Of a DNA stretch of 64,000 bases, positions 1 through 64,000 are shown piece by piece. The notes below the pieces were generated by a model that was not told the origin of the DNA, did no database searches, and saw only the letters and a list, made by a program, of their open reading frames with translations. The DNA lies in IMG/VR virus record IMGVR_UViG_3300020049_016248, one strand, 5' to 3'. Position 1 is the first letter of the stretch. Every line of letters begins with the position of its first letter. The stretch is from a virus (lineage: Duplodnaviria; Heunggongvirae; Uroviricota; Caudoviricetes). The position numbers and the translations under genes were made by a program.

Positions 1-1
1 T

Positions 2-364
2 AGGGTTTGGGGTATTAATATTCATTATAACTTTAAGTTATTAGAAGGTATCGTAGCAAATAAAATAAATGTATTATCTAAAATAAAACCTACAGAGAAA
101 CAAGAAACTGATAAGGAAACGTTAGAAAAAGACCCTTCTCCTAGACAAGAACAATTGAATAAGAAAAACATTCTTAGTCAAGGGGAAAATGAAGCTATTT
201 TAAATAAAGATGATAAAAAAACTATTACTAAAGAAGTTAAACCAGTTTATCCTACTCAATTATTAGAAACATATACTTTGCAAACAATACCAAGTAATAT
301 TTTACGTAATTATCTATACCCTAGAACGTCTAGTATTAATAAATTAACATTTAAAACGTTATAA
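2..364 (+). CDS. 5'-truncated hypothetical protein (open from position 2, longer than the 155..364 track ORF)
   Basis: Frame 2 has no stop from nt 2 (RVWGINIHYNFK...) to TAA at 362-364, which overlaps the next ATG. Confidence 0.7.
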   Translation, partial: RVWGINIHYNFKLLEGIVANKINVLSKIKPTEKQETDKETLEKDPSPRQEQLNKKNILSQGENEAILNKDDKKTITKEVKPVYPTQLLETYTLQTIPSNILRNYLYPRTSSINKLTFKTL

Positions 365-1377
365 TGTCATTTATCATATCTACAACTGGTAATATTGCTT
401 CTGTTTCTTTCCCTGAACTAGGTAAAACGTTTACTCATCCTATGTCTGCATATGATTTAGAGTCTGAATTTCCGATAGAAAGAATTTTAGCTGCCACATC
501 TATTGTCAATGCAGTTGAAAGTAATTGGATTTTAGCAGTTTATAATGGGCAAGTTTTACCGCTGCCGCAACCTACAACAGGTGGAGGTGGAGGGGCAGTA
601 GACTCAGTTTTTGGTAGAATAGGGGTAGTTACTGCTCAATCTGGTGATTACACTACGACTTTAGTAACTGAAGGAACTAATTTATATTATACGAATGCTA
701 GAGCAAGGTTAGCTATAAGTGAAAGTATTACAGGTATTGATTATGATAATACTACAGGTGTTTTTTCTTTAACTTCTGGTTATACAATTCCTACAACAGC
801 ACAGTTGTCATCTTATTTAACTAGTAATCAAACAATTACACTTAGCAGTGAAGCAAGTGGTAGCGGAACAACTTCTATTAGCGTAACATTAAGTAATTCT
901 GCAGTTATTGCAAAACTTCTAACTGGATATACTTCTGGAGCTGGTTCAATAACATCTTCAGATTCAATTTTAACTGCAATACAAAAATTAGATGGTAATA
1001 TTGACGCTATACCACAGCAACATGCTTATGTGTCTGCAACTTTTGATGGTGCTGGTGGTGTTATTTTAATTAACTCTACTACAACTTTCATGGTTCCATT
1101 TACAGGAACTATAACTGAATGGACATTATTAGAAACATCAAACACACCAGTTTCTTCATCTATAGTAATAGATGCTTGGAAAGATACTTATACAAACTAT
1201 CCACCTACAGTTTTAGGTACAATATTTGGAACTAAACCATCTTTAACTGCTGCAATAAAAAATCAAGCAACAGGTTTATCTATACCAGTAACTGAAGGGG
1301 AAATAATTAAACTAAATATTGACTCTGCGTCAAGCGCATTAAAAATAAAATTAACATTTAAAATTGTAAGATCGTAA
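364..1377 (+). CDS. virion structural / tail-fibre-like modular protein
   Basis: Thr/Ser/Gly-rich; VDSVFGR.GVV, EGTNLYYT and LTGYTSG...AIQKL.GNI modules; C-terminal beta-sandwich shared with 3604..6285. Confidence 0.7.
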   Translation: MSFIISTTGNIASVSFPELGKTFTHPMSAYDLESEFPIERILAATSIVNAVESNWILAVYNGQVLPLPQPTTGGGGGAVDSVFGRIGVVTAQSGDYTTTLVTEGTNLYYTNARARLAISESITGIDYDNTTGVFSLTSGYTIPTTAQLSSYLTSNQTITLSSEASGSGTTSISVTLSNSAVIAKLLTGYTSGAGSITSSDSILTAIQKLDGNIDAIPQQHAYVSATFDGAGGVILINSTTTFMVPFTGTITEWTLLETSNTPVSSSIVIDAWKDTYTNYPPTVLGTIFGTKPSLTAAIKNQATGLSIPVTEGEIIKLNIDSASSALKIKLTFKIVRS

Positions 1378-1583
1378 TGAATTATAAAATTTTAAACACA
1401 CGAGAAGAAGTAACTGTTATAACAGAGGTTGAATATACATTTGAAGATGGTTCAACTTCTATAGTCAACGTAAGTCATTTTATGCCTAAGTCTGAAGAAG
1501 ACATTATTAAAGGTATTGAAAATAGACTTGTAACTGAAAATAATAACTTAGAGAATTTAACAGAAAATATAATTGAAGAATAA
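1377..1583 (+). CDS. small acidic protein, possible fibre assembly chaperone
   Basis: 68 aa, TAATG-coupled to the fibre gene; function inferred from position only. Confidence 0.5.
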   Translation: MNYKILNTREEVTVITEVEYTFEDGSTSIVNVSHFMPKSEEDIIKGIENRLVTENNNLENLTENIIEE

Positions 1584-1586
1584 TAA

Positions 1587-2771
1587 ATGGCAGCAAGGTA
1601 TTGGGTAACTGGTGGAACAGGAAATGTAAATAGTACAACTAATTGGTCGACATCAAGTGGAGGGGTTAGTGGTGCTTCTGTCCCTGTGTTAACTGATGAT
1701 GCTATATTTGATGGAAACAGTGGGACAGGAACAGTAACTGTAAATGCAGTTATGGACTTGTTGTCAATAAATTTTACATCTTTTGGAGGGACTTTAGCTT
1801 TTAATCAAACAATAAGATTAAATGGTGGGAATGTAACATTTGGTTCTGGGATGACCATTACAGGTTCAGCAGGGTTAACCTTTCTTGCAAGTAGTACTAT
1901 AACATCAAATGGGAAAGAAATCTTAGGTCCAATTCAAATTATAATAGGTTTCCCTTCTGGTGGTACAATAACATTGAACGGAGATTTTAAATGTGGTGCT
2001 GTACTTCATAATAATATGTCAGGTATAGTAAATATTGATGGAAGTGATTTATATTTAAAAGGTGGAGCGACAGCTTTTATAACAACGTCTGGAAGAACAA
2101 TTCAAGGTACTTCAACTATAAGACTCGTAGCAACTACTGCATCTCTTACAATAAGTATGACAGGAACAATTAGAAGTAATGTAGTTATAAATGCTACCAA
2201 TCAAATAAATCAAACTTCAAATGTTAACATAGGAGGCGGAACTTGGACTTATACAGCAGGAACTTGGAATACAGGTGGAAATGGTTTCAGTATAGTAAGT
2301 AATTGTACTTTAAATTTAGCAGGTATGCCAATTGCTAGATTGTTAACTGGAGCTGCAGCAACTTGTACATTAACAAGTCAACTAACAATCACACAAGACG
2401 TTCAATATTCATTAGCAACAGGTTTTATATTTGCAGGTGCATATGGGTTTAGTTGTACAACGTTAACAGACAATGCAACATCAACTGCAAGAGCAATAAC
2501 ACTTTCAGCAGGTGCAGAGTATTTCGTAACAAGTTCAATATTTTTACAATCAGGTTGGAATGGAAGTAAGTGTTCAATATTAAGTGGTACCCCAGGAACA
2601 AAAGCTAAATTAAATATAACTCAATCAGTTACTCAAGATTTAGCTAACTTGAATATAACCGACATAGAAGCAAGTAATTATACTTTATGGTTATATAATG
2701 GAACAATAACAAACTGCACTAACGTTAGACGATTAAATCACAAACAACCAACAATCACTTATTCTTCTTAG
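1587..2771 (+). CDS. beta-helix-like virion structural protein
   Basis: N-terminal RYWV.GGTG...NWS..SGG..GASVP...DD..FD.NSG motif common in phage tail proteins; T/G/N-rich. Confidence 0.6.
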   Translation: MAARYWVTGGTGNVNSTTNWSTSSGGVSGASVPVLTDDAIFDGNSGTGTVTVNAVMDLLSINFTSFGGTLAFNQTIRLNGGNVTFGSGMTITGSAGLTFLASSTITSNGKEILGPIQIIIGFPSGGTITLNGDFKCGAVLHNNMSGIVNIDGSDLYLKGGATAFITTSGRTIQGTSTIRLVATTASLTISMTGTIRSNVVINATNQINQTSNVNIGGGTWTYTAGTWNTGGNGFSIVSNCTLNLAGMPIARLLTGAAATCTLTSQLTITQDVQYSLATGFIFAGAYGFSCTTLTDNATSTARAITLSAGAEYFVTSSIFLQSGWNGSKCSILSGTPGTKAKLNITQSVTQDLANLNITDIEASNYTLWLYNGTITNCTNVRRLNHKQPTITYSS

Positions 2772-2824
2772 AAGTTATAATCTTTTATATGGTTTTTATA
2801 TTTAAAATATATTAATCTTCAACA

Positions 2825-3604
2825 ATGTCTACAGAAAATCAAAAGAACCCATTTCTTTTAGAACAAAAGGATTTTTCCTCTTATAATACTCTTGTTGACG
2901 CTGATAATGAAATAATATTTAAAGTTCCAGGTTTAGAAATTTATATCATTTCAGAAGATAAGTTTTATTATTGGGATGGAAGTGCTTGGGTTCAAGAAAA
3001 TATTTCCGGTTCTTCTGGGGAAACAAATACTGCTTCTAACGTTGGAACTGGTGAAGGTTTATATAAAGATAAAGTTGGTGTAGATTTAAGATTTAAAACC
3101 TTAAAACAAGGGACTAATATTACATTAACTGCTTCTGCTGATGAAATATTAATATCTGCAACAGATACAGACAGTCAAACAGCTTCAGATGTAAGTTATA
3201 ACAATGTCGTTTCAGATTTAATTTCAATCAATGTACAAGATGCTATTGATGAGTTAGCTAGTTTGAGAGAAAATATATGTTTTTCAGCTTCTCGTAATGC
3301 TGTTGCTACAAATATTTATTTGAGGACTGAAGATAGTACCCCGACAAATTTAACACCATTCGTGTTGCAGTTCGATGCTACTTTAACTTACATGTCTTCT
3401 GCAACAGATGGGAATGAAACATGGGTTGCTGAAGTTCATAAAAATAATATATTAGTAGTAGGTGCAACTTTAACTTCTACAAATGTAAGTTCTAACTACT
3501 CAACGTATAATATAAACTTTAGTGCTGGTGATAAGATTTCATTATATTGTAATGGAACTTCTATACAAAGACCTAAAATTAATTTAGTTTTTAGAAAAAG
3601 ATAA
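2825..3604 (+). CDS. tail-fibre-like structural protein
   Basis: NTASNVGTGEGLYKDKVGVDLRFKTL and NVQDAIDEL motifs; C-terminal beta-sandwich. Confidence 0.6.
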   Translation: MSTENQKNPFLLEQKDFSSYNTLVDADNEIIFKVPGLEIYIISEDKFYYWDGSAWVQENISGSSGETNTASNVGTGEGLYKDKVGVDLRFKTLKQGTNITLTASADEILISATDTDSQTASDVSYNNVVSDLISINVQDAIDELASLRENICFSASRNAVATNIYLRTEDSTPTNLTPFVLQFDATLTYMSSATDGNETWVAEVHKNNILVVGATLTSTNVSSNYSTYNINFSAGDKISLYCNGTSIQRPKINLVFRKR

Positions 3605-6285
3605 TGATATTTTCAATAACAACAACTGGTTTACAAACACCTGTTATTTTCAATGACTTAGGTGCTAGAACTTTCAGTCATCCTACTGTAAATTTTAATC
3701 TAACAGATGAATTTACAATAGAAGAAATTAGAGAATCTATTGATATCTTTAACGCTCTTGATTTAGGTTATATTACTGCTACGTTAGATGGAGTTAACAT
3801 CACATCTACTAATTTAGATAGTTTATTAGTATTAACGACAGATCCTCGTTTAACTGTTCAAAATATTGTAAATGTAAAAAAGAACCCTGGTATTGGAGAG
3901 TTTTCATCTATAAAAGATGCAATAGATTCAATTTCAGATAACTCTAGTACAAATAGATATTTGATAAGTGTAGGTCCTGGAGAATATATTGAAGCTGAAT
4001 TAGATTTATCAAGTAAACCATATGTTTCAATTATAGGAAGTGGAATTCAAACAACTGTAATTAAACCTAGTTTAAGTAGTCATCATATTTTTAAATTAGG
4101 AACGTATAACGAATTATCTTTTATGTGGTTAGAAGGTGCAGGTTCTGGGTATGCAGCAATTGCATGTTTAGATTCAGGGGACTATTCGCAAGCACATAAA
4201 ATAACTTTTAACGATTGTGATATTAATATTTTAATAACATCTGAGACTCAAGATACTTTCTTTTATGGGGAGTATATTGATTTTAATGGAACATATACAT
4301 ATGGTGTTAGAATTATAGCAAATAATGGGTTTAAAGCTTATGGTAATTTAGAAAATTATTATAACTTTCCAATTGCTAGTTCAACAGGAACTTATATTTC
4401 TGGTGTAGGTTCAGAAGCAAGTATTATAACTAGTGGAAATAAGGGGAATAATTTAGGTACTGGTATCTTATTAGAAGATGGTGCTGAAGTTGATATTCAA
4501 GCTGCATATATTGAACATTGGGAAAATGGTATTATAATAAGTAATACTGGAGCTTTTTCTATATTAGACGCACAGTCTTTAGATATAAGTAGTTGTTCAG
4601 TTTATCATTTGAATATAGATCATTCATTTGCAGAAGGTAGCTTTATAGGGTCTTTAAATACAAACTTAATAATAAATCAATCTTCAAGTTTTGTTATAAG
4701 TGCAACAGATCATGAAAATAAAAATATACTATTAGGTGGTAATTCTATAACAAATATTAATTCATTAACTGTTACTTCTTTTACGCCAGGTCAAATCGTA
4801 TTCCCTAGTACTGGAGGTTTATTAGCAGGTAGTTCTAATTTGTTTTGGGATGCTGCAACTAATAGATTAGGGATTGGTAACAGTTTACCTACAGTAGCTT
4901 TAGATGTTACAGGTTCTATTAAACTTTCTGGAACTCTTACTATAGATACCTTATCTGGTATATTGAAAGCTTCATCTGGTGTTGTGACAGGTTCAGCAAC
5001 TACATCTGATTTACCTGAAGGTACTAATTTATATTATACTGATGCAAAAGTAATTGCTGCACCTTTAACTGGTTATACGTCAGGAACTGGTATCATTTCA
5101 GCAGCAGATACTGTATTACAAGCAATCCAAAAATTAAACGGTAATATAAATGCATTAACAACTGGTGTTAGTTCAGTTAACGGATTAACAGGTGCTGTTG
5201 CATTAACAGGTACAAGTGACAGGATAACAATATCAGTTGCTAATGTTTTCGACATTGCCTCTACTTATGTAGGGCAAATTTCAATTACAACACTAGGAAC
5301 TATTACAACAGGAACTTGGAACGGTACAATAATATCTCCAACGTATGGTGGAACTGGTATTAATAATGCAAGTAGAACTTTAACAATAAACACAAACAGT
5401 GGGATTTTGGATTTTACTAATAGTAGCACAACTTTAACAATATCAAGTAATGCAACAGTTAGTGGGACAAATACGGGTGACAATGCAGTTAATACTTTGT
5501 ACAGTGGATTAGCATCCTCTAAAGAAGATGTATCAAACAAAGCAACTTCATTTGCAACATTAAACAATGTTTTATACCCAACGACTCAAGCAGTTTCAAC
5601 ATACGTAACAGGGCTTGGTTATTTAACTGCTACATCATTACCTAATAATACTATATTTACAAATGCGTTAGGTCAAAACATTTTTGCAACAGGTTCAAAT
5701 AAATTATATCTGTATTCAGGAACAGCTGGTATACAGTTTACAAATCAAGCGAACACTACAGCTATTGGTGATCTTACTAACACAGGTGATTTTAGTGTAA
5801 TTGGTAGTATATCAGCTAGTAATTTAACAGGAACGAATACAGGAGATCAGACGTTGAATAGTTTATTACCAACACAAACTGGAAATAGCGGTAAAGTACT
5901 ACAAACAGATGGTTCTAATCCAAGTTGGTCAGATAATTATGGAACATTTGGTATAACTATAGATGGTGCAGGGAATGTAATTACTACAGGTTTTAAACAA
6001 TATTTAATTATACCATATAACTGTGTAATAATAGGTTGGTATATCATTGCTAATACAGTTGGTTCATGCGTTATCGATGTATGGAAAGACGTAACAATCC
6101 CAACGAGCGGTGATAGTATTACTGGAACTGAAAAACCAACATTAACTGGACAACAAACAAATAGTGACAGTTCACTGTCAACGTGGACAACGACAGTAAA
6201 TGCTAATGATATTATTGGATTTAATGTTGATTCAATTAGTGGTTTAAGTAAAATAACACTAGTAATAAAAGTAAGAAAAATTTAA
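3604..6285 (+). CDS. long tail-fibre protein with pectin-lyase-like region
   Basis: FSSIKDAID...VGPGEY.E beta-helix start; N-terminus, internal module and C-terminus paralogous to 364..1377. Confidence 0.7.
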   Translation: MIFSITTTGLQTPVIFNDLGARTFSHPTVNFNLTDEFTIEEIRESIDIFNALDLGYITATLDGVNITSTNLDSLLVLTTDPRLTVQNIVNVKKNPGIGEFSSIKDAIDSISDNSSTNRYLISVGPGEYIEAELDLSSKPYVSIIGSGIQTTVIKPSLSSHHIFKLGTYNELSFMWLEGAGSGYAAIACLDSGDYSQAHKITFNDCDINILITSETQDTFFYGEYIDFNGTYTYGVRIIANNGFKAYGNLENYYNFPIASSTGTYISGVGSEASIITSGNKGNNLGTGILLEDGAEVDIQAAYIEHWENGIIISNTGAFSILDAQSLDISSCSVYHLNIDHSFAEGSFIGSLNTNLIINQSSSFVISATDHENKNILLGGNSITNINSLTVTSFTPGQIVFPSTGGLLAGSSNLFWDAATNRLGIGNSLPTVALDVTGSIKLSGTLTIDTLSGILKASSGVVTGSATTSDLPEGTNLYYTDAKVIAAPLTGYTSGTGIISAADTVLQAIQKLNGNINALTTGVSSVNGLTGAVALTGTSDRITISVANVFDIASTYVGQISITTLGTITTGTWNGTIISPTYGGTGINNASRTLTINTNSGILDFTNSSTTLTISSNATVSGTNTGDNAVNTLYSGLASSKEDVSNKATSFATLNNVLYPTTQAVSTYVTGLGYLTATSLPNNTIFTNALGQNIFATGSNKLYLYSGTAGIQFTNQANTTAIGDLTNTGDFSVIGSISASNLTGTNTGDQTLNSLLPTQTGNSGKVLQTDGSNPSWSDNYGTFGITIDGAGNVITTGFKQYLIIPYNCVIIGWYIIANTVGSCVIDVWKDVTIPTSGDSITGTEKPTLTGQQTNSDSSLSTWTTTVNANDIIGFNVDSISGLSKITLVIKVRKI

Positions 6286-6300
6286 AATTATATATATATA

Positions 6301-8415
6301 ATGTCAATAAAAGCAATACAACATAAGTTCACAGGGGATACTACGTTGGTAAGTGCATATGATTCCACTAAAACAAATTTAGGGGCACTTATAAAACAAT
6401 ATACGGGTGCTACAAGTTTAGATAAATTTGCAGGTCCATGTAAAGTTGGAATAGGTAGACCTATGGAGCAATCAACAGCAATTCCTGGGGTATACCCTTA
6501 TGTTTATAGATTTTCAAATACAATAGATCATGTTTTTTTAGCTGATTTAGCGACAGCTGCTGCAACTAGAAGAATTATAATGTATGAATATAATAGAGAA
6601 ACCTCACAGTTTAATTGGAAAGGATTTATTACATTAACATATCCTACAGCTACAACTCATACTATAAAAGGTATGCGTATGGTAAGAGAGTTATATACTA
6701 CAGGGACAGTTGCAGTATCAGGTACAGCTGTAACAGGAACTAGTACAACATGGACAACTGATAGAATGTCAGTTGGTTGTAGAATAGGTTTTGGATCAAC
6801 TGATCCAACACAAATAACAACATGGTATACTATATCAGCAGTTGGGTCTAATACTTCTATAACATTAACAGCATCTGCTGGTACTATATCAGCTGGAACT
6901 GCTTATGTAATTGAAGATTTAATGTGTATAACAACAACAGTAAATGCAACTGCTACTAACGGTGGGTTGTATGTTGCAAAAGGTTTAAATGTTGATATTT
7001 TTACTTCTGTTGGAACTACTATACCTGCAGCTACTACAGTTGACAATATTAGAGCTGTATATTGGTTAGCTGATGCATCAACTGTAACAAATACAATTGC
7101 ATGCGGAAGTGCTATTAATGATAAAGTTTCTTGGATAGATGCAAACGTTTATGTTTTAGATGCAACAGGTCCTAAGGTATATAAATATAATTACAGAAAA
7201 GCGTTAACACTTGCTTCTGGTAAAGATACAACAACTTTAGTTTTAACTACTGGTACTCAAGCAGTAACAGGTACTATATCACAAACTAACAATGGACGCA
7301 TAGGAACTTTAAATCACGGTCCAGGTGCAGGTGTTCCTTGTTTATATTTTGTAACAACTACTAGATGTTATAGAGCTATATTAACAAATATAACAGCAGC
7401 TTCAACAACATGGCAAGCTGATACAATGGTAGAAATTCCCCCTGGTAGTGTTAATACATATGCTGCTGGTGGTGCATTTGCGTGTGTTGAAATAGCAGGT
7501 GATATAGATAGATTAGTTATAACATCAACAGGTGCTGCTGGTATTAGAAGTTATGTTACTCAATATAATACAACATCTAATCCATTTGATCATATATTTT
7601 TATCAGATGATAAACAATTAGATCAGTCATTAGCAGATTCAGGGGGCACTCCTCACCCTGCAATATTAGCATCAATTATGACACCTTGGTCAGAACAAGG
7701 AGTGTTATATTTAGCTAGAAGTGGTACAACAGCAATATTGAATCAAATTTATACTATTCCAATTGGTGCTCATAGAGCTTATGCTAATGCTAATGAACAA
7801 TTATTAATTACACCTAGTTTTGATATATCTGACGCTAATAAATTATATAATTTATATGTGAATGATATACATGCAGTAGGTGATAGTACATTTTCAGTTC
7901 AAACTGAACCATATGATATTTATTATAGAACAAGTGGAATAACTGATAATAGTGGAACTTGGAATTTATTAGATGAAAGTGGGGATTTAAGTGGTGTAAC
8001 AGGTACAAATATACAATTTAGTTTTATGTTTAAAATATTAGGAATAACATGTATACCGTCTAGAATATTATCTTTAACATTAACATATGAAGATACTACA
8101 AATGATAGTCATTATACACCATCTGTAGCAAATTCATCTATAGCAAGTAGAATCTTTGCATACAGACAAGATGTAGCTTGGGGAAGTAATATACCAACAA
8201 TGAGAATACAATTATACAATGCAGTAACTAATGTATTATTAATAGATGATGACACTTCAGCTCAAGCATATGGAACATTTGAATACTCATCAGATAATGG
8301 TGGGACATGGAATGCATGGTTGAATACTGCAGATGTTGTAGGAAACTACATTAGATACACTGCAGCATCATTACCAGATGGGACAAGAGTGAAAGCAATA
8401 ATATCTCAAGCTTAA
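6301..8415 (+). CDS. virion structural protein
   Basis: 704 aa, T/A/G-rich, GTVAVSGTAVTGTSTTW-type fibre motif, inside the tail cluster. Confidence 0.55.
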   Translation: MSIKAIQHKFTGDTTLVSAYDSTKTNLGALIKQYTGATSLDKFAGPCKVGIGRPMEQSTAIPGVYPYVYRFSNTIDHVFLADLATAAATRRIIMYEYNRETSQFNWKGFITLTYPTATTHTIKGMRMVRELYTTGTVAVSGTAVTGTSTTWTTDRMSVGCRIGFGSTDPTQITTWYTISAVGSNTSITLTASAGTISAGTAYVIEDLMCITTTVNATATNGGLYVAKGLNVDIFTSVGTTIPAATTVDNIRAVYWLADASTVTNTIACGSAINDKVSWIDANVYVLDATGPKVYKYNYRKALTLASGKDTTTLVLTTGTQAVTGTISQTNNGRIGTLNHGPGAGVPCLYFVTTTRCYRAILTNITAASTTWQADTMVEIPPGSVNTYAAGGAFACVEIAGDIDRLVITSTGAAGIRSYVTQYNTTSNPFDHIFLSDDKQLDQSLADSGGTPHPAILASIMTPWSEQGVLYLARSGTTAILNQIYTIPIGAHRAYANANEQLLITPSFDISDANKLYNLYVNDIHAVGDSTFSVQTEPYDIYYRTSGITDNSGTWNLLDESGDLSGVTGTNIQFSFMFKILGITCIPSRILSLTLTYEDTTNDSHYTPSVANSSIASRIFAYRQDVAWGSNIPTMRIQLYNAVTNVLLIDDDTSAQAYGTFEYSSDNGGTWNAWLNTADVVGNYIRYTAASLPDGTRVKAIISQA

Positions 8416-8428
8416 TAAATAAAGAATA

Positions 8429-8590
8429 ATGATAGCTGATATTGTATATAGTACAAATGAATTTATTTTAGAAGTACCAAATGGAACTCCAGGGGGTGTT
8501 ATAAAATCGTATTCATTAGATGGTCTTAATTATGATTTTACTGAATCAATAGGTGGAGGTGGTGAAACAAGCAGTGTATTCGTAACATAG
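8429..8590 (+). CDS. 53-aa small protein missing from the ORF track
   Basis: MIADIVYSTNEF...GGGGETSSVFVT*; A-rich leader; fills the gap between two genes. Confidence 0.6.
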   Translation: MIADIVYSTNEFILEVPNGTPGGVIKSYSLDGLNYDFTESIGGGGETSSVFVT

Positions 8591-8604
8591 TTAAAAGTAA
8601 AATA

Positions 8605-9141
8605 ATGGGAAATCAAAAAGCTAAGTTTAAAATAAATAAATCTTGGGATAGTCCTGAGTTATTAGATTATGATATTTTAGGTTATCATAAGAAAAGAACT
8701 ATTATAAAAGGTGAATTAGTTTCTATTGAATATTATAAAAACTATGACGGAGTTGATTATTCAGACTTAGTAGTTAAAGAAGAAAGAACTTACACTAGAA
8801 ATAATTTAGGTCTAGTACAGTCTAGACTATTAACAATAACTTGGTATTTAGAAGATAATACTGCAGGTTATATTAAGTCATGTAAAAAGTTTTATTCTTC
8901 ATCAGAATCTATAGATGAAGGTATTACAAGAAGAAATAATATAATTAACGATGCAAAAGTTTATGTTTTATCTGCTATAGGTCAAAGTTATGGTTTTGAT
9001 TTCATGACAAGTTTAAAATCACAAATTGATTTATATACACAAGGATATAAACAACCTTTGTATGATGCTATATTAAGCAGTTCAAAAGCATATCTAACAG
9101 AACAAATTAAAAATAATTTAATAGATATTGTCACATTCTAG
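8605..9141 (+). CDS. hypothetical protein
   Basis: 178-aa ORF in the structural operon. Confidence 0.6.
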   Translation: MGNQKAKFKINKSWDSPELLDYDILGYHKKRTIIKGELVSIEYYKNYDGVDYSDLVVKEERTYTRNNLGLVQSRLLTITWYLEDNTAGYIKSCKKFYSSSESIDEGITRRNNIINDAKVYVLSAIGQSYGFDFMTSLKSQIDLYTQGYKQPLYDAILSSSKAYLTEQIKNNLIDIVTF

Positions 9142-9186
9142 CACCTTAAGTGATATTTACGTTTACGAATATTTAACTTATCCTTA

Positions 9187-9762
9187 ATGAAAGCAGTAGA
9201 AAAATATAACAAATTAAGACAAGAACTTAAAACAGGTGATATTGTCTTATTTCATAGAAAATCATTATTAGCAAACATTATACAATGGGCTGATAACTCT
9301 TACTATAATCATGCATCTATTGTATATTGGTTAGGGGATAGATTATTTACTGTAGATGCATGGGATAATGGAACAGAAATTGTCCCACTTTCAAGAAGAA
9401 TAAAACAATATGATGATTTTTGTATTGTGAGAAAAAACAACATTACACCTCAAGAATTACGTTTTGCTTGTTCTAATTTAATTTCTCGTATAGAAAAAGA
9501 TGAACCTTATGGTTGGTTAGAATTAGTTAGAAGACTAATTTGGTTAAAAGTTTTAAACAAAAACAACAAATTTTCTAACATAGAAAACTGGATTGCAAAA
9601 AAAAGACTACCAGTATGTAGTGATGTAGCAAGAGAATTCGGGGTAGATCTTGGAATCGTTTCATATAAAAGTTTAATATTACCTACACCTGAAGATTTAA
9701 AAAGACATGCACAGGAATCAGAAACTACAGTTTTATGGCATGATCATAAAGATAAACTATAA
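9187..9762 (+). CDS. permuted papain-like amidase (YaeF/YiiX-type NlpC/P60)
   Basis: LKTGDIVLF, YNHASIV (His) preceding PVCSDV (Cys), the circularly permuted order. Confidence 0.8.
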   Translation: MKAVEKYNKLRQELKTGDIVLFHRKSLLANIIQWADNSYYNHASIVYWLGDRLFTVDAWDNGTEIVPLSRRIKQYDDFCIVRKNNITPQELRFACSNLISRIEKDEPYGWLELVRRLIWLKVLNKNNKFSNIENWIAKKRLPVCSDVAREFGVDLGIVSYKSLILPTPEDLKRHAQESETTVLWHDHKDKL

Positions 9763-9765
9763 CTA

Positions 9766-10149
9766 ATGGCAGAAACATTTCGTAGAAGACCTTATTCTGA
9801 TTACCCTTTTTTGATAATTACTAATCACCCTTATAGAATTAAGTTAGGAAACTTAAGACAAACATTAAGAGTTTTTGTTCATCAGAAAGATAATCTTTTT
9901 GGAGATTCAAACCCTTTAGATTTAGCTGGGTTAACTATTACATTCAATTTATATAATTCAGATAATGTTTTAGTTGCATCTGGACCTGCTTATGTATCAG
10001 ATATAAATGAATCTGAGATTGAATATACTTGGTCTAATTTTGATTTGAAAGAAACGGGTGTTTTCAATGGTGAGTTTCTATTCTCAGATATTGATAATAC
10101 AACTTTTGTTCTTCCGAACAATGATCGAATTCAAATCATAGTTTTTTAA
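9766..10149 (+). CDS. BppU-N/Ig-like baseplate-associated protein
   Basis: DLAGLTITFNL...EIEYTW...DL.ETG.FNGEF...TTFVLP pattern. Confidence 0.55.
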   Translation: MAETFRRRPYSDYPFLIITNHPYRIKLGNLRQTLRVFVHQKDNLFGDSNPLDLAGLTITFNLYNSDNVLVASGPAYVSDINESEIEYTWSNFDLKETGVFNGEFLFSDIDNTTFVLPNNDRIQIIVF

Positions 10150-10907
10150 TGGGTACATCAAGTTTTTGTGTATATTTTCACATAAACCCTGTCAAACAAG
10201 AAGTATTCTATGTAGGAGCAGGGACTTTAGAGAGACCTTTTCAAAGTTTAAACAGAAGTAAATTTTGGAAAGATACGGTTAATAAATACGATTATGAAAT
10301 TATAATAATTCATAGTAATTTGACATGGAAACAAGCATGTAAACTTGAGATTAAATATATAGCTCAAATAGGGCGTAGAATAACTAAAGAAGGTCCTTTA
10401 GTTAATATTACAAAAGGTGGAGAAGGGTTCCGTGGGAAACATACACCGGAAACGAAGTTAAAAATGAGTCTAGCAAGTAAAGGGCATAAAAGAAACACAG
10501 GTCGAACTCTTTCATTAGAAACTAAAATAAAAATTGGGAAAGCGAATTCTTTAAAAAAAAGAACTATTGAACAAAAAGAAAACCTACGAAAGAAAGCTTT
10601 AGGGAATAAAAACATGTTAGGAAAACATCATTCTGAAGAAACAAAAGAAAAACTCCGTTTAGCAAGAAAAAATTATAAACATTCTGAAGAAACAAAAAAG
10701 AAAATTTCCTTAAAAAACAAAGGTAAAATTCCCTGGAACAAAGGGATAGTTAAACCTAAAACAATTTTAAAAGGACCTGGGAAAGGGAAGTTTAAACGTT
10801 CAGAAGAGTTTAAAGCTAAACTAAGTGCAATGAAAAGAGGAAAACTACGTGGACCATATAAAAAATTAGCAAAACAAAACAAGGAAATTACAATTTCACC
10901 TATTTAA
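10149..10907 (+). CDS. free-standing GIY-YIG-type homing endonuclease with NUMOD3 repeats
   Basis: CVYFH...VFYVG, LEIKYI, LVNITKGGEG, followed by repeated H(T/S)EETK.K.S NUMOD3 motifs. Confidence 0.85.
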   Translation: MGTSSFCVYFHINPVKQEVFYVGAGTLERPFQSLNRSKFWKDTVNKYDYEIIIIHSNLTWKQACKLEIKYIAQIGRRITKEGPLVNITKGGEGFRGKHTPETKLKMSLASKGHKRNTGRTLSLETKIKIGKANSLKKRTIEQKENLRKKALGNKNMLGKHHSEETKEKLRLARKNYKHSEETKKKISLKNKGKIPWNKGIVKPKTILKGPGKGKFKRSEEFKAKLSAMKRGKLRGPYKKLAKQNKEITISPI

Positions 10908-10971
10908 AGACATAGATGACACTACGTTCATCTTACCAGAGAGAGATCGAATTCAAATTGTAGTTTTTTAA
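10900..10971 (+). pseudogene. orphan second copy of the 3' end of the 9766..10149 gene
   Basis: Translates LFKDIDDTTFILPERDRIQIVVF* versus LFSDIDNTTFVLPNNDRIQIIVF* at 10078-10149; no start codon of its own. Confidence 0.85.
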
Positions 10972-10989
10972 TTAAAATCTAAAAATTTA

Positions 10990-11400
10990 ATGGATAAAGC
11001 AAAAATCATCCACAATGTTTTAAAACAAGTGGATTGGGATTTTATTTTTCTATGCGCAAAGCATATGAAATATAAGTTAAAGAAACAAAGACTAACAAAA
11101 GAACAATTGATTTTAGATTTAACAGATATTTTGAAGAATATGTTAGAGTCTAAGAAAAATAAATTAATTGTAGACTTTTGGACTATTACAGCTGAGTATA
11201 CTGAAGATGATAAAGTTTGCTTAGAAGTAATCTTCACCCCAATTATTGTATGGTCTGATAATTTATCAACAGGGAAATCGAAGAAAACAAGTGAAGAAAG
11301 ATTAAAAGAAAGATTAGAGTTAGCACTTGAGATTGAAGATTACACTAAAGCAGCTGAAATTAAAAAAAGTTTAGATAAGTTGCAGTCAAAGTTAAAATAA
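10990..11400 (+). CDS. hypothetical protein with C-terminal UvrB/UvrC (UVR) motif
   Basis: LKERLELALEIEDYTKAAEIKKSL. Confidence 0.6.
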   Translation: MDKAKIIHNVLKQVDWDFIFLCAKHMKYKLKKQRLTKEQLILDLTDILKNMLESKKNKLIVDFWTITAEYTEDDKVCLEVIFTPIIVWSDNLSTGKSKKTSEERLKERLELALEIEDYTKAAEIKKSLDKLQSKLK

Positions 11401-11405
11401 TTGTC

Positions 11406-11411
11406 TATTTA
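11406..11411 (+). promoter_or_regulatory. TATTTA putative late promoter (representative copy)
   Basis: 18 nt before ATG 11430; same motif 17-21 nt before ATGs at 2825, 17437, 25965, 40214, 53922, 57493 and 61698. Confidence 0.6.
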
Positions 11412-11429
11412 AAAATAAAACAAATCATA

Positions 11430-11756
11430 ATGGCAGAATTTATAAAAAAGAATCCTAGAGGTTCAGATAATACAATCGCGAATACAACAGTTACAGTAAC
11501 ATCTCCAGAAGATATTGCAAGATTAGCTGCTGCAGATATTAAAACTAATGTTGTTGATCAAAGTATTAAAATCGTATCTGGTTCTACAGTTTTAGCGATT
11601 GTTAATATCCCTACAGTAACTAATTGGACTTTAGCAGGTACAAGATTAACTATTTTAGGAACTAATCCTTTAACATTAAGTTTTTTAAGTGCTTCAGAAG
11701 CAATTAACGGTGAAAGTCGTCTAGCTCAAATTATAAACGGTGCAACTTTAGCTTAA
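11430..11756 (+). CDS. structural protein, paralog of 17083..17403
   Basis: SGSTVLA.....V..W.L....LTI......LTLSF.S..EAIN shared with 17083 ORF. Confidence 0.6.
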   Translation: MAEFIKKNPRGSDNTIANTTVTVTSPEDIARLAAADIKTNVVDQSIKIVSGSTVLAIVNIPTVTNWTLAGTRLTILGTNPLTLSFLSASEAINGESRLAQIINGATLA

Positions 11757-11759
11757 TAA

Positions 11760-12218
11760 ATGTATCTATCAACTAATTTTATAGCTCCATATGTTGGAAC
11801 TGATAAGAAAATTATTTTAAGAAATTCTAGCAGTGTAACTGTTGGAGGTTTTAATGTTTGTCATTATCAAAAAGCTTTAACAGAAGGTAAGCAACTTTGG
11901 ATTAATTTAGCAGATGTAAGATTGGTGTTAGATTTTGGAACTGAAACTGATGCTAAAGCAGCTTTAGTTTTATTACAAATTGCAGTTGAAGCTTTAGTTA
12001 TAAACTGCGCTATAGATAGTGGATCTTCTACATATATACATGAACAAACTGTTGCAAATTCTATTTGGACTATAAGTCATAATTTAAACAGATTCCCTTC
12101 TGTAACAGTAGTGGATGATGGTGATGAGGTTATATTAGCTAATGTAACTTATGTAAATAATAATATAATACTAGTGTACTTCGGAAGTAGTTACACTGGG
12201 AAAGCTTACTTAAATTAA
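11760..12218 (+). CDS. structural protein; N-domain paralogous to 17437..18795
   Basis: NFI...GTDK.I......VGG..VC shared; C-terminal WTISHNLNRFPSVTVVD motif. Confidence 0.6.
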   Translation: MYLSTNFIAPYVGTDKKIILRNSSSVTVGGFNVCHYQKALTEGKQLWINLADVRLVLDFGTETDAKAALVLLQIAVEALVINCAIDSGSSTYIHEQTVANSIWTISHNLNRFPSVTVVDDGDEVILANVTYVNNNIILVYFGSSYTGKAYLN

Positions 12219-13474
12219 TGAAACTAGGAAATCATTTAAACTTTAATCAGTATGAATTGCAAAACGGTGTAATTGAAAACCTTTCAATTGCTCCTAGTAA
12301 TCCTATATCTGGTCAAGTGTATTTTAACACAACAGATAATTTGTTTTATTTATTTGATGGGACTAATTGGGTATCTTTAAACAATCCACCGTCTTCATTA
12401 AGTGGAAATGTTGATGTTGCTTGTACAGGTACAGATACTTATATAGGGGTAGGTTCTCAATTAGTATCTGATTATAATACATCTACAATTTATATTTGTA
12501 CTTTTGAAAATGCAAATACATCAACTACACCTACAATAGATATTGACGGTGCTGGTGTATTAACTATTGTTAAAAGTGACGAAACAGGTATTATTGCATT
12601 AGAAGCAGGTGATATACAACCGTTAGTTTCTTATTTCTTAGTTTGGGATGGTGCTGTGTCGATTCAATTATATACTCAAACACCTACTGCTGACCCTGGG
12701 ACATATACAAATCTAAACCCTGTACCTACAACGATAGGTGGAATTTCAGCAGGTGTAACGTTTAATAATACGACATACTCTCAAGTTTTTGATACATTGC
12801 TTTACCCTTATATGGTTCCAAACTTTACAAGTTTTGCAATCACAGGTCAAGCTTTAACTTTAGAAGTAGGAGCTTCAATTGCAGCAGGAAGTAAAACATA
12901 TACTTGGGGGACTACAAATTCAGGAAATATTCAAACAAATACTATTAGAATTAGAAATGGTGCTACAGTAATACTTGACAATTCACCAAATGATGGTTCT
13001 CAAGTAATCAATTTAGCTTCACCAATAACTAAAACAACTGTTACTTCTAATAGTTGGGATATAAGAGCAACGAGAACAAATGGGTCTTATATGACAAGAA
13101 CTATGACAGTTTGGTGGTATTATAGACACTATTATGGTACTTCAATAAACCCTACATTAACAGAGACAGATATTGAAGCGTTAACATCAAATTTCTTAGG
13201 AACAACAATTACAGGGAATTATAATTTTCTTGCAGGTGGATATAAGTATTTTGCTTTTCCGAACACTGCACCTAACCCTACACTGTTTAAAGACTCAACA
13301 ACTAACTTAGCAATTGCAATGGCAGACGCTACTGATAGTTATACAGATACAAATGCAGGAATATATTCTTTTCAACTTGTATCTGTTACAAATACATACG
13401 GTGTAACTATAGATTATAGAGTTTATCGCTCAAAATATATCTTAGGTTCATCTATTCAAATTAATATAATATAA
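12218..13474 (+). CDS. tail-fibre-associated structural protein
   Basis: LQNGVIENLSIAPSNP..GQVYFNTTD..FYLFDGTNW N-terminal motif. Confidence 0.6.
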   Translation: MKLGNHLNFNQYELQNGVIENLSIAPSNPISGQVYFNTTDNLFYLFDGTNWVSLNNPPSSLSGNVDVACTGTDTYIGVGSQLVSDYNTSTIYICTFENANTSTTPTIDIDGAGVLTIVKSDETGIIALEAGDIQPLVSYFLVWDGAVSIQLYTQTPTADPGTYTNLNPVPTTIGGISAGVTFNNTTYSQVFDTLLYPYMVPNFTSFAITGQALTLEVGASIAAGSKTYTWGTTNSGNIQTNTIRIRNGATVILDNSPNDGSQVINLASPITKTTVTSNSWDIRATRTNGSYMTRTMTVWWYYRHYYGTSINPTLTETDIEALTSNFLGTTITGNYNFLAGGYKYFAFPNTAPNPTLFKDSTTNLAIAMADATDSYTDTNAGIYSFQLVSVTNTYGVTIDYRVYRSKYILGSSIQINII

Positions 13475-13487
13475 GATAAAAATATAA

Positions 13488-16400
13488 ATGGCAATATCAG
13501 GCACAATTCCAGTTACAGGTCCTATAGCTCCAACAGTAGAAACAGATGTATATTCAACTCACGATGCAACTTATGGTAGAGGTGGGTTGAGAACTGTTGC
13601 AGATAATACTGAAAGAAATGCTATATCTGAAGAGAGAAGAGCTGAAGGTATGGTAGTTGGTGTAATAGCTACTGGTTTATATTGGAAATTAAAAACTGCT
13701 CCTTGGGCATATGATGATACAGATTGGGATGTTTTCTTTGATATGTCTACATCTTGGACTTTAGATGGAAATGCAAACGGGGCAGAAAAATATTTCGGAA
13801 CGAATGACAATTACGATGTTCCTTTCGTAGCTAATGGTAATGAAGTACTTAGATTGGGTGCTGATGGGTCAGTAAGCTCAACTAATGGATATTGGATAAA
13901 TGGAAGAAAAGCTATTAACGCTGATTATGATACTAATTTTTCAATTGCATTATGGATGAGTGGAGCTGCACCACATTTTCCTGATTTTGGTACAAGTACG
14001 AGAAATGCTATGATCGGTATCAATGATACTGGAAGTATTAATATAACAACAGGTTCAAATAATTTTATTGCAGGTTCTTTTCAAAGTATTAACTTAACTT
14101 CAGGTAATAGAAATATATTAATAGGAGGGTATAATTCCCCTAATATAGTATCAGGATCTGATAATATGTTTTTTGGCAATTCTAATACTACAAACAACGC
14201 TATTAATCAATCTATAGCTTTTAACGCTGAACCTACTGCTAATAGTCAAGTAGTATTTGGTCATAGTAATAGAGCTAGATATAATGAATTTTATTTCGGT
14301 CAAGGTTTATATACCCCTGATTCATATGGTAAATTTGATTTATATTTTAAAGCAACACCTTCATTAGCAGGTGAAACGGATAAAAATGCAACAGTGTCCA
14401 CTTGGTATTTTGATGCATCTCAAGGTACTGGTATCGGTACAGGTGGAGGTTTCATATTCAGGGTAGCTCCACCAACAACAGGCGGAAATACTTTAAATCC
14501 GTTTATTGATGCTTTAATAATAGACCCTAAAGGTATTGTTCATTCTCATGGAGCTACAGGTATTATTTCAAATACTGTATTCGGTCAAGATTCGTTAATG
14601 AATAATGTTACAGGTCATGGTAATACTGTTTATGGTCAAAATATTATGACTCTTAACTTAGATGGTTTTTTAAATACTGCAGTAGGTTCAAATACATTAC
14701 AACAAACTAATGGTAATCAAAACACTGTAGTAGGGGGTTATAATATGTATTATTCTCAAACAGGGGATAAAAACACAGCTATAGGGTATGCTGCATTGTT
14801 TAGTACTGATGGAGTAGGTGAACAAACTGCTGTTGGAGCTGAATCGTTAATGTATACAACTACAGGTGCCCAGAATTCAGCTTTAGGGTATAGATCATTA
14901 TACTCTAATACAACAGGTATTAGAAACACCGCTGTAGGACATAGTTCTTCTTATTCTAATACTATAGGTGGTAATAATACATCTTTAGGTTTTTATTCTT
15001 TGTATAATAATATAGATGGTAATGGTAATTTAGCTTTAGGTAGTTATGCTTTATTTACTAACACTAGTAGTTATAGTGTTGCAGTAGGTTTTGAATCATT
15101 ACATTACAATCAAGGTAATACAAATACAGCAATTGGTGGATATTCATTATATGCAAATTCGACAGGTGGACAAAATGTTGCTATAGGTTATTCTGCAGCT
15201 GAAAGCAATACAACAGGTGGTAGTAATACTGCAATTGGACATGCTGCTTTAGCAGGGAACACTACAGGTAGTTATAATGTTGCTATCGGTAGACAAGCAA
15301 ATAGAGCTGTATCAGGTGATTATAATGTTGCTATTGGTATTTATTCAATGTTTAATACAGTTGGAACTGGTAGTTATAATACAGCTATAGGTTCCGGTAC
15401 ATTAGCAGGAAATACTACAGGTAATGAAAACACTGCTATTGGTTATTATGCATTAACAGCTAATACAACAGGAAATCAAAACGTTGCTATTGGAGCTGAA
15501 GCTTTATTTAGTAATACTACAGGTTTAAAATCAACAGCAATAGGTTTTCAAGCATTGAGAAACCAAACAACAGATGGTTATAATTTAGCAATTGGTCATC
15601 AAGCTTTGAGAGATAACACTTCAGGCACTGAAAACTTAGCTATTGGTGCTTATGATTCTATGAGATATAATTTAACTGGAGGTCAGAATATTGCTATTGG
15701 TTCTAGTACATTAAGAGATAATTCAACAGGTTCTCAAAACGTAGCCTTAGGTAGAGAGTCATTAGTTACAAACTTAAGTGGTTCAGGTAATATTGCTATT
15801 GGTTTAAGTTCATTAGCAGGAAACACTACAGGTTCATTTAACGTTGCTATTGGTAGACAATCAAAAAATTCAGGAAACGGTGATTATAATGTTGCTTTAG
15901 GTTATCAATCACATTATACAAGTAATGGTTCTAACAATACTGCTATTGGTGCATATGCATATAAAACAGCAGTTGGTGGTGATAACAACACGCTGATTGG
16001 TTATGATGTATTAAGTTCTTATGCAGGTTCACCTTCTGGTAATACGTTAATAGGTTCAAGTGTGATGGGTTCTGCTACAACTAAAGGAAATTATAATATT
16101 GGTATAGGGTTTCAAGTTCTTTATTATAATGAAGTAGATTCTCAAGTAGCTATTGGTCATAGGTCAATGTACAATACAACTACAGGTGTTCAGAATACTG
16201 CTATTGGTTATGAAACAATGTTAGCTAACAATGTAGGTTTTCTAAACACAGCAATTGGATATAGAGCATTGTATGCTAATACAACTGGTAACAGTAATAC
16301 AGCTGTGAGTTACGCTTTAGTAGCGAATACAACTGGAGTAGGAAATACAGCAATTGGACACGTATCTTTAGCAGCGAATACAACTGGCCAATACAATACA

Positions 16401-16862
16401 GCAGTTGGATTTCAATCCAAAGGGAGCGGTGCTACTGGCGATTATAATGTAGCAGTAGGATATGCTGCTTTAAACGGAACAGGGAGTTATAACGTTGCAT
16501 TAGGAACGCTTACATTATACTCTGCAACTACTGGTACTCAAAACACTGCTGTTGGAGGGAATGCTGCAAATGCTATTACTACTGGATCTAACAATGTGAT
16601 TGTCGGATATAATTCAGTATCATCTATATTGACAACTGGAAGTAACAATACGGTTCTTGGAGTAAATACTGCTGTTACGAATGCAGGTGATTCAGGTAAT
16701 GTAATTTTAGGCTACGGAGCAACAGCTACGGGATCGAACCAATTTGTTGTAGGTTCAGCAAGTGTAAATGCTGGAACTGTTACTGCAGAAGCTGTTACAA
16801 GTGATGCTACATGGACAGTAATTATCAATGGAACACAATATAAAATTTTATTGAAAGTATAA
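13488..16862 (+). CDS. long tail fibre / adhesin with about 44 YadA-head-like beta-roll repeats
   Basis: About 17-aa repeats N(T/V)A(I/V/L)G..AL..NTTG counted by eye; N-terminal GGLRTVAD..ERNAI..ERR.EGM.V motif. Confidence 0.8.
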   Translation: MAISGTIPVTGPIAPTVETDVYSTHDATYGRGGLRTVADNTERNAISEERRAEGMVVGVIATGLYWKLKTAPWAYDDTDWDVFFDMSTSWTLDGNANGAEKYFGTNDNYDVPFVANGNEVLRLGADGSVSSTNGYWINGRKAINADYDTNFSIALWMSGAAPHFPDFGTSTRNAMIGINDTGSINITTGSNNFIAGSFQSINLTSGNRNILIGGYNSPNIVSGSDNMFFGNSNTTNNAINQSIAFNAEPTANSQVVFGHSNRARYNEFYFGQGLYTPDSYGKFDLYFKATPSLAGETDKNATVSTWYFDASQGTGIGTGGGFIFRVAPPTTGGNTLNPFIDALIIDPKGIVHSHGATGIISNTVFGQDSLMNNVTGHGNTVYGQNIMTLNLDGFLNTAVGSNTLQQTNGNQNTVVGGYNMYYSQTGDKNTAIGYAALFSTDGVGEQTAVGAESLMYTTTGAQNSALGYRSLYSNTTGIRNTAVGHSSSYSNTIGGNNTSLGFYSLYNNIDGNGNLALGSYALFTNTSSYSVAVGFESLHYNQGNTNTAIGGYSLYANSTGGQNVAIGYSAAESNTTGGSNTAIGHAALAGNTTGSYNVAIGRQANRAVSGDYNVAIGIYSMFNTVGTGSYNTAIGSGTLAGNTTGNENTAIGYYALTANTTGNQNVAIGAEALFSNTTGLKSTAIGFQALRNQTTDGYNLAIGHQALRDNTSGTENLAIGAYDSMRYNLTGGQNIAIGSSTLRDNSTGSQNVALGRESLVTNLSGSGNIAIGLSSLAGNTTGSFNVAIGRQSKNSGNGDYNVALGYQSHYTSNGSNNTAIGAYAYKTAVGGDNNTLIGYDVLSSYAGSPSGNTLIGSSVMGSATTKGNYNIGIGFQVLYYNEVDSQVAIGHRSMYNTTTGVQNTAIGYETMLANNVGFLNTAIGYRALYANTTGNSNTAVSYALVANTTGVGNTAIGHVSLAANTTGQYNTAVGFQSKGSGATGDYNVAVGYAALNGTGSYNVALGTLTLYSATTGTQNTAVGGNAANAITTGSNNVIVGYNSVSSILTTGSNNTVLGVNTAVTNAGDSGNVILGYGATATGSNQFVVGSASVNAGTVTAEAVTSDATWTVIINGTQYKILLKV

Positions 16863-17083
16863 TGGAAGAAATAACAAAAGAACAAATTGAAAAGTCTATA
16901 AAAGCAACCTTTGATAGTGTAAAGTTCATTGAAGCACTAAATCTTATTCTTGAATTAACAGAAGAAGAATTAGACGCTAAGAATAGAAATATAGAACATT
17001 TAAGAATAATGATGAAAAGAGAATGGTTTATAGAACATTTAACAAGTGAACAAAGAAAACAAATCGAAAATATAATTAACTAA
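16862..17083 (+). CDS. small protein, possible fibre chaperone
   Basis: 73 aa, TAATG-coupled at both ends; function inferred from position. Confidence 0.5.
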   Translation: MEEITKEQIEKSIKATFDSVKFIEALNLILELTEEELDAKNRNIEHLRIMMKREWFIEHLTSEQRKQIENIIN

Positions 17084-17403
17084 TGGGTTTAAATTGGATT
17101 ACAAAAAATCAAAGAGAAAGAGAATCAACTAACTCAACGAGTTCTGGTTTTACTTCTCCAAATACAATTGACGGTTTATACGCTGCTGATATTATTATTT
17201 CCCCTAGTGAATTAAGCTTATTAGTTAGAAAAAGTGGAAGTGTATTAGCTCAAATATTAACAAATAAAATTGTTGCTTGGGATTTAACCTTCAACATCAT
17301 AACAATAATAACTGAAGATCCAACGTACTTGGTTTTAAAGTTTCAAAGTCCAGTAGAGGCGATAAATGCACTAACAACTATTGAAAGTGCAGTTAATTCT
17401 TAA
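17083..17403 (+). CDS. structural protein, paralog of 11430..11756
   Basis: Shared C-terminal ~60-aa pattern. Confidence 0.6.
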   Translation: MGLNWITKNQRERESTNSTSSGFTSPNTIDGLYAADIIISPSELSLLVRKSGSVLAQILTNKIVAWDLTFNIITIITEDPTYLVLKFQSPVEAINALTTIESAVNS

Positions 17404-17436
17404 AGTGTAAACTATTTAAAATAAAAAAACAAACAA

Positions 17437-18795
17437 ATGTCATTTTCCGCAGCAAATTTTATAATATCAGGGGCAGGTACTGATAAAACAATTCGTTTTA
17501 AAGACGATAACGCTACACCTGTAGGAGGTTTATATGTATGTAACTTCAAAAGTGTTGCTACAGAGGAAGAAACTATGATCATTCGTATGACGAATGAACA
17601 AGAGTTTACTTTTACTTTCATCTCTGCAACAGAGGCTAAGTTAGCTATGACTAACTTAAGAGCAGCTGTTGATAATCTTTTACCAAATTGTGCTATTACA
17701 GTTCCTATAGCAACACCAACAGTTGTTGCTGTTCCTAAAACTTACGTAAACTTTAAAATTGATTTTGCAGCTAATTCATTAGTAGCAAATACAGTTTATC
17801 AAGTAACAGATGCTGCTGGGACATTAGGTTTAGGTGCTGGCTTTGTATTCTATACACAGTTCCAAACCACTAATGCAAATAGTGGGGTAATCAAAGGGTT
17901 TAACGTTGGATTCTCAAGTTATTATGATATCGATTTGAATTCAAATTCAGTTTTAAGTAAAAATGATCCAGTAGGTAAAATTAAAATTGATAGTCCTGTT
18001 TCTAATGTAAGTGTTGTAGGGGCTTTTTCAGATAGTTCAATTTTTGATTCATCTTTAGTAGCAAATGATTGTATTGCTAATACAATTGTAGGTTCTAACA
18101 TTACAGCAAATGATATTAATAATTCTAAATTTTATAACTGTGCTGGTTTAATCTTGAATGATGTAAACGATTCAGTTTTTTCTAATTTAGTAGGAGATTT
18201 TTCTAGTTATGATTTTAATAATGTGAAAGTAGATCGTTATGATTACAATGTAGGTTTAGTTGGATCATTAACTATGGTAACTTCAAATGCAGAAGTTTAT
18301 ACAGCTTTCATTAATGAAAACATTTTAGAAGTACCTACATTAGTTTCTGACATTTATGCAACTCTAACAAGTCCATTTACAGATGTAGCAGTAGATTTTA
18401 AAATTAAAGTTCCTTTAGCAGGAATTGGTTCTAATAGAACTTTAACAATTAAAGATTCTGCAGCAACAATAATTGATACTATTACAAGTGCTCATGCAGG
18501 TTTAACTTTAGTTTATTCATTCAATACAGTTACAGGTTTATTTGAAAAGGTTACAATGAGTAATGGTTTAATTAAACAAGATGTAACAGTAAGTTCTAAT
18601 GGACAAACTTTATTTTCAAATGCACTACCTTATATTCCTACTACACCATCTTCTATAATTTTAACCGTGAATGGTGCAAAGCAAACATACTCAACTGATT
18701 TCACGATTTCTGGAAGAAGTATTAACTGGGTTAGTACTGATTTTGATTTAGAAACAACAGATGTAGTTGTAGTAAGTTTCTGGGAAGGTAAATAA
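17437..18795 (+). CDS. structural protein with C-terminal Ig-like baseplate/fibre domain
   Basis: N-domain paralogous to 11760; C-terminal GQTLF...LTVNGAKQ...DFTISG.....LETTDVVVV. Confidence 0.6.
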   Translation: MSFSAANFIISGAGTDKTIRFKDDNATPVGGLYVCNFKSVATEEETMIIRMTNEQEFTFTFISATEAKLAMTNLRAAVDNLLPNCAITVPIATPTVVAVPKTYVNFKIDFAANSLVANTVYQVTDAAGTLGLGAGFVFYTQFQTTNANSGVIKGFNVGFSSYYDIDLNSNSVLSKNDPVGKIKIDSPVSNVSVVGAFSDSSIFDSSLVANDCIANTIVGSNITANDINNSKFYNCAGLILNDVNDSVFSNLVGDFSSYDFNNVKVDRYDYNVGLVGSLTMVTSNAEVYTAFINENILEVPTLVSDIYATLTSPFTDVAVDFKIKVPLAGIGSNRTLTIKDSAATIIDTITSAHAGLTLVYSFNTVTGLFEKVTMSNGLIKQDVTVSSNGQTLFSNALPYIPTTPSSIILTVNGAKQTYSTDFTISGRSINWVSTDFDLETTDVVVVSFWEGK

Positions 18796-18828
18796 CAATT
18801 AACATAACTATAAAAACAATATAAACAA

Positions 18829-21579
18829 ATGTCAAAAATAAAAACAAAACAAATAGATGCATATATTGCTGCACCTGTCCTTGTTAGAAGTTTTGCTAGT
18901 GCGAATGGTGCAAGTAATAATGTTACTACTGCTATAGCAAGTGAATTAGCAACAGCATCTAATTCTGGAGGGGCAGTGGATGTAGTAAATGCATCTACAT
19001 ATAATACTCCTGGTATTATAGTTGGAACTACTTATAAAATAAGATTAGTTAGATCAGGTACTAGAAAAGTTATAACAACGAGTGATGGTTTTGAAATCTA
19101 CGGGAAATTAACATATAGTTCCCCAACTTATACTTTAACTTACTATTACACTAATAAAACTGGTTCAGAGGTAGCTACTAACATTACAGGACCTATCACA
19201 ATCGATTTCCTTTTCTATTACCAATTTAAGTTAAAAGATTTACCTGTTAACTCTCTAACAAATATGAGAGAATTTTTTAACAACGGTGTACCTGTAACTA
19301 TGGATGATATTACAGGAACATCTGGAGGTTATTTTATAACAACAAATGCATCTACGAAGAGAGCTGAATCTGTTTATGTATTCAATGCAGCCTCTATTCC
19401 TTTTTCTTCTGTTAATTACGTTGCAACTGATGTTGAAGCAGCTTTAGATGAAATTGCTTTAAACCCATTACCAACAGTTATTTCTCAAGATATTAAGTTA
19501 GCTAATGGATATATTTACACTTCACAAAATGGAGTTGGTAATGTTAACACTCGTTATGGTGGAGTTAATAGTCAAGCATATATTGGTTCAGCATTAGTAG
19601 CTACAGAAGGTTGGTTTCTAGCTACACCTACATATGCTGAAATTGCATATGGAGATATTGCTAATGCAAGTAGAATTAGATTTAGAGTTGACTCTACAGG
19701 AGCACTTTTAAATTCTAGTAAAGTTATATTAGGTTTTAATCAAGAGTTTTATTTAGTAAACAATGCAGGAGCAAATGTTACAACTGCAGATACAGACAAA
19801 TTAGCTATAGGAATTGGTGCAAGAAACGTTGAGTTTGATACAGCAGTTGTAAATTCAGTTGCTGTAGCTGGTGATTATAATGGTTATCTAGTTGATCAAA
19901 GTAATTCATTATATACTTTGAATAAAATATATATGGTTAACACAGCAGGGACTTTTGCAACACAATTATTATCTGCTGCAACTTCAAATATAACTTTATC
20001 TTTACCAATAGTAACAAGTGATATAGCTGGTGTTACTACTGCTGCTGCTAACTATCTACCTGTTTTTGATAACTCTGGTGATGCTATTTTTACAACATCT
20101 CTAGTTTCACAAGATTCTACAACAAAAGAATTAGGGGTGAATACAGCACCAGTTAATGATACTATTATTTCAGTAGAAGCTTTTAACGCTATTGGAACAC
20201 AATATGCAGGTTACTTTAACGCTGTTAGTGGTTTAGCTACAAATAATTATGCTTTAAGGTTAAATGCTGAAAATGCTGTAACAGCTAATTATGCTTTAGC
20301 AATTGACAACGGTGATTATTATCATCAAAATGGTTTTATAGGAATTGGAGCTACACCTACAGTTACTGAAAAAATTAATGTTGAAATAACTGCAGAAGAA
20401 AATGCTTTAAAAATTGTTAGTACATACCCAGGATTAGTAACACAAAGAGGTGTATATTCTTTATTAAGTGGGGTTAACACAACAAATATTGCAGGTTATT
20501 TTTCTGCAAGTAATGCTACAAATAATTATGCATTAATAGCTGCTGCTGGACAGTCAGTTTTCGGAGCTACATCTGCAACTACTGCTGATGCATTAGTTGA
20601 ATTTACTTCAACAACGAAAGGTGTTGTTTTCCCTAGAATGACTACAGTACAAAAAAATGCAATAGTAACACCAGTGAATGGTATGATCGTTTATGATACT
20701 ACTTTAAATTCGTTTTACGGATATATGAATAGTGCATGGAGATTAATTAATACAGTTTCTAGTGCAGGTACAAGTGGTTCATTACCAAAATTCGGATCTT
20801 CTGGTTATGATTTAGTAGATTCAATTGTAAGTGAAGCTAGTAGTATTGTTACTATTAAAGGTCAAGCTCGTGTTTTAGTAGGAACAACTACACCTTTCGA
20901 TACAACTTCAGAAAGAAGTTTCTACACTGAACATAAAACTATAACTGATTTAAGTGCTGATAAATTAGGTTTACTTTCTATTAATTATTTAGAAAATCAA
21001 ACAGTTAATAATAATGCAGATATTATCTCAGGGATAACAGGTATTGCATATTGGAATCAAACAACACCTGCTATAAGTTTAACAAAAGATTTATCTGCAA
21101 GAGGTGTTTTCGGTGGAGTTTATATGACTGGAAATGGTACTATTAACTATGCTGCAGGTTTTTCTACAACACATTCTATTGGAGTAGGTTGTACTGTTGA
21201 CAATTTAATTAGTTATAAAGCTAATATGGGTAATGCAAATGCTGGTACGATTAATGAATATAGAGCTTTTTATCTTGATGATCAATCTGCTTTAGCAGCA
21301 GCACCTAGTGCCGCTAATCGTTATGGTTTATATTTAGCTGACCCTGGTACTAATTATATTGAAGGAACTGTAGGTATTGGAACAAGTTCAGTAACAACTT
21401 CAGCTTTATTAGAATTAAGTTCAACAAGTTTAGGTTTCTTACCACCTAGAATGACTACAGTGCAAAAAAATGCAATAGGTACACCTGCTAATGGTTTAGT
21501 AGTGTTCGATACTACTTTGCAAAAATTATGTGTGTATACTTCAACAGGTCCAGGTTGGGAGACAGTTACATCAGCTTAA
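18829..21579 (+). CDS. tail-fibre protein
   Basis: Two PRMTTVQKNAI.TP.NG..V.DTTL modules; GIGTSS motif. Confidence 0.7.
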   Translation: MSKIKTKQIDAYIAAPVLVRSFASANGASNNVTTAIASELATASNSGGAVDVVNASTYNTPGIIVGTTYKIRLVRSGTRKVITTSDGFEIYGKLTYSSPTYTLTYYYTNKTGSEVATNITGPITIDFLFYYQFKLKDLPVNSLTNMREFFNNGVPVTMDDITGTSGGYFITTNASTKRAESVYVFNAASIPFSSVNYVATDVEAALDEIALNPLPTVISQDIKLANGYIYTSQNGVGNVNTRYGGVNSQAYIGSALVATEGWFLATPTYAEIAYGDIANASRIRFRVDSTGALLNSSKVILGFNQEFYLVNNAGANVTTADTDKLAIGIGARNVEFDTAVVNSVAVAGDYNGYLVDQSNSLYTLNKIYMVNTAGTFATQLLSAATSNITLSLPIVTSDIAGVTTAAANYLPVFDNSGDAIFTTSLVSQDSTTKELGVNTAPVNDTIISVEAFNAIGTQYAGYFNAVSGLATNNYALRLNAENAVTANYALAIDNGDYYHQNGFIGIGATPTVTEKINVEITAEENALKIVSTYPGLVTQRGVYSLLSGVNTTNIAGYFSASNATNNYALIAAAGQSVFGATSATTADALVEFTSTTKGVVFPRMTTVQKNAIVTPVNGMIVYDTTLNSFYGYMNSAWRLINTVSSAGTSGSLPKFGSSGYDLVDSIVSEASSIVTIKGQARVLVGTTTPFDTTSERSFYTEHKTITDLSADKLGLLSINYLENQTVNNNADIISGITGIAYWNQTTPAISLTKDLSARGVFGGVYMTGNGTINYAAGFSTTHSIGVGCTVDNLISYKANMGNANAGTINEYRAFYLDDQSALAAAPSAANRYGLYLADPGTNYIEGTVGIGTSSVTTSALLELSSTSLGFLPPRMTTVQKNAIGTPANGLVVFDTTLQKLCVYTSTGPGWETVTSA

Positions 21580-21599
21580 TTATTAAATTAATTAACTTT

Positions 21600-21629
21600 A
21601 AAACCATATATTTTAAAATATATGGTTTT
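21600..21629 (+). terminator. perfect 30-bp palindrome followed by a T-run; intrinsic terminator of the fibre cluster
   Basis: aaaaccatatatttt|aaaatatatggtttt. Confidence 0.75.
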
Positions 21630-21681
21630 TTTGTTTAAAAAAAACTAACTTTAAATTAATATATATATTAAAAAGTAAACA

Positions 21682-22047
21682 ATGGAAATTACAGTACAAA
21701 AAGCAATTATTGCAAGTAAAGCAATTGAATCAGTTTTAGAGATAAAATTACCTTCAAAAGTAGCTTATCGCTTAGGTCGTTATTTAGATAAAATGGCACC
21801 TATTGTTAAACAGTTTGAAAAAACAAGAAACGAATTGATTACTACTAAATACGGGATAGAAAACTCTGAGAACCCAGGAACGTTTAAAGTAGATGATACT
21901 AGAATGTCAGAATTTTTAGCTGAAATTAATGAATTGTTATTAGCTAAAGAAACAGTAGACATTATTTCATTAACAATTGATGATTTTGGTGACGTTGAAG
22001 TTCCAGTTTCATTCTTTTTAGATTTAGAAGGATTTATCACAGAATAA
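21682..22047 (+). CDS. small phage protein (DUF1617-like), often found after fibre genes
   Basis: LPSKVAYRLGR...QFEKTRNELITTKYG pattern recognised by eye. Confidence 0.5.
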   Translation: MEITVQKAIIASKAIESVLEIKLPSKVAYRLGRYLDKMAPIVKQFEKTRNELITTKYGIENSENPGTFKVDDTRMSEFLAEINELLLAKETVDIISLTIDDFGDVEVPVSFFLDLEGFITE

Positions 22048-22208
22048 TGTTTCAAGTTTTATTTTATTTATTTACACTATATGGACTTTGGACTTTTATA
22101 TCCAAAGTCTATTTGTTTTTCCAAAACCCTAAAGTAAAAAGGTTTTTAAGAACTTTCAGAAGAGTTAAATCAACAAGACATTTTAAAGAAATACGAATTA
22201 AAGAATAA
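22047..22208 (+). CDS. 53-aa membrane protein missing from the ORF track
   Basis: MFQVLFYLFTLYGLWTFISKVYLFF then a basic tail; TAATG overlaps at both ends. Confidence 0.7.
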   Translation: MFQVLFYLFTLYGLWTFISKVYLFFQNPKVKRFLRTFRRVKSTRHFKEIRIKE

Positions 22209-22765
22209 TGACAATAAGTAATACAGGGTATTGGTTAGATGATAATCTAGACAATCATCGTTATGATGAACCATTAGCACAAGAATTATTAACTTTTTTT
22301 AAGAATGAAAAAGCTAATTCTATTGTAGATTTTGGTTGTGGTCATGGAAACTACACTAAGTTGTTAAACCAAGAGATTAACACTGACGGATTTGATGGGA
22401 ATCCAAACACATTTGAATTAACAAACGGATTGTGTAATGTTTTAGATTTAAGTCGATCTGTTGATTTAGCTAAACAATATGATTGGGTTTTATCTTTAGA
22501 AGTTGGTGAACATATTCCTAAAGAATTTGAAACTAGTTTCCTTTATAATTTACATAGACATAATACTAAAGGAATTGTTTTAAGTTGGGCTATCCCTGGT
22601 CAAGGAGGACATGGACACTTTAATGAACAATCAAATGAATATATCACAGATTCAGTTTGCGATTTAGGTTATGTTAGAGATAAAGAAGCTGAAGTAGCAT
22701 TAAGAAATTCTTCTACTTTCTTTTGGTTTAAGAATACAATTATGGTTTTTCGAAAAGTAAATTAA
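22208..22765 (+). CDS. class I SAM-dependent methyltransferase
   Basis: IVDFGCGHG motif I; DWVLSLEVGEHIP. Confidence 0.85.
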   Translation: MTISNTGYWLDDNLDNHRYDEPLAQELLTFFKNEKANSIVDFGCGHGNYTKLLNQEINTDGFDGNPNTFELTNGLCNVLDLSRSVDLAKQYDWVLSLEVGEHIPKEFETSFLYNLHRHNTKGIVLSWAIPGQGGHGHFNEQSNEYITDSVCDLGYVRDKEAEVALRNSSTFFWFKNTIMVFRKVN

Positions 22766-23460
22766 TGGTAGACTTTGATATAGCATTTAGTACTATTCAT
22801 AGAAGTAATAATCAATATTTTTATGAAACTTTAAAAAGTTTTAAAGAAAATACCTCAAAATCTTATGACACTAGTTTTATTGTTGGTAATTTAGATAATG
22901 CTTATCTAACTGAATTGAAACTAGAACCTAACTTTAACATTACACTAATGAGTGAAAAAGAATGGGATATGATTAAAGATAAAGGGAAATGTGATAAATT
23001 CAATATGAATTTTTATCGCTGTTTAACTTCAAATGAAAATAAAAAAATAGCAGGGAGATTATACTTAGAAGATGATATAATTTTTAAAAAAGATTGGGAT
23101 TTACAACTAAATGAAACTATAGCTTCTTTGAAAGAAGTTTCCCCTGAATTTGCTTTGTCTATTTATACACCTTACAACTTATCTAATCATCCAGGGGAAA
23201 TAGTAAAATTCGATAAAGGTTTTTACGGAACACAGGGAGTTTACTTTACTAGTGGTATTCTAGAATCTTTCGCAAACAAAATTATGAATGAAGGAATTTT
23301 AACTTATCGACATATGGCAGATATCTTATTGCAAGAATTTTGCATTGAAAATAATATTCCTTTATATGTTATGAAAGAATCATTAGTTCAACATATTGGT
23401 GAAGAGTCTAGTATTCATAATAACACATTTCACAAAGCAACATCTTTCAAACAAAATTAA
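22765..23460 (+). CDS. GT-A fold glycosyltransferase (GT2/GT25-like)
   Basis: LYLEDDIIF (DxD-like), GTQG, SLVQHIG. Confidence 0.7.
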   Translation: MVDFDIAFSTIHRSNNQYFYETLKSFKENTSKSYDTSFIVGNLDNAYLTELKLEPNFNITLMSEKEWDMIKDKGKCDKFNMNFYRCLTSNENKKIAGRLYLEDDIIFKKDWDLQLNETIASLKEVSPEFALSIYTPYNLSNHPGEIVKFDKGFYGTQGVYFTSGILESFANKIMNEGILTYRHMADILLQEFCIENNIPLYVMKESLVQHIGEESSIHNNTFHKATSFKQN

Positions 23461-23464
23461 TATA

Positions 23465-24523
23465 ATGCGAAAGCGTCATTTACATATCATTTCACAACCT
23501 ATAGGTTCTATTGGGGAAATAACTAACGATCTTGTATCAGGGTTGAAAGATAAATTTCACTTAACTCAAGAAAGATTAGGTGAAATTCCTAAAGAATTTG
23601 ACATATTATTAAGTCACTTTATTCACCCATCTTTATCTAAGGATGAAAATTTTATGAAATTTAAACATAAAGTTTTAATACAACCTATTGATGGGACTGA
23701 CATGACTAAAGTGATTGTAAAAGAATTAAATAAATACGATTTAATTATTACCCCTGCAAAAGCTGGGTTAGATATTATGAAGAGAAACGGTGTGAAAACT
23801 CGTATTGTTATAGTACCTAACTACTTTAAGCAAGAACATTTAAACTTACCAGAGAATGTAAAGATTGAAGGGATACCAGATGATAGAATCATTTTATATC
23901 ATGAGTCAACTTTCCATTCAAGAAAAGGTATTGAAATTTTATATGAAAGTTATGTAAAAGCTTTTTCAGATACACCTTATGCAAATAAAGTAGTTTTAGT
24001 TTTGAAAGATATGCCTTTCAACGAGTTAACTTTTAATAGAATTGAAAATTTAAAAGAAGATACAATAAAATTACAAAGAAGATATGTTAACCCTGCAGAG
24101 ATTATAAAAATCTCTCAATATTGCAACTGGGAAACTTTACAAAAGCTATGGTCTAAAGCAAATATTTATGTTTCCTTTGCTAAAATCGAAGGATTTGGTA
24201 TACCTTTATTGAGAATGGCTGCATTACAAAAACCTATAATCTCTTTAAACAATCCAAATAGTGGATATGTAGATTATCTAACTTTAGATAATTCTTATTT
24301 AATCCCTGTAAAACAAAGGAAAGCTGAGGATGAACATATGACAATTTATAAACCTACAACACTTTGGGGAGTACCAACAATTACTGATACAATAAAAGTA
24401 CTAAGAAAAGCAGTAGAAGATTATGAAAACGGTAAAGAGAAACTAGTTTCTAAGCAAACTTTAGAAAATATGACTTTTGAAAATATTTTAAAAAAATATG
24501 CTTCTGTTTTAAATTCCTTGTAA
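23465..24523 (+). CDS. GT-B fold (GT4-like) glycosyltransferase
   Basis: RKGIEIL, NIYVSFAKIEGFGIPLL; ATG 23465 preferred over the track start 23396. Confidence 0.75.
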   Translation: MRKRHLHIISQPIGSIGEITNDLVSGLKDKFHLTQERLGEIPKEFDILLSHFIHPSLSKDENFMKFKHKVLIQPIDGTDMTKVIVKELNKYDLIITPAKAGLDIMKRNGVKTRIVIVPNYFKQEHLNLPENVKIEGIPDDRIILYHESTFHSRKGIEILYESYVKAFSDTPYANKVVLVLKDMPFNELTFNRIENLKEDTIKLQRRYVNPAEIIKISQYCNWETLQKLWSKANIYVSFAKIEGFGIPLLRMAALQKPIISLNNPNSGYVDYLTLDNSYLIPVKQRKAEDEHMTIYKPTTLWGVPTITDTIKVLRKAVEDYENGKEKLVSKQTLENMTFENILKKYASVLNSL

Positions 24524-24568
24524 TTTATTCTATTTATTAAAGAATATTCACTTTAAAATAAAAAAATA

Positions 24569-24745
24569 ATGTTATCAACATATGCACAAAAATTATTAGC
24601 ATGGTTTGGAATCTATCAAATTACTCCTACAGAGTATAGCAACAGATTAGATACTTTACCAAGAGTACAACGCAGAGGTGTTTTCGTTTCAGCTTTATCT
24701 GAATTAGTTGCTTACGAAACTTCTTATGGATACTTTACATTCTAA
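24569..24745 (+). CDS. 58-aa protein missing from the ORF track
   Basis: MLSTYAQKLLAWFGIYQ...SYGYFTF*; A-rich leader with upstream TATTTA. Confidence 0.6.
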   Translation: MLSTYAQKLLAWFGIYQITPTEYSNRLDTLPRVQRRGVFVSALSELVAYETSYGYFTF

Positions 24746-24800
24746 CATATCTATTCCCCTTCTCATAAGAACAGGGCGCTTAGAATAGATTTTTTCAAAT

Positions 24801-24830
24801 AAAAAGCTCGAGAATGTTCTCGAGCTTTTT
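24801..24830. terminator. bidirectional intrinsic terminator
   Basis: aaaagctcgaga-atgt-tctcgagctttt between convergent genes. Confidence 0.85.
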
Positions 24831-24998
24831 TTATTTCTTACCATATAAGATTTTTAAATTTTCATGAGTTAAATCTATCATCATTTTTCTTTTTTGAGTT
24901 GGCATCCTTAAGACAGATTGATAATCAAACTTTCCCCAGAATACTAAGAAGTTAATAGATCTTATTAAATACTCTCTATATTTGGTTATATTCAGGCC
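24831..24998 (-). CDS. 55-aa start-less +1-frame extension of the hub/chaperone gene (gp51-like / lambda gpT-like part)
   Basis: GLNITKYREYLIRSINFLVFWGKFDYQSVLRMPTQKRKMMIDL...; its TAA abuts the terminator. Confidence 0.7.
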   Translation of the reverse strand, partial: GLNITKYREYLIRSINFLVFWGKFDYQSVLRMPTQKRKMMIDLTHENLKILYGKK

Positions 24999-25842
24999 AA
25001 AAGAATCCGATACCCATTGGCATCTTCACTCCCTCCTGTGAGTGAGTACATTGAGGACATACAACATCTTGTTTTGTATCTACTTCTAAATCAATTTCTC
25101 TAACTTTACTTTGAATATAACGAGAGTCAACCATAGACAATGGTGAACCGTTATTAGCGACTTTTAACCATTGTTGAATTTGATCTGCACCTTTATAAAT
25201 TTTACCGTCCTTATCAGTAGCTTCTACTATAACACTTAATAACTTACCAGTAATATTAAAATCTTTCGAATGTTTTTCTTTTTCTTTCTTAATATTCAAA
25301 CGTTTGTAAAGTTCTAACTCTCTACCAACAGAAGGTGCGACAATTTTGCATTGTAACCCTGAACCTGGTAATGTAATAGTTAAACTACCATTATCAAATA
25401 ATTCTTTAACGTGAGCTTCATTGAAATCTGGTGAATTAAACCCTCCTAAATCCCAAGTTATATTATGTTTATGACCACAACTAGGACAACTTTGCTTTAC
25501 AATATACTCTCTACCAAACGCTCCAATTCTCAACCACCATAAAATTACATCTCTATCAACTGATACTAAATCTTTAGCATTGAAACCATTTTCATCTACA
25601 ATACAATTTTTTAAAATTTCAGTAAAGATTGTACCGTTGTCATAATAAGATTTAGTCGTAAGGATATCTTCATCTTCCCAATTTAATTTTCTTACTTTCA
25701 AATGAGAAATGTTTTTATGAATACCTTTGTAAAAATACCCATTAGAAGGTAATGGAATATATTCTGCTTCCATATCTGGGTTTGTATTTGTTGAATTTGA
25801 TTTAGGACCTTCGTGTCCTTCTTCTCTTATTTGTTCTGTCAT
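24976..25842 (-). CDS. T4 gp26-like baseplate hub / tail assembly chaperone
   Basis: IPLPSNGYFY, EDEDILT, DRD.IL..LRI...G.EY, CPSC and CPQC, C-terminal FFWP. Confidence 0.7.
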   Translation of the reverse strand: MTEQIREEGHEGPKSNSTNTNPDMEAEYIPLPSNGYFYKGIHKNISHLKVRKLNWEDEDILTTKSYYDNGTIFTEILKNCIVDENGFNAKDLVSVDRDVILWWLRIGAFGREYIVKQSCPSCGHKHNITWDLGGFNSPDFNEAHVKELFDNGSLTITLPGSGLQCKIVAPSVGRELELYKRLNIKKEKEKHSKDFNITGKLLSVIVEATDKDGKIYKGADQIQQWLKVANNGSPLSMVDSRYIQSKVREIDLEVDTKQDVVCPQCTHSQEGVKMPMGIGFFWPEYNQI

Positions 25843-25964
25843 TACGTTAATTTGTTAATTATTAAATTTGTGTTTTTAAATACATAAAACCCAAACAGGG
25901 TTTAATTTTTTATATTTTTAAACCCTTTTCAAGGTTTTATATTTATTATCACAATTACTTCTCA

Positions 25965-28382
25965 ATGGCTCTAAAATTTGGCTCGCTTTTCGATGGTTTA
26001 GGTGCAGGTTTTGAATCTGCACTAGATGGTGTTGCAAAAAAGTTTGCTTCTAAAGTAGATGCTTCTGGGTTCGAAGAAGCTAGTGGTGCTATAGATGATA
26101 CAGCTAAAGCAGCTGCTGCTGCAGCTACACAAATAGTTAATTTGGAAGATCAATTAACACGAACAACAGCAGGTACAGCAGAATATATTAGAATTGAAAA
26201 AGAATTAAATTCTGTTAAAGAACAAGCTAAAACTCTTTCTGAGCAACAAAAAGATCATGAACAAAACTTAAACAAAGAAAAACAAAAAACTATTGATAGT
26301 TTAGGTAAAGAAATCAATACGAGAAGTAGACATCAAAATACTTTATCTAATATACAAGCTCAATTTGAAAAAGATCAAACTGAATTATTTAATAGTTTTA
26401 GAGCAGGTTCTGATGATGTTAATCAATTGAAAAAAGATTTAGCAAAATTAGAACTTAAAACTTTAGGTAAAAACTTAGGAGCTCAGTTATCTTCTGGTGA
26501 TGTTCAAGGAACTATGAATGCTGCAGGTAATTTTGCAGCTAATACGTTTCAAAATGCATTAACTAAAGTTTTACCACCAGGTATGTCTCAAGTAGCAGGG
26601 TTTATTACAGATAGACTTGTAGATGCTTTCGGTCAGGTTATGGAATTAAATAAAGAGTTAGTTAATTTAGAAAGATCTACAGGTGGTGTTGTAAGTGCTG
26701 CAAAGTTAGGTTACGATGCTATGGGAAACTCTGCAGAAGGGTTTAAGTCTTTAAAAACTGCAGCAGTTGAAGCTAATATTTCAGTTGAAGAATTTAGTGG
26801 AGCTATGAAATCTTTAGTTAATGCTGGGTTTCAAGAAGGAATTCTTGGAGCAATAAAACCAGCAACTGAAGAGTTACAAGCTTTCGGTGTACAAGCAGCA
26901 AGGATGCAAAAAATGTATAATGCTGACTTAGGACCAGCGGTAGCTAAGTTTATGAATGATTTTGGTATGAAAATGGGTGATGCTGCAAATTTTGTAGGAA
27001 ATGCTGCAGATAAAGCTCAATCTTTAGGTTTAAATGTTCAAGGTTTCATGGAAAACTTAACAGCAGTTGCAAACTTAGCAGGAGAAGTTTATTTTAAATC
27101 TAGAGAAGAAATGCAAAAGATGGCAACAATTGCATCTCAACTAGGTGTAAGTGTTAACACTCTTGCTAGTGGTTTAGTTAAAATGACTAATATGAATGAT
27201 TTATTTAGTCAACAACAAAAAGCAGCTTCTTTAGGTTTAAGTTCATTATCTAAAAATTTAGGTCAAGTATATGCTTTACAAAAAACAGGTAGAGGTGGAG
27301 AAGCTGCAAAATTACAAGTTACTTCAATAGCTCAAGATTTAGCTAAACAAGGTTTAATCAATAAAGAAGGACAAGTTTCCCAACAAGGTATAGAAACATT
27401 ATCTGCAGCAGGTTTAGATAAAGAAGCAATTGCAGGTATTCAAAAAATGGCTCGTGAAGCTCAACAGTCTGGTATAGCGTTAAGTAAATTAGGAGACACT
27501 TCTAAATTAACTAAAGAAGAACAAGAAAGATTAGCTGCAGTTCAAAAAGCTAATATGACTATAGGTGAAAGAATGAACGTTGCTTGGCAAGGGTTTTTAC
27601 AAAAAATTATTGATCCAATTGCTAACATTTTGGGTCCAGTTATAGATGGTTTAGCTACAAGTATAGCTTGGGTAATAGAAGCTCTAACACCTATTGCTCC
27701 AATTATATTAGGTGCATTAATACCTGTTATCTGGACTGTTGCAACTACATTATTAGCTGGGTTTGTTCCACCATTAATAGCAGCAGCTATTGGTTTATGG
27801 GCAATGGTTTCACCTTTATTACCTTTAATTGCTGCTTTTGCAGCAGTAGCAGCAGTTGTTTGGTTAGTTGTTGAATATTGGGAAGAAATTGTTGATTGGA
27901 TTTCTGATGCTATACAACCTTTAATAGATGGTTTTGTATGGTTATGGGAAGTTTTAGATGAATATGTTATCTCACCTATAACTGAATTTTTATCACCAGC
28001 ATTTGAATTTTTAGGTGAAGTAATTGACGGTTTAGTAGCTCCTTTCAAATGGTTATGGGAACAGTTAGAAAGTTTCGGTGACTGGTTAGCTAAATGGTTT
28101 GGTAGTGACGAGGAAGAAACTTCTAAACAAGCTCAAGGTGTTATGACAGATTGGGGTCAATTATTAGGAGATGTTCTTGAAACAACTACCCCTAGTATTC
28201 CTAATGCAGGAAATATAGTAAGTTTTACTCCTAGTTCAACATCTTCAGATAATGCAATTTCTGAAAGATTGATGAATCAAGCATTTACACCTCCAGGTGA
28301 AAGTAAAAAGACAACAAACGTTGTTGTGAACAATACAGTAAGTGGTATTGTAAGTTCAGAACAATCAATAAAAGCATTATAA
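25965..28382 (+). CDS. tape measure protein
   Basis: 805 aa, A/Q/G-rich helical, hydrophobic segments then W/F-periodic repeats; adjacent to the chaperone gene. Confidence 0.75.
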   Translation: MALKFGSLFDGLGAGFESALDGVAKKFASKVDASGFEEASGAIDDTAKAAAAAATQIVNLEDQLTRTTAGTAEYIRIEKELNSVKEQAKTLSEQQKDHEQNLNKEKQKTIDSLGKEINTRSRHQNTLSNIQAQFEKDQTELFNSFRAGSDDVNQLKKDLAKLELKTLGKNLGAQLSSGDVQGTMNAAGNFAANTFQNALTKVLPPGMSQVAGFITDRLVDAFGQVMELNKELVNLERSTGGVVSAAKLGYDAMGNSAEGFKSLKTAAVEANISVEEFSGAMKSLVNAGFQEGILGAIKPATEELQAFGVQAARMQKMYNADLGPAVAKFMNDFGMKMGDAANFVGNAADKAQSLGLNVQGFMENLTAVANLAGEVYFKSREEMQKMATIASQLGVSVNTLASGLVKMTNMNDLFSQQQKAASLGLSSLSKNLGQVYALQKTGRGGEAAKLQVTSIAQDLAKQGLINKEGQVSQQGIETLSAAGLDKEAIAGIQKMAREAQQSGIALSKLGDTSKLTKEEQERLAAVQKANMTIGERMNVAWQGFLQKIIDPIANILGPVIDGLATSIAWVIEALTPIAPIILGALIPVIWTVATTLLAGFVPPLIAAAIGLWAMVSPLLPLIAAFAAVAAVVWLVVEYWEEIVDWISDAIQPLIDGFVWLWEVLDEYVISPITEFLSPAFEFLGEVIDGLVAPFKWLWEQLESFGDWLAKWFGSDEEETSKQAQGVMTDWGQLLGDVLETTTPSIPNAGNIVSFTPSSTSSDNAISERLMNQAFTPPGESKKTTNVVVNNTVSGIVSSEQSIKAL

Positions 28383-28383
28383 A

Positions 28384-30465
28384 ATGGGTTTAGCAGCAGA
28401 TTTAGCAGCAGATATGATATATCAACAGTATTTGCAACAAGTTAATAATCTTCGAAATGGATTGTTAGGGAATGGTCCTGTTAACGGAACTAATGCAGGT
28501 GATAGTGAAACAAAAGATTATTACAATAAAGTAGCAGTTTTAGGGGCAGCTATGACAGGTTTAGAGGTAGCTCAACAAACATTGATGGATAAGAAAACTG
28601 ATAATTACTATAAAGGATTAGAAGATTATTCAAAACAATGGGAAGTTGAAATGAAACCACCTGATGAAGTTGAAAATAGTCCAACTCAATTTCCTGTTGA
28701 AACACCTCAACCTAAAATTAAAGCACCAGATAATGTTCAAGAGTTTATAGATAAGAACAACGAAACAGCCCCTGATGTGGAAAAATATTTTAAAGCTAAT
28801 AATAGCAACGTTTTTGATTTAACAAATTTAACTAGCAGTGACACGCCAAGTTCACCTGGACAAGATGTACCTGGTCATTCTGGTGAATATGGACAAACTT
28901 TATCTAATTCATTAAAGTTTGTTGTACCAGATGGTAAAGGTGGTTCTCAAACTTACTTTAAATCTTGGGTATTACCCAATGGGCAACCAGATCCTAATAG
29001 TCATGGAACACCTAACGAACCGTTAACAGAAAAAATTAATGCTATGTTAGAAGAAAAGAGAAAGAAAACCCCAGGTTCATATAAGTTCTTCATTGAAAAA
29101 TTACACGGTAAATCTGTTGACGGTAAATTTTATAAGAAAGGACCTATTAAAGAAGGTTTAAAAAGAACTGATTTACCAAATCGTATGGTATTCCCTGCTT
29201 ATATAAGTAAGTTTAATGATAGTTATGCTACTTCATGGGGTGATTATAAATTTGTAGGTCGTGGTGAAAAAGTTTTTGCATATGAAGAAACAACTAGAAC
29301 TATGCAATTAGAATTTTATATTATGTCAGATTTTTCTGCTGATGTTTTAGTTAAAGCTATTGATGATTATAATGCTTTATTGAAAGACCCTAATGCTGCA
29401 AATTCTAATAGCAGTTTAAATGCAACTACTCCCAATTTGCAGAGTACATATGAAACGCCAAATATGAATTCTTCAAATCCAAGTAACAGACAAGCTACAG
29501 ATTTAGAGGTTATGAAAGAATTACAAAGAATATGGCCAGATTGGGGAACAGGTACAACTCCTGACCCATCTCTTTCAGGTTCTTCTAGAACAGGTTTTGT
29601 TCAAGGTGTTTATTCCGGTACACCAGAAATGTTATGGTCAAGGATGACTTTCTTAGCACAATGTTGTTATGCATGGTATAGAAAAGATGGTAAGATGAAA
29701 GAACAACCGTTCGTTAGAGTTAGAATTGGTGATTTCTTTGATGTCGTAGCTAAAATAGATAGTCTAAACTTTACGCAAGACGAATTTGATATGGACTTAA
29801 ATCCTTCAGTAGTAGGAGTTGTGCCAATGGGAACAATTGTTTCTATGAGTTTGACAATTATTCATGAAGATGAGCCAACGTCAGAATACCCTCGCTTTTA
29901 TCATAGAGCAGATTTTGACACACCAGATACTTTAGGGTATGTCCCTGAGAGTCTTAGTGAAAACTCTGACACACTTGATAGTACTTTAGATAAAAATAAA
30001 TCTAATTCACCTGTTGCATTTTTATCTCGTTTATCTGAACAAGGTAGAGAAAAATTAAATTTTCCTAAAGATATTAAAGCAGTTCAAAGTTCATTAGCAA
30101 ATTTTGGAGGTTCATTGAAAGGTTTACAAGGTTTAAAGTCAAATTCTTTAAACTTATCAAATGTTGAGAAAGTAAAAGAGCTTTTATCTAATGCTAAACG
30201 TTTAGCTGATATCTCTGATAAGTTAAATGTAGAAAAGTTAAAAGATGTTAAACCTACTTTTGACCTTGGAGAATCAAAGAAAACAGTTAGTTCTATGAGT
30301 AATTCTAATATAAACGATGTAACTTCTACAACTGGAAACTTATCTGCAAAACAAAATGTTGTTACGATGGATCCAAATAAAGTAGATTATACTAAACAAG
30401 CAGCAAATAATAAAAAATTATTTCCACAGTTTTCACAACCGAAACCTACACCTCCAAATGTTTAG
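28384..30465 (+). CDS. tail-tube initiator / baseplate protein (GpU/gp48-54-like core)
   Basis: FPAYISKFNDSY...W...FVGRGE..F.YE.TTR; PFVRVRIGDFF. Confidence 0.6.
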   Translation: MGLAADLAADMIYQQYLQQVNNLRNGLLGNGPVNGTNAGDSETKDYYNKVAVLGAAMTGLEVAQQTLMDKKTDNYYKGLEDYSKQWEVEMKPPDEVENSPTQFPVETPQPKIKAPDNVQEFIDKNNETAPDVEKYFKANNSNVFDLTNLTSSDTPSSPGQDVPGHSGEYGQTLSNSLKFVVPDGKGGSQTYFKSWVLPNGQPDPNSHGTPNEPLTEKINAMLEEKRKKTPGSYKFFIEKLHGKSVDGKFYKKGPIKEGLKRTDLPNRMVFPAYISKFNDSYATSWGDYKFVGRGEKVFAYEETTRTMQLEFYIMSDFSADVLVKAIDDYNALLKDPNAANSNSSLNATTPNLQSTYETPNMNSSNPSNRQATDLEVMKELQRIWPDWGTGTTPDPSLSGSSRTGFVQGVYSGTPEMLWSRMTFLAQCCYAWYRKDGKMKEQPFVRVRIGDFFDVVAKIDSLNFTQDEFDMDLNPSVVGVVPMGTIVSMSLTIIHEDEPTSEYPRFYHRADFDTPDTLGYVPESLSENSDTLDSTLDKNKSNSPVAFLSRLSEQGREKLNFPKDIKAVQSSLANFGGSLKGLQGLKSNSLNLSNVEKVKELLSNAKRLADISDKLNVEKLKDVKPTFDLGESKKTVSSMSNSNINDVTSTTGNLSAKQNVVTMDPNKVDYTKQAANNKKLFPQFSQPKPTPPNV

Positions 30466-30605
30466 TGTAATACTTTACGATAATTATTTAATATAGCAGG
30501 AAGCTCTGAAAAAGAAATATTTTCAGAGCTTTTGATTATCTTATCATCAGACCATAAACTAATTGTAAAAGTTGAATCTGAATATTTTTTTATTCTAATT
30601 TCCAT
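30462..30605 (-). CDS. possible 47-aa protein missing from the ORF track
   Basis: MEIRIKKYSDSTFTISLW...KVLH*; its ATG overlaps the end of 30595..30993. Confidence 0.4.
   Translation of the reverse strand: MEIRIKKYSDSTFTISLWSDDKIIKSSENISFSELPAILNNYRKVLH
30501..30531. terminator. hairpin at the convergence of late and early blocks
   Basis: aagctctgaaaa-agaaata-ttttcagagctt. Confidence 0.6.
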
Positions 30606-30993
30606 TAAGCTCTTCGTTAATTGAATAAATTTGGTGACTTATTTCTAACATACCAAGAGTTGAAGGGTCAGATTGTAATAATTTAAGAGCTAAAGGAAAT
30701 TGTTGTTCTGTAAGATTAGGAAATAAATAACCTTGAATTGTGTTTTCTCTGACTGGATTCCAACCGTGAGTAAAAGCACCAGAAGGTGTACACCCTAATA
30801 AGATGAATATATCTCTACTTTTCCCACCACTAAAAAAACTTTTAATCATTCTATCAAACCATTCTTTAGTACGATAGTTTGCTTCTGATTGTTTAGCTTG
30901 TTCTAAAGGGTATATAACTGTATCAATAAATTTTGAAATACAACCAATCGTTCTTTCATTTAATAATAAAGTTATTTGATAGTCTCCGGGCAT
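30595..30993 (-). CDS. hypothetical protein
   Basis: 132-aa ORF. Confidence 0.55.
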   Translation of the reverse strand: MPGDYQITLLLNERTIGCISKFIDTVIYPLEQAKQSEANYRTKEWFDRMIKSFFSGGKSRDIFILLGCTPSGAFTHGWNPVRENTIQGYLFPNLTEQQFPLALKLLQSDPSTLGMLEISHQIYSINEELNGN

Positions 30994-31044
30994 CTTATAG
31001 TTTCTCCTTTTTGATTTAAAAAATCTAAATTAGGTTCAATTCCT

Positions 31045-31401
31045 TTATTTGGAAAATAAGGTGGTTCTACTTTGGATTTCGATTTCTGTTTTATTCCTTT
31101 TCCCTTTAATTTCTTCATTAATTTTTTGAATTGTATTTATTGTTTCCCATGAATTAGATTCTTCAGACCAAAGTTTAACTTCTTCTAGGAGAAATTTTTC
31201 ACCTACAATTCCATTTTGCTTTGTATGAAGTTCACATACATGTGAATTAACGTTAACAACATATAAATAGTTTTGACCATGTGCTCTTGCTGCATTAAGT
31301 GTAAGACTCTTTTCCCACGTACAACCGAAAGATTTACTTAATGGTATTTCTACTTTATCCCCTTTTTTAAACTTCATAATTATACGAATTTGAAATATCA
31401 C
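31045..31401 (-). CDS. hypothetical protein, possible SH3/KOW-like N-terminus
   Basis: MKFKKGDKVEI motif. Confidence 0.5.
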   Translation of the reverse strand: MIFQIRIIMKFKKGDKVEIPLSKSFGCTWEKSLTLNAARAHGQNYLYVVNVNSHVCELHTKQNGIVGEKFLLEEVKLWSEESNSWETINTIQKINEEIKGKRNKTEIEIQSRTTLFSK

Positions 31402-31768
31402 TCCAATTTATAGGGGTTTTGTTTATCGTTTCCACTATTAATAAAGGGAGAATCATTCCAGTAGAAGTTATAATTTCTATACCTGTAAACATACTATTTA
31501 AACTTATAGCTTGGAATTCACCTTGGTCAATACTTAACATATGTTCATAAAACATTTCTTCAACTGAGGAAATACGTTTACCGATTTCTATTTTCAACAA
31601 ACTTCTTAAAATATTTTCCCTTTTTGCTTTATCTTTGATGAATGAAATACTATCACCTTTTTTTAAAGCAATTCCTGTTTTCAATTCTAAGTTCATTAAG
31701 AATTCAACTTGTTCCCATTCAAATGTATCTTTCACTTTTCTTTTGTTTATTTTTTCTTGATTAATCAT
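31367..31768 (-). CDS. hypothetical protein
   Basis: ATG 31768 preferred because the track start at 31849 overlaps the ligase. Confidence 0.5.
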   Translation of the reverse strand: MINQEKINKRKVKDTFEWEQVEFLMNLELKTGIALKKGDSISFIKDKAKRENILRSLLKIEIGKRISSVEEMFYEHMLSIDQGEFQAISLNSMFTGIEIITSTGMILPLLIVETINKTPINWSDISNSYNYEV

Positions 31769-31787
31769 AATTTCTATAAATGTTTTT

Positions 31788-32942
31788 TTAATCAATTCTA
31801 AAAACTTTAGCTTTTGGAAACCTTGGAATGTTATATTCTGATACCCCAAAGTAATGCACAGTTACTTGTTTTCCAATATATTTTCCTTGATTCTCCCACA
31901 TTTCTATTGCTTCTGTATGTGAAAATGTTAACCCAGCATTAAACTCTTTTCCTTCTTTTGTCTTACAAATAATTGCACCAGCCATTCCACCTCTTTTAGA
32001 TTCTTCAAAACCAACACATTCGAATTCAGCATCTTCAAAGATTTTGTATTTTATCAAATTCCAAGTTCTTTTATGAATATATGGAGCATCAGTTGTACGA
32101 ATCATCAACCCTTCATATAAATCTGCTAAATATAATTCTAATTGACTTCTTAAAGATTCTTCTGTTGCTATCAATTCAGTAGTAGGAACAACTTTAACAA
32201 CAGAAGACTCAAACTTTTGAATAATCTCTTGACGATTTTTATAAACTAAAGGTAATTGCACATCGTAGATATGATATTGAATTGTTTGGCATAATTCTAA
32301 ATGTTTATCTGTTTTCTTTTCTTTTTTAATTAAACCAGATAATTGGTTGAAAGGAAACATATTTGTATACAATTCACCATCTAACCATAACTCTTCAACA
32401 TTTGAATAATGTTCTTCCCAAGTGTTTCTTAAAGATTCTTCAAGGTGTTTTAATATTGGTAATTTCTCCCCTTTACGAGAATATAAAGTAATTGAGTTTT
32501 CAGTGATATGAAATATGCCACGCAAACCATCTAATTTAGGTTGTACATAAACTGTTTTACTTTTAAGCTCTAAGTCAATTAAGTTCTTAGACCCTTTTTG
32601 CTTCTTCGTAGGGTCATACTTTTGAGCAAGCATTGGCTGTTTAATACCTGTCCCTAATTCAGTTTGAGGTTTTGCAAGACTAATATCTTCAACATACCCA
32701 GCTTTCATTTTACTCTCAATCTTAGAATTGATATCAGATATTGCTTGAGTTTCTGGTGTAGTTCCGTTAGTTTTCCCAATGTTTTTACCTTTCGTAACCT
32801 TTGTTATAGTTTCAGCTAATTTACCATGTAACTTACCAGATTCAATATGAATCTCAACATGAGAAGCTAATACTTCAAGCCAAATTCTCCAAATTTTAAC
32901 TCGACCTTTCGAATCAAGTTGATATAATGTTTTATTTACCAT
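31788..32942 (-). CDS. ATP-dependent DNA ligase
   Basis: VQPKLDGLR (KxDG), WLDGELY, YEGLMIR, LIKYK, PRFP. Confidence 0.92.
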   Translation of the reverse strand: MVNKTLYQLDSKGRVKIWRIWLEVLASHVEIHIESGKLHGKLAETITKVTKGKNIGKTNGTTPETQAISDINSKIESKMKAGYVEDISLAKPQTELGTGIKQPMLAQKYDPTKKQKGSKNLIDLELKSKTVYVQPKLDGLRGIFHITENSITLYSRKGEKLPILKHLEESLRNTWEEHYSNVEELWLDGELYTNMFPFNQLSGLIKKEKKTDKHLELCQTIQYHIYDVQLPLVYKNRQEIIQKFESSVVKVVPTTELIATEESLRSQLELYLADLYEGLMIRTTDAPYIHKRTWNLIKYKIFEDAEFECVGFEESKRGGMAGAIICKTKEGKEFNAGLTFSHTEAIEMWENQGKYIGKQVTVHYFGVSEYNIPRFPKAKVFRID

Positions 32943-32957
32943 AGGTTTTATTTTATT

Positions 32958-32989
32958 TAAAATTATTATTTAATCACTAAACTTCCTAC
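32958..32989 (-). promoter_or_regulatory. putative early promoter, copy A
   Basis: Minus strand gtaggaagtttagt-N10-taatttta, upstream of the ligase. Confidence 0.55.
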
Positions 32990-32992
32990 TTA

Positions 32993-34633
32993 CTAAATGT
33001 TAATACCTAAAACTAAAATGTCATCTACTTGTTCTAATTCACCTTTCCACATACTTATAGTGTTGTGTAATTCAATACCATGTGAGTTAAAAGTACTTCT
33101 TAATGAAGTTAAAGTTTCTTTGAAACGTTTTGTAGAATATTTCTTTCCATTTTCACCACCAAATTGATCTACATAACCATCTGTAGTCATGTATAACTTA
33201 TCTCCAATGTTTTTACGAATTGTATGTTGCTCATATTGCGTTTCATAATTATTGTCTCCTCCAATTGCTTTCTTACTGGCAGGATATTCAACCAAATTAT
33301 TATTATTTACTATATATAAATTACGTTTAGCTCCACAAAAAATTATTTCATCAATGTTATTATCAATACAAACCAAACCGATTTCCATTCCATCCTGACG
33401 ACCTAATTGTTCCATGCGTTTTTTCAACTCATTGTTAACATATGATAAAATATCTTTCGGTTGGATAAAACGTTCAACAGCTTGATTTAAAAACTCTGTG
33501 CATAACATTGATAACAATGCACCTGGTACTCCGTGACCTGTACAATCTGCTACTGCATAATAAATTCTATTGTTAATTTCTTTATACCAATAAAAGTCAC
33601 CACTTACAATATCTTTTGGTTGAAAAAATACAAATGCATTTTTTAATGCTTGAGGTAAAATAGTTTGTTGAATACCTGCTGCATAATTAATACTATCAGT
33701 AATATCTTTATTTTTTTGTTCAATAATTTGCTTTTGAGCTTTACTTCTTTTATATTGTTTAAAAACAATTACTAAAAACACAACAACTAAAACTAATACA
33801 ATTATTGCAATGATTATGATTTTTTGTTGATTTTCTTTTTGTTCGTTTAAAGAATTGATTTTAAATTCCTTTTCTTTCATTTGAAATGAAGAAGCTAATT
33901 TAGATTGTTGTTCTAATTGTGCGTAGTTAGTTAAACTATCTTTATAAGATATTGTTAAGCTATAATATTTACTTAACTCTTCAACATTACTTGTAGAGAT
34001 ATAATATATAGTTAATAAGTTAGCGCAAGTTAATTTATTGTCTAAAGAAGAAGTTTGAGTAGATAAGATAGAATCAATTTTTTGAATATCGTTTTGAGTT
34101 ACAGTTTTTAATTTTGTTTTGATTTCAAAAATATTCATTGCTACTGTGTTAGAATATAAACCTGTTTTTTTAGCTTCTAACAATGCTTCTAAAACTTTAT
34201 TATAATCTTTTTTCAAATCATAATATTGTGCGTAAGAAGTGTAAAGTAAATATATTGTATTGTTATTGTCAGGTTTGAATTTTTTTACTTCATCTAAAAG
34301 AATTTTAGCTGAATCAAGTTTCGATTCAATCATATAAAAATTAGCAATTCTAATTTTTATAAATTGTCTTGTTCCAGGATTGTATTTTTCATTCAAAAGA
34401 GAAATGAAAAGTTTTTTAGATAAAGAATAATTCTCTAAATTCAAATAACAATTTGCTATTGTTAATGATAACAATAAATCCTGTGTAGTGTTTTGATTTT
34501 GTTGTTTTAAACAAACTTGTAAAGCTTGTTCTGTTTCCCCAAGAGCTTCTAAAGAATCTACTTTTTGTTTCCAAGTGTTAGCAATAACATTTGTTGTAAC
34601 TGCTAATAAGATTGTTAAGATTAAGTTTTTCAT
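32993..34633 (-). CDS. membrane-anchored TPR + SpoIIE/RsbU (PP2C-type) phosphatase
   Basis: Signal peptide, TPR-like helices, TM segment IIIIAIIVLVLVVVFLVIVF; PKDIVSGDFYW, ADCTGHGVPGA, TDGYVDQFGG, QVDDILVLG. Confidence 0.9.
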   Translation of the reverse strand: MKNLILTILLAVTTNVIANTWKQKVDSLEALGETEQALQVCLKQQNQNTTQDLLLSLTIANCYLNLENYSLSKKLFISLLNEKYNPGTRQFIKIRIANFYMIESKLDSAKILLDEVKKFKPDNNNTIYLLYTSYAQYYDLKKDYNKVLEALLEAKKTGLYSNTVAMNIFEIKTKLKTVTQNDIQKIDSILSTQTSSLDNKLTCANLLTIYYISTSNVEELSKYYSLTISYKDSLTNYAQLEQQSKLASSFQMKEKEFKINSLNEQKENQQKIIIIAIIVLVLVVVFLVIVFKQYKRSKAQKQIIEQKNKDITDSINYAAGIQQTILPQALKNAFVFFQPKDIVSGDFYWYKEINNRIYYAVADCTGHGVPGALLSMLCTEFLNQAVERFIQPKDILSYVNNELKKRMEQLGRQDGMEIGLVCIDNNIDEIIFCGAKRNLYIVNNNNLVEYPASKKAIGGDNNYETQYEQHTIRKNIGDKLYMTTDGYVDQFGGENGKKYSTKRFKETLTSLRSTFNSHGIELHNTISMWKGELEQVDDILVLGINI

Positions 34634-34651
34634 ATCTTTTAATTTATATAC

Positions 34652-34683
34652 TAAAGATATAGAGAAACTTGTAAACTTCCTAC
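34652..34683 (-). promoter_or_regulatory. putative early promoter, copy B
   Basis: Minus strand gtaggaagtttaca-N10-tatcttta. Confidence 0.6.
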
Positions 34684-34730
34684 TGAAAACAATAAAAATG
34701 TTTACAAATGTAACCTACGCGCAGTGCAGG

Positions 34731-34919
34731 TTATACTTCATTTTCATTTAATTCACGGAGATAAGTAGATAAAATCTGGTCGAATTTAAGGAAAGGTCGT
34801 ATGAAACGAATGAATTCTTTAATTTCCTCATCGTTTGGTTCGTTTGTCCAAGGTAAATTTTCATTGTACACTTGTTGTCCTGTACCTGTATTTATTGCAA
34901 TAATATTATAGAGTTTCAT
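34731..34919 (-). CDS. hypothetical protein
   Basis: 62-aa ORF overlapping the upstream gene end. Confidence 0.5.
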   Translation of the reverse strand: MKLYNIIAINTGTGQQVYNENLPWTNEPNDEEIKEFIRFIRPFLKFDQILSTYLRELNENEV

Positions 34920-35430
34920 TTATATTTGCTTGTTTTATTCGATAATCTTCCCAAGATTTACAGTTTTCTAAGAGTGGAAATAATTTCCAAAACTTTTTCC
35001 AAACAGATTTATTAGCTCTTTGTTTAGGGAAACGAATTGAAGTAATTGACCCACCACCGCTTCCTACTCGTACATCTTTATTATCTCTTCCTTCCTTTTT
35101 AGGTTTTGCTTGATATCTGCTACTTAACTTTCTACTTTCATCATTTTTAACACGCCATATTTTATAGAATTCAGATTCTGAATAAGTAAATGAACTTATT
35201 TTATAAGCTTCAATTATTTTATGTTTTACAGAATCTGATTGTTGTAAATGATAAAAAGAATTATCAGAACGTTTAAGTGATTCTTTTACATCTGCTAAAT
35301 ACACAGGTCTAATCTGAAAAACTTGTTTTAAAATTTTTCTCTGTTTTGCAGAGAGTGTTTCCCAAAAAGTATTGAAGATAATATCATCAACGATATTTAC
35401 TTGCACTGTTTTTTTTGTTGTTGTTTTCAT
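34906..35430 (-). CDS. hypothetical basic protein
   Basis: 174-aa ORF. Confidence 0.55.
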   Translation of the reverse strand: MKTTTKKTVQVNIVDDIIFNTFWETLSAKQRKILKQVFQIRPVYLADVKESLKRSDNSFYHLQQSDSVKHKIIEAYKISSFTYSESEFYKIWRVKNDESRKLSSRYQAKPKKEGRDNKDVRVGSGGGSITSIRFPKQRANKSVWKKFWKLFPLLENCKSWEDYRIKQANINETL

Positions 35431-35451
35431 AAAAGATATGTAACTTTTATT

Positions 35452-35739
35452 TTACTCCTCGTAATGCGGTTCTTTTGACTCAATTGAATGAACTACCCAG
35501 ACTTTTGAATTCCATAAGTCTGATATAGATTTGTAAGAACGTTGTTTACTTAAATCTCTTTGAAGTGAGAACCAGAGGAAATCTTCTTCTATTATTATCT
35601 TATAAACTGTTTCAAAAGCAGTTTTATAGTTAAAATGCCAAAGAGTTAAAGCTAGATAAAATATAAACAATACAACGAGTTTAAAAAGAATGATGTAACC
35701 CCAAAGTACAATCAAAATTAATTTCCAAAGATATTTCAT
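35452..35739 (-). CDS. small membrane protein, tandem paralog 2
   Basis: MKYLWKL.LI.LW...YKSI.DLW shared with 35764 ORF. Confidence 0.7.
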   Translation of the reverse strand: MKYLWKLILIVLWGYIILFKLVVLFIFYLALTLWHFNYKTAFETVYKIIIEEDFLWFSLQRDLSKQRSYKSISDLWNSKVWVVHSIESKEPHYEE

Positions 35740-35763
35740 GTTATTTAGATTTAAGTTTAACGA

Positions 35764-36021
35764 TTATTTTTTAGCTGTCCAAGTTCTTGAAATCCACAAG
35801 TCTGGTATAGATTTGTAATATGTTTTATAAAAAATTCTATCTTTAATTGGAAGATAGAAAAATGTTTTACAATCAATAGTTTCTTGAATCATTATATTTG
35901 CTTTATTGAAATTAAAACTCCAAAGAACTAAAGCAATATAATGTACAATTTTTAGAACAATTTTAAGCATTAAATATAACACCCAAAGTATAATTAAAAC
36001 TAGCTTCCAAAGATATTTCAT
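35764..36021 (-). CDS. small membrane protein, tandem paralog 1
   Basis: Same N-terminal hydrophobic segment and YKSI.DLW motif. Confidence 0.7.
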   Translation of the reverse strand: MKYLWKLVLIILWVLYLMLKIVLKIVHYIALVLWSFNFNKANIMIQETIDCKTFFYLPIKDRIFYKTYYKSIPDLWISRTWTAKK

Positions 36022-36044
36022 ATGTGATATTTTTAACTAATACC

Positions 36045-36076
36045 TAAAGATATGATATAACCTGTAAACTTTCTAC
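36045..36076 (-). promoter_or_regulatory. putative early promoter, copy C
   Basis: Minus strand gtagaaagtttaca-N10-tatcttta. Confidence 0.6.
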
Positions 36077-36090
36077 TATTTATAAAAACA

Positions 36091-36858
36091 ATGAGATTTA
36101 ACGAAACAAAACTTACCGACCATTATAAAGAAAGAGTTAGAGATAGAATTGATAGTTCTACATTAACTCTACCTTTTCAATTACCTCAAGTTCAAAATTT
36201 TTCTGAAGGTGAATTACATAATCTTATTAAAGTTGAATTAGATAAGAAAATTAAAGAAAAAGCTTTTCAAGCTGGTTCACAAGATTATACAAAAGATGAT
36301 TTTGTATGTTTAGTTATAGCTGAAATTAGTATTGTTTATAAAGGTAAAAGTTATTTACCTGTTATATCAAATGATGGTCCTAAAGGTCATGTTTACTACG
36401 CCCCTATTTTAAATGATGCTTTGATTACTTTAGTACTTGCAGAGTCAGCTGACCCAAGTGTTTTATTATCTCGTTGTGTACAACATCTACAAAGAAGCAA
36501 ACAAGTGCAAGTTACACCAGAAGATTTTACTTTGTATAGATTACCTGGATATAAAATAGTTTTTGATTTAGATAGGTTCATTCAAAGTTTAGAAACACCT
36601 AAAGAGGAAAAGAAAATAACAGCTGAAGAATTGCCTTATAAGATTAGAACTGATTATAGAAAAGATGCTGATTTTGAACATATGACCTATGGTAAAGGTA
36701 AGATTGTAAACACTTCAAATGGTGTAAAAGGTGTAGGTGATGCTCACGGTAAATTAGACTGGGTTGATGTTGACTTTAAAAAACCTTTTGTAAGTCAAGG
36801 TAAATTAACTACTGTGAGAAGAATACCAGGGATAATTACTAAAATAGGATTGAACTAA
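36091..36858 (+). CDS. late-type hypothetical protein, possible head cargo
   Basis: Isolated + gene preceded by TATTTATA (36077-36084); starts MRFNE like MKFNE of 40214. Confidence 0.55.
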   Translation: MRFNETKLTDHYKERVRDRIDSSTLTLPFQLPQVQNFSEGELHNLIKVELDKKIKEKAFQAGSQDYTKDDFVCLVIAEISIVYKGKSYLPVISNDGPKGHVYYAPILNDALITLVLAESADPSVLLSRCVQHLQRSKQVQVTPEDFTLYRLPGYKIVFDLDRFIQSLETPKEEKKITAEELPYKIRTDYRKDADFEHMTYGKGKIVNTSNGVKGVGDAHGKLDWVDVDFKKPFVSQGKLTTVRRIPGIITKIGLN

Positions 36859-37266
36859 AGGTTTTCTATAATACTTATAAAACATAGGTTTCATATTAAT
36901 TTTCTCTTTCAACCTTTCTCTCGATAACTCTAATTCAAAAGAGTTAAAAGTCCAATTATTATAATATGAAGTTTTCGATAAAGTTTCAATTTTAGTTAAA
37001 TAGGATTCAACTATTTTTTCATCAACTTTAAATTTACGTTCCTTCGCTTCCGCTAACAGTTGTAAGTAACGATAATGCAACCATTGCAACTTATTGTAGA
37101 AAAATATAACATGCCCTGTTCCTAATTTATAAGATGTAGGAAAGTTAATTGTTTTGTTTTTTGATTTTTTTAATATTAAAGAAAAAATACGAGGTAATTC
37201 TCGTATTTCTGCTTTTAAATGTTGGTCAGTTAATTCTTTTGGGACAACTAAGTTAATTCTTGTCAT
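36805..37266 (-). CDS. denV: pyrimidine-dimer DNA glycosylase (T4 endonuclease V family)
   Basis: MTRINLV, HL.AE.RELPRIF, YKLGTGHV.FFYNKL. Confidence 0.92.
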   Translation of the reverse strand: MTRINLVVPKELTDQHLKAEIRELPRIFSLILKKSKNKTINFPTSYKLGTGHVIFFYNKLQWLHYRYLQLLAEAKERKFKVDEKIVESYLTKIETLSKTSYYNNWTFNSFELELSRERLKEKINMKPMFYKYYRKPLVQSYFSNYPWYSSHSS

Positions 37267-37778
37267 GCTTTAACAATATGTGCTAAAACTGTCTTAACTC
37301 TTTCTTCTATAGAACCTGTTACAGTTATAACTGATAAATTATTATCTTTAATATACTTTTGAATTGCAAGGTCAATGTTAATTCTATCTTGTTCGTCTGT
37401 AAAACGAACACCATCATTAACTATTGGAAATTCAATAGGTATATAAAAAATATGGTCAATATTATTTTTATGCTTATCGAAGCAGTCTTGTATGTGTTGT
37501 GTCTTCAACCCTTTAAGGTAATATTCTGTATAAACAATAGCATCAATAGGTGAACGGGTTGATATTAAGTTCTTATAACTAATATAATTTTCATATGCCC
37601 AACATGTTAATTCATTCAACACTATTTGCTCTTGAACTGACGACATAGAAGATTTTTCTTTTGCTATTTTAACTGGTCTAGAAAACCCATCAGTTGTAAA
37701 AGTAAAGGGTAAAGTTTTTCTAATTTCTTCTAATAAAGTAGATTTACCTGTAGAATGTGCACCTAATAATATATTCAT
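37263..37778 (-). CDS. P-loop nucleotide kinase (AAA_28/NadR-like)
   Basis: GAHSTGKST Walker A; RSPIDA..Y; DGVR. Confidence 0.75.
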   Translation of the reverse strand: MNILLGAHSTGKSTLLEEIRKTLPFTFTTDGFSRPVKIAKEKSSMSSVQEQIVLNELTCWAYENYISYKNLISTRSPIDAIVYTEYYLKGLKTQHIQDCFDKHKNNIDHIFYIPIEFPIVNDGVRFTDEQDRINIDLAIQKYIKDNNLSVITVTGSIEERVKTVLAHIVKA

Positions 37779-37803
37779 TGTGTTTTTTTATTTGTTTAAA
37801 GAT

Positions 37804-37835
37804 AAAAAAAAAGTGGTTAAGAATCCACTTTTTTT
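37804..37835 (-). terminator. intrinsic terminator directly after the GNAT gene
   Basis: Minus strand aaaaaaagtgg-attcttaa-ccactttttttt. Confidence 0.7.
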
Positions 37836-38200
37836 ATTAATTTATATATTTGCTTGTCGTTTACGAAATCTTCATAACCTGTTTCTTTAAAACCTTGTTT
37901 TTCATAAAACAATTTTACTTCACTTTCACACCAACAATCTATAAAACTACAACCTAAAAGTTTAGCAAGTCTCTCAACTTCTTGTGTTAATTGTTTACCA
38001 TAACCTTTACCATGTAAAGTAGGACAAACTTCTATTTTTGAAATATGAAAAACTTTATTGTTTTGCTCTAACCTCCAAGCTAGATAACCTATAATTTCTC
38101 CATCAATTTCAAATTGAAGTGCTGTCTTGTCAGTAAAATAAACCTTTAACCAGTCAAATTTACTGTTTGATGTAAAACTATTTATAGGTTTAGTAATCAT
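37817..38200 (-). CDS. GNAT-family N-acetyltransferase
   Basis: IEV.PTLHGKGYGKQL (motif A), FYEKQGF; ATG overlaps the queF stop. Confidence 0.88.
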   Translation of the reverse strand: MITKPINSFTSNSKFDWLKVYFTDKTALQFEIDGEIIGYLAWRLEQNNKVFHISKIEVCPTLHGKGYGKQLTQEVERLAKLLGCSFIDCWCESEVKLFYEKQGFKETGYEDFVNDKQIYKLIKKVDS

Positions 38201-39117
38201 TATTGACCTTGTTGTTTAACTGTATAGTGATATACATTTTTTAACACTGTTGGAATCATATCATATGATGTTGCTCTAACTGGGTTAATGTCCCATGAAC
38301 CTCTACGAGAATATAAAAGCATTACACAACAATCTTCTACTTCTGGATGACTTTTTAAAGCAGTAAATAATTTTTCTGCACAAAATTCATGGAACTCATT
38401 TACTTCTCTTAAAGAGATAACTTCTTTAAGTAAACTTAAAAGATCTAACTTAGCATTCTTAAGTTTAATTTTTAAATAAAACGCTCCTGTATCTTTTTGT
38501 TTAGTATGACGACAACGACTACGTAAAACATTCGTGTAAACAGAATATGTATTATCTTGTTTATCTTCAATAATTTTTAAATGTTTTTCTTTTGCACTGT
38601 AATCTGTAAAAGATTCTTTTTCTAAAAGTTCTAAGTCGATTAAACTGTATAAATCTTCATATCCTCTAGCAGGATTAGCTGCTGTCTCATGTTTGTCCAT
38701 TCCTTCTTTGAAGAATTTTACATCAACACTAACTTGTAAAAGTTCAGATAAGTCTTTTTTAATTTGATTTGTATAATTATCAACAGCTGTATTAAGTGTA
38801 GCTCCCATTTTACACATATCAAATGAATTTGTGTAAAGTTTAATTGATTTAGATTCTACCATAAACTCTGAAGATGCATCATAACTAATTTTTAATGTAC
38901 CTGCAACAGGTAAACCATTATCAAGTAAAAATGTAGCCTCATGACAATGCCAAGTATCAACCCCTACAAATTCTTTACCAGTGATTCCCCAATCTTTACG
39001 AGCTAATTCTCTTGGCATAGCTACTAATAAACTAGAGTCAAACTTGTCTGTATAAACAGCATAACTACCACTTTGACCTAAATGCTTTGATGCAATATCA
39101 TTAATTGTTGTTTCCAT
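38200..39117 (-). CDS. queF: NADPH-dependent preQ0 reductase, long (E. coli-type) QueF
   Basis: ESKSIKLY QueF motif; catalytic Cys/Asp in SRCRHTKQKDTG; EFHE; YSRRGSWDINP. Confidence 0.93.
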   Translation of the reverse strand: METTINDIASKHLGQSGSYAVYTDKFDSSLLVAMPRELARKDWGITGKEFVGVDTWHCHEATFLLDNGLPVAGTLKISYDASSEFMVESKSIKLYTNSFDMCKMGATLNTAVDNYTNQIKKDLSELLQVSVDVKFFKEGMDKHETAANPARGYEDLYSLIDLELLEKESFTDYSAKEKHLKIIEDKQDNTYSVYTNVLRSRCRHTKQKDTGAFYLKIKLKNAKLDLLSLLKEVISLREVNEFHEFCAEKLFTALKSHPEVEDCCVMLLYSRRGSWDINPVRATSYDMIPTVLKNVYHYTVKQQGQ

Positions 39118-39126
39118 TATAATTTT

Positions 39127-39969
39127 TTATTTATTGAATAAATTTGTTCTAAATTGTCTTACGTTATATGCAATAGTACTTATCTGTGAGTGTTGCAAAA
39201 CTATATCTAAATTTTCAGCTAACTTTTCTTTCGGCTTATCAACTGTTAAGTCTAAATTTATATTAGTTTCAAACTTAATACCGTTCCAACCGTAAACAAT
39301 AGGAGCTGAAGTGTCAACAGATTTAATATACTCTCTTAATCTTTGAGGGTATAAGGTAAATTCTTTTGGTGTAGCACAACCTAATAAATGTAAAGGTTTC
39401 TTCATTTCTACTTTTGAAATCAAATCAGAAATTACTGCTACTCTATGTAGTTTATAATCTATATTATCGTAAATTTTATAAGTTGTATAGTCATATTCTT
39501 CTTTAGTAAATAAATCAAAAGGTACTGCAATAACTTCTATTTGATCTACTGTGCAATAAAAATTATACAACTCTACAAACTCTTCAATTGATTTCCCTTG
39601 CAACACTCCTATAAACTTTGGTGTTGATTTACCTCCGAATTTTGCTATATATGCTAAAGCTCTCGCCTGTGTTAAAGCTTTATTATGTAAAGCATCAGGT
39701 AAAATTAAATGAGAAGGTTTATATTGTTCCCCTATTTCAAATAAAATATTAGGGTCATAAGAATCACCTAGTTCAAATGCTGAATTGTCTAAGATAGAAT
39801 ATTCATATTCTTTTATAATATCTTTATAAAAAGTTGCATAAGTTGGGTCAAAATGTTCACCTCCAAAGTGTAAAAGATGACATAATGCGTACGGATAATC
39901 ATTAATTAAATGATGTTGTGCAAATAATACTTTAGGTATTTCGTGAGAAATTAAAGGAATGTAGTTCAT
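39127..39969 (-). CDS. TGT-fold, DpdA-like guanine transglycosylase
   Basis: ILDNSAFELG, ILPD, VLQG, LHLLG, SVDTS occur in TGT/DpdA order; ATG 39969 preferred over TTG 40017. Confidence 0.7.
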   Translation of the reverse strand: MNYIPLISHEIPKVLFAQHHLINDYPYALCHLLHFGGEHFDPTYATFYKDIIKEYEYSILDNSAFELGDSYDPNILFEIGEQYKPSHLILPDALHNKALTQARALAYIAKFGGKSTPKFIGVLQGKSIEEFVELYNFYCTVDQIEVIAVPFDLFTKEEYDYTTYKIYDNIDYKLHRVAVISDLISKVEMKKPLHLLGCATPKEFTLYPQRLREYIKSVDTSAPIVYGWNGIKFETNINLDLTVDKPKEKLAENLDIVLQHSQISTIAYNVRQFRTNLFNK

Positions 39970-39982
39970 ATTATTATATTTT

Positions 39983-40168
39983 TTAGTTTTTCTTTTTATT
40001 AAAGATCCATTTATCAATATACCAAAATATCATAGCTCCAGTTAAACAGTATAAAAACAAACTCCATAATAAGTTTAAGTGTAAATAATCTTGTAAAAAC
40101 CATAAACAAGGAATACCATAGATATTTCCTAGTTGCCAACGTAAATAGTAAATCAAATATTATTTCAT
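39983..40168 (-). CDS. small two-TM membrane protein with TAA at codon 3, or TTG start at 40156
   Basis: MK*YLIYYLRWQLGNIYGIPCLWFLQDYLHLNLLWSLFLYCLTGAMIFWYIDKWIFNKKKN*; different frame from track ORF 40014..40214. Confidence 0.6.
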
Positions 40169-40213
40169 TTTTTTGTAAAATTAATCTATTTATAAGAAAA
40201 TAACAAAGAAACA

Positions 40214-40885
40214 ATGAAATTTAACGAACAATATCCAGCATCGTTTGATAATTACCCAAGACCTTCGAGAATGAAAAAACCTGATGTTTCTCGAATTGAT
40301 ACAAGTGCAGCTACAAGATTTATTGGTTATATTGGAGATCAATTAAAAAGTATTTTAATTGATAAGTATGGTAAAACTCGTGGTGAAAAGACATTTCAAG
40401 GATTACTAGATACAGGTAATAATGCTATTTACACAGTTTGTACAGATATTATCAAAGAAAAGATTAAAATGTTTCAAGATTTAGGTATTCTTGCTCCAGA
40501 ATATATAAATAAAGATTACTTTGATACAAACTATTTTGCTTTATGGTCTAAATGGATGGATGAATATGTAAAGAAACCATATTCTCATTTGATAAAGAAA
40601 GAAGCACAAGTAAATAAATTGAAAGAAGCTCTTGAAAAAATTTCTGGAAAAAAAGTAAAACTTGTTGAAAGTAATACAAAAAAAGATTTTAACCGTGCTA
40701 AAAAATTAGTTATTTCAACTATAAAGTACTATTTCCCTGATCTCACCCCTGATGAAAAACAAGAATTATGGGATGCTGTTATTGAAGATTATTCAGAATC
40801 TGATATTAGTGAAATAACAACGCAAGATATAATAGAAATTGCAGAAAGTTCTGGTATAGGGTATGCTGGAGATGATGATGAATAG
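40214..40885 (+). CDS. late-type protein with LEKISGKKVKLVES motif, possible head cargo
   Basis: TATTTATA at 40187-40194; motif shared with the 55667 ORF N-terminus. Confidence 0.6.
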   Translation: MKFNEQYPASFDNYPRPSRMKKPDVSRIDTSAATRFIGYIGDQLKSILIDKYGKTRGEKTFQGLLDTGNNAIYTVCTDIIKEKIKMFQDLGILAPEYINKDYFDTNYFALWSKWMDEYVKKPYSHLIKKEAQVNKLKEALEKISGKKVKLVESNTKKDFNRAKKLVISTIKYYFPDLTPDEKQELWDAVIEDYSESDISEITTQDIIEIAESSGIGYAGDDDE

Positions 40886-40922
40886 TAGGTAAAATTAGAA
40901 ACTATAAAAAACTCATAACTAA

Positions 40923-41183
40923 ATGAAATTCAAATTAAAACATTCTTATTATAAGAGTGCAACTCCAGAAAAAATGCGTAAAATAGGTGATGCTATTTTA
41001 ATCGCAGGTCCAATTTTAGAAGGTGCGGTAATGCAATTACCTATTTCTGATATAACTAAACAATGGATTAACTTTGCTATTACAATCTTAACTGTTGGTG
41101 GTAAAATTTTAACTAACTTCTTTGCTGAAGATACTCATAAAGAAGAAAATTGTGATATCCCTCCAGTAGAAGGTCAAAATTAA
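40923..41183 (+). CDS. putative holin-like membrane protein
   Basis: 86 aa, two hydrophobic segments, TPEKMRKIGDAIL...GKILTNFF, acidic tail. Confidence 0.5.
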   Translation: MKFKLKHSYYKSATPEKMRKIGDAILIAGPILEGAVMQLPISDITKQWINFAITILTVGGKILTNFFAEDTHKEENCDIPPVEGQN

Positions 41184-41193
41184 GAAAGAATAA

Positions 41194-41219
41194 AAAAGCT
41201 AGATTTATATCTAGCTTTT
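41194..41219. terminator. bidirectional terminator
   Basis: aaaagctagat-ttat-atctagctttt. Confidence 0.75.
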
Positions 41220-41651
41220 CTTTTTTTTATAACCCCCTTTGAAGATTACAACTATATTTTCTTCTTTGATATGAATGTTAGGTTTAGATTCTCTAGGACC
41301 TAAGTAAACTATTATCGTTATCGGCTTTATATTTTTAGCGACCCATTTAATTTTACGAAATTGTAAATCGCTAGGTTCACCAATACCTTTATAAGCTTCT
41401 AACCCTAACATAACTTTAAAAGTTCCTAAAGATTTAATTTCTATATATTCTTCATAGTATTCAAAATCAGGAGTATAATACCCGTCAGGTGTTTGTATTC
41501 TATCAGCTTTAATTGGTAGTGTTTTCTTATATCTAACACATTCTTTTAAAAACCGTAACTCCTTTTTACCTTGACACTTAAGACCTTCGTAAACATAAAA
41601 TTTTACTTTAGATTTTTTCTTTCTTCTCTTCGAGATTTTTAACTTCTTCAC
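41211..41651 (-). CDS. PD-(D/E)XK endonuclease-like protein
   Basis: YTPDF......IEIK motif; very basic. Confidence 0.65.
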   Translation of the reverse strand: MKKLKISKRRKKKSKVKFYVYEGLKCQGKKELRFLKECVRYKKTLPIKADRIQTPDGYYTPDFEYYEEYIEIKSLGTFKVMLGLEAYKGIGEPSDLQFRKIKWVAKNIKPITIIVYLGPRESKPNIHIKEENIVVIFKGGYKKKKS

Positions 41652-42000
41652 CTTTGTTATTTTCTACGTATAACTTAACAAACTTAGTTCCACCTTTTGT
41701 TTCTTCAAGTGAATGAATATAAAAAGTCCATTCTGGATGTTTTAAAGCTAATGTAAACAAGTAAGCAAAAGAAGAAAATGCATGAGTTTTAAATACTCCA
41801 CCGTTTTTAGGGAGAACTGGAACAACAACTATATTTTGCTCTTTTACAATTTCAGAAATTACTTCAACATAAACCTGTGAATCATGAAAGAAAATACAAT
41901 TATTTAAGATTTGTGCTTTCTTTTCTTGAATACATTTATGTTTATTTAATTCAAAAAAAATATTTTGAATTGCTTTCAAAATGTTTAGCTCCTTAATCAT
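41608..42000 (-). CDS. hypothetical protein
   Basis: 130-aa ORF. Confidence 0.55.
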   Translation of the reverse strand: MIKELNILKAIQNIFFELNKHKCIQEKKAQILNNCIFFHDSQVYVEVISEIVKEQNIVVVPVLPKNGGVFKTHAFSSFAYLFTLALKHPEWTFYIHSLEETKGGTKFVKLYVENNKGEEVKNLEEKKEKI

Positions 42001-42292
42001 TTAGCTCACTATTAATTTGATTAATTAAACTAAATGGTATACCGTTTTCGTTTTCTAAATCATTATCATAAATCCATTCAGGGAATTGGTCTAACTCAAA
42101 TGTAAGAGTTGGTTCTGTAATCCCTGTATATGTATACGTAATTGGGGATTTGTAAGTGTAAGGGGAAGTAAAATCAACTGGTGATCCATAACTAGTGTTA
42201 CTTGAACCTGTAGTGATAACTATTGAACCCGTTGAACCTGTTGAACTTATACCTGTATATGTGTAATCTGTAGTGTATATAAAATTTGCCAT
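41993..42292 (-). CDS. hypothetical protein with T/S/G/Y low-complexity N-terminus
   Basis: 99-aa ORF. Confidence 0.55.
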   Translation of the reverse strand: MANFIYTTDYTYTGISSTGSTGSIVITTGSSNTSYGSPVDFTSPYTYKSPITYTYTGITEPTLTFELDQFPEWIYDNDLENENGIPFSLINQINSELND

Positions 42293-42315
42293 TAAGTTAT
42301 TTTGTTTTATAAGCT

Positions 42316-42792
42316 TTACTCTTCATAAATAGAAGAATTTGTAGTATTTTCGAAACACTCTACTTTTACAACTTTACAACGACCACCGTCTGTTAAAGCT
42401 AATCTTTCGTTAAACTTATCGAAAACTAATTTAGCAACAGACTCTGCTCCCATTTTATCCATAACAATTAACTTACAAATTCCCATTTGTGCTAATTGTT
42501 GAAAGATATCTAAATAAGGGTCATCTTTTTCAATAAGAGTAGTGTGGTCAAACTGATCATCTAACCATTCTCTCAAACCATTACCATGAGGGGGTTTCTT
42601 AAATGAACCGTAATCTACAATCCAATTCATATCATCTAATTGTTTGTCTACATCTGGTTCATTGGATGCAAACCAAACTTTAATTTCAAATGCATAACCA
42701 TGCAAAAGTTGACAGTGACTATGTTGAGCTTTCCATTGTCTCAATGCTACACTAAAATTTGTAAATGTTTTTGCTGAAAGATATCTTGCCAT
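42316..42792 (-). CDS. queD: 6-carboxytetrahydropterin synthase (QueD/PTPS family)
   Basis: HCQLLHGY, W.VDYG, FDHT.L, GAES.A, FEN..NSSIY. Confidence 0.92.
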   Translation of the reverse strand: MARYLSAKTFTNFSVALRQWKAQHSHCQLLHGYAFEIKVWFASNEPDVDKQLDDMNWIVDYGSFKKPPHGNGLREWLDDQFDHTTLIEKDDPYLDIFQQLAQMGICKLIVMDKMGAESVAKLVFDKFNERLALTDGGRCKVVKVECFENTTNSSIYEE

Positions 42793-42858
42793 AATTTTCC
42801 TTTTTTTATAAATCTGTTAACTTTTATCACAAACTACAAGTTTAAGGGGAAATTAGAC

Positions 42859-42889
42859 AAAAAAAAGCCTTAGATTAGATCTAAGGCTT
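42859..42889 (-). terminator. terminator after the small basic HTH gene
   Basis: aagccttagat-tag-atctaaggctt with a T-run on the minus strand. Confidence 0.75.
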
Positions 42890-42911
42890 ATTCTCTTACT
42901 AAAGAGGTAGA

Positions 42912-43151
42912 TTATTTTCTACGTTTAGTGATTGCGTTTGCAGCGTTAACGATTGATTCGTTGTAACGTCTTCCAGCAATTACATTACGAACATGTGATA
43001 CTGAAAATCCAGTTTTATCTGCGATTTTAGAAGCATCTTCAGTTTTGATTTTGCTTTTGTTAACAAAGTTAACTTTAGAAGTTTTCGCTGTTTTCGCGTT
43101 TTTGTTTGTTTTTGCAGATTTGTTACCTGCTTTGCTTGTTACTTTTGCCAT
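42912..43151 (-). CDS. small basic DNA-binding protein (K/A-rich tail plus HTH)
   Basis: KIADKTGFSVSHVRNVIAGRR helix-turn-helix pattern. Confidence 0.7.
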   Translation of the reverse strand: MAKVTSKAGNKSAKTNKNAKTAKTSKVNFVNKSKIKTEDASKIADKTGFSVSHVRNVIAGRRYNESIVNAANAITKRRK

Positions 43152-43215
43152 AACGTTTTTAAGTTTTAAATTATTAATACAACATAAAATTATTCAACTT
43201 TTAACATATAACCAA

Positions 43216-43833
43216 TTATTTTGTGCTCTTTTTAGTATTAGAAGGTGACGGTGATGATGATGGATTTTTTTTCTTCTTACGTCTAGGTTTATTTACAGGA
43301 TGTTTTTTTACAATTATAGGTTTAGTAGGTTCATCTTTACTTACCTTATGAGCACCTTGATTTTGATCTGATAAACTTTGAGAAAGTTCACCGTTTTGAA
43401 TAGCTTGAGCATATCTATCAACTAAAGCATCTTGAATAGACTCTTTATATAAAGGAGCAACTTTAGATACTGTATTAGGTCCTTTCTTTTCTAACTTTTC
43501 AACTAAAGGATTGATTACACCTTCTTTTCCTACTTCATTAAGATAATCTGTAGAAAGATCTGAATGTCTTTGTAAATCATCATTGATTTTACATAAAACA
43601 TGAGCAAATAACTTGTCTGTAATTTTCTTTTTGAAAAGTAATTGAAAACTAGCTATAAGTCTTTCTCTGAAAGAAAGTTTTTTAGCATTAGCTCTTATTC
43701 CCCAATATTTTTCTACATCTGATTCTAAAAACGGGTTTAACCCTAATTGAATCATTTCCATTCTAGTTTCAGAACTAATTTTAGATAAAGTTTCTTGAAA
43801 CTGTGACTTCCCCTCTTGTGTAATGTTCATCAT
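43216..43833 (-). CDS. hypothetical protein with basic, disordered C-terminus
   Basis: 205-aa ORF. Confidence 0.55.
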   Translation of the reverse strand: MMNITQEGKSQFQETLSKISSETRMEMIQLGLNPFLESDVEKYWGIRANAKKLSFRERLIASFQLLFKKKITDKLFAHVLCKINDDLQRHSDLSTDYLNEVGKEGVINPLVEKLEKKGPNTVSKVAPLYKESIQDALVDRYAQAIQNGELSQSLSDQNQGAHKVSKDEPTKPIIVKKHPVNKPRRKKKKNPSSSPSPSNTKKSTK

Positions 43834-43845
43834 TATTTTTTAATT

Positions 43846-43911
43846 TTAAATTCCTAATGTTAAGCATAATAAAAATGCTAAAAATAAGAAAATTGCAACT
43901 TTTGTTTTCAT
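43846..43911 (-). CDS. possible 21-aa hydrophobic micropeptide
   Basis: MKTKVAIFLFLAFLLCLTLGI*; aaaacaat leader; fills the gap after queE. Confidence 0.35.
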   Translation of the reverse strand: MKTKVAIFLFLAFLLCLTLGI

Positions 43912-43922
43912 ATTGTTTTAGT

Positions 43923-44843
43923 TTAAACTCCTCGTTTAGCGTGACCGAACATTAAACAATGCAATCTCGGTGCAAACACCCAACCTCTTTTAATTGCTTC
44001 TTCAGCTACCCAACCTCCTCTTTCCATTAATTCTTGAGGAGTTATACCTTCAGGCATTAAATATATATCAGTTGGACGTACTCCTTTTAAATGTTTAATG
44101 AAGTCGTTTTCAATTTCATCTAAATCCTCTACTTTTGATACAACAAATTTTAATTGAAAACTTTTATGTACTTTTCTCTTATTGTAATTTATTTCAAAAT
44201 AAGTAGATGTTGAATCTCCATTGAAACATGAATCAATATACTTTTGAATTGCGGGGATATCTCTTCTAATCTCATCATGTTTCTTCTCCCATTTTTCATT
44301 ATATTTTAATTTAGGGTCGATTTTATGAGCTAACTCAACAGCTTCTTTAGTAGGGTTAGAAGTTTTTAACTTAGGAGACATAGAAATCAAATTAGTGTAC
44401 TTAGCAATATCATCTGTATAGATTGTTGCATTCGTTTCTATTGTTGTATGAAACCCTTCTTGTTGTAGTCTCTGTAACAACTCAGCTAAAACTTCTTTTT
44501 GTAAAGTTGGTTCACCACCTGATATTACTATATGATTAATATTACCTCTGTTTTGATTTACAACTGAAACAATATCTTCAATTTCAGTTAAGTTAGTTTC
44601 AGCATAATGACTTGAATAAGCTGTGTCACAAGGTGTAGCTCCACCTTTATTATCTCTGAATACACATCGCAAATTACACCCAGAGGTACGTATAAACAAG
44701 ACAGGAACACCTATGAGTGCTCCTTCCCCTTGAAAAGTCCCTGCTACTGAATATTCTGTGTCTAGTTTTTCCGATAAACTATTACCGTCTTTATCTTTAG
44801 TAATAGGAAAGATTCCATTGTTAACTAAGTTAATTTTACTCAT
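43923..44843 (-). CDS. queE: 7-carboxy-7-deazaguanine synthase (radical SAM)
   Basis: FQGEG..IGVP..FIR.SGCNLRC...PCDT, SGGEP, TIETN, MSPKL, PRLH. Confidence 0.92.
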   Translation of the reverse strand: MSKINLVNNGIFPITKDKDGNSLSEKLDTEYSVAGTFQGEGALIGVPVLFIRTSGCNLRCVFRDNKGGATPCDTAYSSHYAETNLTEIEDIVSVVNQNRGNINHIVISGGEPTLQKEVLAELLQRLQQEGFHTTIETNATIYTDDIAKYTNLISMSPKLKTSNPTKEAVELAHKIDPKLKYNEKWEKKHDEIRRDIPAIQKYIDSCFNGDSTSTYFEINYNKRKVHKSFQLKFVVSKVEDLDEIENDFIKHLKGVRPTDIYLMPEGITPQELMERGGWVAEEAIKRGWVFAPRLHCLMFGHAKRGV

Positions 44844-45418
44844 TATAATTCACTGTTTATTGTTTTAAATAAATTTTGTAATTCAATAAAATTGTGAATA
44901 TAAGATTGTGAGAACAAGTCAACAATAACTTCTTCTATATTTACTCCAGAAAAGTTAGATTTTAAAATTGGTTCTACTTCAACTAATGTTTTGTTGAAAG
45001 TTTGAATTACGTTTGCAACATCTAATTCTTTCAAAAATGTTAAACAAGTTTCTTTTGAATCAAGTTGAAAGAATGTAGAACATACTCTATAAATTAGAGG
45101 AACGTAAACATGTTCCATTCCTTGTTTAAATAAATGAGTTAATTCAAATGCTGTATTGAATCGATCAACTAGTATTGGTTGATATGCAACATCAACTCCA
45201 TCTAATAGATGAGCTTCTCTATAATCTCGAATAACCCATTTTTCATTAGCTTCTAATTTTTTTAACTTAGAAATATTATCAACTAAATCGTTGATAGGTA
45301 CTATAGATTTTCTGACGACTTGAATGTATTCTGTTGATTCATCATCATCTTCTTCAAAATCTTTTCTTGAAACCAGAGACCCTAAGGTAGCTGCTCCAGT
45401 GCGTGGTGCTTTTGCCAT
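44843..45418 (-). CDS. hypothetical protein
   Basis: 191-aa ORF coupled to queE. Confidence 0.55.
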   Translation of the reverse strand: MAKAPRTGAATLGSLVSRKDFEEDDDESTEYIQVVRKSIVPINDLVDNISKLKKLEANEKWVIRDYREAHLLDGVDVAYQPILVDRFNTAFELTHLFKQGMEHVYVPLIYRVCSTFFQLDSKETCLTFLKELDVANVIQTFNKTLVEVEPILKSNFSGVNIEEVIVDLFSQSYIHNFIELQNLFKTINSEL

Positions 45419-45428
45419 AATTATAATT

Positions 45429-46025
45429 TTAAAATTTGTGTCTTATAACTTGAATAACATCCCATGCATCTTGTAAGGAAGTATGAGAAATTGTTGTATC
45501 TGTCAACCCTGTTCTTTTTTTACATTCTTCTAGATTAGGTAATCTATCATCAACTTTAGGGTCGAAAAATAAAATTGCAGGGTCAATTACTCTATGAGAG
45601 ATTTTAACAACATCTGTAAATACTCTACCAAAATCACAATCATGTTGTCTTAAAAAGTTCATATCAAACATTCCAAAGTTTTTACCTGCAACATTGATAG
45701 TATCTGTAAGCTTATAACCGTTCATTTGAAGAAATAATAAAAAACGTTCACCTAATTCTTTAGCAGGTATAATACCTAATTCTTCTTTTTCTTGTCTTGT
45801 CTTTTTAGAATTATCCCCTATCTTTTTAAACATTTGACTATGCATAAATAAAGGAAAAGCTTCACCTTTATAGATTGGGTATTCTAATATAGCTTCAAAT
45901 TTAGGGCATTCTTCGAAAGGTAATTTTTTTTCTAAGTCGTCAATAATTGCAGCAAATTCAATAATTTGACCTGTTCTAGGGTCAAGAGATGTTGTTTCTA
46001 TATCAATAGATACGTATTGTTTCAT
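45429..46025 (-). CDS. DEDDh 3'-5' exonuclease (DnaQ-like)
   Basis: SIDIETT, GKNFGMFD, RVIDP, SHTSLQDA. Confidence 0.85.
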   Translation of the reverse strand: MKQYVSIDIETTSLDPRTGQIIEFAAIIDDLEKKLPFEECPKFEAILEYPIYKGEAFPLFMHSQMFKKIGDNSKKTRQEKEELGIIPAKELGERFLLFLQMNGYKLTDTINVAGKNFGMFDMNFLRQHDCDFGRVFTDVVKISHRVIDPAILFFDPKVDDRLPNLEECKKRTGLTDTTISHTSLQDAWDVIQVIRHKF

Positions 46026-46091
46026 TTTTTATTTTTTCTCTAAAAATAAGTATTAGTTTTCAAACTAATGTTACAATAAGTGATAAAACAG

Positions 46092-46119
46092 AAAAACCTT
46101 AAGATTTCTCTTAAGGTTT
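46092..46119 (-). terminator. intrinsic terminator
   Basis: aaaccttaaga-tttc-tcttaaggttt. Confidence 0.75.
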
Positions 46120-46199
46120 CCTATATTGTGAAGCTTTTCTCCGCTTCGTTGGAGCTCATAACCAAAGTAAATTTAGTTACTTAGTTTTATATTACCAAC

Positions 46200-47189
46200 T
46201 TATACTAAATTATTTATTTCTTTTTCTAATTCATCAGCTAAATTAAACATATCTTTTAAAGAAGTAAACCAAGAAGATAATTTTGATTTAATATATTCAT
46301 AACCTGATTTAATCTTATCACTAACTCCTTCTTCTACTGATATTGATTTATGAGCTGAAAAAGGAATTTCTTTTGACAAAGCTGCAAACTCGTTTTCAAC
46401 TACTTTTTTTGTAGCTTCATTTAATTTAGACATTAATATTGCTACTTTATCTGTAGGAGTAGGTCCTATTGTTTTAAACCCACCGTCTTTAATTTTAGCA
46501 ACAATTTTGTCTACCTTTTTTGTTTTAACATCCAAAGCTCCCATAACTCTAAAGATTTTTTCTTTCAAAGCTGATTCTGCTTTAAGTTTTTCTTCAATCA
46601 TGTTTTTGAAATCTTCTTCATGTTTTTTTATTTGCTTAGATAAAACTTCCCAATCTCTCATAGCTTTATCTAAACTTGTATGTGAAGGTTTTTCATTGTC
46701 AAATTCAGCTTCTACTATAGATTCAACTAATCTATTATAAGATTCATATGTAACTTTTAAATTACCTTTGTTAGCATAGATCAATGATATAGAAAAATCA
46801 CAATAAACTTTTCCTTCTTTTGACTTCATTGTTCTAACACCTTGAATTGAAAAAGAAGGAATATTAAATTTTGGCATCAATATTTCTTCTAATTTTCTTT
46901 TTATCTCATAAGCTTTAGATTTTGCAATCTCACGAGTGAATTGCATTTGTTGAGAAGGTTCTTGAATCTCAAATCTTACTCCAAATTCCCAAATATCACC
47001 ATTTTCATGAATGAATTGCAAATCTGCAGCATCTTCTTTTTTAAATTCTTTATCAAGAACTTTTATTAACTCTTGAACTAAAGGATTATCCTTGTAAGTA
47101 ATTATGTTAACTGATGTAGATACATTTGCTGTATCACCACCAATAGCTTCTTTAATTATTTTTTCAACTAGTTCTTTACGATTTTTCAT
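46200..47189 (-). CDS. late-type coiled-coil protein, possible head cargo
   Basis: N-terminal LVEKIIKEA leader; TATTTATA on the minus strand at 47219-47226. Confidence 0.55.
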   Translation of the reverse strand: MKNRKELVEKIIKEAIGGDTANVSTSVNIITYKDNPLVQELIKVLDKEFKKEDAADLQFIHENGDIWEFGVRFEIQEPSQQMQFTREIAKSKAYEIKRKLEEILMPKFNIPSFSIQGVRTMKSKEGKVYCDFSISLIYANKGNLKVTYESYNRLVESIVEAEFDNEKPSHTSLDKAMRDWEVLSKQIKKHEEDFKNMIEEKLKAESALKEKIFRVMGALDVKTKKVDKIVAKIKDGGFKTIGPTPTDKVAILMSKLNEATKKVVENEFAALSKEIPFSAHKSISVEEGVSDKIKSGYEYIKSKLSSWFTSLKDMFNLADELEKEINNLV

Positions 47190-47238
47190 TATTGAACAGG
47201 AAATTGTTATATTTTTATTATAAATAGTGAGAAAAAGG

Positions 47239-47264
47239 AAAAGCTCAGAATTAACTGAGCTTTT
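47239..47264. terminator. terminator after dUTPase
   Basis: aaaagctcag-aattaa-ctgagctttt. Confidence 0.75.
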
Positions 47265-47297
47265 CTTATAATTTTATTAGTCTATTACTATTATTAA

Positions 47298-47756
47298 CTA
47301 GTTCCCTGTAGAACCAAAGCCACCTTCTCCTCTTTCAGTTGAAGATAATTCATTCACTTCTTTAAATAAAACTTGAGGGTAAGGTAAAATAATTAACTGA
47401 GCAACTCTGTCCCCCACCTTATAAACTTCACCTTTAACATATGATTGACCTGCAACAGTAGTATGTTCAGTATAAAATTTTACTTTAACGTTTCCTCTAT
47501 ACCCTGAATCGATTACACCTACGCAATTTGATAAAACTTGACCTGTTTTGTAAACAGAGCTTCTTGGAAAGATTAACCCTACAAACCCTGGAGGTATTTC
47601 TAAAGCTAAACCAGTATCATATTCAATATAATTACTACCACCTTCTTTAGATACTGCTGTTAAATCCATCCCTGCATCACCTGCTTTTGCATAAGAAGGA
47701 ATCACAGCATCAGGGTGATTTTTTTTAATATTAATTTGCATTAGTCCTATAAACAT
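47298..47756 (-). CDS. dut: trimeric dUTPase
   Basis: AGMDL, DTGL, FPRSS, GVIDSGYRG, RVAQL, RGEGGFGSTG; true start may be ATG 47741. Confidence 0.95.
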   Translation of the reverse strand: MFIGLMQINIKKNHPDAVIPSYAKAGDAGMDLTAVSKEGGSNYIEYDTGLALEIPPGFVGLIFPRSSVYKTGQVLSNCVGVIDSGYRGNVKVKFYTEHTTVAGQSYVKGEVYKVGDRVAQLIILPYPQVLFKEVNELSSTERGEGGFGSTGN

Positions 47757-47889
47757 TTAATTTTGTTTGTAAATTTATGCTTTTTTTAGATAAAAGACAA
47801 TAGTTTATCCATCTATTTTAAAATAATCTTTGAAACAGTAATGAAACCAATAATTTTTAAAATCTTAACTCTCTATAAGAGAAGCAAAG

Positions 47890-48933
47890 TTAAAGAAGAT
47901 TATATTGTTCTTTTAAAGAATTAAGAGTATTTGCAATGTTCGCAATGTTTCTCTTCAATTGGTTCATTTCTTTTTCTGAACTATAAAGAAAATTGCTATT
48001 GCAAAAGTGATAATTAGAGAAAGGAGATTTATTTGGTAAACTTAATTTTTTTAAATTTTCCAATCTTTCTCTTTCTTTCTTTTCTCTTTCTTTTCTTCTT
48101 TGTTTAATACCTTGATATTGTTCTATTTCATTTTCTTTCAAATAAGAAGTTAACATAATACTTGTTTTCTTCTTATACATTTTACCTTTAGAAATGAAAG
48201 TAGAATAATAAACAGTAGAATCAAATTGCTTGTGTAAAGCTGCAGAAACAGGGATATATTTAGTTTGCACTTGACGAATAATAAACTTATCATCAATTAA
48301 CTTGTGCATAAATTGATGCCCAAACCCTGAACTTTTACCAAACAATTTACCTAAACCTTTCGAAGAAAGATTTGTTCTATTACTACGTTCTAAGTCAGCT
48401 AATCTACAGACATGTTTAAAATTGTACTTCAAGAGATGTTTTTTATACTTCTCTTTTAGCTTCTCACAATGGATTTTCTGTAGTTTGACGACAAAGTCAG
48501 TAATATTATAGATTTGTTGATCGTAGTTTGTTCTTACTACGATTTTTTGAAATTCATACAATAAGTTTTGGAAAGAATCATTATTAATAGAAACAAATCT
48601 ATTAAATGAAATTTCTATTTGACTTTCATCTTGTATGTTATTATGTTTTATATATTCTAATTTATAAAGTTTTTTTAAACTTATTAACCTAAAACCTTTA
48701 CTATCTCGTTTAACCCAACCTAATTCAATCATCTTATTAAGATGTCTTCGATAAGTTTCTTTCGAACCTGGGTACCATGAAGGTTTACTCATGAAAGAAT
48801 GAGAGTGTCCACTAATATGTCTACGTTTCAACTTTAACCATAAAACAAAATATTTCAATTCTCCCTTTTCAGCTATAAATGGAACAACTGTTGGTGGATA
48901 AAGAATTGTGTTTTTATTAAATGGTTTACTCAT
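47890..48933 (-). CDS. basic protein with two predicted (winged) HTH regions
   Basis: SKETYRRHLNKMIELGWV and LSSKGLGKLFGKSSGFG.QFMHKL; ATG 48933 preferred over TTG 49023. Confidence 0.55.
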   Translation of the reverse strand: MSKPFNKNTILYPPTVVPFIAEKGELKYFVLWLKLKRRHISGHSHSFMSKPSWYPGSKETYRRHLNKMIELGWVKRDSKGFRLISLKKLYKLEYIKHNNIQDESQIEISFNRFVSINNDSFQNLLYEFQKIVVRTNYDQQIYNITDFVVKLQKIHCEKLKEKYKKHLLKYNFKHVCRLADLERSNRTNLSSKGLGKLFGKSSGFGHQFMHKLIDDKFIIRQVQTKYIPVSAALHKQFDSTVYYSTFISKGKMYKKKTSIMLTSYLKENEIEQYQGIKQRRKEREKKERERLENLKKLSLPNKSPFSNYHFCNSNFLYSSEKEMNQLKRNIANIANTLNSLKEQYNLL

Positions 48934-49006
48934 TTGGTGGTAAAACTGTTTTTTTTTATTGTGAACAACAAGGAAAATGAACAATTTTATATAAAAAAAT
49001 AAATAA

Positions 49007-49408
49007 ATGTCTAAACTTAACAAAGTAGTGAAAGTAATTTCTCGTCCTTGGCATTATGATTCTTTGTTTATTAAAGTAAAACAAAGTGAAGATAAAATTT
49101 ACTATAATGTTGTAAGACGTGAAGGTAATACTTTAGCTGAGATTGAGTTTAATAAAGTAAATGATACAATAAAAGATTTTACAAATATTGTTAATAGTGT
49201 AAGTGCTTACAGAAGTAAGAATAATTGTTTACGTGTAAGGGTCTTTGTTGAAGATTACGATAATATTTCCCTTCTTCTTGAAGAAGAAATGAAATTAAAA
49301 GTTCAAAAATTAGACGACAAGCTTGTAGAATTCTTTGACCTATCAAAAATGAATGAAATTGTAAAAGAGTTTACTACAGTAATAGATGTATTGCAAAATG
49401 ATAAATAA
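49007..49408 (+). CDS. hypothetical protein
   Basis: 133-aa ORF heading the recombination/replication block. Confidence 0.55.
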   Translation: MSKLNKVVKVISRPWHYDSLFIKVKQSEDKIYYNVVRREGNTLAEIEFNKVNDTIKDFTNIVNSVSAYRSKNNCLRVRVFVEDYDNISLLLEEEMKLKVQKLDDKLVEFFDLSKMNEIVKEFTTVIDVLQNDK

Positions 49409-49976
49409 AAACGAATGTTTACTAGCTTTAGATGCATCATCTAAAGTAATCGGTTATTCAATTTTTGATTTGAAGACGAAAGAATTACTGAAAATCGACA
49501 AGTTTCTTCATGATGAAAAGAAAACATTAATTGAAAGAACTTTAGAATATGAAAAACTTTTAGTAAAACTAATTGCAGAATATAATATTACAGAAATGGT
49601 TATAGAGGAAGCTTTCAAAGCTTTCACAGGTGGCGGATCATCAGCAACAACTGTTCAAGTTTTAACTGCTATTAACTTTGGTTATCAATTGATAACTACT
49701 AAGAATAATATTAAAGTAAACACTATGACTGTGAATGAAGCTCGTAAAAATTGCTTTCCAGGGATAAAAATACGAACGTTAGCTAAGATGAGAGGTCAAA
49801 AAGAGAAAGATTTTTGTTTTGATTTAACTTTACCAACTTTACAAAGTTATTATACAACTAAAACTATAAGCAAAGGTAAAAACAAAGGTAATGTTGTATA
49901 TGAGGAATGGTGTAAAGACATGGCAGATTCATATATTTGTGGGTACGGTTATCTTAACAGTAAAAAAATAATATGA
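49386..49976 (+). CDS. RuvC-like Holliday junction resolvase
   Basis: LLALDASSK.IGY, MVIEE, DMADS acidic residues. Confidence 0.75.
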   Translation: MYCKMINKNECLLALDASSKVIGYSIFDLKTKELLKIDKFLHDEKKTLIERTLEYEKLLVKLIAEYNITEMVIEEAFKAFTGGGSSATTVQVLTAINFGYQLITTKNNIKVNTMTVNEARKNCFPGIKIRTLAKMRGQKEKDFCFDLTLPTLQSYYTTKTISKGKNKGNVVYEEWCKDMADSYICGYGYLNSKKII

Positions 49977-50863
49977 GTAAAATTGCTATTGCACAATATA
50001 TAAGAGCTTTAAAACCTTTAGGGGAATATAAACTAAGAGGACATCAATTACAATTTGATTGTCCTCATTGTTTGAAAGCAGGTTCTAGTCCAGGGAAGTT
50101 TAACTTAGAAATAAACACTCAAAGTAATATTTTCAACTGTTGGGCTTGTAGGTATTCTGGACATATTTCTAAGTTAATCAAAGAAAAAGGGTATAAGGAA
50201 TATATTGATTTATTCTCAGATAAAAAAATTCACGATTTTAATAAGGAAGAAAGTTTAGAGTATGAAAGAATTTTCTCATTACCTAAGTATATTACTAATG
50301 CATGTAATAATGAGCAAGCTAAACAATACTTATTAAGTCGTGGGTTGATAGAAGAAAAAATTAAGGAAAGAAATATTAAATATTGTTATTCTGGAAAGTT
50401 TAAAGACTGTATTATATTTCCATCATATGATGAACATGAAGAGGTAAATTGTTTTGTTTCTCATAATTTGAAAACAAAAAAATACACAGTTAATAAAAAA
50501 GATACGTTTTTTTGCTTCTATGAAACATTTATCGATAAACGTTCCCCTGTTTTTTTAACAGAAGGTGTTTACGATGCATTATCTATACCTAATGCAATCC
50601 CTTTATTAGGGGTTAGTGTTTCTAAAGAATTATTAACATATCTTTCTAACACTACTGTAGTATTAGCAATGGATAATGATTTGAACCCGCGAGTAAAGAA
50701 ACAATTATATAAACAATTATATTCTGTTTGTAAGAAAGTAATTCAATTACCTTTTAAAGGAAAAGATATAAATGAATCTTTTCTAAAAAACAAATTACAA
50801 TTAGTAGAAACAATACAAGCAATATATACAAATAAGCAAATATATGACTATCAAACAACCTAA
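49973..50863 (+). CDS. DNA primase (Zn finger plus TOPRIM)
   Basis: CPHC...CWAC; TEGVYDA; AMDND. Confidence 0.88.
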   Translation: MSKIAIAQYIRALKPLGEYKLRGHQLQFDCPHCLKAGSSPGKFNLEINTQSNIFNCWACRYSGHISKLIKEKGYKEYIDLFSDKKIHDFNKEESLEYERIFSLPKYITNACNNEQAKQYLLSRGLIEEKIKERNIKYCYSGKFKDCIIFPSYDEHEEVNCFVSHNLKTKKYTVNKKDTFFCFYETFIDKRSPVFLTEGVYDALSIPNAIPLLGVSVSKELLTYLSNTTVVLAMDNDLNPRVKKQLYKQLYSVCKKVIQLPFKGKDINESFLKNKLQLVETIQAIYTNKQIYDYQTT

Positions 50864-53800
50864 TAAAATTTTACATCTTGCTGACATTCATATCTTTTCA
50901 AAAAAAAGACATCAAGAGTTTAAAGAACAAATTAATAAATTATGTTCTTTAATTGTACAGGAAAAAGTAGATTTAGTGTATGTAGGAGGAGATGTTGTTG
51001 ACAGTAAGGCGCGTTTAACACCTGAACAAGTAGAAGTTGTAACTCATTTCTTTTATCAAATATCTAACTTATGTCCAATAGTTATGATTCCAGGTAATCA
51101 TGATTTAGATTTGAAACAATCAGGTAGTTTAGATTCATTAACACCTATTGTTGACAATATCAATGCAACACATCCAATTTATTATTTGAAAGATACAGGG
51201 ATTTATACTGTGTATGATATTGACTGGGTTGTGTGGTCATGCATTGATAAGAAAAACCCGTTTGAAGTTGCATCTAGTTGGAAGAAAGAAAGAACTACGA
51301 TAGGATGTTATCATGGTGCAGTTAAAGGTTGTACTACTGATTCAGATTGGGTGTTAACCTCTACAGAGATTTCTATTGATGAATTTGCACTTTGTGATAT
51401 TGTTATGTTAGGTGATATTCATAAAAGACAATATTTTAGAAACAATGAAATTGCTTATAGCGGTTCATGGTTGCAAGTTAATATTTCAGAAGCAGAAGAA
51501 AAAGGAGTTTTAATCTGGTCTTTGAAAGGAGATAAGTATGAGTCTGCATTTCATAAATTACAAAATGATTATGGTTTTAGAACCTATGAAATACAAAACT
51601 TAGATACTTTCAATGTAGATGAAGTTACTATTCCAACAAATAAATTTATACTTAGACTTTTATATGTAGGGACAGAAGAAGATTTTTCAACGATTAAGTT
51701 CTACGAATTAAGAAAAGATTTAAAGTTAAAGTTTCCTAACGATATTATTTTACAAAAACGTTTTAAGAAGAGTAAAACATCTAAAACTAGGACTAAAACA
51801 TTAACAGACACGTCAATAGATTTTTTTAATAAATTTTATGAAGATCAAGGTTTAAGTAAAGAACAAATAGAAGAGTTAAAACTAATTGATAAGCATTACA
51901 ATAAACTAGTAGACAGTTCAGATTATCAAATTGGAGAATATTATATTGAAGAAGTTGAAATCGAAAACTTTTTATGTTACGGTTCAAAAAATGTTTTAAA
52001 CTTTGCTTCATTGCATGGTTTAACAGGTTTATTTTCTCCAAACAGATGGGGTAAATCTTCTATTTTATCTAGTGTATTATTTTGTTGTTTTAATGATACT
52101 TTGAAAGGAGTATCATCTATTTCTTCATTGATTAACGATCAAATGCCAGAGAACACTCAAGCATATGTACAAGTTAAGTTAAACATTAACGGTGTTTCTT
52201 GGAGAATTAAAAGAACTATTATACCAACATCAACAGGTGGAAAAATTAAACTAGAAGTTTATGAGACAGTTGAAGGTAAAGAAGTAGCAAGACATGAAGA
52301 AAGTAGACCTCAAACAGATAATAAAGTTTTGCGTAAACTTTTAGGTACGAAAGAAGTATTTTTAACAACTGTTTTATGTACTGCAACAAACTTAGATGAA
52401 TTTTCTAAATCTAAAAATTCAGAACGATTAGATTTAATTATGAAATTTTTAGGTATTTCTATCTATGATCAAAAGTTAAAGTTATGTGATGAAGATCTTA
52501 AAAAGAATAGTTACTTATATGAAAAACTTCAAGAAGAGTTAGAGAAACTAACCCCTTTAAATGTTTTACAAGATAGAAAGAAAGAATTAGAAATTGAGAG
52601 AAAAGAAAATCAACAAAAAAGTATAGCTTTAAAAGTTGAAATTGAAAAACATCAATACTGGAATTCTGAATTAGAAGCTAAAATTAAAGCTCTTAATATT
52701 ATTGATATTACTAAGTCTTTAGTTGATTTGAAAAGAGAATTAAACGTTATTGATGAGGATTTAAAATCTAAAACTTTACAATTAAAAACTTTAGAAAGCA
52801 AAGAGAAACTTTTACTTTCAAATTGGAAATTTGAAACAAGTATAGAAAGTCCTTTTCCTTTTCCTGATTTAAGTAAAGAAAAAGAAAATATAATACAATT
52901 ACGTATTGATTTAAAATCATTAGAAGATCAATTATCTTCAGAAATTTGCCCTACTTGTAGTCAAGTTCGTAATAGAATTGATAAAGAACAAATTAGAAAA
53001 GATATAGAATCGAAAACAAAAGAGTTAGCAACTATTAAAGAATTAGTTCAAAATATAGAAACAGAACATAAAAAAATTAAAGAACAACAAGCTTCTTATA
53101 AAGAAACTAAAACAGAAATATCTTTAATTTGTTCTAGATTAGAATTAGCTTTAAATAAAAAAGAGAATTTAGAGCAACAAATTTCAATTGTTAACGATAA
53201 CAAATTGAAATTAGAGAAGAAAGAGAAACATGAGTCAAAAATTATTTTCAATCAATCTCAAATAAAAACTCTTACAAAAGAACAACAACAAATTGAATCT
53301 CAAATTCTTTTTATAGATAAAGAATTGAACATTATTTCAAGTGAATGTTTAAAATACGATGAAAAGATTGAAAGTTTAAGAAAAGAAGAAGGGAATATTA
53401 AAGGGTTACAATTATATAAGAAAGGGATGCATAGAACAGGAATACCTTCTTTAATTTTAGAGACATATATCCCTGAGATTAATTCTGAGATTAACAATCA
53501 AGTTAATGACTTATTTGATTTAAACATTAAGTTTGAACTTGTTGATAATAAATTAGACATTTCTTTTTATTACGATGAGTTGTTAAACAAAGGTAAGGGT
53601 AAAAGAGATATTTCACAAGCTTCAGGTATGGAAGGAACTATTATTAATTTAGCAATAAGAGCTACTTTAACTAAGATATCTTTACTCCCAAAACCTTCAT
53701 TGCTGATGTTAGATGAGGTATTCAACACTTTAGACAAAGAGAATCTACAACAAATTAAACCTCTGTTAGTTCGATTGAAAGAACAGTATTACAACATTGT

Positions 53801-53888
53801 AGTTGTTTCACATTTAGATGAAATTAAAGATTTACCAGAGCATATTATATCTTTAGAAAAGATAAACGGTGTAACTATAATTCTATAA
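50844..53888 (+). CDS. fused SbcD(Mre11/gp47)-SbcC(Rad50/gp46) nuclease-ATPase
   Basis: ADIH, GGD, GNHD, GDIH, YSGS; then NRWGKSS, CPTC hook, ASGME, LDEVF, VVSH in one ORF. Confidence 0.92.
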   Translation: MTIKQPNKILHLADIHIFSKKRHQEFKEQINKLCSLIVQEKVDLVYVGGDVVDSKARLTPEQVEVVTHFFYQISNLCPIVMIPGNHDLDLKQSGSLDSLTPIVDNINATHPIYYLKDTGIYTVYDIDWVVWSCIDKKNPFEVASSWKKERTTIGCYHGAVKGCTTDSDWVLTSTEISIDEFALCDIVMLGDIHKRQYFRNNEIAYSGSWLQVNISEAEEKGVLIWSLKGDKYESAFHKLQNDYGFRTYEIQNLDTFNVDEVTIPTNKFILRLLYVGTEEDFSTIKFYELRKDLKLKFPNDIILQKRFKKSKTSKTRTKTLTDTSIDFFNKFYEDQGLSKEQIEELKLIDKHYNKLVDSSDYQIGEYYIEEVEIENFLCYGSKNVLNFASLHGLTGLFSPNRWGKSSILSSVLFCCFNDTLKGVSSISSLINDQMPENTQAYVQVKLNINGVSWRIKRTIIPTSTGGKIKLEVYETVEGKEVARHEESRPQTDNKVLRKLLGTKEVFLTTVLCTATNLDEFSKSKNSERLDLIMKFLGISIYDQKLKLCDEDLKKNSYLYEKLQEELEKLTPLNVLQDRKKELEIERKENQQKSIALKVEIEKHQYWNSELEAKIKALNIIDITKSLVDLKRELNVIDEDLKSKTLQLKTLESKEKLLLSNWKFETSIESPFPFPDLSKEKENIIQLRIDLKSLEDQLSSEICPTCSQVRNRIDKEQIRKDIESKTKELATIKELVQNIETEHKKIKEQQASYKETKTEISLICSRLELALNKKENLEQQISIVNDNKLKLEKKEKHESKIIFNQSQIKTLTKEQQQIESQILFIDKELNIISSECLKYDEKIESLRKEEGNIKGLQLYKKGMHRTGIPSLILETYIPEINSEINNQVNDLFDLNIKFELVDNKLDISFYYDELLNKGKGKRDISQASGMEGTIINLAIRATLTKISLLPKPSLLMLDEVFNTLDKENLQQIKPLLVRLKEQYYNIVVVSHLDEIKDLPEHIISLEKINGVTIIL

Positions 53889-53921
53889 TTTTTTTGATAT
53901 TTAAGGAAAAAGACTTTCTAA

Positions 53922-55667
53922 ATGAATATCAAAAAAATTATAAAAGAAGCTCACGTTCCAAATTACGCTTCCCCTTCCTTAGAAGATACAAGTTATGTTT
54001 TATTAAATTTATCTTTAGGTGTTATCAAACGTAGCATCTATGAACTTGTATTGTTTAATATTTTCTCTGAAGAAAATGAAAAAATGTTAATTGATAAAGG
54101 GGTTAAGATGATAGAAGGTAAGTTAACTGTTGATTCTTATATTAAAGAGTTAGAAAAAACATTAAAAAAAGAATCTAATAAAGATTTTAAATTTGATGAT
54201 GCATTAGTAAGTCAAATTACAATGCGTTTACAACCAACAATAGACCAAACTACAAAAAAACTTGATTTAACTAAAGAAACATCTAAATCTGTAAAGAAAG
54301 ATGGTACGTTGAAAAAAGAAAGTTATGCTATTGTAAATAATAAAGAAGAAGATTTAGAAAGATCTTTAACTTCACCTACAGAAGCAGATAAGAAAGCTTT
54401 ATCAGAAGACAACACAACAGAATCAAGAATCGATCCTCGTTTTTTAGCTTTACCAGAAAAAGATAGGGTTATTGTATTAAAAGCTATTGGTGAATTAAGA
54501 TTACCTTTCGATGGTGTTGTAACTAGACAAACTGTAGATAAAGTAGTACAAGGGTTTAAGAAGCATTACCAAAAACAATCCCCTCAAATGAAATATATCA
54601 TTGATACTTTATTAACTACATTAGATCCAAACGATTTTAAGAAATTTACATCAAAAGATAGAGAGTTATTTTTAAATTCAGAAGAAAAAAGTAGTTTAGA
54701 GTCAAAGTTAAATGAATCAGCTTTAGAAGATGCTAAAAAAGAAGCTCAAGAAATTTCTTCAAAAGAAGGAGTTGTTCAACATGTAAATGAAGTAAGTCCA
54801 GGAAAATATCAAGTATCAGATTGGTATGATTCAGATACGACAGTTGTATCATATGAATTTGGACATTTAAAAGAATCTGAATCTCAAGAGAATTTAGAAG
54901 AAGCTATTACATCTAAAGAATTACGAGTATTAAGTGATTTTGCAGAAAATAATGATTTAGACTTAAGTAAGGTTAAAGAAGAATGGAACGCTGTTAGAGA
55001 GAATTATAAAAACGTTGTTGACTATGTTAAAGAAGTTGAATCTAATCAAGATTTTGAATTTTTAAAATCTGATGATGAAGATGAAGAACAATTAGAAGAA
55101 GCTAACGTTTTAGAACCACAATCTAAAGATTATATGCGTATAACTGATCTTATACGTAAAGGGAAAATACTTGATATGAAAGGTCGTTATAGACCAGGGG
55201 TAGGAGCTAGACAATTAGCCCAAACAATGGCTAATAAAATTACAGATGTTTCTAAAGCTTGGAGAAGATATAAAGCAGCTGAAGATGAAAACTATCATGA
55301 TTTAGCTTTGATATTTTATAAAAGATTTAGAGATTTAGAGAAACATTCAGTTAGTGAATCTGTTTTAGAAGAAGCAATAGAATATACAATTGGTAAAAAT
55401 CAACCAGTACATTATAATCCAGAAGAAAAAATATTCGTAGCATTTTCTTCTGATTTAAACTTATCACCTAGAGATTGGAATTCTTTAGTTAAAATCCCTA
55501 AAGAGAAAGAAATAGTTCTAAGTAATAAAAAAACAGGTAAATCATACACGTTTACTTATAAGAATTGGGAATCTATGGATAGTGATAAAAACGAAGTAGG
55601 TAATTGGAATTATGATACAACGTTAGAAGATGGTACAATTATTAAATTAACAATATTCAACGATTAA
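53922..55667 (+). CDS. acidic multi-module head (core/cargo) protein with LxE sites
   Basis: KKIIKEA leader; LNES, LKES, LEEA repeated; TATTTA at 53898-53903. Confidence 0.6.
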   Translation: MNIKKIIKEAHVPNYASPSLEDTSYVLLNLSLGVIKRSIYELVLFNIFSEENEKMLIDKGVKMIEGKLTVDSYIKELEKTLKKESNKDFKFDDALVSQITMRLQPTIDQTTKKLDLTKETSKSVKKDGTLKKESYAIVNNKEEDLERSLTSPTEADKKALSEDNTTESRIDPRFLALPEKDRVIVLKAIGELRLPFDGVVTRQTVDKVVQGFKKHYQKQSPQMKYIIDTLLTTLDPNDFKKFTSKDRELFLNSEEKSSLESKLNESALEDAKKEAQEISSKEGVVQHVNEVSPGKYQVSDWYDSDTTVVSYEFGHLKESESQENLEEAITSKELRVLSDFAENNDLDLSKVKEEWNAVRENYKNVVDYVKEVESNQDFEFLKSDDEDEEQLEEANVLEPQSKDYMRITDLIRKGKILDMKGRYRPGVGARQLAQTMANKITDVSKAWRRYKAAEDENYHDLALIFYKRFRDLEKHSVSESVLEEAIEYTIGKNQPVHYNPEEKIFVAFSSDLNLSPRDWNSLVKIPKEKEIVLSNKKTGKSYTFTYKNWESMDSDKNEVGNWNYDTTLEDGTIIKLTIFND

Positions 55668-56689
55668 TGAACATACAATTTTTAATTGAAAAGTTAGAAA
55701 AGTTAACTGGAAAGAAGGTTATTTTAGAAGCTAATGTTCGATGGGCACCTATTGTTTTAGATTATGTAGCTAAAAACCCCGGACAAACAAGTAAAGAAAT
55801 CTTAAACGGTTTAGGTATTCCTCTTTCAGATAGTCAAAAGACAAAAGCAGGTTACAATTTTTCAGCAGCACAAGGTTCTGCTTTAGTTAATCTAAGAAAA
55901 CTTGTAAATAATGGTGTTCTCTCTAGAGAGAAAAAAGGTAGAGAGTTTACTTATTCAATAACTTCTACTGATTCAAGCCCTAGTCCTAGCCCAGAAGTTA
56001 AAACAAAGAAACAAAAGAAAGGACTTACTTTTGAACAAGTGTTTGAATTGATTAATCAAAAATGGCCTTATAGAAATAGAGAAGGTAACAAATTTGAAGG
56101 GGGAAAAGATAGTTACTATTTAGATTTTAACACTGATGATAGAGGCCCTAGAACAGATCATGGTGGACCACCAGATGGAGATGGTTGGATGTCTAATGAA
56201 CAAATAAGACAAGTGGCAAAGCCTTATTATGATAAATGGAGACCTCGTTTAGATCAACTTGAAAAAGTTTTAAAGTTTTACGCTGGTATTAGTGTAAAAA
56301 CTTATGTTGATTATGGCGAAAAAGGACATGTTGCATTACAATTAAAAATTGAAACACCTTTACAAGAGTCTAACTTACAAGAAACAGATTCAAAATACGA
56401 TAATATGAAACATTATCCTGAATCTCATCTACATCCTTTAGTACAACAAAGTTTAAAGTATCAATATGAAAGATTAAAAGGGTTATTTCCTGGTTTAGAT
56501 AATTTTGATGTAAAGCAAGATAGTGATCAGGTAATAAGAATGCATTATACTTATAAAGGGAAACCTTATAAAACAAGAGTCGATTTAAACGGAGATACAG
56601 GAACGAGAGCTTTCAATGCAATTAAAAGAAACATTGCACCTAAACCAAAAACAGGTAGATTTATAGATACATCTAATTTTAGATTTTAA
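55667..56689 (+). CDS. multi-module head protein with winged-HTH
   Basis: LEKLTGKKVILEA leader; PGQTSKEIL...LRKLVNNGVLSREKKGREFTY; LQES. Confidence 0.6.
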   Translation: MNIQFLIEKLEKLTGKKVILEANVRWAPIVLDYVAKNPGQTSKEILNGLGIPLSDSQKTKAGYNFSAAQGSALVNLRKLVNNGVLSREKKGREFTYSITSTDSSPSPSPEVKTKKQKKGLTFEQVFELINQKWPYRNREGNKFEGGKDSYYLDFNTDDRGPRTDHGGPPDGDGWMSNEQIRQVAKPYYDKWRPRLDQLEKVLKFYAGISVKTYVDYGEKGHVALQLKIETPLQESNLQETDSKYDNMKHYPESHLHPLVQQSLKYQYERLKGLFPGLDNFDVKQDSDQVIRMHYTYKGKPYKTRVDLNGDTGTRAFNAIKRNIAPKPKTGRFIDTSNFRF

Positions 56690-57438
56690 TGATACAACAA
56701 ATTAAGAAATATGCAACAGTAATACTATTAGGAATAGTATTTATACTTTTGATAACAAATGTCGCTACATGTAATGGTAAGAAAGATTCTGAAGAATTAG
56801 CTTCACAATTTGACAAGTCAATTGCAGCTTTAAATGATACTTTAAAGAAAACAGTAAATAAAGAAGGTGATTCAGTATGGCAACAAAAAACAGTATCAAT
56901 TGCTTTAGATGCTTTCGTTAATTCAGAAACGTTTAAATCTTTAGATAAAGATAAACAAAAATGGTTTGCAGAATTACAAAAAACTAAAGGTTTATTAGCA
57001 GCAGCTCAAGCAACAATAGAATATCAAAGAACTTTTATTGATTCATTGACATATAAAGGATTACCAGCAGTTGCATCAGAAACAGATTCTACTGTATGTT
57101 TTTATAAAGGAGATTCTTTAGTATTCAACAACCCCCCTAAAGATACAACATTTACTTATACAAGTAAAATTAATTTCAATAAAGATAAAGTTGAACATAC
57201 ATTAGAAGCTTCTTTTAATTTAGATTTACAAGTTACTCATAAGAAAGATAAAAAAGGTAATTATGTTATTGAATATAAACCAAGTGATGACCGTGTAGTA
57301 ATAAAAAACGGTAAGTCATATATGATTCCACAAATTGAATTGACTAAATTTCAAAAGTTCAATATGAAATACGGAGTTTGGGTTTACCCAAGTATTGCAT
57401 TTACAGGTGGTTTTTATTTAGGTACAAGATTTAGATAA
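56689..57438 (+). CDS. membrane-anchored coiled-coil protein, spanin-like
   Basis: N-terminal TM, helical region, C-terminal aromatic segment GFYLGTRF. Confidence 0.45.
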   Translation: MIQQIKKYATVILLGIVFILLITNVATCNGKKDSEELASQFDKSIAALNDTLKKTVNKEGDSVWQQKTVSIALDAFVNSETFKSLDKDKQKWFAELQKTKGLLAAAQATIEYQRTFIDSLTYKGLPAVASETDSTVCFYKGDSLVFNNPPKDTTFTYTSKINFNKDKVEHTLEASFNLDLQVTHKKDKKGNYVIEYKPSDDRVVIKNGKSYMIPQIELTKFQKFNMKYGVWVYPSIAFTGGFYLGTRFR

Positions 57439-57492
57439 AAATTTAATAATTTAATAATAATCACATATTTAAGGTTATTGAGCTATTTCTTA

Positions 57493-57729
57493 ATGAAGTC
57501 ATTAATAATTAAAGATTCTTATTATTTTAAATTAGGTGAAATCGTTGAAGGTAAACAAACTAAAGGTGGTTTACTAATTAACGAACATTTTATTAAAGAA
57601 GATTCTTATATAATTTTAACTGAAGCTTTAACACCTCAAGATGAGGAAAGAGTTAAAACTTTAGTAAGAGATATTTTAAAAAGATACTTCTGGAGACAAT
57701 ATACCCGTGCAGCATTTTTAATTCAATAA
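57493..57729 (+). CDS. small late protein
   Basis: LTEA motif; ATG 57493 lies 21 nt after TATTTA (57466-57471) and is preferred over TTG 57478. Confidence 0.55.
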   Translation: MKSLIIKDSYYFKLGEIVEGKQTKGGLLINEHFIKEDSYIILTEALTPQDEERVKTLVRDILKRYFWRQYTRAAFLIQ

Positions 57730-57753
57730 ACAAATTAATATACCTACAAAAAA

Positions 57754-59988
57754 ATGAGTAACGACAATCGTTTAATCAGTTTAATACAATTAGATTCAGA
57801 CCGTGCTAAATGGGTTGAATTTTTAGACGCAGTAAAGAAAAAAGGTTTCAAAGAGAGAGAAGATTATTTCCCTCATACTTCTGGAAACCCATCTGCTTTG
57901 TTTAAAGCTTCAGTTGCAAATGATGCTAAGTTGAAAGATTTACGTAAGAAATTTAACGTAACATCATTCGGTTTAGAATCTGTAGAAGCAAGTTCTGAAA
58001 TTAAATCTTCTTTATATGAAAGAGGTGATAAAGTAAAAGTATTAGCAGGTGGATCAAAATATATCCCTGGTACAATTGTAGAAGCTGTTTTCGGTGACAG
58101 TCATTATAAAGTACAATTAGAAAATGGTACTGTTGTAAGTAGAAATCAACATGAAATTTCTTTCTTATCAGAGTCTGATAAAATTGTAAAACCTAATTTA
58201 AGTAAAAAAACTTTATCAGAGTCTTTAGATAGAATAGGTGAAGAAGATGTTGATGCAGAATATTGGGATCAATATAAAGATGGTGAAGGTGTTGTTACAA
58301 ATAGAGGTCAAATAGAAAGTGCTATTGAAGCAGCTGTTGACGAGTGGAACTCTGGAGCTGAAGAAAGTATAAATGGTTTGAGTGAAAATGAAAAAGCAAC
58401 AGTATATGCATTATTTGACCAAACTGGTTATATGGATCAAGGAATTATCGGTGCAATCATTGCACAAGGTGATGGTTTATCAGAGTCTTTAGATAAAGTA
58501 GGTCAAGAAGATTCAGATATAAACAATGATAATGTTGTAGATAACACTGATGATTATTTAAAAAATAGAAGAACACTTATTTCTAGAGAATTAGGAAATA
58601 TGAATGAAGAAGATTTAGTAGATGAAGCTTTAAACTTATATGAACTATCAACAGATGATGATATGAGTGAATATGAAAGTGCAGCAGCTAAACATTTTGA
58701 CATTCCTAAAGATTTATTTTCTTTAACTGTAGGTGAAGATGGTTTATTAAAAGTGTCACCAAAAGATTTTGAGCAATTTGAAGCTGCTTACGGGCAGTTT
58801 ATGCAAGAAGAAATGGAAACATGGTTGAATGAAACATTTAATGCATTAGAAGAAACTGAAGAAGAAGAAATTTTTACACCTTCTTTAAAAGAAGATCACT
58901 TATCAACAAAAGAAGATAAGATTAAATTTATTTTATCTAATAGTTCTGATTATACAAAAGAAGAATTAGGTAAATTAGATGATGAAACGATTGATGATAT
59001 GTATAAAGCTGTTGAAGTAGGTTTAACAGAAGATAATGATTCTTATGCAGAAACAGGTGAAGCAGAATCAGTTAATAGATTTAAACCAAATTATGATTTC
59101 TTTGGTGAAGGTGAATCAGAAATTATGGATCGTTTAAAAGAATTAAACGATGAGCAAATTGAAGAGTTAGCTGAATTAAAAGGAATTGAATATAAAGGTA
59201 AAGATGAAACGATTTTAAGTTTAGTAGACTTTACAGATATAACAAAAGAAGATATTGAAGCTTGTAAAGGAAAATCTTTTGATGATGAATTGGAAGAAAC
59301 TTTAGAAGTTGGCATGACAGAAGATGAAGAAACAGATGAAGTAAGATATAACGCAGATTCAGAAGAATATAAACGTTATGATGCTATGTCTTCTAAAGAA
59401 TGGAATGATGCACAATATGAAGCTTCTTTAGAAGATAAATCTTTAGTTTACGATTCAATCAGTGATGAATATGTAATTTCAAATGAAGTTATCGGTAGTG
59501 ATAATAGACCTCAAGATATTGAAGTTGAAGAAAATTTTGAAGTAAATGAAGATGATAAACAAACTATCACAAATATTGCAGAGAGCAAAGGTTGGAAAGT
59601 GAAAAGTGTAACAGGTTTATTAAAAGAATCACAACATGAAAGTTTATTAAAAATTATTGTAGAGAAAAAAGGTATTACAGCGACAGTAGTATATGATGAT
59701 GATGCAGTAATTAAACCATGGTCATGGGAAGGTAAAAACTTTAATTTCTTACAAGAAGCTTTAGATTCAGTATATGTTCCTTTGAAAGCAGTTTTAAAAG
59801 AAGCAGTAAGTAAAGAAAGAGAAGAAATTAAACAAAAAGAAAAAGAAGTAACAAAACTTTTGGAAAGAAGAAAAGAAGCTTATAAAACTGATGATTTGTC
59901 AAAAACAGAAAAAGAAATAAGAGCTAAACGTTCTCAAGAAATTTTCAATAGATTTATGGATGACGATTTGTTAAAAAGAGGTTTTTAA
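57754..59988 (+). CDS. very acidic prohead core/scaffold-like polyprotein
   Basis: LDKVGQEDSDINNDNVVDNTDDYLKNRR motif of T4-like core proteins; many LxE sites; SH3/KOW-like module. Confidence 0.65.
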   Translation: MSNDNRLISLIQLDSDRAKWVEFLDAVKKKGFKEREDYFPHTSGNPSALFKASVANDAKLKDLRKKFNVTSFGLESVEASSEIKSSLYERGDKVKVLAGGSKYIPGTIVEAVFGDSHYKVQLENGTVVSRNQHEISFLSESDKIVKPNLSKKTLSESLDRIGEEDVDAEYWDQYKDGEGVVTNRGQIESAIEAAVDEWNSGAEESINGLSENEKATVYALFDQTGYMDQGIIGAIIAQGDGLSESLDKVGQEDSDINNDNVVDNTDDYLKNRRTLISRELGNMNEEDLVDEALNLYELSTDDDMSEYESAAAKHFDIPKDLFSLTVGEDGLLKVSPKDFEQFEAAYGQFMQEEMETWLNETFNALEETEEEEIFTPSLKEDHLSTKEDKIKFILSNSSDYTKEELGKLDDETIDDMYKAVEVGLTEDNDSYAETGEAESVNRFKPNYDFFGEGESEIMDRLKELNDEQIEELAELKGIEYKGKDETILSLVDFTDITKEDIEACKGKSFDDELEETLEVGMTEDEETDEVRYNADSEEYKRYDAMSSKEWNDAQYEASLEDKSLVYDSISDEYVISNEVIGSDNRPQDIEVEENFEVNEDDKQTITNIAESKGWKVKSVTGLLKESQHESLLKIIVEKKGITATVVYDDDAVIKPWSWEGKNFNFLQEALDSVYVPLKAVLKEAVSKEREEIKQKEKEVTKLLERRKEAYKTDDLSKTEKEIRAKRSQEIFNRFMDDDLLKRGF

Positions 59989-60031
59989 TTATAAACATAA
60001 TTTAAAAAAGAAACCATGTTGTTAATTCAAC

Positions 60032-60730
60032 ATGGTTTTCTCATCTTTAATAAAAATGAAAAAAATTCCAAAGAAAAGTCTTGAACAAGGAAAAGTAGGT
60101 GAAAATTTTGTTGAACAACATTGTCAAGAAAAAAACATACTTTATAAAAAAGCAACTCGTTCAGAGGATTTGAAAGAAGGTATTGATTGTTATATAAATG
60201 AAATTCCAACAGATGTAAAAAATACAAAAGATATTTTCTTATGTCAAGTTATGAGAGATTCAGGTTTAATAAATACTCGTCACCCTTTTAAATCTAGCAG
60301 TAAAAGTACTCACTATTACTTTGTGAATGTTAAACCAGACCTTACCGGAGAATTAATAGAACATATCTCTATTAATGAGAAACTATTAAGAGACTTTATT
60401 AAGAGTGAAGAAGATTTAATAAGATTTAAAAATTACTTAGCATCAATTGACACTAAACATATAAGTGAATTTGGTGTAAGTGAAACACAAGCTATTTTTA
60501 AAATAAAACAAGTTTTAATTTCATTCTGCAAACCAAACGTTAATATATCGTACAATGACCCAGCAGTAGGAGTTACTGAAGTTAGTTTTAAATTATGTCA
60601 AAATAAAGTAAAGGCAACTGTTGCTAAAGAATCAAATACACAATCAATTTTAGAAAGGTTTAAAAACAAATCTTCAACAAGTTCACCAATTGAAATTAAA
60701 AAAGAAAATATAATTGTTATAGAGATTTAA
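60032..60730 (+). CDS. PD-(D/E)XK nuclease-like protein
   Basis: G..GE.FV...GIDC......DVKN. Confidence 0.55.
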   Translation: MVFSSLIKMKKIPKKSLEQGKVGENFVEQHCQEKNILYKKATRSEDLKEGIDCYINEIPTDVKNTKDIFLCQVMRDSGLINTRHPFKSSSKSTHYYFVNVKPDLTGELIEHISINEKLLRDFIKSEEDLIRFKNYLASIDTKHISEFGVSETQAIFKIKQVLISFCKPNVNISYNDPAVGVTEVSFKLCQNKVKATVAKESNTQSILERFKNKSSTSSPIEIKKENIIVIEI

Positions 60731-61089
60731 TGTTAAATTTTTTATTTCGAAAATATCATTACTTTATAGTTTTTAAAGTCCAAGACTTTAATCCGGAGAA
60801 AAATTTAAACCCAGCAATCGTTAAGTTTATAAATCGATATTTCTTTTGGAGAGGTAGAAAAGTTAAGTACTTTGAACCATATATATCTAAGAATGATCTG
60901 TTTACTTATTTAATTTGGGGAACTACACAATCAAGTAAAACGATTAATAGAAATTGTTTAATTTTTCTTTTAGAGTTATATTCTCATATGACTAACCCTG
61001 AACAGTTTAGTGTTTCCCCAGAGTTTAAGACAAAAAAAGTGTACATTGAAGGTCAAGAATTGATAATTTATAGAGTTAAGAAAAAATGA
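60730..61089 (+). CDS. hypothetical protein
   Basis: 119-aa coupled ORF. Confidence 0.5.
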   Translation: MLNFLFRKYHYFIVFKVQDFNPEKNLNPAIVKFINRYFFWRGRKVKYFEPYISKNDLFTYLIWGTTQSSKTINRNCLIFLLELYSHMTNPEQFSVSPEFKTKKVYIEGQELIIYRVKKK

Positions 61090-61667
61090 AAACACAATTA
61101 GTATTTTTATTAGGGGAATCGAATGTAGGTAAAGATACTGTAGGTTCTATGTTTATTAAACATGGTTATACACGAGTTTCTTTTGCTGATTTAGTTAAAG
61201 AAGAGTATGCTAAGTTGAATAATGTTCCTTTAGAACATTTACATGAATCTGGTGAGATGAAAGAAAAACATAGACCAGGGATCATTCAACATGCTGAAGC
61301 TAAAAGAGCAATAGATCCGTATTACTGGTTAGATAAAGCTTTTGAACCTTACTTAACTTCAGATAAAAACTTCAAACCTAATTTAAAATTAGTAATCACA
61401 GATTGTCGTAGATTTTCAGAAATTGATTGGATTTATCTTAAAAAGAATTTAGCTTTAATAGACCCTAACTTTGACATAAAACTTTTCCATATCAGAAACC
61501 CTAGAACAACTGATACAGATCCTTTAACACATTTTGCAATAGGCTACGCTTACGGTTGTAATGTAGACCCGGATATAACTATGATTGACGGGATCATTAT
61601 GAATGATTCTACTAAAGAAGATTTGGTAGAAAAGGTAGAAAAATGTATAGAAGTTAATTCTTTATAA
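61086..61667 (+). CDS. dNMP kinase-like P-loop kinase
   Basis: GESNVGKDT, SFADLVKE, VITDCR..SE. Confidence 0.8.
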   Translation: MKTQLVFLLGESNVGKDTVGSMFIKHGYTRVSFADLVKEEYAKLNNVPLEHLHESGEMKEKHRPGIIQHAEAKRAIDPYYWLDKAFEPYLTSDKNFKPNLKLVITDCRRFSEIDWIYLKKNLALIDPNFDIKLFHIRNPRTTDTDPLTHFAIGYAYGCNVDPDITMIDGIIMNDSTKEDLVEKVEKCIEVNSL

Positions 61668-61697
61668 CTTTCACTATTTATTATAAAACTATTTATA

Positions 61698-61895
61698 ATG
61701 TCAGCATATTATGTAACATACAGACAACATGGTGTTTTAAAACGCGCAGTGTTAAGCCAATCTTTATATGAAAAATATAGTAAAGATTTATCTATTACTG
61801 AATTGCAATTCTTTCCAAATCAACAATTGATGGAAAGTGCATTTAATGAATCTAAAGGAATTCATACTAATTCTAAAAAACTTTTACATGATTAA
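61698..61895 (+). CDS. small late protein
   Basis: 65 aa; TATTTA at 61675 and 61690. Confidence 0.55.
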   Translation: MSAYYVTYRQHGVLKRAVLSQSLYEKYSKDLSITELQFFPNQQLMESAFNESKGIHTNSKKLLHD

Positions 61896-64000
61896 TGGAA
61901 AAGAAATTAAGAAAAGAAGTCGAATTTTTAGATTATATTGGTTCACGAAAAGAACCTTATAAATATCCTTCTTCACCTGCAGATTCAACTTATATTGCAG
62001 ATCAAGGTATGACAGGGACTTTAGCAGAAGCAACAAAGCCTGTTGTAGAAGAAATTTCTAAAGTATTAGAATATGTTACTGAATTTTTCAAATGGGATAC
62101 AGACCCGACTACAGATACTATTCTTAGTGATACGTTAACTCAATATCGTAAACGTCCAGATTATTTAAAAAACGAAAAACAATTTAATGCTTTATTAAGT
62201 GGTTGGTCGTTGAATACAAACACTATAGAAGGGTTAAAACCTGTAGATTTAAAATCTTTCAATAGTCAAGAGTTAAAAGATTTAGCAATTGATATTGATA
62301 GTTTTATTAAGTCTGCAGATATTCCTATGATTATTAGTGATACTCTTGAAGAAGATATGACAACAGCTGCAATAGCTGTTCCAGAAGGCGGAATGACAAC
62401 ATCACCAATCAAAAAGAAACAAAATTTAGGTTATACTTCTTTAAATGAAAACGATTACCCTGAAGAAGCTATTAAAAGTTTTTATGATAGACCTGATGCA
62501 GAACAAATTTTAGCAGATTTTAAAAAAATAGCTCAAGAGTATAAACTTAACGTAGGTAAAGATGAACTTATTTCTACTCAAATAGCTAAAAGAAACCCTG
62601 TTTTTCAAAAGGAAATTATAAGTAAATTTGATGAGTTAGCTAAAAATTATAATCTAACATTGCAAAGTTTAGGTCTACAAGAAGAAAGTAATAAGAAGCT
62701 TCATATTTTAGGTGTGGAGTTAGGGAAAGATTCAGGTTTTGCTCAAGGAGCAATAGGTAGAAATCTAATTATCACTTTATCAGATGGATCTAAAGTAGAA
62801 TCAAATGATGATGATTTGTTAGGTAGATATAAGCAACTTAGAACAGGTGATAGAAAAAATATTGAAAAGTTAAATAATATTTTGTATAGAGTACCTTGGA
62901 ATACTTTAAATGAAACTTATTATAATAAAGAGTGGAATTTACAAAGTATTGTTTCTTGGGTAAAAGACTATGCAAACGAACATAATTTAGATTTAAAAGA
63001 AATTCATAAAGAAGTTAGAAACAGTAAACTTAGTCGATCTAAAACTAACATTACTATTTATGATATTGGAGATAAAGATGGAATAGTTATTCTTGATGAC
63101 CATGTTGAAGGTGCACCAAGGTTAAATTCTATAAAAGTTATATTAGGTGAAAAAGGATCTTCAGTAGGAAGTTTAAAAAATGCAATCAGATTAGATGATA
63201 CAACTAAATCAGATTTGTTAAAAACATTTGATAACTTTTTTAATAAATTAAAAAAAGAAGATTACGATTATAATAGAGCAGAAATTGAAATGCAAGACAA
63301 ACAAGATTTTAATCAATCCGAATCAGATAGAGTATTTTTAGCTCAATTATTATCTAGTTATAAAATTAAATTCCCTCCTAATTTACAAGTTAAATTAGAA
63401 AACTTGTTTTATACTAACAACATTACAAATGTAAATGAAGTTAATTTAGACATTTTTAGTGATTCTTTCATTAAAAATATGAGAGGTAAAGTAGAAGAAT
63501 TGATTCAAAAGTCAGGTTTAAAACTAGATGCATTTGAATCTAAGGAAGTTAAAGCAAAAAAGATCGTTGAATCTTATGGTTTAATTGAAAAGGAAGAAGA
63601 AGAAGAGAAAGAAGAAGAGGTTAAAGAAACTGAAGAGGTGTATTCTTTTAAATCTAAAAACAGAGTAATTATAGTAAAAGGGTTTGAAGAAACTCAAGCA
63701 AGAGATATTGCTGTTAAAGTTATGGCTCCAAGTGATAAATTACCTGAACTTCCAGAAGGACAATATGAATTATCTTATATTCTACCTGGTGCTGAAGAAT
63801 TAACAGAAGACTCTAAAACAAACACTGCAAATCGTTATATTGTTAGTTTTGATGCATATATGTATGCAAAAGATGATGATGCAATAAAAAAAGCAGCAGC
63901 AGCGTTTGCTAGAAAGTTAGATTTAGAATACGATAATAAAGCATCTGTTTTAGAGATTTACGAAGCTCCATTCGGTTCTACAAGTAGTAGGAAAATTAGT
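61895..64000 (+). CDS. 3'-truncated large acidic LxE-motif head protein (at least 702 codons; absent from the track)
   Basis: ATG overlaps TAA at 61895; frame stays open to the window end; LEED, LNEN, LQEE, LNET, LTED. Confidence 0.75.
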   Translation, partial: MEKKLRKEVEFLDYIGSRKEPYKYPSSPADSTYIADQGMTGTLAEATKPVVEEISKVLEYVTEFFKWDTDPTTDTILSDTLTQYRKRPDYLKNEKQFNALLSGWSLNTNTIEGLKPVDLKSFNSQELKDLAIDIDSFIKSADIPMIISDTLEEDMTTAAIAVPEGGMTTSPIKKKQNLGYTSLNENDYPEEAIKSFYDRPDAEQILADFKKIAQEYKLNVGKDELISTQIAKRNPVFQKEIISKFDELAKNYNLTLQSLGLQEESNKKLHILGVELGKDSGFAQGAIGRNLIITLSDGSKVESNDDDLLGRYKQLRTGDRKNIEKLNNILYRVPWNTLNETYYNKEWNLQSIVSWVKDYANEHNLDLKEIHKEVRNSKLSRSKTNITIYDIGDKDGIVILDDHVEGAPRLNSIKVILGEKGSSVGSLKNAIRLDDTTKSDLLKTFDNFFNKLKKEDYDYNRAEIEMQDKQDFNQSESDRVFLAQLLSSYKIKFPPNLQVKLENLFYTNNITNVNEVNLDIFSDSFIKNMRGKVEELIQKSGLKLDAFESKEVKAKKIVESYGLIEKEEEEEKEEEVKETEEVYSFKSKNRVIIVKGFEETQARDIAVKVMAPSDKLPELPEGQYELSYILPGAEELTEDSKTNTANRYIVSFDAYMYAKDDDAIKKAAAAFARKLDLEYDNKASVLEIYEAPFGSTSSRKIS

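Follow-up and report, generated by a model that had tools for sequence, protein, structure and literature searches.

A putative selfish element in a phage structural-gene region pairs a GIY-YIG endonuclease gene with a foreign replacement for the end of its host gene

Introduction

How can an endonuclease gene lie within the coding sequence of a phage gene and leave that gene whole, and which of the two gene ends that flank it is the native one? These questions are raised by a locus in the structural-gene region of a large, AT-rich phage, contained in a stretch of 64,000 nucleotides (IMG/VR record IMGVR_UViG_3300020049_016248) called the window below. The window also encodes tail-fibre-like and T4-baseplate-like genes, and the interrupted gene, hereafter the host gene, is carried on contigs of up to 219-245 kb. 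A first-pass annotation had pointed to two 72-nt segments on either side of the endonuclease gene (10078-10149 and 10900-10971), which it read as two recoded versions of the same gene end, one of them part of a mobile unit. Its description of the segments, including their translations, was reproduced throughout: they are identical at 51/72 nucleotides and 17/23 residues, with 9 synonymous differences, both open with CTATT, and the stop codon of the endonuclease gene lies within the second. The comparison with related loci presented here suggests that 822 bp of selfish DNA near the end of the host gene keep it whole by providing its last 22 codons in a foreign version.

The host gene and its two ends

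The host gene (9766-10149, plus strand) encodes 127 residues, the same number as in all its relatives, and is complete without splicing. Pfam, a structure model and Foldseek point to a BppU-N-like immunoglobulin (Ig) fold: the protein matches the Pfam BppU_N profile (PF10651) at E=5e-4 and 20.3 bits, below the cut-off of 23.1, and PF10651 is present in some distant homologues; the model is all-beta (pLDDT 84.7) and matches the NF5 baseplate (TM 0.61) as well as the N-domain of TP901-1 ORF48, although such BppU-type domains stand among many Ig folds that it matches. Judging from these models, the product is probably a tail or baseplate accessory protein. The gene was found in every relative fetched, relatives having been picked for carrying it, and the viral contigs, genome contigs and annotated phages searched held no relatives of it. 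In two of the fetched contigs (L007:1-5000 and L047:1-4000) the genes upstream of it are wholly different and a 447-aa ORF abuts its start, so that a module boundary falls at the host gene as well.

The first gene end, copy 1 (10083-10149, plus strand), comprises 67 nt, or about 22 codons with the stop, and follows the left junction CTATT (10078-10082); the second, copy 2 (10900-10971, plus strand), opens with the right junction CTATT (10900-10904). Nine codons differ synonymously between them (10 nt) and six non-synonymously (11 nt), and their similarity breaks off sharply at either side. A match of at least 51/72 has a chance probability of P=6e-13 per pair and 7e-6 across all pairs in 5 kb. 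In the structure model, residues 113-116 and 122-126, which copy 1 encodes, are the final two β-strands of the sandwich, so that an insertion lacking a replacement end would probably wreck the fold.

Two other repeats in the window were seen along the way. The strongest nearby one (20582-20710 and 21395-21523, 59/72) is an in-frame internal repeat of a 916-aa gene (18829-21579) and was rejected as a second element for that reason; at about 35430-36060, on the minus strand, a small membrane-protein-like ORF occurs twice in tandem, the two copies being diverged and 282 nt apart.

Empty alleles and the native end

The first-pass annotation had predicted that endonuclease-free relatives would end like copy 2, and this is what we observe. 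The 90% cluster of the host protein has 14 members, and the 12 full-length proteins in it other than that of the window all carry the copy-2 type of end. At the DNA level, we compared nine close empty loci (L001, L007, L008 and L045-L050) and a 69%-identical relative (L002). In all of them the endonuclease is absent and the gene for a 136-aa protein, which in the window lies at 10990-11400 (plus strand), starts 15-18 nt after the host gene (17-18 nt after it in the close empty loci). In the 67 nt that follow CTATT, copy 2 shows 0-3 differences from the nine close empty alleles, none of them private, and is identical to L050, whereas copy 1 shows 20-21/67 differences from them and 18/67 from the distant L002. 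Upstream of CTATT, which is single in the empty alleles and forms a 5-bp overlap in the window, the divergence of the window from L001, L045 and L046 is only 2.5-3.8%; at CTATT it leaps to about 30% (Fisher p 5e-11 to 5e-10).

Removing 822 bp (10083-10904, or equivalently 10078-10899) from the window yields an ordinary empty allele. Copy 1 and the enzyme gene thus arrived together and no resident sequence was lost, which supports the proposed mobile unit of a replacement gene end plus a GIY-YIG gene. Since copy 2 matches the empty alleles, it is the native end, recently orphaned and undecayed, and the host gene now joins native codons 1-106 to a foreign end; the earlier proposal of a restored C-terminus and an orphaned resident end accordingly holds. 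The wording of two recoded versions is wrong: copy 1 alone is diverged and foreign, and copy 2 is simply the unchanged native end. Occupied and empty alleles of the same site coexist among the sampled contigs.

The endonuclease

The remainder of the insert is the endonuclease gene (10149-10907, plus strand; 252 aa), which looks intact. Its ATG overlaps the stop codon of the host gene (TAATG) and its own TAA (10905-10907) is supplied by copy 2; no integrase is encoded within the insert. The protein matches phrog_314 (homing endonuclease, E=1e-23) and NUMOD3 (E=2e-17, with three NUMOD3 motifs), the latter being its sole match in Pfam, where the GIY-YIG profile gave none. A PDB search with the single sequence returned no match, and a profile-based one gave weak matches to I-TevI and GIY-YIG proteins. 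The first 90 residues of the structure model have a pLDDT >90, and the top Foldseek matches are all GIY-YIG proteins (PD-T4-3, I-TevI and UvrC), with a probability of 1.00, a TM of 0.65 and a weak E of 0.014 for the I-TevI catalytic domain (1mk0).

The two-strand Tyr...Tyr-x-Gly motif is spelled VYF...YVG, and Y9, Y21, G23, R29, E67 and N86 are invariant across 106 homologues. As GIY-YIG enzymes use a catalytic Arg, Glu and Asn (PMC2988022), the invariance of R29, E67 and N86 fits a full catalytic set. By predicted fold and conserved residues, the enzyme belongs to a divergent GIY-YIG subfamily, and its sequence suggests that it is active.

The insertion site

The insertion point opens a block of low diversity among empty lineages (10900-11045, plus strand), which starts exactly there and extends about 75-100 nt into the gene for the 136-aa protein. 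When six diverged empty lineages are compared, the copy-2 segment ranks within the lowest 1% of intervals over 2.8 kb, with a diversity of 0.031 at all sites (median 0.14) and of 0.075 at synonymous sites (0.27), these fractions being descriptive and not p-values because the six lineages are related and the interval was chosen post hoc. The site thus adjoins the least variable interval of 2.8 kb, as expected of a homing target. The simplest reading of the sequences is that the low diversity reflects constraint within this phage group, which the enzyme would exploit; in L002 the copy-2 part has no special conservation.

An RNA-structural reason for the conservation of copy 2 was considered and found unsupported, since predicted structure was not significant there (z -1.5), nor was it at the junction of copy 1 and the enzyme gene (z -0.3). 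A hairpin is predicted at 11002-11043, in the 5' coding part of the gene for the 136-aa protein, with one compensatory change (C-G to U-A) in L002. A promoter scan was unremarkable (14 found, 8.8 +/- 2.9 expected).

A sister element at a different gene

A related endonuclease, 40% identical to that of the window over 146 aa, is found at four loci (L010:2492-3223, L011:2492-3214, L012:430-1164 and L053:1131-1862) behind another gene, which looks tail-fibre-like and has no Pfam match. As in the window, the start of the enzyme gene overlaps the upstream stop (TAATG); the last 14-16 codons of the enzyme gene are the orphan end of the upstream gene, fused in frame to the enzyme C-terminus, and the replacement extends further than the orphan does. 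In ten empty contigs (L052, L054-L061 and L063) the upstream gene ends as the orphan does, and the same downstream genes follow directly. One of them (L057:549-872) holds, at a different position, a stretch 68% similar to the 5' part of the sister endonuclease.

The four sister enzyme genes are 90-96% identical, and the 300 nt upstream of them fall into two replacement types, 95% and 99% identical within and 59% between types. The DNA downstream is mutually unrelated, each stretch having its match (91-94%) in a different empty contig. Such a set of four backgrounds, with matching empty alleles, is the pattern expected of a unit of replacement end and enzyme gene that moves between backgrounds, and this supports the mobility of the unit. 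A test for duplicated ends at 35 related endonuclease loci, most of them distant or matching by NUMOD3 alone and one (L044) ending 33 nt past the gene, and in 4 annotated phages was positive in L010-L012 only; the closest testable homologues of the window's enzyme (P0004 and P0005, 50%) have no duplicated end. The end-replacing mode would therefore be recurrent and not universal.

Proposed mechanism and alternatives

We consider it probable, with reasonable though not full confidence, that the window holds a phage homing element similar to the WHO elements of yeast and the mobile endonuclease ORFs (mORFs) of fungal mitochondria, which entered by break and repair, is immune through splitting of its target site and is helped in its spread by the orphaned end. 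It would have originated in an unsampled lineage about as distant as L002, where the endonuclease lay directly behind the host gene. Upon co-infection, a break near CTATT would have been repaired on the left by homology and on the right by 5-bp microhomology, so that the new gene end was brought in along with the enzyme gene and the resident end stayed downstream; repair events that are one-sided and end in microhomology have been documented in T4 homing (PMC2988022). The enzyme may recognise a site that spans the insertion point, which the occupied allele would split into a native-left/foreign-right and an enzyme-left/native-right half. For the spread, the orphan end and the DNA downstream would provide the right-hand homology by which the unit homes into empty alleles through gene conversion. 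The TAATG overlap probably couples translation of the enzyme to that of the host gene, as has been suggested for mobE of T4.

A wider reading, which we hold to be conceivable but rather doubtful, is that gene-end-replacing homing is a recurring mode of spread of phage GIY-YIG/NUMOD3 endonucleases and, in addition, that the low-diversity block is a footprint of repeated cutting and gene conversion, by earlier replacement cycles or orphan-templated repair, and not of ordinary constraint.

Two alternatives are unlikely to a similar degree. According to the first, the enzyme cuts at a distance in the manner of the T4 Seg enzymes, for example within 8680-9850, and the replacement end is a by-product of entry and not an immunity device. 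Distant cleavage is the rule for the free-standing enzymes of T4, whose cleavage sites lie hundreds to thousands of bp away from the enzyme genes (PMC2988022), and the window is diverged by 10-13% from the three closest empty alleles over a patch at about 8680-9850. However, the sequence between this patch and the insert (9851-10082) is 99% identical to the empty alleles L045 and L046, interrupting a conversion tract between the patch and the enzyme gene, and the divergence of the patch is below the 30% of copy 1, which suggests a different source. The patch itself spans a gene for a 178-aa protein and a peptidase C92-like gene, and no fetched lineage matches it.

The second of these is a one-off recombination without enzyme action, in which a distant phage contributed the gene end and the endonuclease gene through one crossover at CTATT and an illegitimate second one; the endonuclease would be a passenger and the unit would not home. 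The mosaicism of these phages speaks for this, as does the near-clonality of the occupied contigs, whose flanks are >99.6% identical and represent one background: all occupied copies trace to one acquisition, which counts against homing by the element of the window. On the other hand, the import stops at the stop codon of the enzyme and rejoins at the base of departure with zero deletion, the catalytic set of the endonuclease is intact, and the sister element travels between backgrounds as one unit. The occupied contigs are also nearly invariant over 7 kb (4766-11995 of the window) and share SNP patches in 11996-14566, which could be due to a sweep or to plain mosaicism.

A far less probable scenario is a local duplication of the gene end at insertion of the endonuclease, after which cleavage pressure would have made the working copy diverge fast, an option that Beaudet et al. 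kept open for Glomus atp9 and nad3 (PMC3630166). The donor of copy 1 was found neither by sequence pattern nor among 56+48 distant homologues, which would suit a local origin; yet 21 changes would have to have accumulated in the working copy and none private in the functionless one, and copy 1 is invariant across all occupied contigs. Simple duplication, named as a refuting outcome by the first-pass annotation, is ruled out, as no empty allele matches copy 1. Moreover, copy 1 differs from copy 2 by synonymous changes at 9/17 shared residues and by replacement of 6/23 residues, a mix that matches the one between the window and L002 in the rest of the host gene (34/71 synonymous, 32/105 non-synonymous) and thus points to ordinary between-lineage divergence; at 9/21 differing sites copy 1 has the base of L002. 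We therefore rejected deliberate recoding of copy 1, as the earlier wording implied; the pattern suggests instead that copy 1 derives from a third lineage, outside those sampled, where it ended a functional allele.

Finally, a self-splicing intron or an assembly chimera, in favour of which no point was found, has a negligible probability, as an Rfam search of the locus gave no intron match, the insert is coding throughout with no non-coding room (which also led us to reject a group I intron-encoded endonuclease, no intron core being found by Rfam), the host gene is complete unspliced, and several assemblies, drawn from both JGI and NCBI records, show this layout too (L003-L006 and L009; 99.6-100% identical to the window, of which one may be the window's own source), settling the concern about a chimera that the first-pass annotation had raised.

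Relation to known systems

The strategy of the element, which we favour reading as a homing element as outlined above, had been taken to be undescribed for free-standing homing endonucleases, but fungal mitochondria (PMC3630166) and yeast (PMC7282813) provide published examples of it, and it is not categorically new. In fungal mitochondria, mobile endonuclease ORFs form gene hybrids in Allomyces macrogynus atp6 and in Glomus sp. atp9 (with a GIY-YIG enzyme), cox2 and nad3, where the native end matches relatives at 91-98% and the inserted end is diverged (64-81%); in Glomus atp9, a 51-nt inserted end is followed by the GIY-YIG ORF and a 52-nt native end (PMC3630166), which makes this case close in size to the phage one. 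The order of inserted C-terminus, endonuclease ORF and native C-terminus is the same in the window. The fungal hybrids are, however, organellar and their mobility has been shown biochemically, whereas the phage element is known from sequence; unlike in them, its enzyme gene shares a single base with the host stop, and the orphan provides the stop of the enzyme gene.

WHO elements, which reside at yeast FBA1 (Coughlan et al., 2020, PMC7282813; Osborne et al., 2026, 10.64898/2026.08.13.744650), were described in the 2026 preprint as a rarer third category that uniquely restores its host gene by replacement. They share with the window element the absence of splicing, an allelic variant that replaces the 3' end of the host gene, and the old end downstream as a second region of homology. 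WHO enzymes are LAGLIDADG intein-like proteins with a zinc finger, encoded in the nucleus in tandem clusters, and half of the gene is replaced; the window element is a GIY-YIG/NUMOD3 enzyme gene, single and unclustered, that replaces 22 codons of a phage gene. Its architecture is of the mORF/WHO type and its mode of action would be like that of WHO, without its being a WHO element.

Integrating prophages and islands rebuild their target gene from attP. Like them, the window element has a short direct repeat and a restored gene end, but its insert is 822 bp long and without an integrase, and its repeat is 71% identical with a core of only 5 bp. With the free-standing Seg and Mob endonucleases of T4-like phages (PMC2988022) it shares the phage setting, the lack of an intron, the GIY-YIG fold and a start codon that overlaps the upstream stop, as in nrdA/mobE; unlike it, these Seg and Mob enzymes lie between genes and cut far off, or interrupt a gene so that it yields two polypeptides (Aeh1 nrdA, T4 gene 60). 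The review by Edgell et al. (2010, PMC2988022) does not mention duplicated gene ends (0 matches for 'duplicat'), and the insertions of phage endonucleases that are treated in the searchable reviews and surveys are intergenic or split a gene, with no case of gene-end replacement among them. Within the literature searched, outside which most subscription papers lie, no phage precedent for the layout was found, and the strategy is to that extent undescribed in phages.

Conclusion

The locus shows how a homing endonuclease could be accommodated within the coding sequence of a phage gene that has neither an intron nor an intein and whose protein stays unsplit, and it provides a clean pair in which the empty allele differs from the occupied one by the insert alone, with a short predicted target. 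Short orphan ends behind endonuclease genes may be of use for the computational prediction of target sites. Together with the sister element, the locus indicates that such units may exchange the C-terminal parts of virion proteins among distant phages and so act as a local source of mosaic genes.

Follow-up and report, generated by a model that had tools for sequence, protein, structure and literature searches.

An uncultured large phage probably makes an acetylated 7-deazaguanine DNA base, with a GNAT in place of the formyltransferase DpdN

Results and Discussion

Organization of the module

The window, meaning the whole 64-kb stretch of phage DNA analysed here, gave no match in a near-identity DNA search against isolated phages. 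On its minus strand it carries the following genes and features:

37263–37778, minus strand: AAA_28 (NadR-like) P-loop kinase-like protein (Pfam AAA_28, E 2.5e-14)
37806–37835, minus strand: weak hairpin plus T-run across the GNAT stop codon (pattern scan, sequence reading)
37817–38200, minus strand: small GNAT acyltransferase, 127 aa, proposed preQ1/dPreQ1 N-acetyltransferase (Pfam, position in the DpdN slot)
38200–39117, minus strand: QueF, bimodular NADPH-dependent preQ0 reductase, 305 aa (Pfam, alignment with 3BP1)
39127–39969, minus strand: putative DpdA3-family DNA guanine transglycosylase, 280 aa (homology, fold, family motifs)
42316–42792, minus strand: QueD, PTPS family, CxxLHGY type (Pfam PTPS, E 6.5e-15)
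43923–44843, minus strand: QueE, radical SAM 7-carboxy-7-deazaguanine synthase (Pfam Radical_SAM and Fer4_12)

The gene order of the core is DpdA3-QueF-GNAT-AAA_28. A first-pass annotation of this DNA had delimited a unit of three genes closed by a terminator behind the GNAT gene. A hairpin with a T-run after it is indeed present there, if a weak one (a 4-bp G/C core plus A:T pairs), but the unit does not end at this point: the AAA_28 gene, which the three-gene boundary had omitted, starts 38 nt later and adjoins the module in nearly all relatives where that part is covered. It is a conserved fourth member of the module. Flavobacterium phage immuto_2-6A also has an adjacent AAA_28-like gene, annotated as 'thymidylate kinase', and the report on the phage deazaguanine systems makes no mention of this conserved kinase-like gene (PMC10516641).

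As the annotation had placed them, queD and queE lie 2–5 kb off the core. QueE is 30–35% identical to the QueE of immuto_2-6A and of the related locus L094. The QueD motif reads CxxLHGY and not CxxxHGH; a defective QueD was ruled out because an alignment with the QueD of immuto_2-6A and of another locus (L003) gave the same motif in immuto_2-6A, whose DNA is fully modified. Neither QueC nor FolE was found in the 64-kb window.

The transglycosylase and QueF

In tblastn comparisons the transglycosylase is 32% identical to DpdA3 of immuto_2-6A (E 1e-25) and 34% identical to DpdA3 of the Campylobacter phages CP220, CP21 and their relatives (E about 1e-22). It matches PHROG 19058 and has no Pfam match. 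Its longest open reading frame extends to a TTG at 40017; we chose the ATG start giving 280 aa because this is where the homologues begin, as do the genes called on identical contigs. Foldseek with the AF2 model of this protein (pLDDT 87) gave archaeosine TGT, bacterial TGT and DpdA as top PDB matches (1IQ8, 2ASH, 2POT and 7UI4, probability 1.0, TMq 0.44–0.65), so that the TGT fold assigned earlier is confirmed for the modelled protein as a TGT/DpdA TIM barrel. The best PDB profile match, a weak one (E 0.29), was DpdA 7UI4 over HLLG...DTSxP.

All of 32 DpdA3 sequences share three motifs unchanged, LDNSxFELG, HLLG and DTSxP (D219-x-S221-x-P223), and the conserved Asp residues are presumably catalytic. 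DNSAFE, previously read as the mark of a divergent subfamily, was rejected as such since it is the family motif, invariant across all 32 sequences. The subfamily of this enzyme, DpdA3, thus has a name already, and its describers report that tests of DpdA3 in E. coli were not feasible (PMC10516641). One DpdA3, that of locus L082, carries an intein between LDNS and xFELG. No DpdA3 residues were found that covary with the tailoring enzyme (GNAT or DpdN as partner), and Tyr71, considered as a residue that follows the GNAT, was discarded as it is also present in five DpdN-linked sequences.

QueF scores over the Pfam cut-offs for QueF_N (82 bits) and QueF (40 bits) and under the cut-off of the NCBIfam equivalog TIGR03138 (170.6 against 293 bits); judged by its sequence it is in a divergent phage clade. 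The motifs that define a QueF we take to be E(S/L)K(S/A)hK(L/Y)(Y/F/W), the thioimide-forming Cys, an Asp and a His. All have counterparts in the alignment with V. cholerae QueF (3BP1, E 7e-29), where ESKSxKLY, the Cys (RSRC), the Asp (QKD) and the His (EFHE) are kept, in agreement with the intact NADPH motif and catalytic residues noted before.

The GNAT protein

The gene following queF encodes a member of the GNAT superfamily (Acetyltransf_1 48.7 bits against a cut-off of 20.7, with Acetyltransf_7 and Acetyltransf_10 also over their cut-offs). Its ATG overlaps the queF stop codon by one base (CAA TAA TG), and the overlap described earlier thus reads TAATG. The loop that binds the acyl-CoA pyrophosphate (Q/R-x-x-G-x-G/A) appears as H-G-K-G-Y-G in the window protein; across the family only G68 is invariant, the rest of the loop varying in distant members. 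Structure matches (Foldseek, ESM Atlas) were all to GNATs and generic, and no substrate signal was found among them.

Could the GNAT be a decaying or inactive remnant? Nothing specific speaks for this apart from the low-confidence AF2 model, built from 6 sequences (pLDDT 58), and we regard it as highly improbable. The ESM Atlas model reaches a pLDDT of 0.78, the gene is under purifying selection (dN/dS = 0.16–0.27), 18 positions are invariant among relatives 31–83% identical, and the identical protein occurs in five samples (JGI 3300010357, 3300020037, 3300020050 and 3300005664; GCA_029562415.1).

The GNAT occupies the DpdN slot

For comparison we compiled 80 IMG/VR loci with a QueF 56–69% identical to that of the window. 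DpdN (Formyl_trans_N, 39–48% identical to the immuto_2-6A protein) is present in 76 of them and the other four end before the slot; wherever the slot is covered (76/76) it is held by this PurN-like formyltransferase. The DpdN-bearing modules are arranged as QueC-DpdA3-QueF-DpdN-AAA_28-FolE or as DpdA3-DpdN-AAA_28-QueF, the order in immuto_2-6A being DpdA3-DpdN-kinase-QueF. In the window the same slot (QueF-X-AAA_28) is filled by the GNAT. None of the 76 slot-covered loci has the GNAT, and no locus has GNAT and DpdN together. Within the 64-kb window tblastn found no homologue of DpdN of the Formyl_trans_N type, and no open reading frame of at least 100 aa has a Pfam match to Formyl_trans_N; as this absence is established for the window, the rest of the genome may still encode a DpdN. 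The window gene is a GNAT and does not have the PurN-like Formyl_trans_N fold, and is a positional and probably also a functional analogue of DpdN rather than a member of that family. The QueF tree places the window clade within the DpdN-bearers, as the sister of one such locus (L001).

An exhaustive HMMER search of 1.84 billion representatives returned only five GNAT clusters under E 1e-10. All clusters with readable context lie in a DpdA3/AAA_28 module, adjoining QueF wherever the contig extends, so the co-occurrence of this GNAT clade with queF and dpdA, which the first-pass annotation had put forward as a test, was strongly borne out. Orthologues 68–97% identical share the context of the window. 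Among the more distant relatives a 38% identical GNAT (P0011) stands in the order 277-aa protein-QueF-GNAT-AAA_28 with QueC nearby, one 39% identical (P0012) in DpdA3-GNAT and one 47% identical (P0010) in GNAT-AAA_28, while a 35% identical protein (P0013/L094) is found in QueD-QueE-DpdA3-GNAT-AAA_28-QueF-FolE-QueC. The GNAT is therefore present in the DpdN slot of both module architectures, the second being DpdA3-X-AAA_28-QueF. GNAT-bearing loci appear in both deep clades of the DpdA3 tree, which needs at least three changes. L082, a locus of a 245-kb relative, has a xenologous QueF of only 32% identity in place of the original one, yet its GNAT (83% identical) continues to overlap the queF stop codon. 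A pattern scan of IMG/VR for the GNAT found nothing, and its tblastn matches in isolated phages were all weak and irrelevant.

These data bear on the idea that the GNAT is an unrelated passenger, for example an acetyltransferase of host takeover or anti-defence, which settled at a recombination-prone junction after loss of DpdN and left the phage with plain dPreQ1 in its DNA. Small GNATs are common accessory genes of phages, the structure matches are generic as described above, and one relative (L002) has a GIY-YIG homing endonuclease inserted at the very same QueF-AAA_28 junction. A passenger would nevertheless hardly be expected to hold the same slot in relatives 35–47% identical, in the other gene order and the other deep DpdA3 clade, to be confined to such modules in all family members with readable context, to avoid DpdN throughout and to keep its translational coupling through the replacement of QueF, and we consider this explanation quite unlikely. 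The exact DpdN slot, its occupation in two gene orders and the absence of any locus with both enzymes give the proposed N-acylation by the GNAT stronger support than the co-occurrence does.

Proposed biosynthesis

From these comparisons we propose that the locus is, with fair probability, a DpdA3-type system for the replacement of guanine by a 7-deazaguanine in which the GNAT N-acylates preQ1 in place of DpdN. The steps to preQ0 would fall to QueD and QueE, with a QueC and a FolE supplied by the host or by another part of the phage genome. QueF would reduce preQ0 to preQ1 bearing a free aminomethyl group, and DpdA3 would put the deazaguanine base in the place of guanine in the phage DNA. The GNAT would acylate the aminomethyl nitrogen of preQ1, most probably with the acetyl group of acetyl-CoA; N-acetylation of preQ1 or dPreQ1 by this enzyme is a well-supported prediction from the gene context. 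The predicted product in virion DNA is 7-(acetamidomethyl)-7-deazaguanine, a base for which a literature search found no report, with a calculated neutral nucleoside mass of 337.14 ([M+H]+ 338.15, +42 relative to dPreQ1), and it would presumably shield the DNA from restriction. The same calculation gives 295.13 for dPreQ1 and an [M+H]+ of 324.1 for fdPreQ1, the latter in accord with the published 324 (PMC10516641). We lean slightly towards the stronger version, in which this undescribed base replaces all or most guanines in a phage genome of ~245 kb, as in other DpdA3 systems, and the position shared by DpdN and GNAT is an exchangeable 'acyl cassette' by which related phages vary the chemistry of one and the same base.

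PreQ1 may be acylated as the free base or once it is part of the DNA. The proteins are neutral to acidic (pI 4.8–6.8 for the GNAT family, 5.6–5.8 for DpdA3) and the module has a conserved P-loop kinase, so tailoring, and perhaps base exchange too, might have soluble precursors and not finished DNA as substrates; the isoelectric points favour soluble substrates only weakly and we place no reliance on them. The same properties would suit a GNAT that belongs to the deazaguanine module in another role, with an acyl-CoA donor or an acceptor atom other than those proposed here, or with a nucleoside or nucleotide as an intermediate that connects it to the AAA_28 kinase. Such an enzyme would be associated with the module just as well, a soluble small substrate would fit its pI better than DNA, the pathway proposed above does not account for the conserved AAA_28 gene, and the specificity for the acyl donor cannot be read from the sequence. 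However, the GNAT alternates exclusively with an N-formyltransferase, which argues for the same acceptor nitrogen, and a minimal GNAT of 127 aa with a G-x-G loop is typical of acetyl-CoA users. Another role is thus conceivable but unlikely, and N-acetylation of the preQ1 moiety is the reading that we follow below.

Relation to known systems

Among the closest described systems is that of immuto_2-6A, whose DNA is fully modified with fdPreQ1 and whose DpdN has a predicted function as formyltransferase (PMC10516641). Like the window it has DpdA3 (32% identical), QueF, QueD, QueE and an acyltransferase beside an AAA_28-like kinase, and it makes an N-acyl base derived from preQ1 with full replacement of G, as we predict an N-acyl base for the window. 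The two differ in gene order, in QueC and FolE not being adjacent in the window and in the tailoring enzyme, which is a PurN-fold formyltransferase with a folate donor in immuto_2-6A and an unrelated GNAT fold with a predicted acyl-CoA donor in the window, the products being formyl-dPreQ1 and, as predicted, acetyl-dPreQ1. The CP220-type Campylobacter phages share the DpdA3 family (34% identical) and AAA_28 homologues. Their pathway halts before preQ0, at CDG, and their base is ADG (PMC10516641), which would imply the absence of QueF and of an acyltransferase.

DpdM of Cellulophaga phage phiSM and Vibrio phage VH7D is a preQ1 methyltransferase (PMC10516641) and, like the proposed activity of the GNAT, tailors the aminomethyl nitrogen of preQ1 or dPreQ1. 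In contrast to the GNAT it has a DUF3109 metal-binding fold, has DpdA1 or DpdA2 as partner, gives low modification levels and transfers a methyl and not an acyl group. A chemical precedent is the GNAT gp48 of phage PaMx11, which acetylates 5-aminomethyl-dU in DNA (NAR 2021, PMC8989533). Both are small phage GNATs, and for both the acceptor, proposed in our case, is a primary aminomethyl group at a major-groove position of the base. For gp48 it is the C5 side chain of a pyrimidine from the 5-hmdU pathway and its action on DNA has been demonstrated, whereas the predicted acceptor of the window GNAT is a preQ1-type purine, as the free base or in DNA. The similarity of the two proteins is at the superfamily level only (hhalign probability 79.6%, E 1.5e-5, over just 73 core columns). 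A GNAT linked to a TGT/DpdA-like transglycosylase has also been described in silico in BREX-related capture (BRC) systems (NAR 2026, PMC12839542). These modules likewise have a proposed mark of an acyl group plus a 7-deazaguanine in DNA, but they are cellular defence operons and not phage DpdA3 modules, and the BRC paper is silent on QueF, leaves the product unnamed and describes no relationship to the DpdN slot (PMC12839542).

Eight 7-deazaguanine derivatives are known from viral DNA, the tailored methyl-preQ1 and formyl-preQ1 having been found only in 2023 (PMC10516641). If our proposal is true, the acetyl form would be a new natural DNA base and its enzyme the first GNAT in purine DNA hypermodification. 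Phages would then exchange unrelated acyltransferases in a fixed slot of one pathway, a clear case of anti-restriction DNA chemistry diversifying. Such DNA would be resistant to many restriction enzymes and may read poorly in sequencing chemistries, and the enzymes of the module might be of use for making site-modified DNA. The DpdN module for fdPreQ1 is itself much more frequent in metagenomes, with at least 841 clusters at 90% identity, than the four proteins published in 2023 would suggest.

Results and Discussion

The window is a portion of a large tailed phage with a G+C content of about 29%, which also encodes T4-like baseplate, ligase and dUTPase genes. The genes for a DpdA3-family protein, QueF and a GNAT are closely packed on its minus strand, and the relevant features are:

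43923-44843, minus strand: QueE, upstream of the three-gene unit
42316-42792, minus strand: QueD, upstream of the three-gene unit
39127-39969, minus strand: DpdA3-family protein, 280 aa; the ATG start matches homologues and gene calls on identical contigs
38200-39117, minus strand: QueF, 305 aa (ORF and Pfam)
37817-38200, minus strand: GNAT, 127 aa (ORF and Pfam)
37263-37778: AAA_28 (NadR-like) P-loop kinase-like gene, beginning 38 nt past the GNAT hairpin/stop region
36805-37266: denV-type pyrimidine-dimer DNA glycosylase, directly after AAA_28 with a 4-base overlap

The ORFs confirm the three-gene unit proposed in the first-pass annotation, including the GNAT start overlapping the queF stop (TAATG, at a junction reading CAA TAA TG with a one-base overlap), and queD and queE are indeed nearby. 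What was described as a terminator after the GNAT is a weak hairpin with a T-run behind it, which spans the GNAT stop and is closely followed by AAA_28. Neither QueC nor FolE was found within the 64-kb window by tblastn and Pfam analysis of the ORFs, tblastn revealed no DpdN homologue anywhere in it, and none of its ORFs of at least 100 aa matched Formyl_trans_N in Pfam. The order AAA_28 followed by the denV-type glycosylase is common to the close relatives L082 (a 245-kb relative), L083 and L085.

The 280-aa protein has no Pfam match and its homologues have been named DpdA3 (PMC10516641). Its AF2 model (pLDDT 87, built from a 32-sequence alignment) gave archaeosine TGT, bacterial TGT and the bacterial DNA preQ0 insertase DpdA as best PDB matches, each with a probability of 1.0, in agreement with the TGT fold assigned before. 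The motif DNSAFE, previously regarded as unusual, falls within LDNSxFELG, a stretch that does not vary across the DpdA3 family in this alignment. In L082 the DpdA3 gene (6540-8498) is interrupted exactly between LDNS and xFELG by an intein that contains a LAGLIDADG endonuclease domain, with Cys replacing Ala directly after the insertion, a position that fits LDNSxFELG being a functionally critical site. QueC on the contig of the distant GNAT cluster P0011 is also intein-bearing (677 aa).

The window QueF scores above the cut-off of both Pfam models and below the NCBIfam equivalog cut-off. Alignment with V. cholerae QueF (3BP1) showed that the NADPH/QueF motif and the active-site Cys, Asp and His are retained.

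A QueF scan of IMG/VR yielded 80 loci at 56-69% identity, in which the module genes were placed by tblastn. DpdN is present in 76 of them and the remaining four end before the slot; in each slot-covering locus the gene of about 185-194 aa encodes a Formyl_trans_N protein 39-48% identical to DpdN from Flavobacterium phage immuto_2-6A, whose DNA is fully fdPreQ1 (PMC10516641). A GNAT was found in none of the 80 loci, and DpdN and GNAT occur together in no locus. Two gene orders were observed, type A (QueC-DpdA3-QueF-DpdN-AAA_28-FolE) and type B (DpdA3-DpdN-AAA_28-QueF, as in immuto_2-6A). As the window reads DpdA3-QueF-GNAT-AAA_28, its GNAT lies exactly in the DpdN position of the type A relatives. 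That the GNAT is a passenger gene keeps some weight, since other genes can insert between QueF and AAA_28, as shown by the GIY-YIG homing-endonuclease-like gene that lies between QueF and DpdN in L002 (8798-9691). In L002, the closest DpdN-bearing relative, AAA_28 is inverted and DpdA3 is not adjacent. The DpdN/fdPreQ1-type module is plentiful in uncultured phages: at least 137 IMG/VR loci have this type of QueF, and DpdN forms at least 841 clusters at 90% identity, compared to the four DpdN proteins reported in 2023 (PMC10516641); the GNAT variant is rare (about 10 clusters).

The window GNAT matches three Pfam GNAT models above cut-off and was recovered in identical form from five samples. 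Homologues with 68-97% identity, on contigs from several studies, always show DpdA3-QueF-GNAT-AAA_28 with overlapping starts and are under purifying selection (dN/dS 0.16-0.27), but carry little independent weight because they all belong to one phage lineage. When 1.84 billion representatives were searched exhaustively with HMMER, only five GNAT clusters reached E < 1e-10, weaker matches being generic GNATs. The association of the GNAT family with the module extends to the distant clusters P0010-P0013, which sit by DpdA3, QueF and/or AAA_28. In P0010 (47% identical GNAT) AAA_28 comes next after the GNAT, P0012 (39%) is preceded by a DpdA3 59% identical to that of immuto_2-6A, and P0011 (38%) shows QueE..QueD..277 aa-QueF-GNAT-AAA_28 with QueC nearby. 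P0013 (locus L094, 35%) reads PolB-QueD-QueE-DpdA3-GNAT-AAA_28-QueF-FolE-QueC; here the GNAT once more fills the DpdN slot, this time in type B order, with both QueC and FolE alongside; its DpdA3 is 51% identical to that of immuto_2-6A and only 32% to that of the window. No DpdN match was found at GNAT-bearing loci by tblastn mapping.

Type A and type B loci separate deeply in the DpdA3 tree, each as a clade of its own (support 100), and GNAT-bearers occur in both, requiring at least three changes of state. For QueF, the sister group of the window clade consists of L001/L002 (support 95/85), which bear DpdN, and the window clade lies amid DpdN-bearers. L082 carries a QueF xenologue (9132-10001, 289 aa; 32% identical to the window QueF and 39% to that of immuto_2-6A), flanked by DpdA3, GNAT and AAA_28 still 79-86% identical to those of the window, and the GNAT keeps the overlap with the stop of the replacement QueF. 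An additional 218-aa gene lies between DpdA3 and this QueF.

As two unrelated acyltransferases alternate at one slot and never occur together, the simplest reading is that GNAT and DpdN would act on the same preQ1 aminomethyl nitrogen. The other module genes would produce preQ1 and put it into DNA, and this nitrogen, the one nucleophile created by QueF, would be the acceptor for both enzymes. DpdN, itself a predicted enzyme, would add a formyl group; for the GNAT the group would be an acyl, acetyl being the most likely. Acetylation of an aminomethyl side chain of a DNA base by a GNAT has been demonstrated for gp48 of PaMx11, which turns 5-aminomethyl-dU in oligonucleotides into its acetyl form (PMC8989533). 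The resemblance of gp48 to the window GNAT family is at the superfamily level only. Whether DpdN acylation precedes base insertion is left open in PMC10516641, and neither the neutral to acidic pI of the GNAT family nor the lack of DpdA3 residues covarying with the partner enzyme (GNAT vs DpdN) is decisive for the order of acylation and insertion. Literature searches found no paper on acetylated preQ1 in DNA or on a GNAT in phage deazaguanine clusters. A 2026 in-silico study linked GNAT and TGT genes in BREX-related systems with an unnamed product (PMC12839542), but these are cellular and not from phages. The window is read as a DpdA3/QueF tailoring system whose acyltransferase differs from DpdN and shares no homology with it, and whose predicted product is a new base.

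AAA_28 is a constant member of the DpdA3+QueF modules (L001-L097; also L081:13472-13996) and is adjacent in nearly all loci covering that module part, in both gene orders. Its homologue in immuto_2-6A is annotated as 'thymidylate kinase', further homologues are present in Campylobacter DpdA3 phages, and the word kinase does not occur in the 2023 paper (PMC10516641). This constancy, together with the acidic DpdA3 proteins (pI 5.6-5.8) and the 100% replacement in DpdA3 genomes, raises the question whether DpdA3 systems act partly on nucleotides.

In the QueD of the window, immuto_2-6A and the type A relatives, C-x-x-L-H-G-Y takes the place of the canonical motif C-x3-H-G-H. In L082 (2548-3860) and L083 (138-1006) this QueD type is N-terminally truncated (102-106 aa); just upstream lies another QueD, 184-185 aa long, with the canonical C-x3-H-G-H motif.
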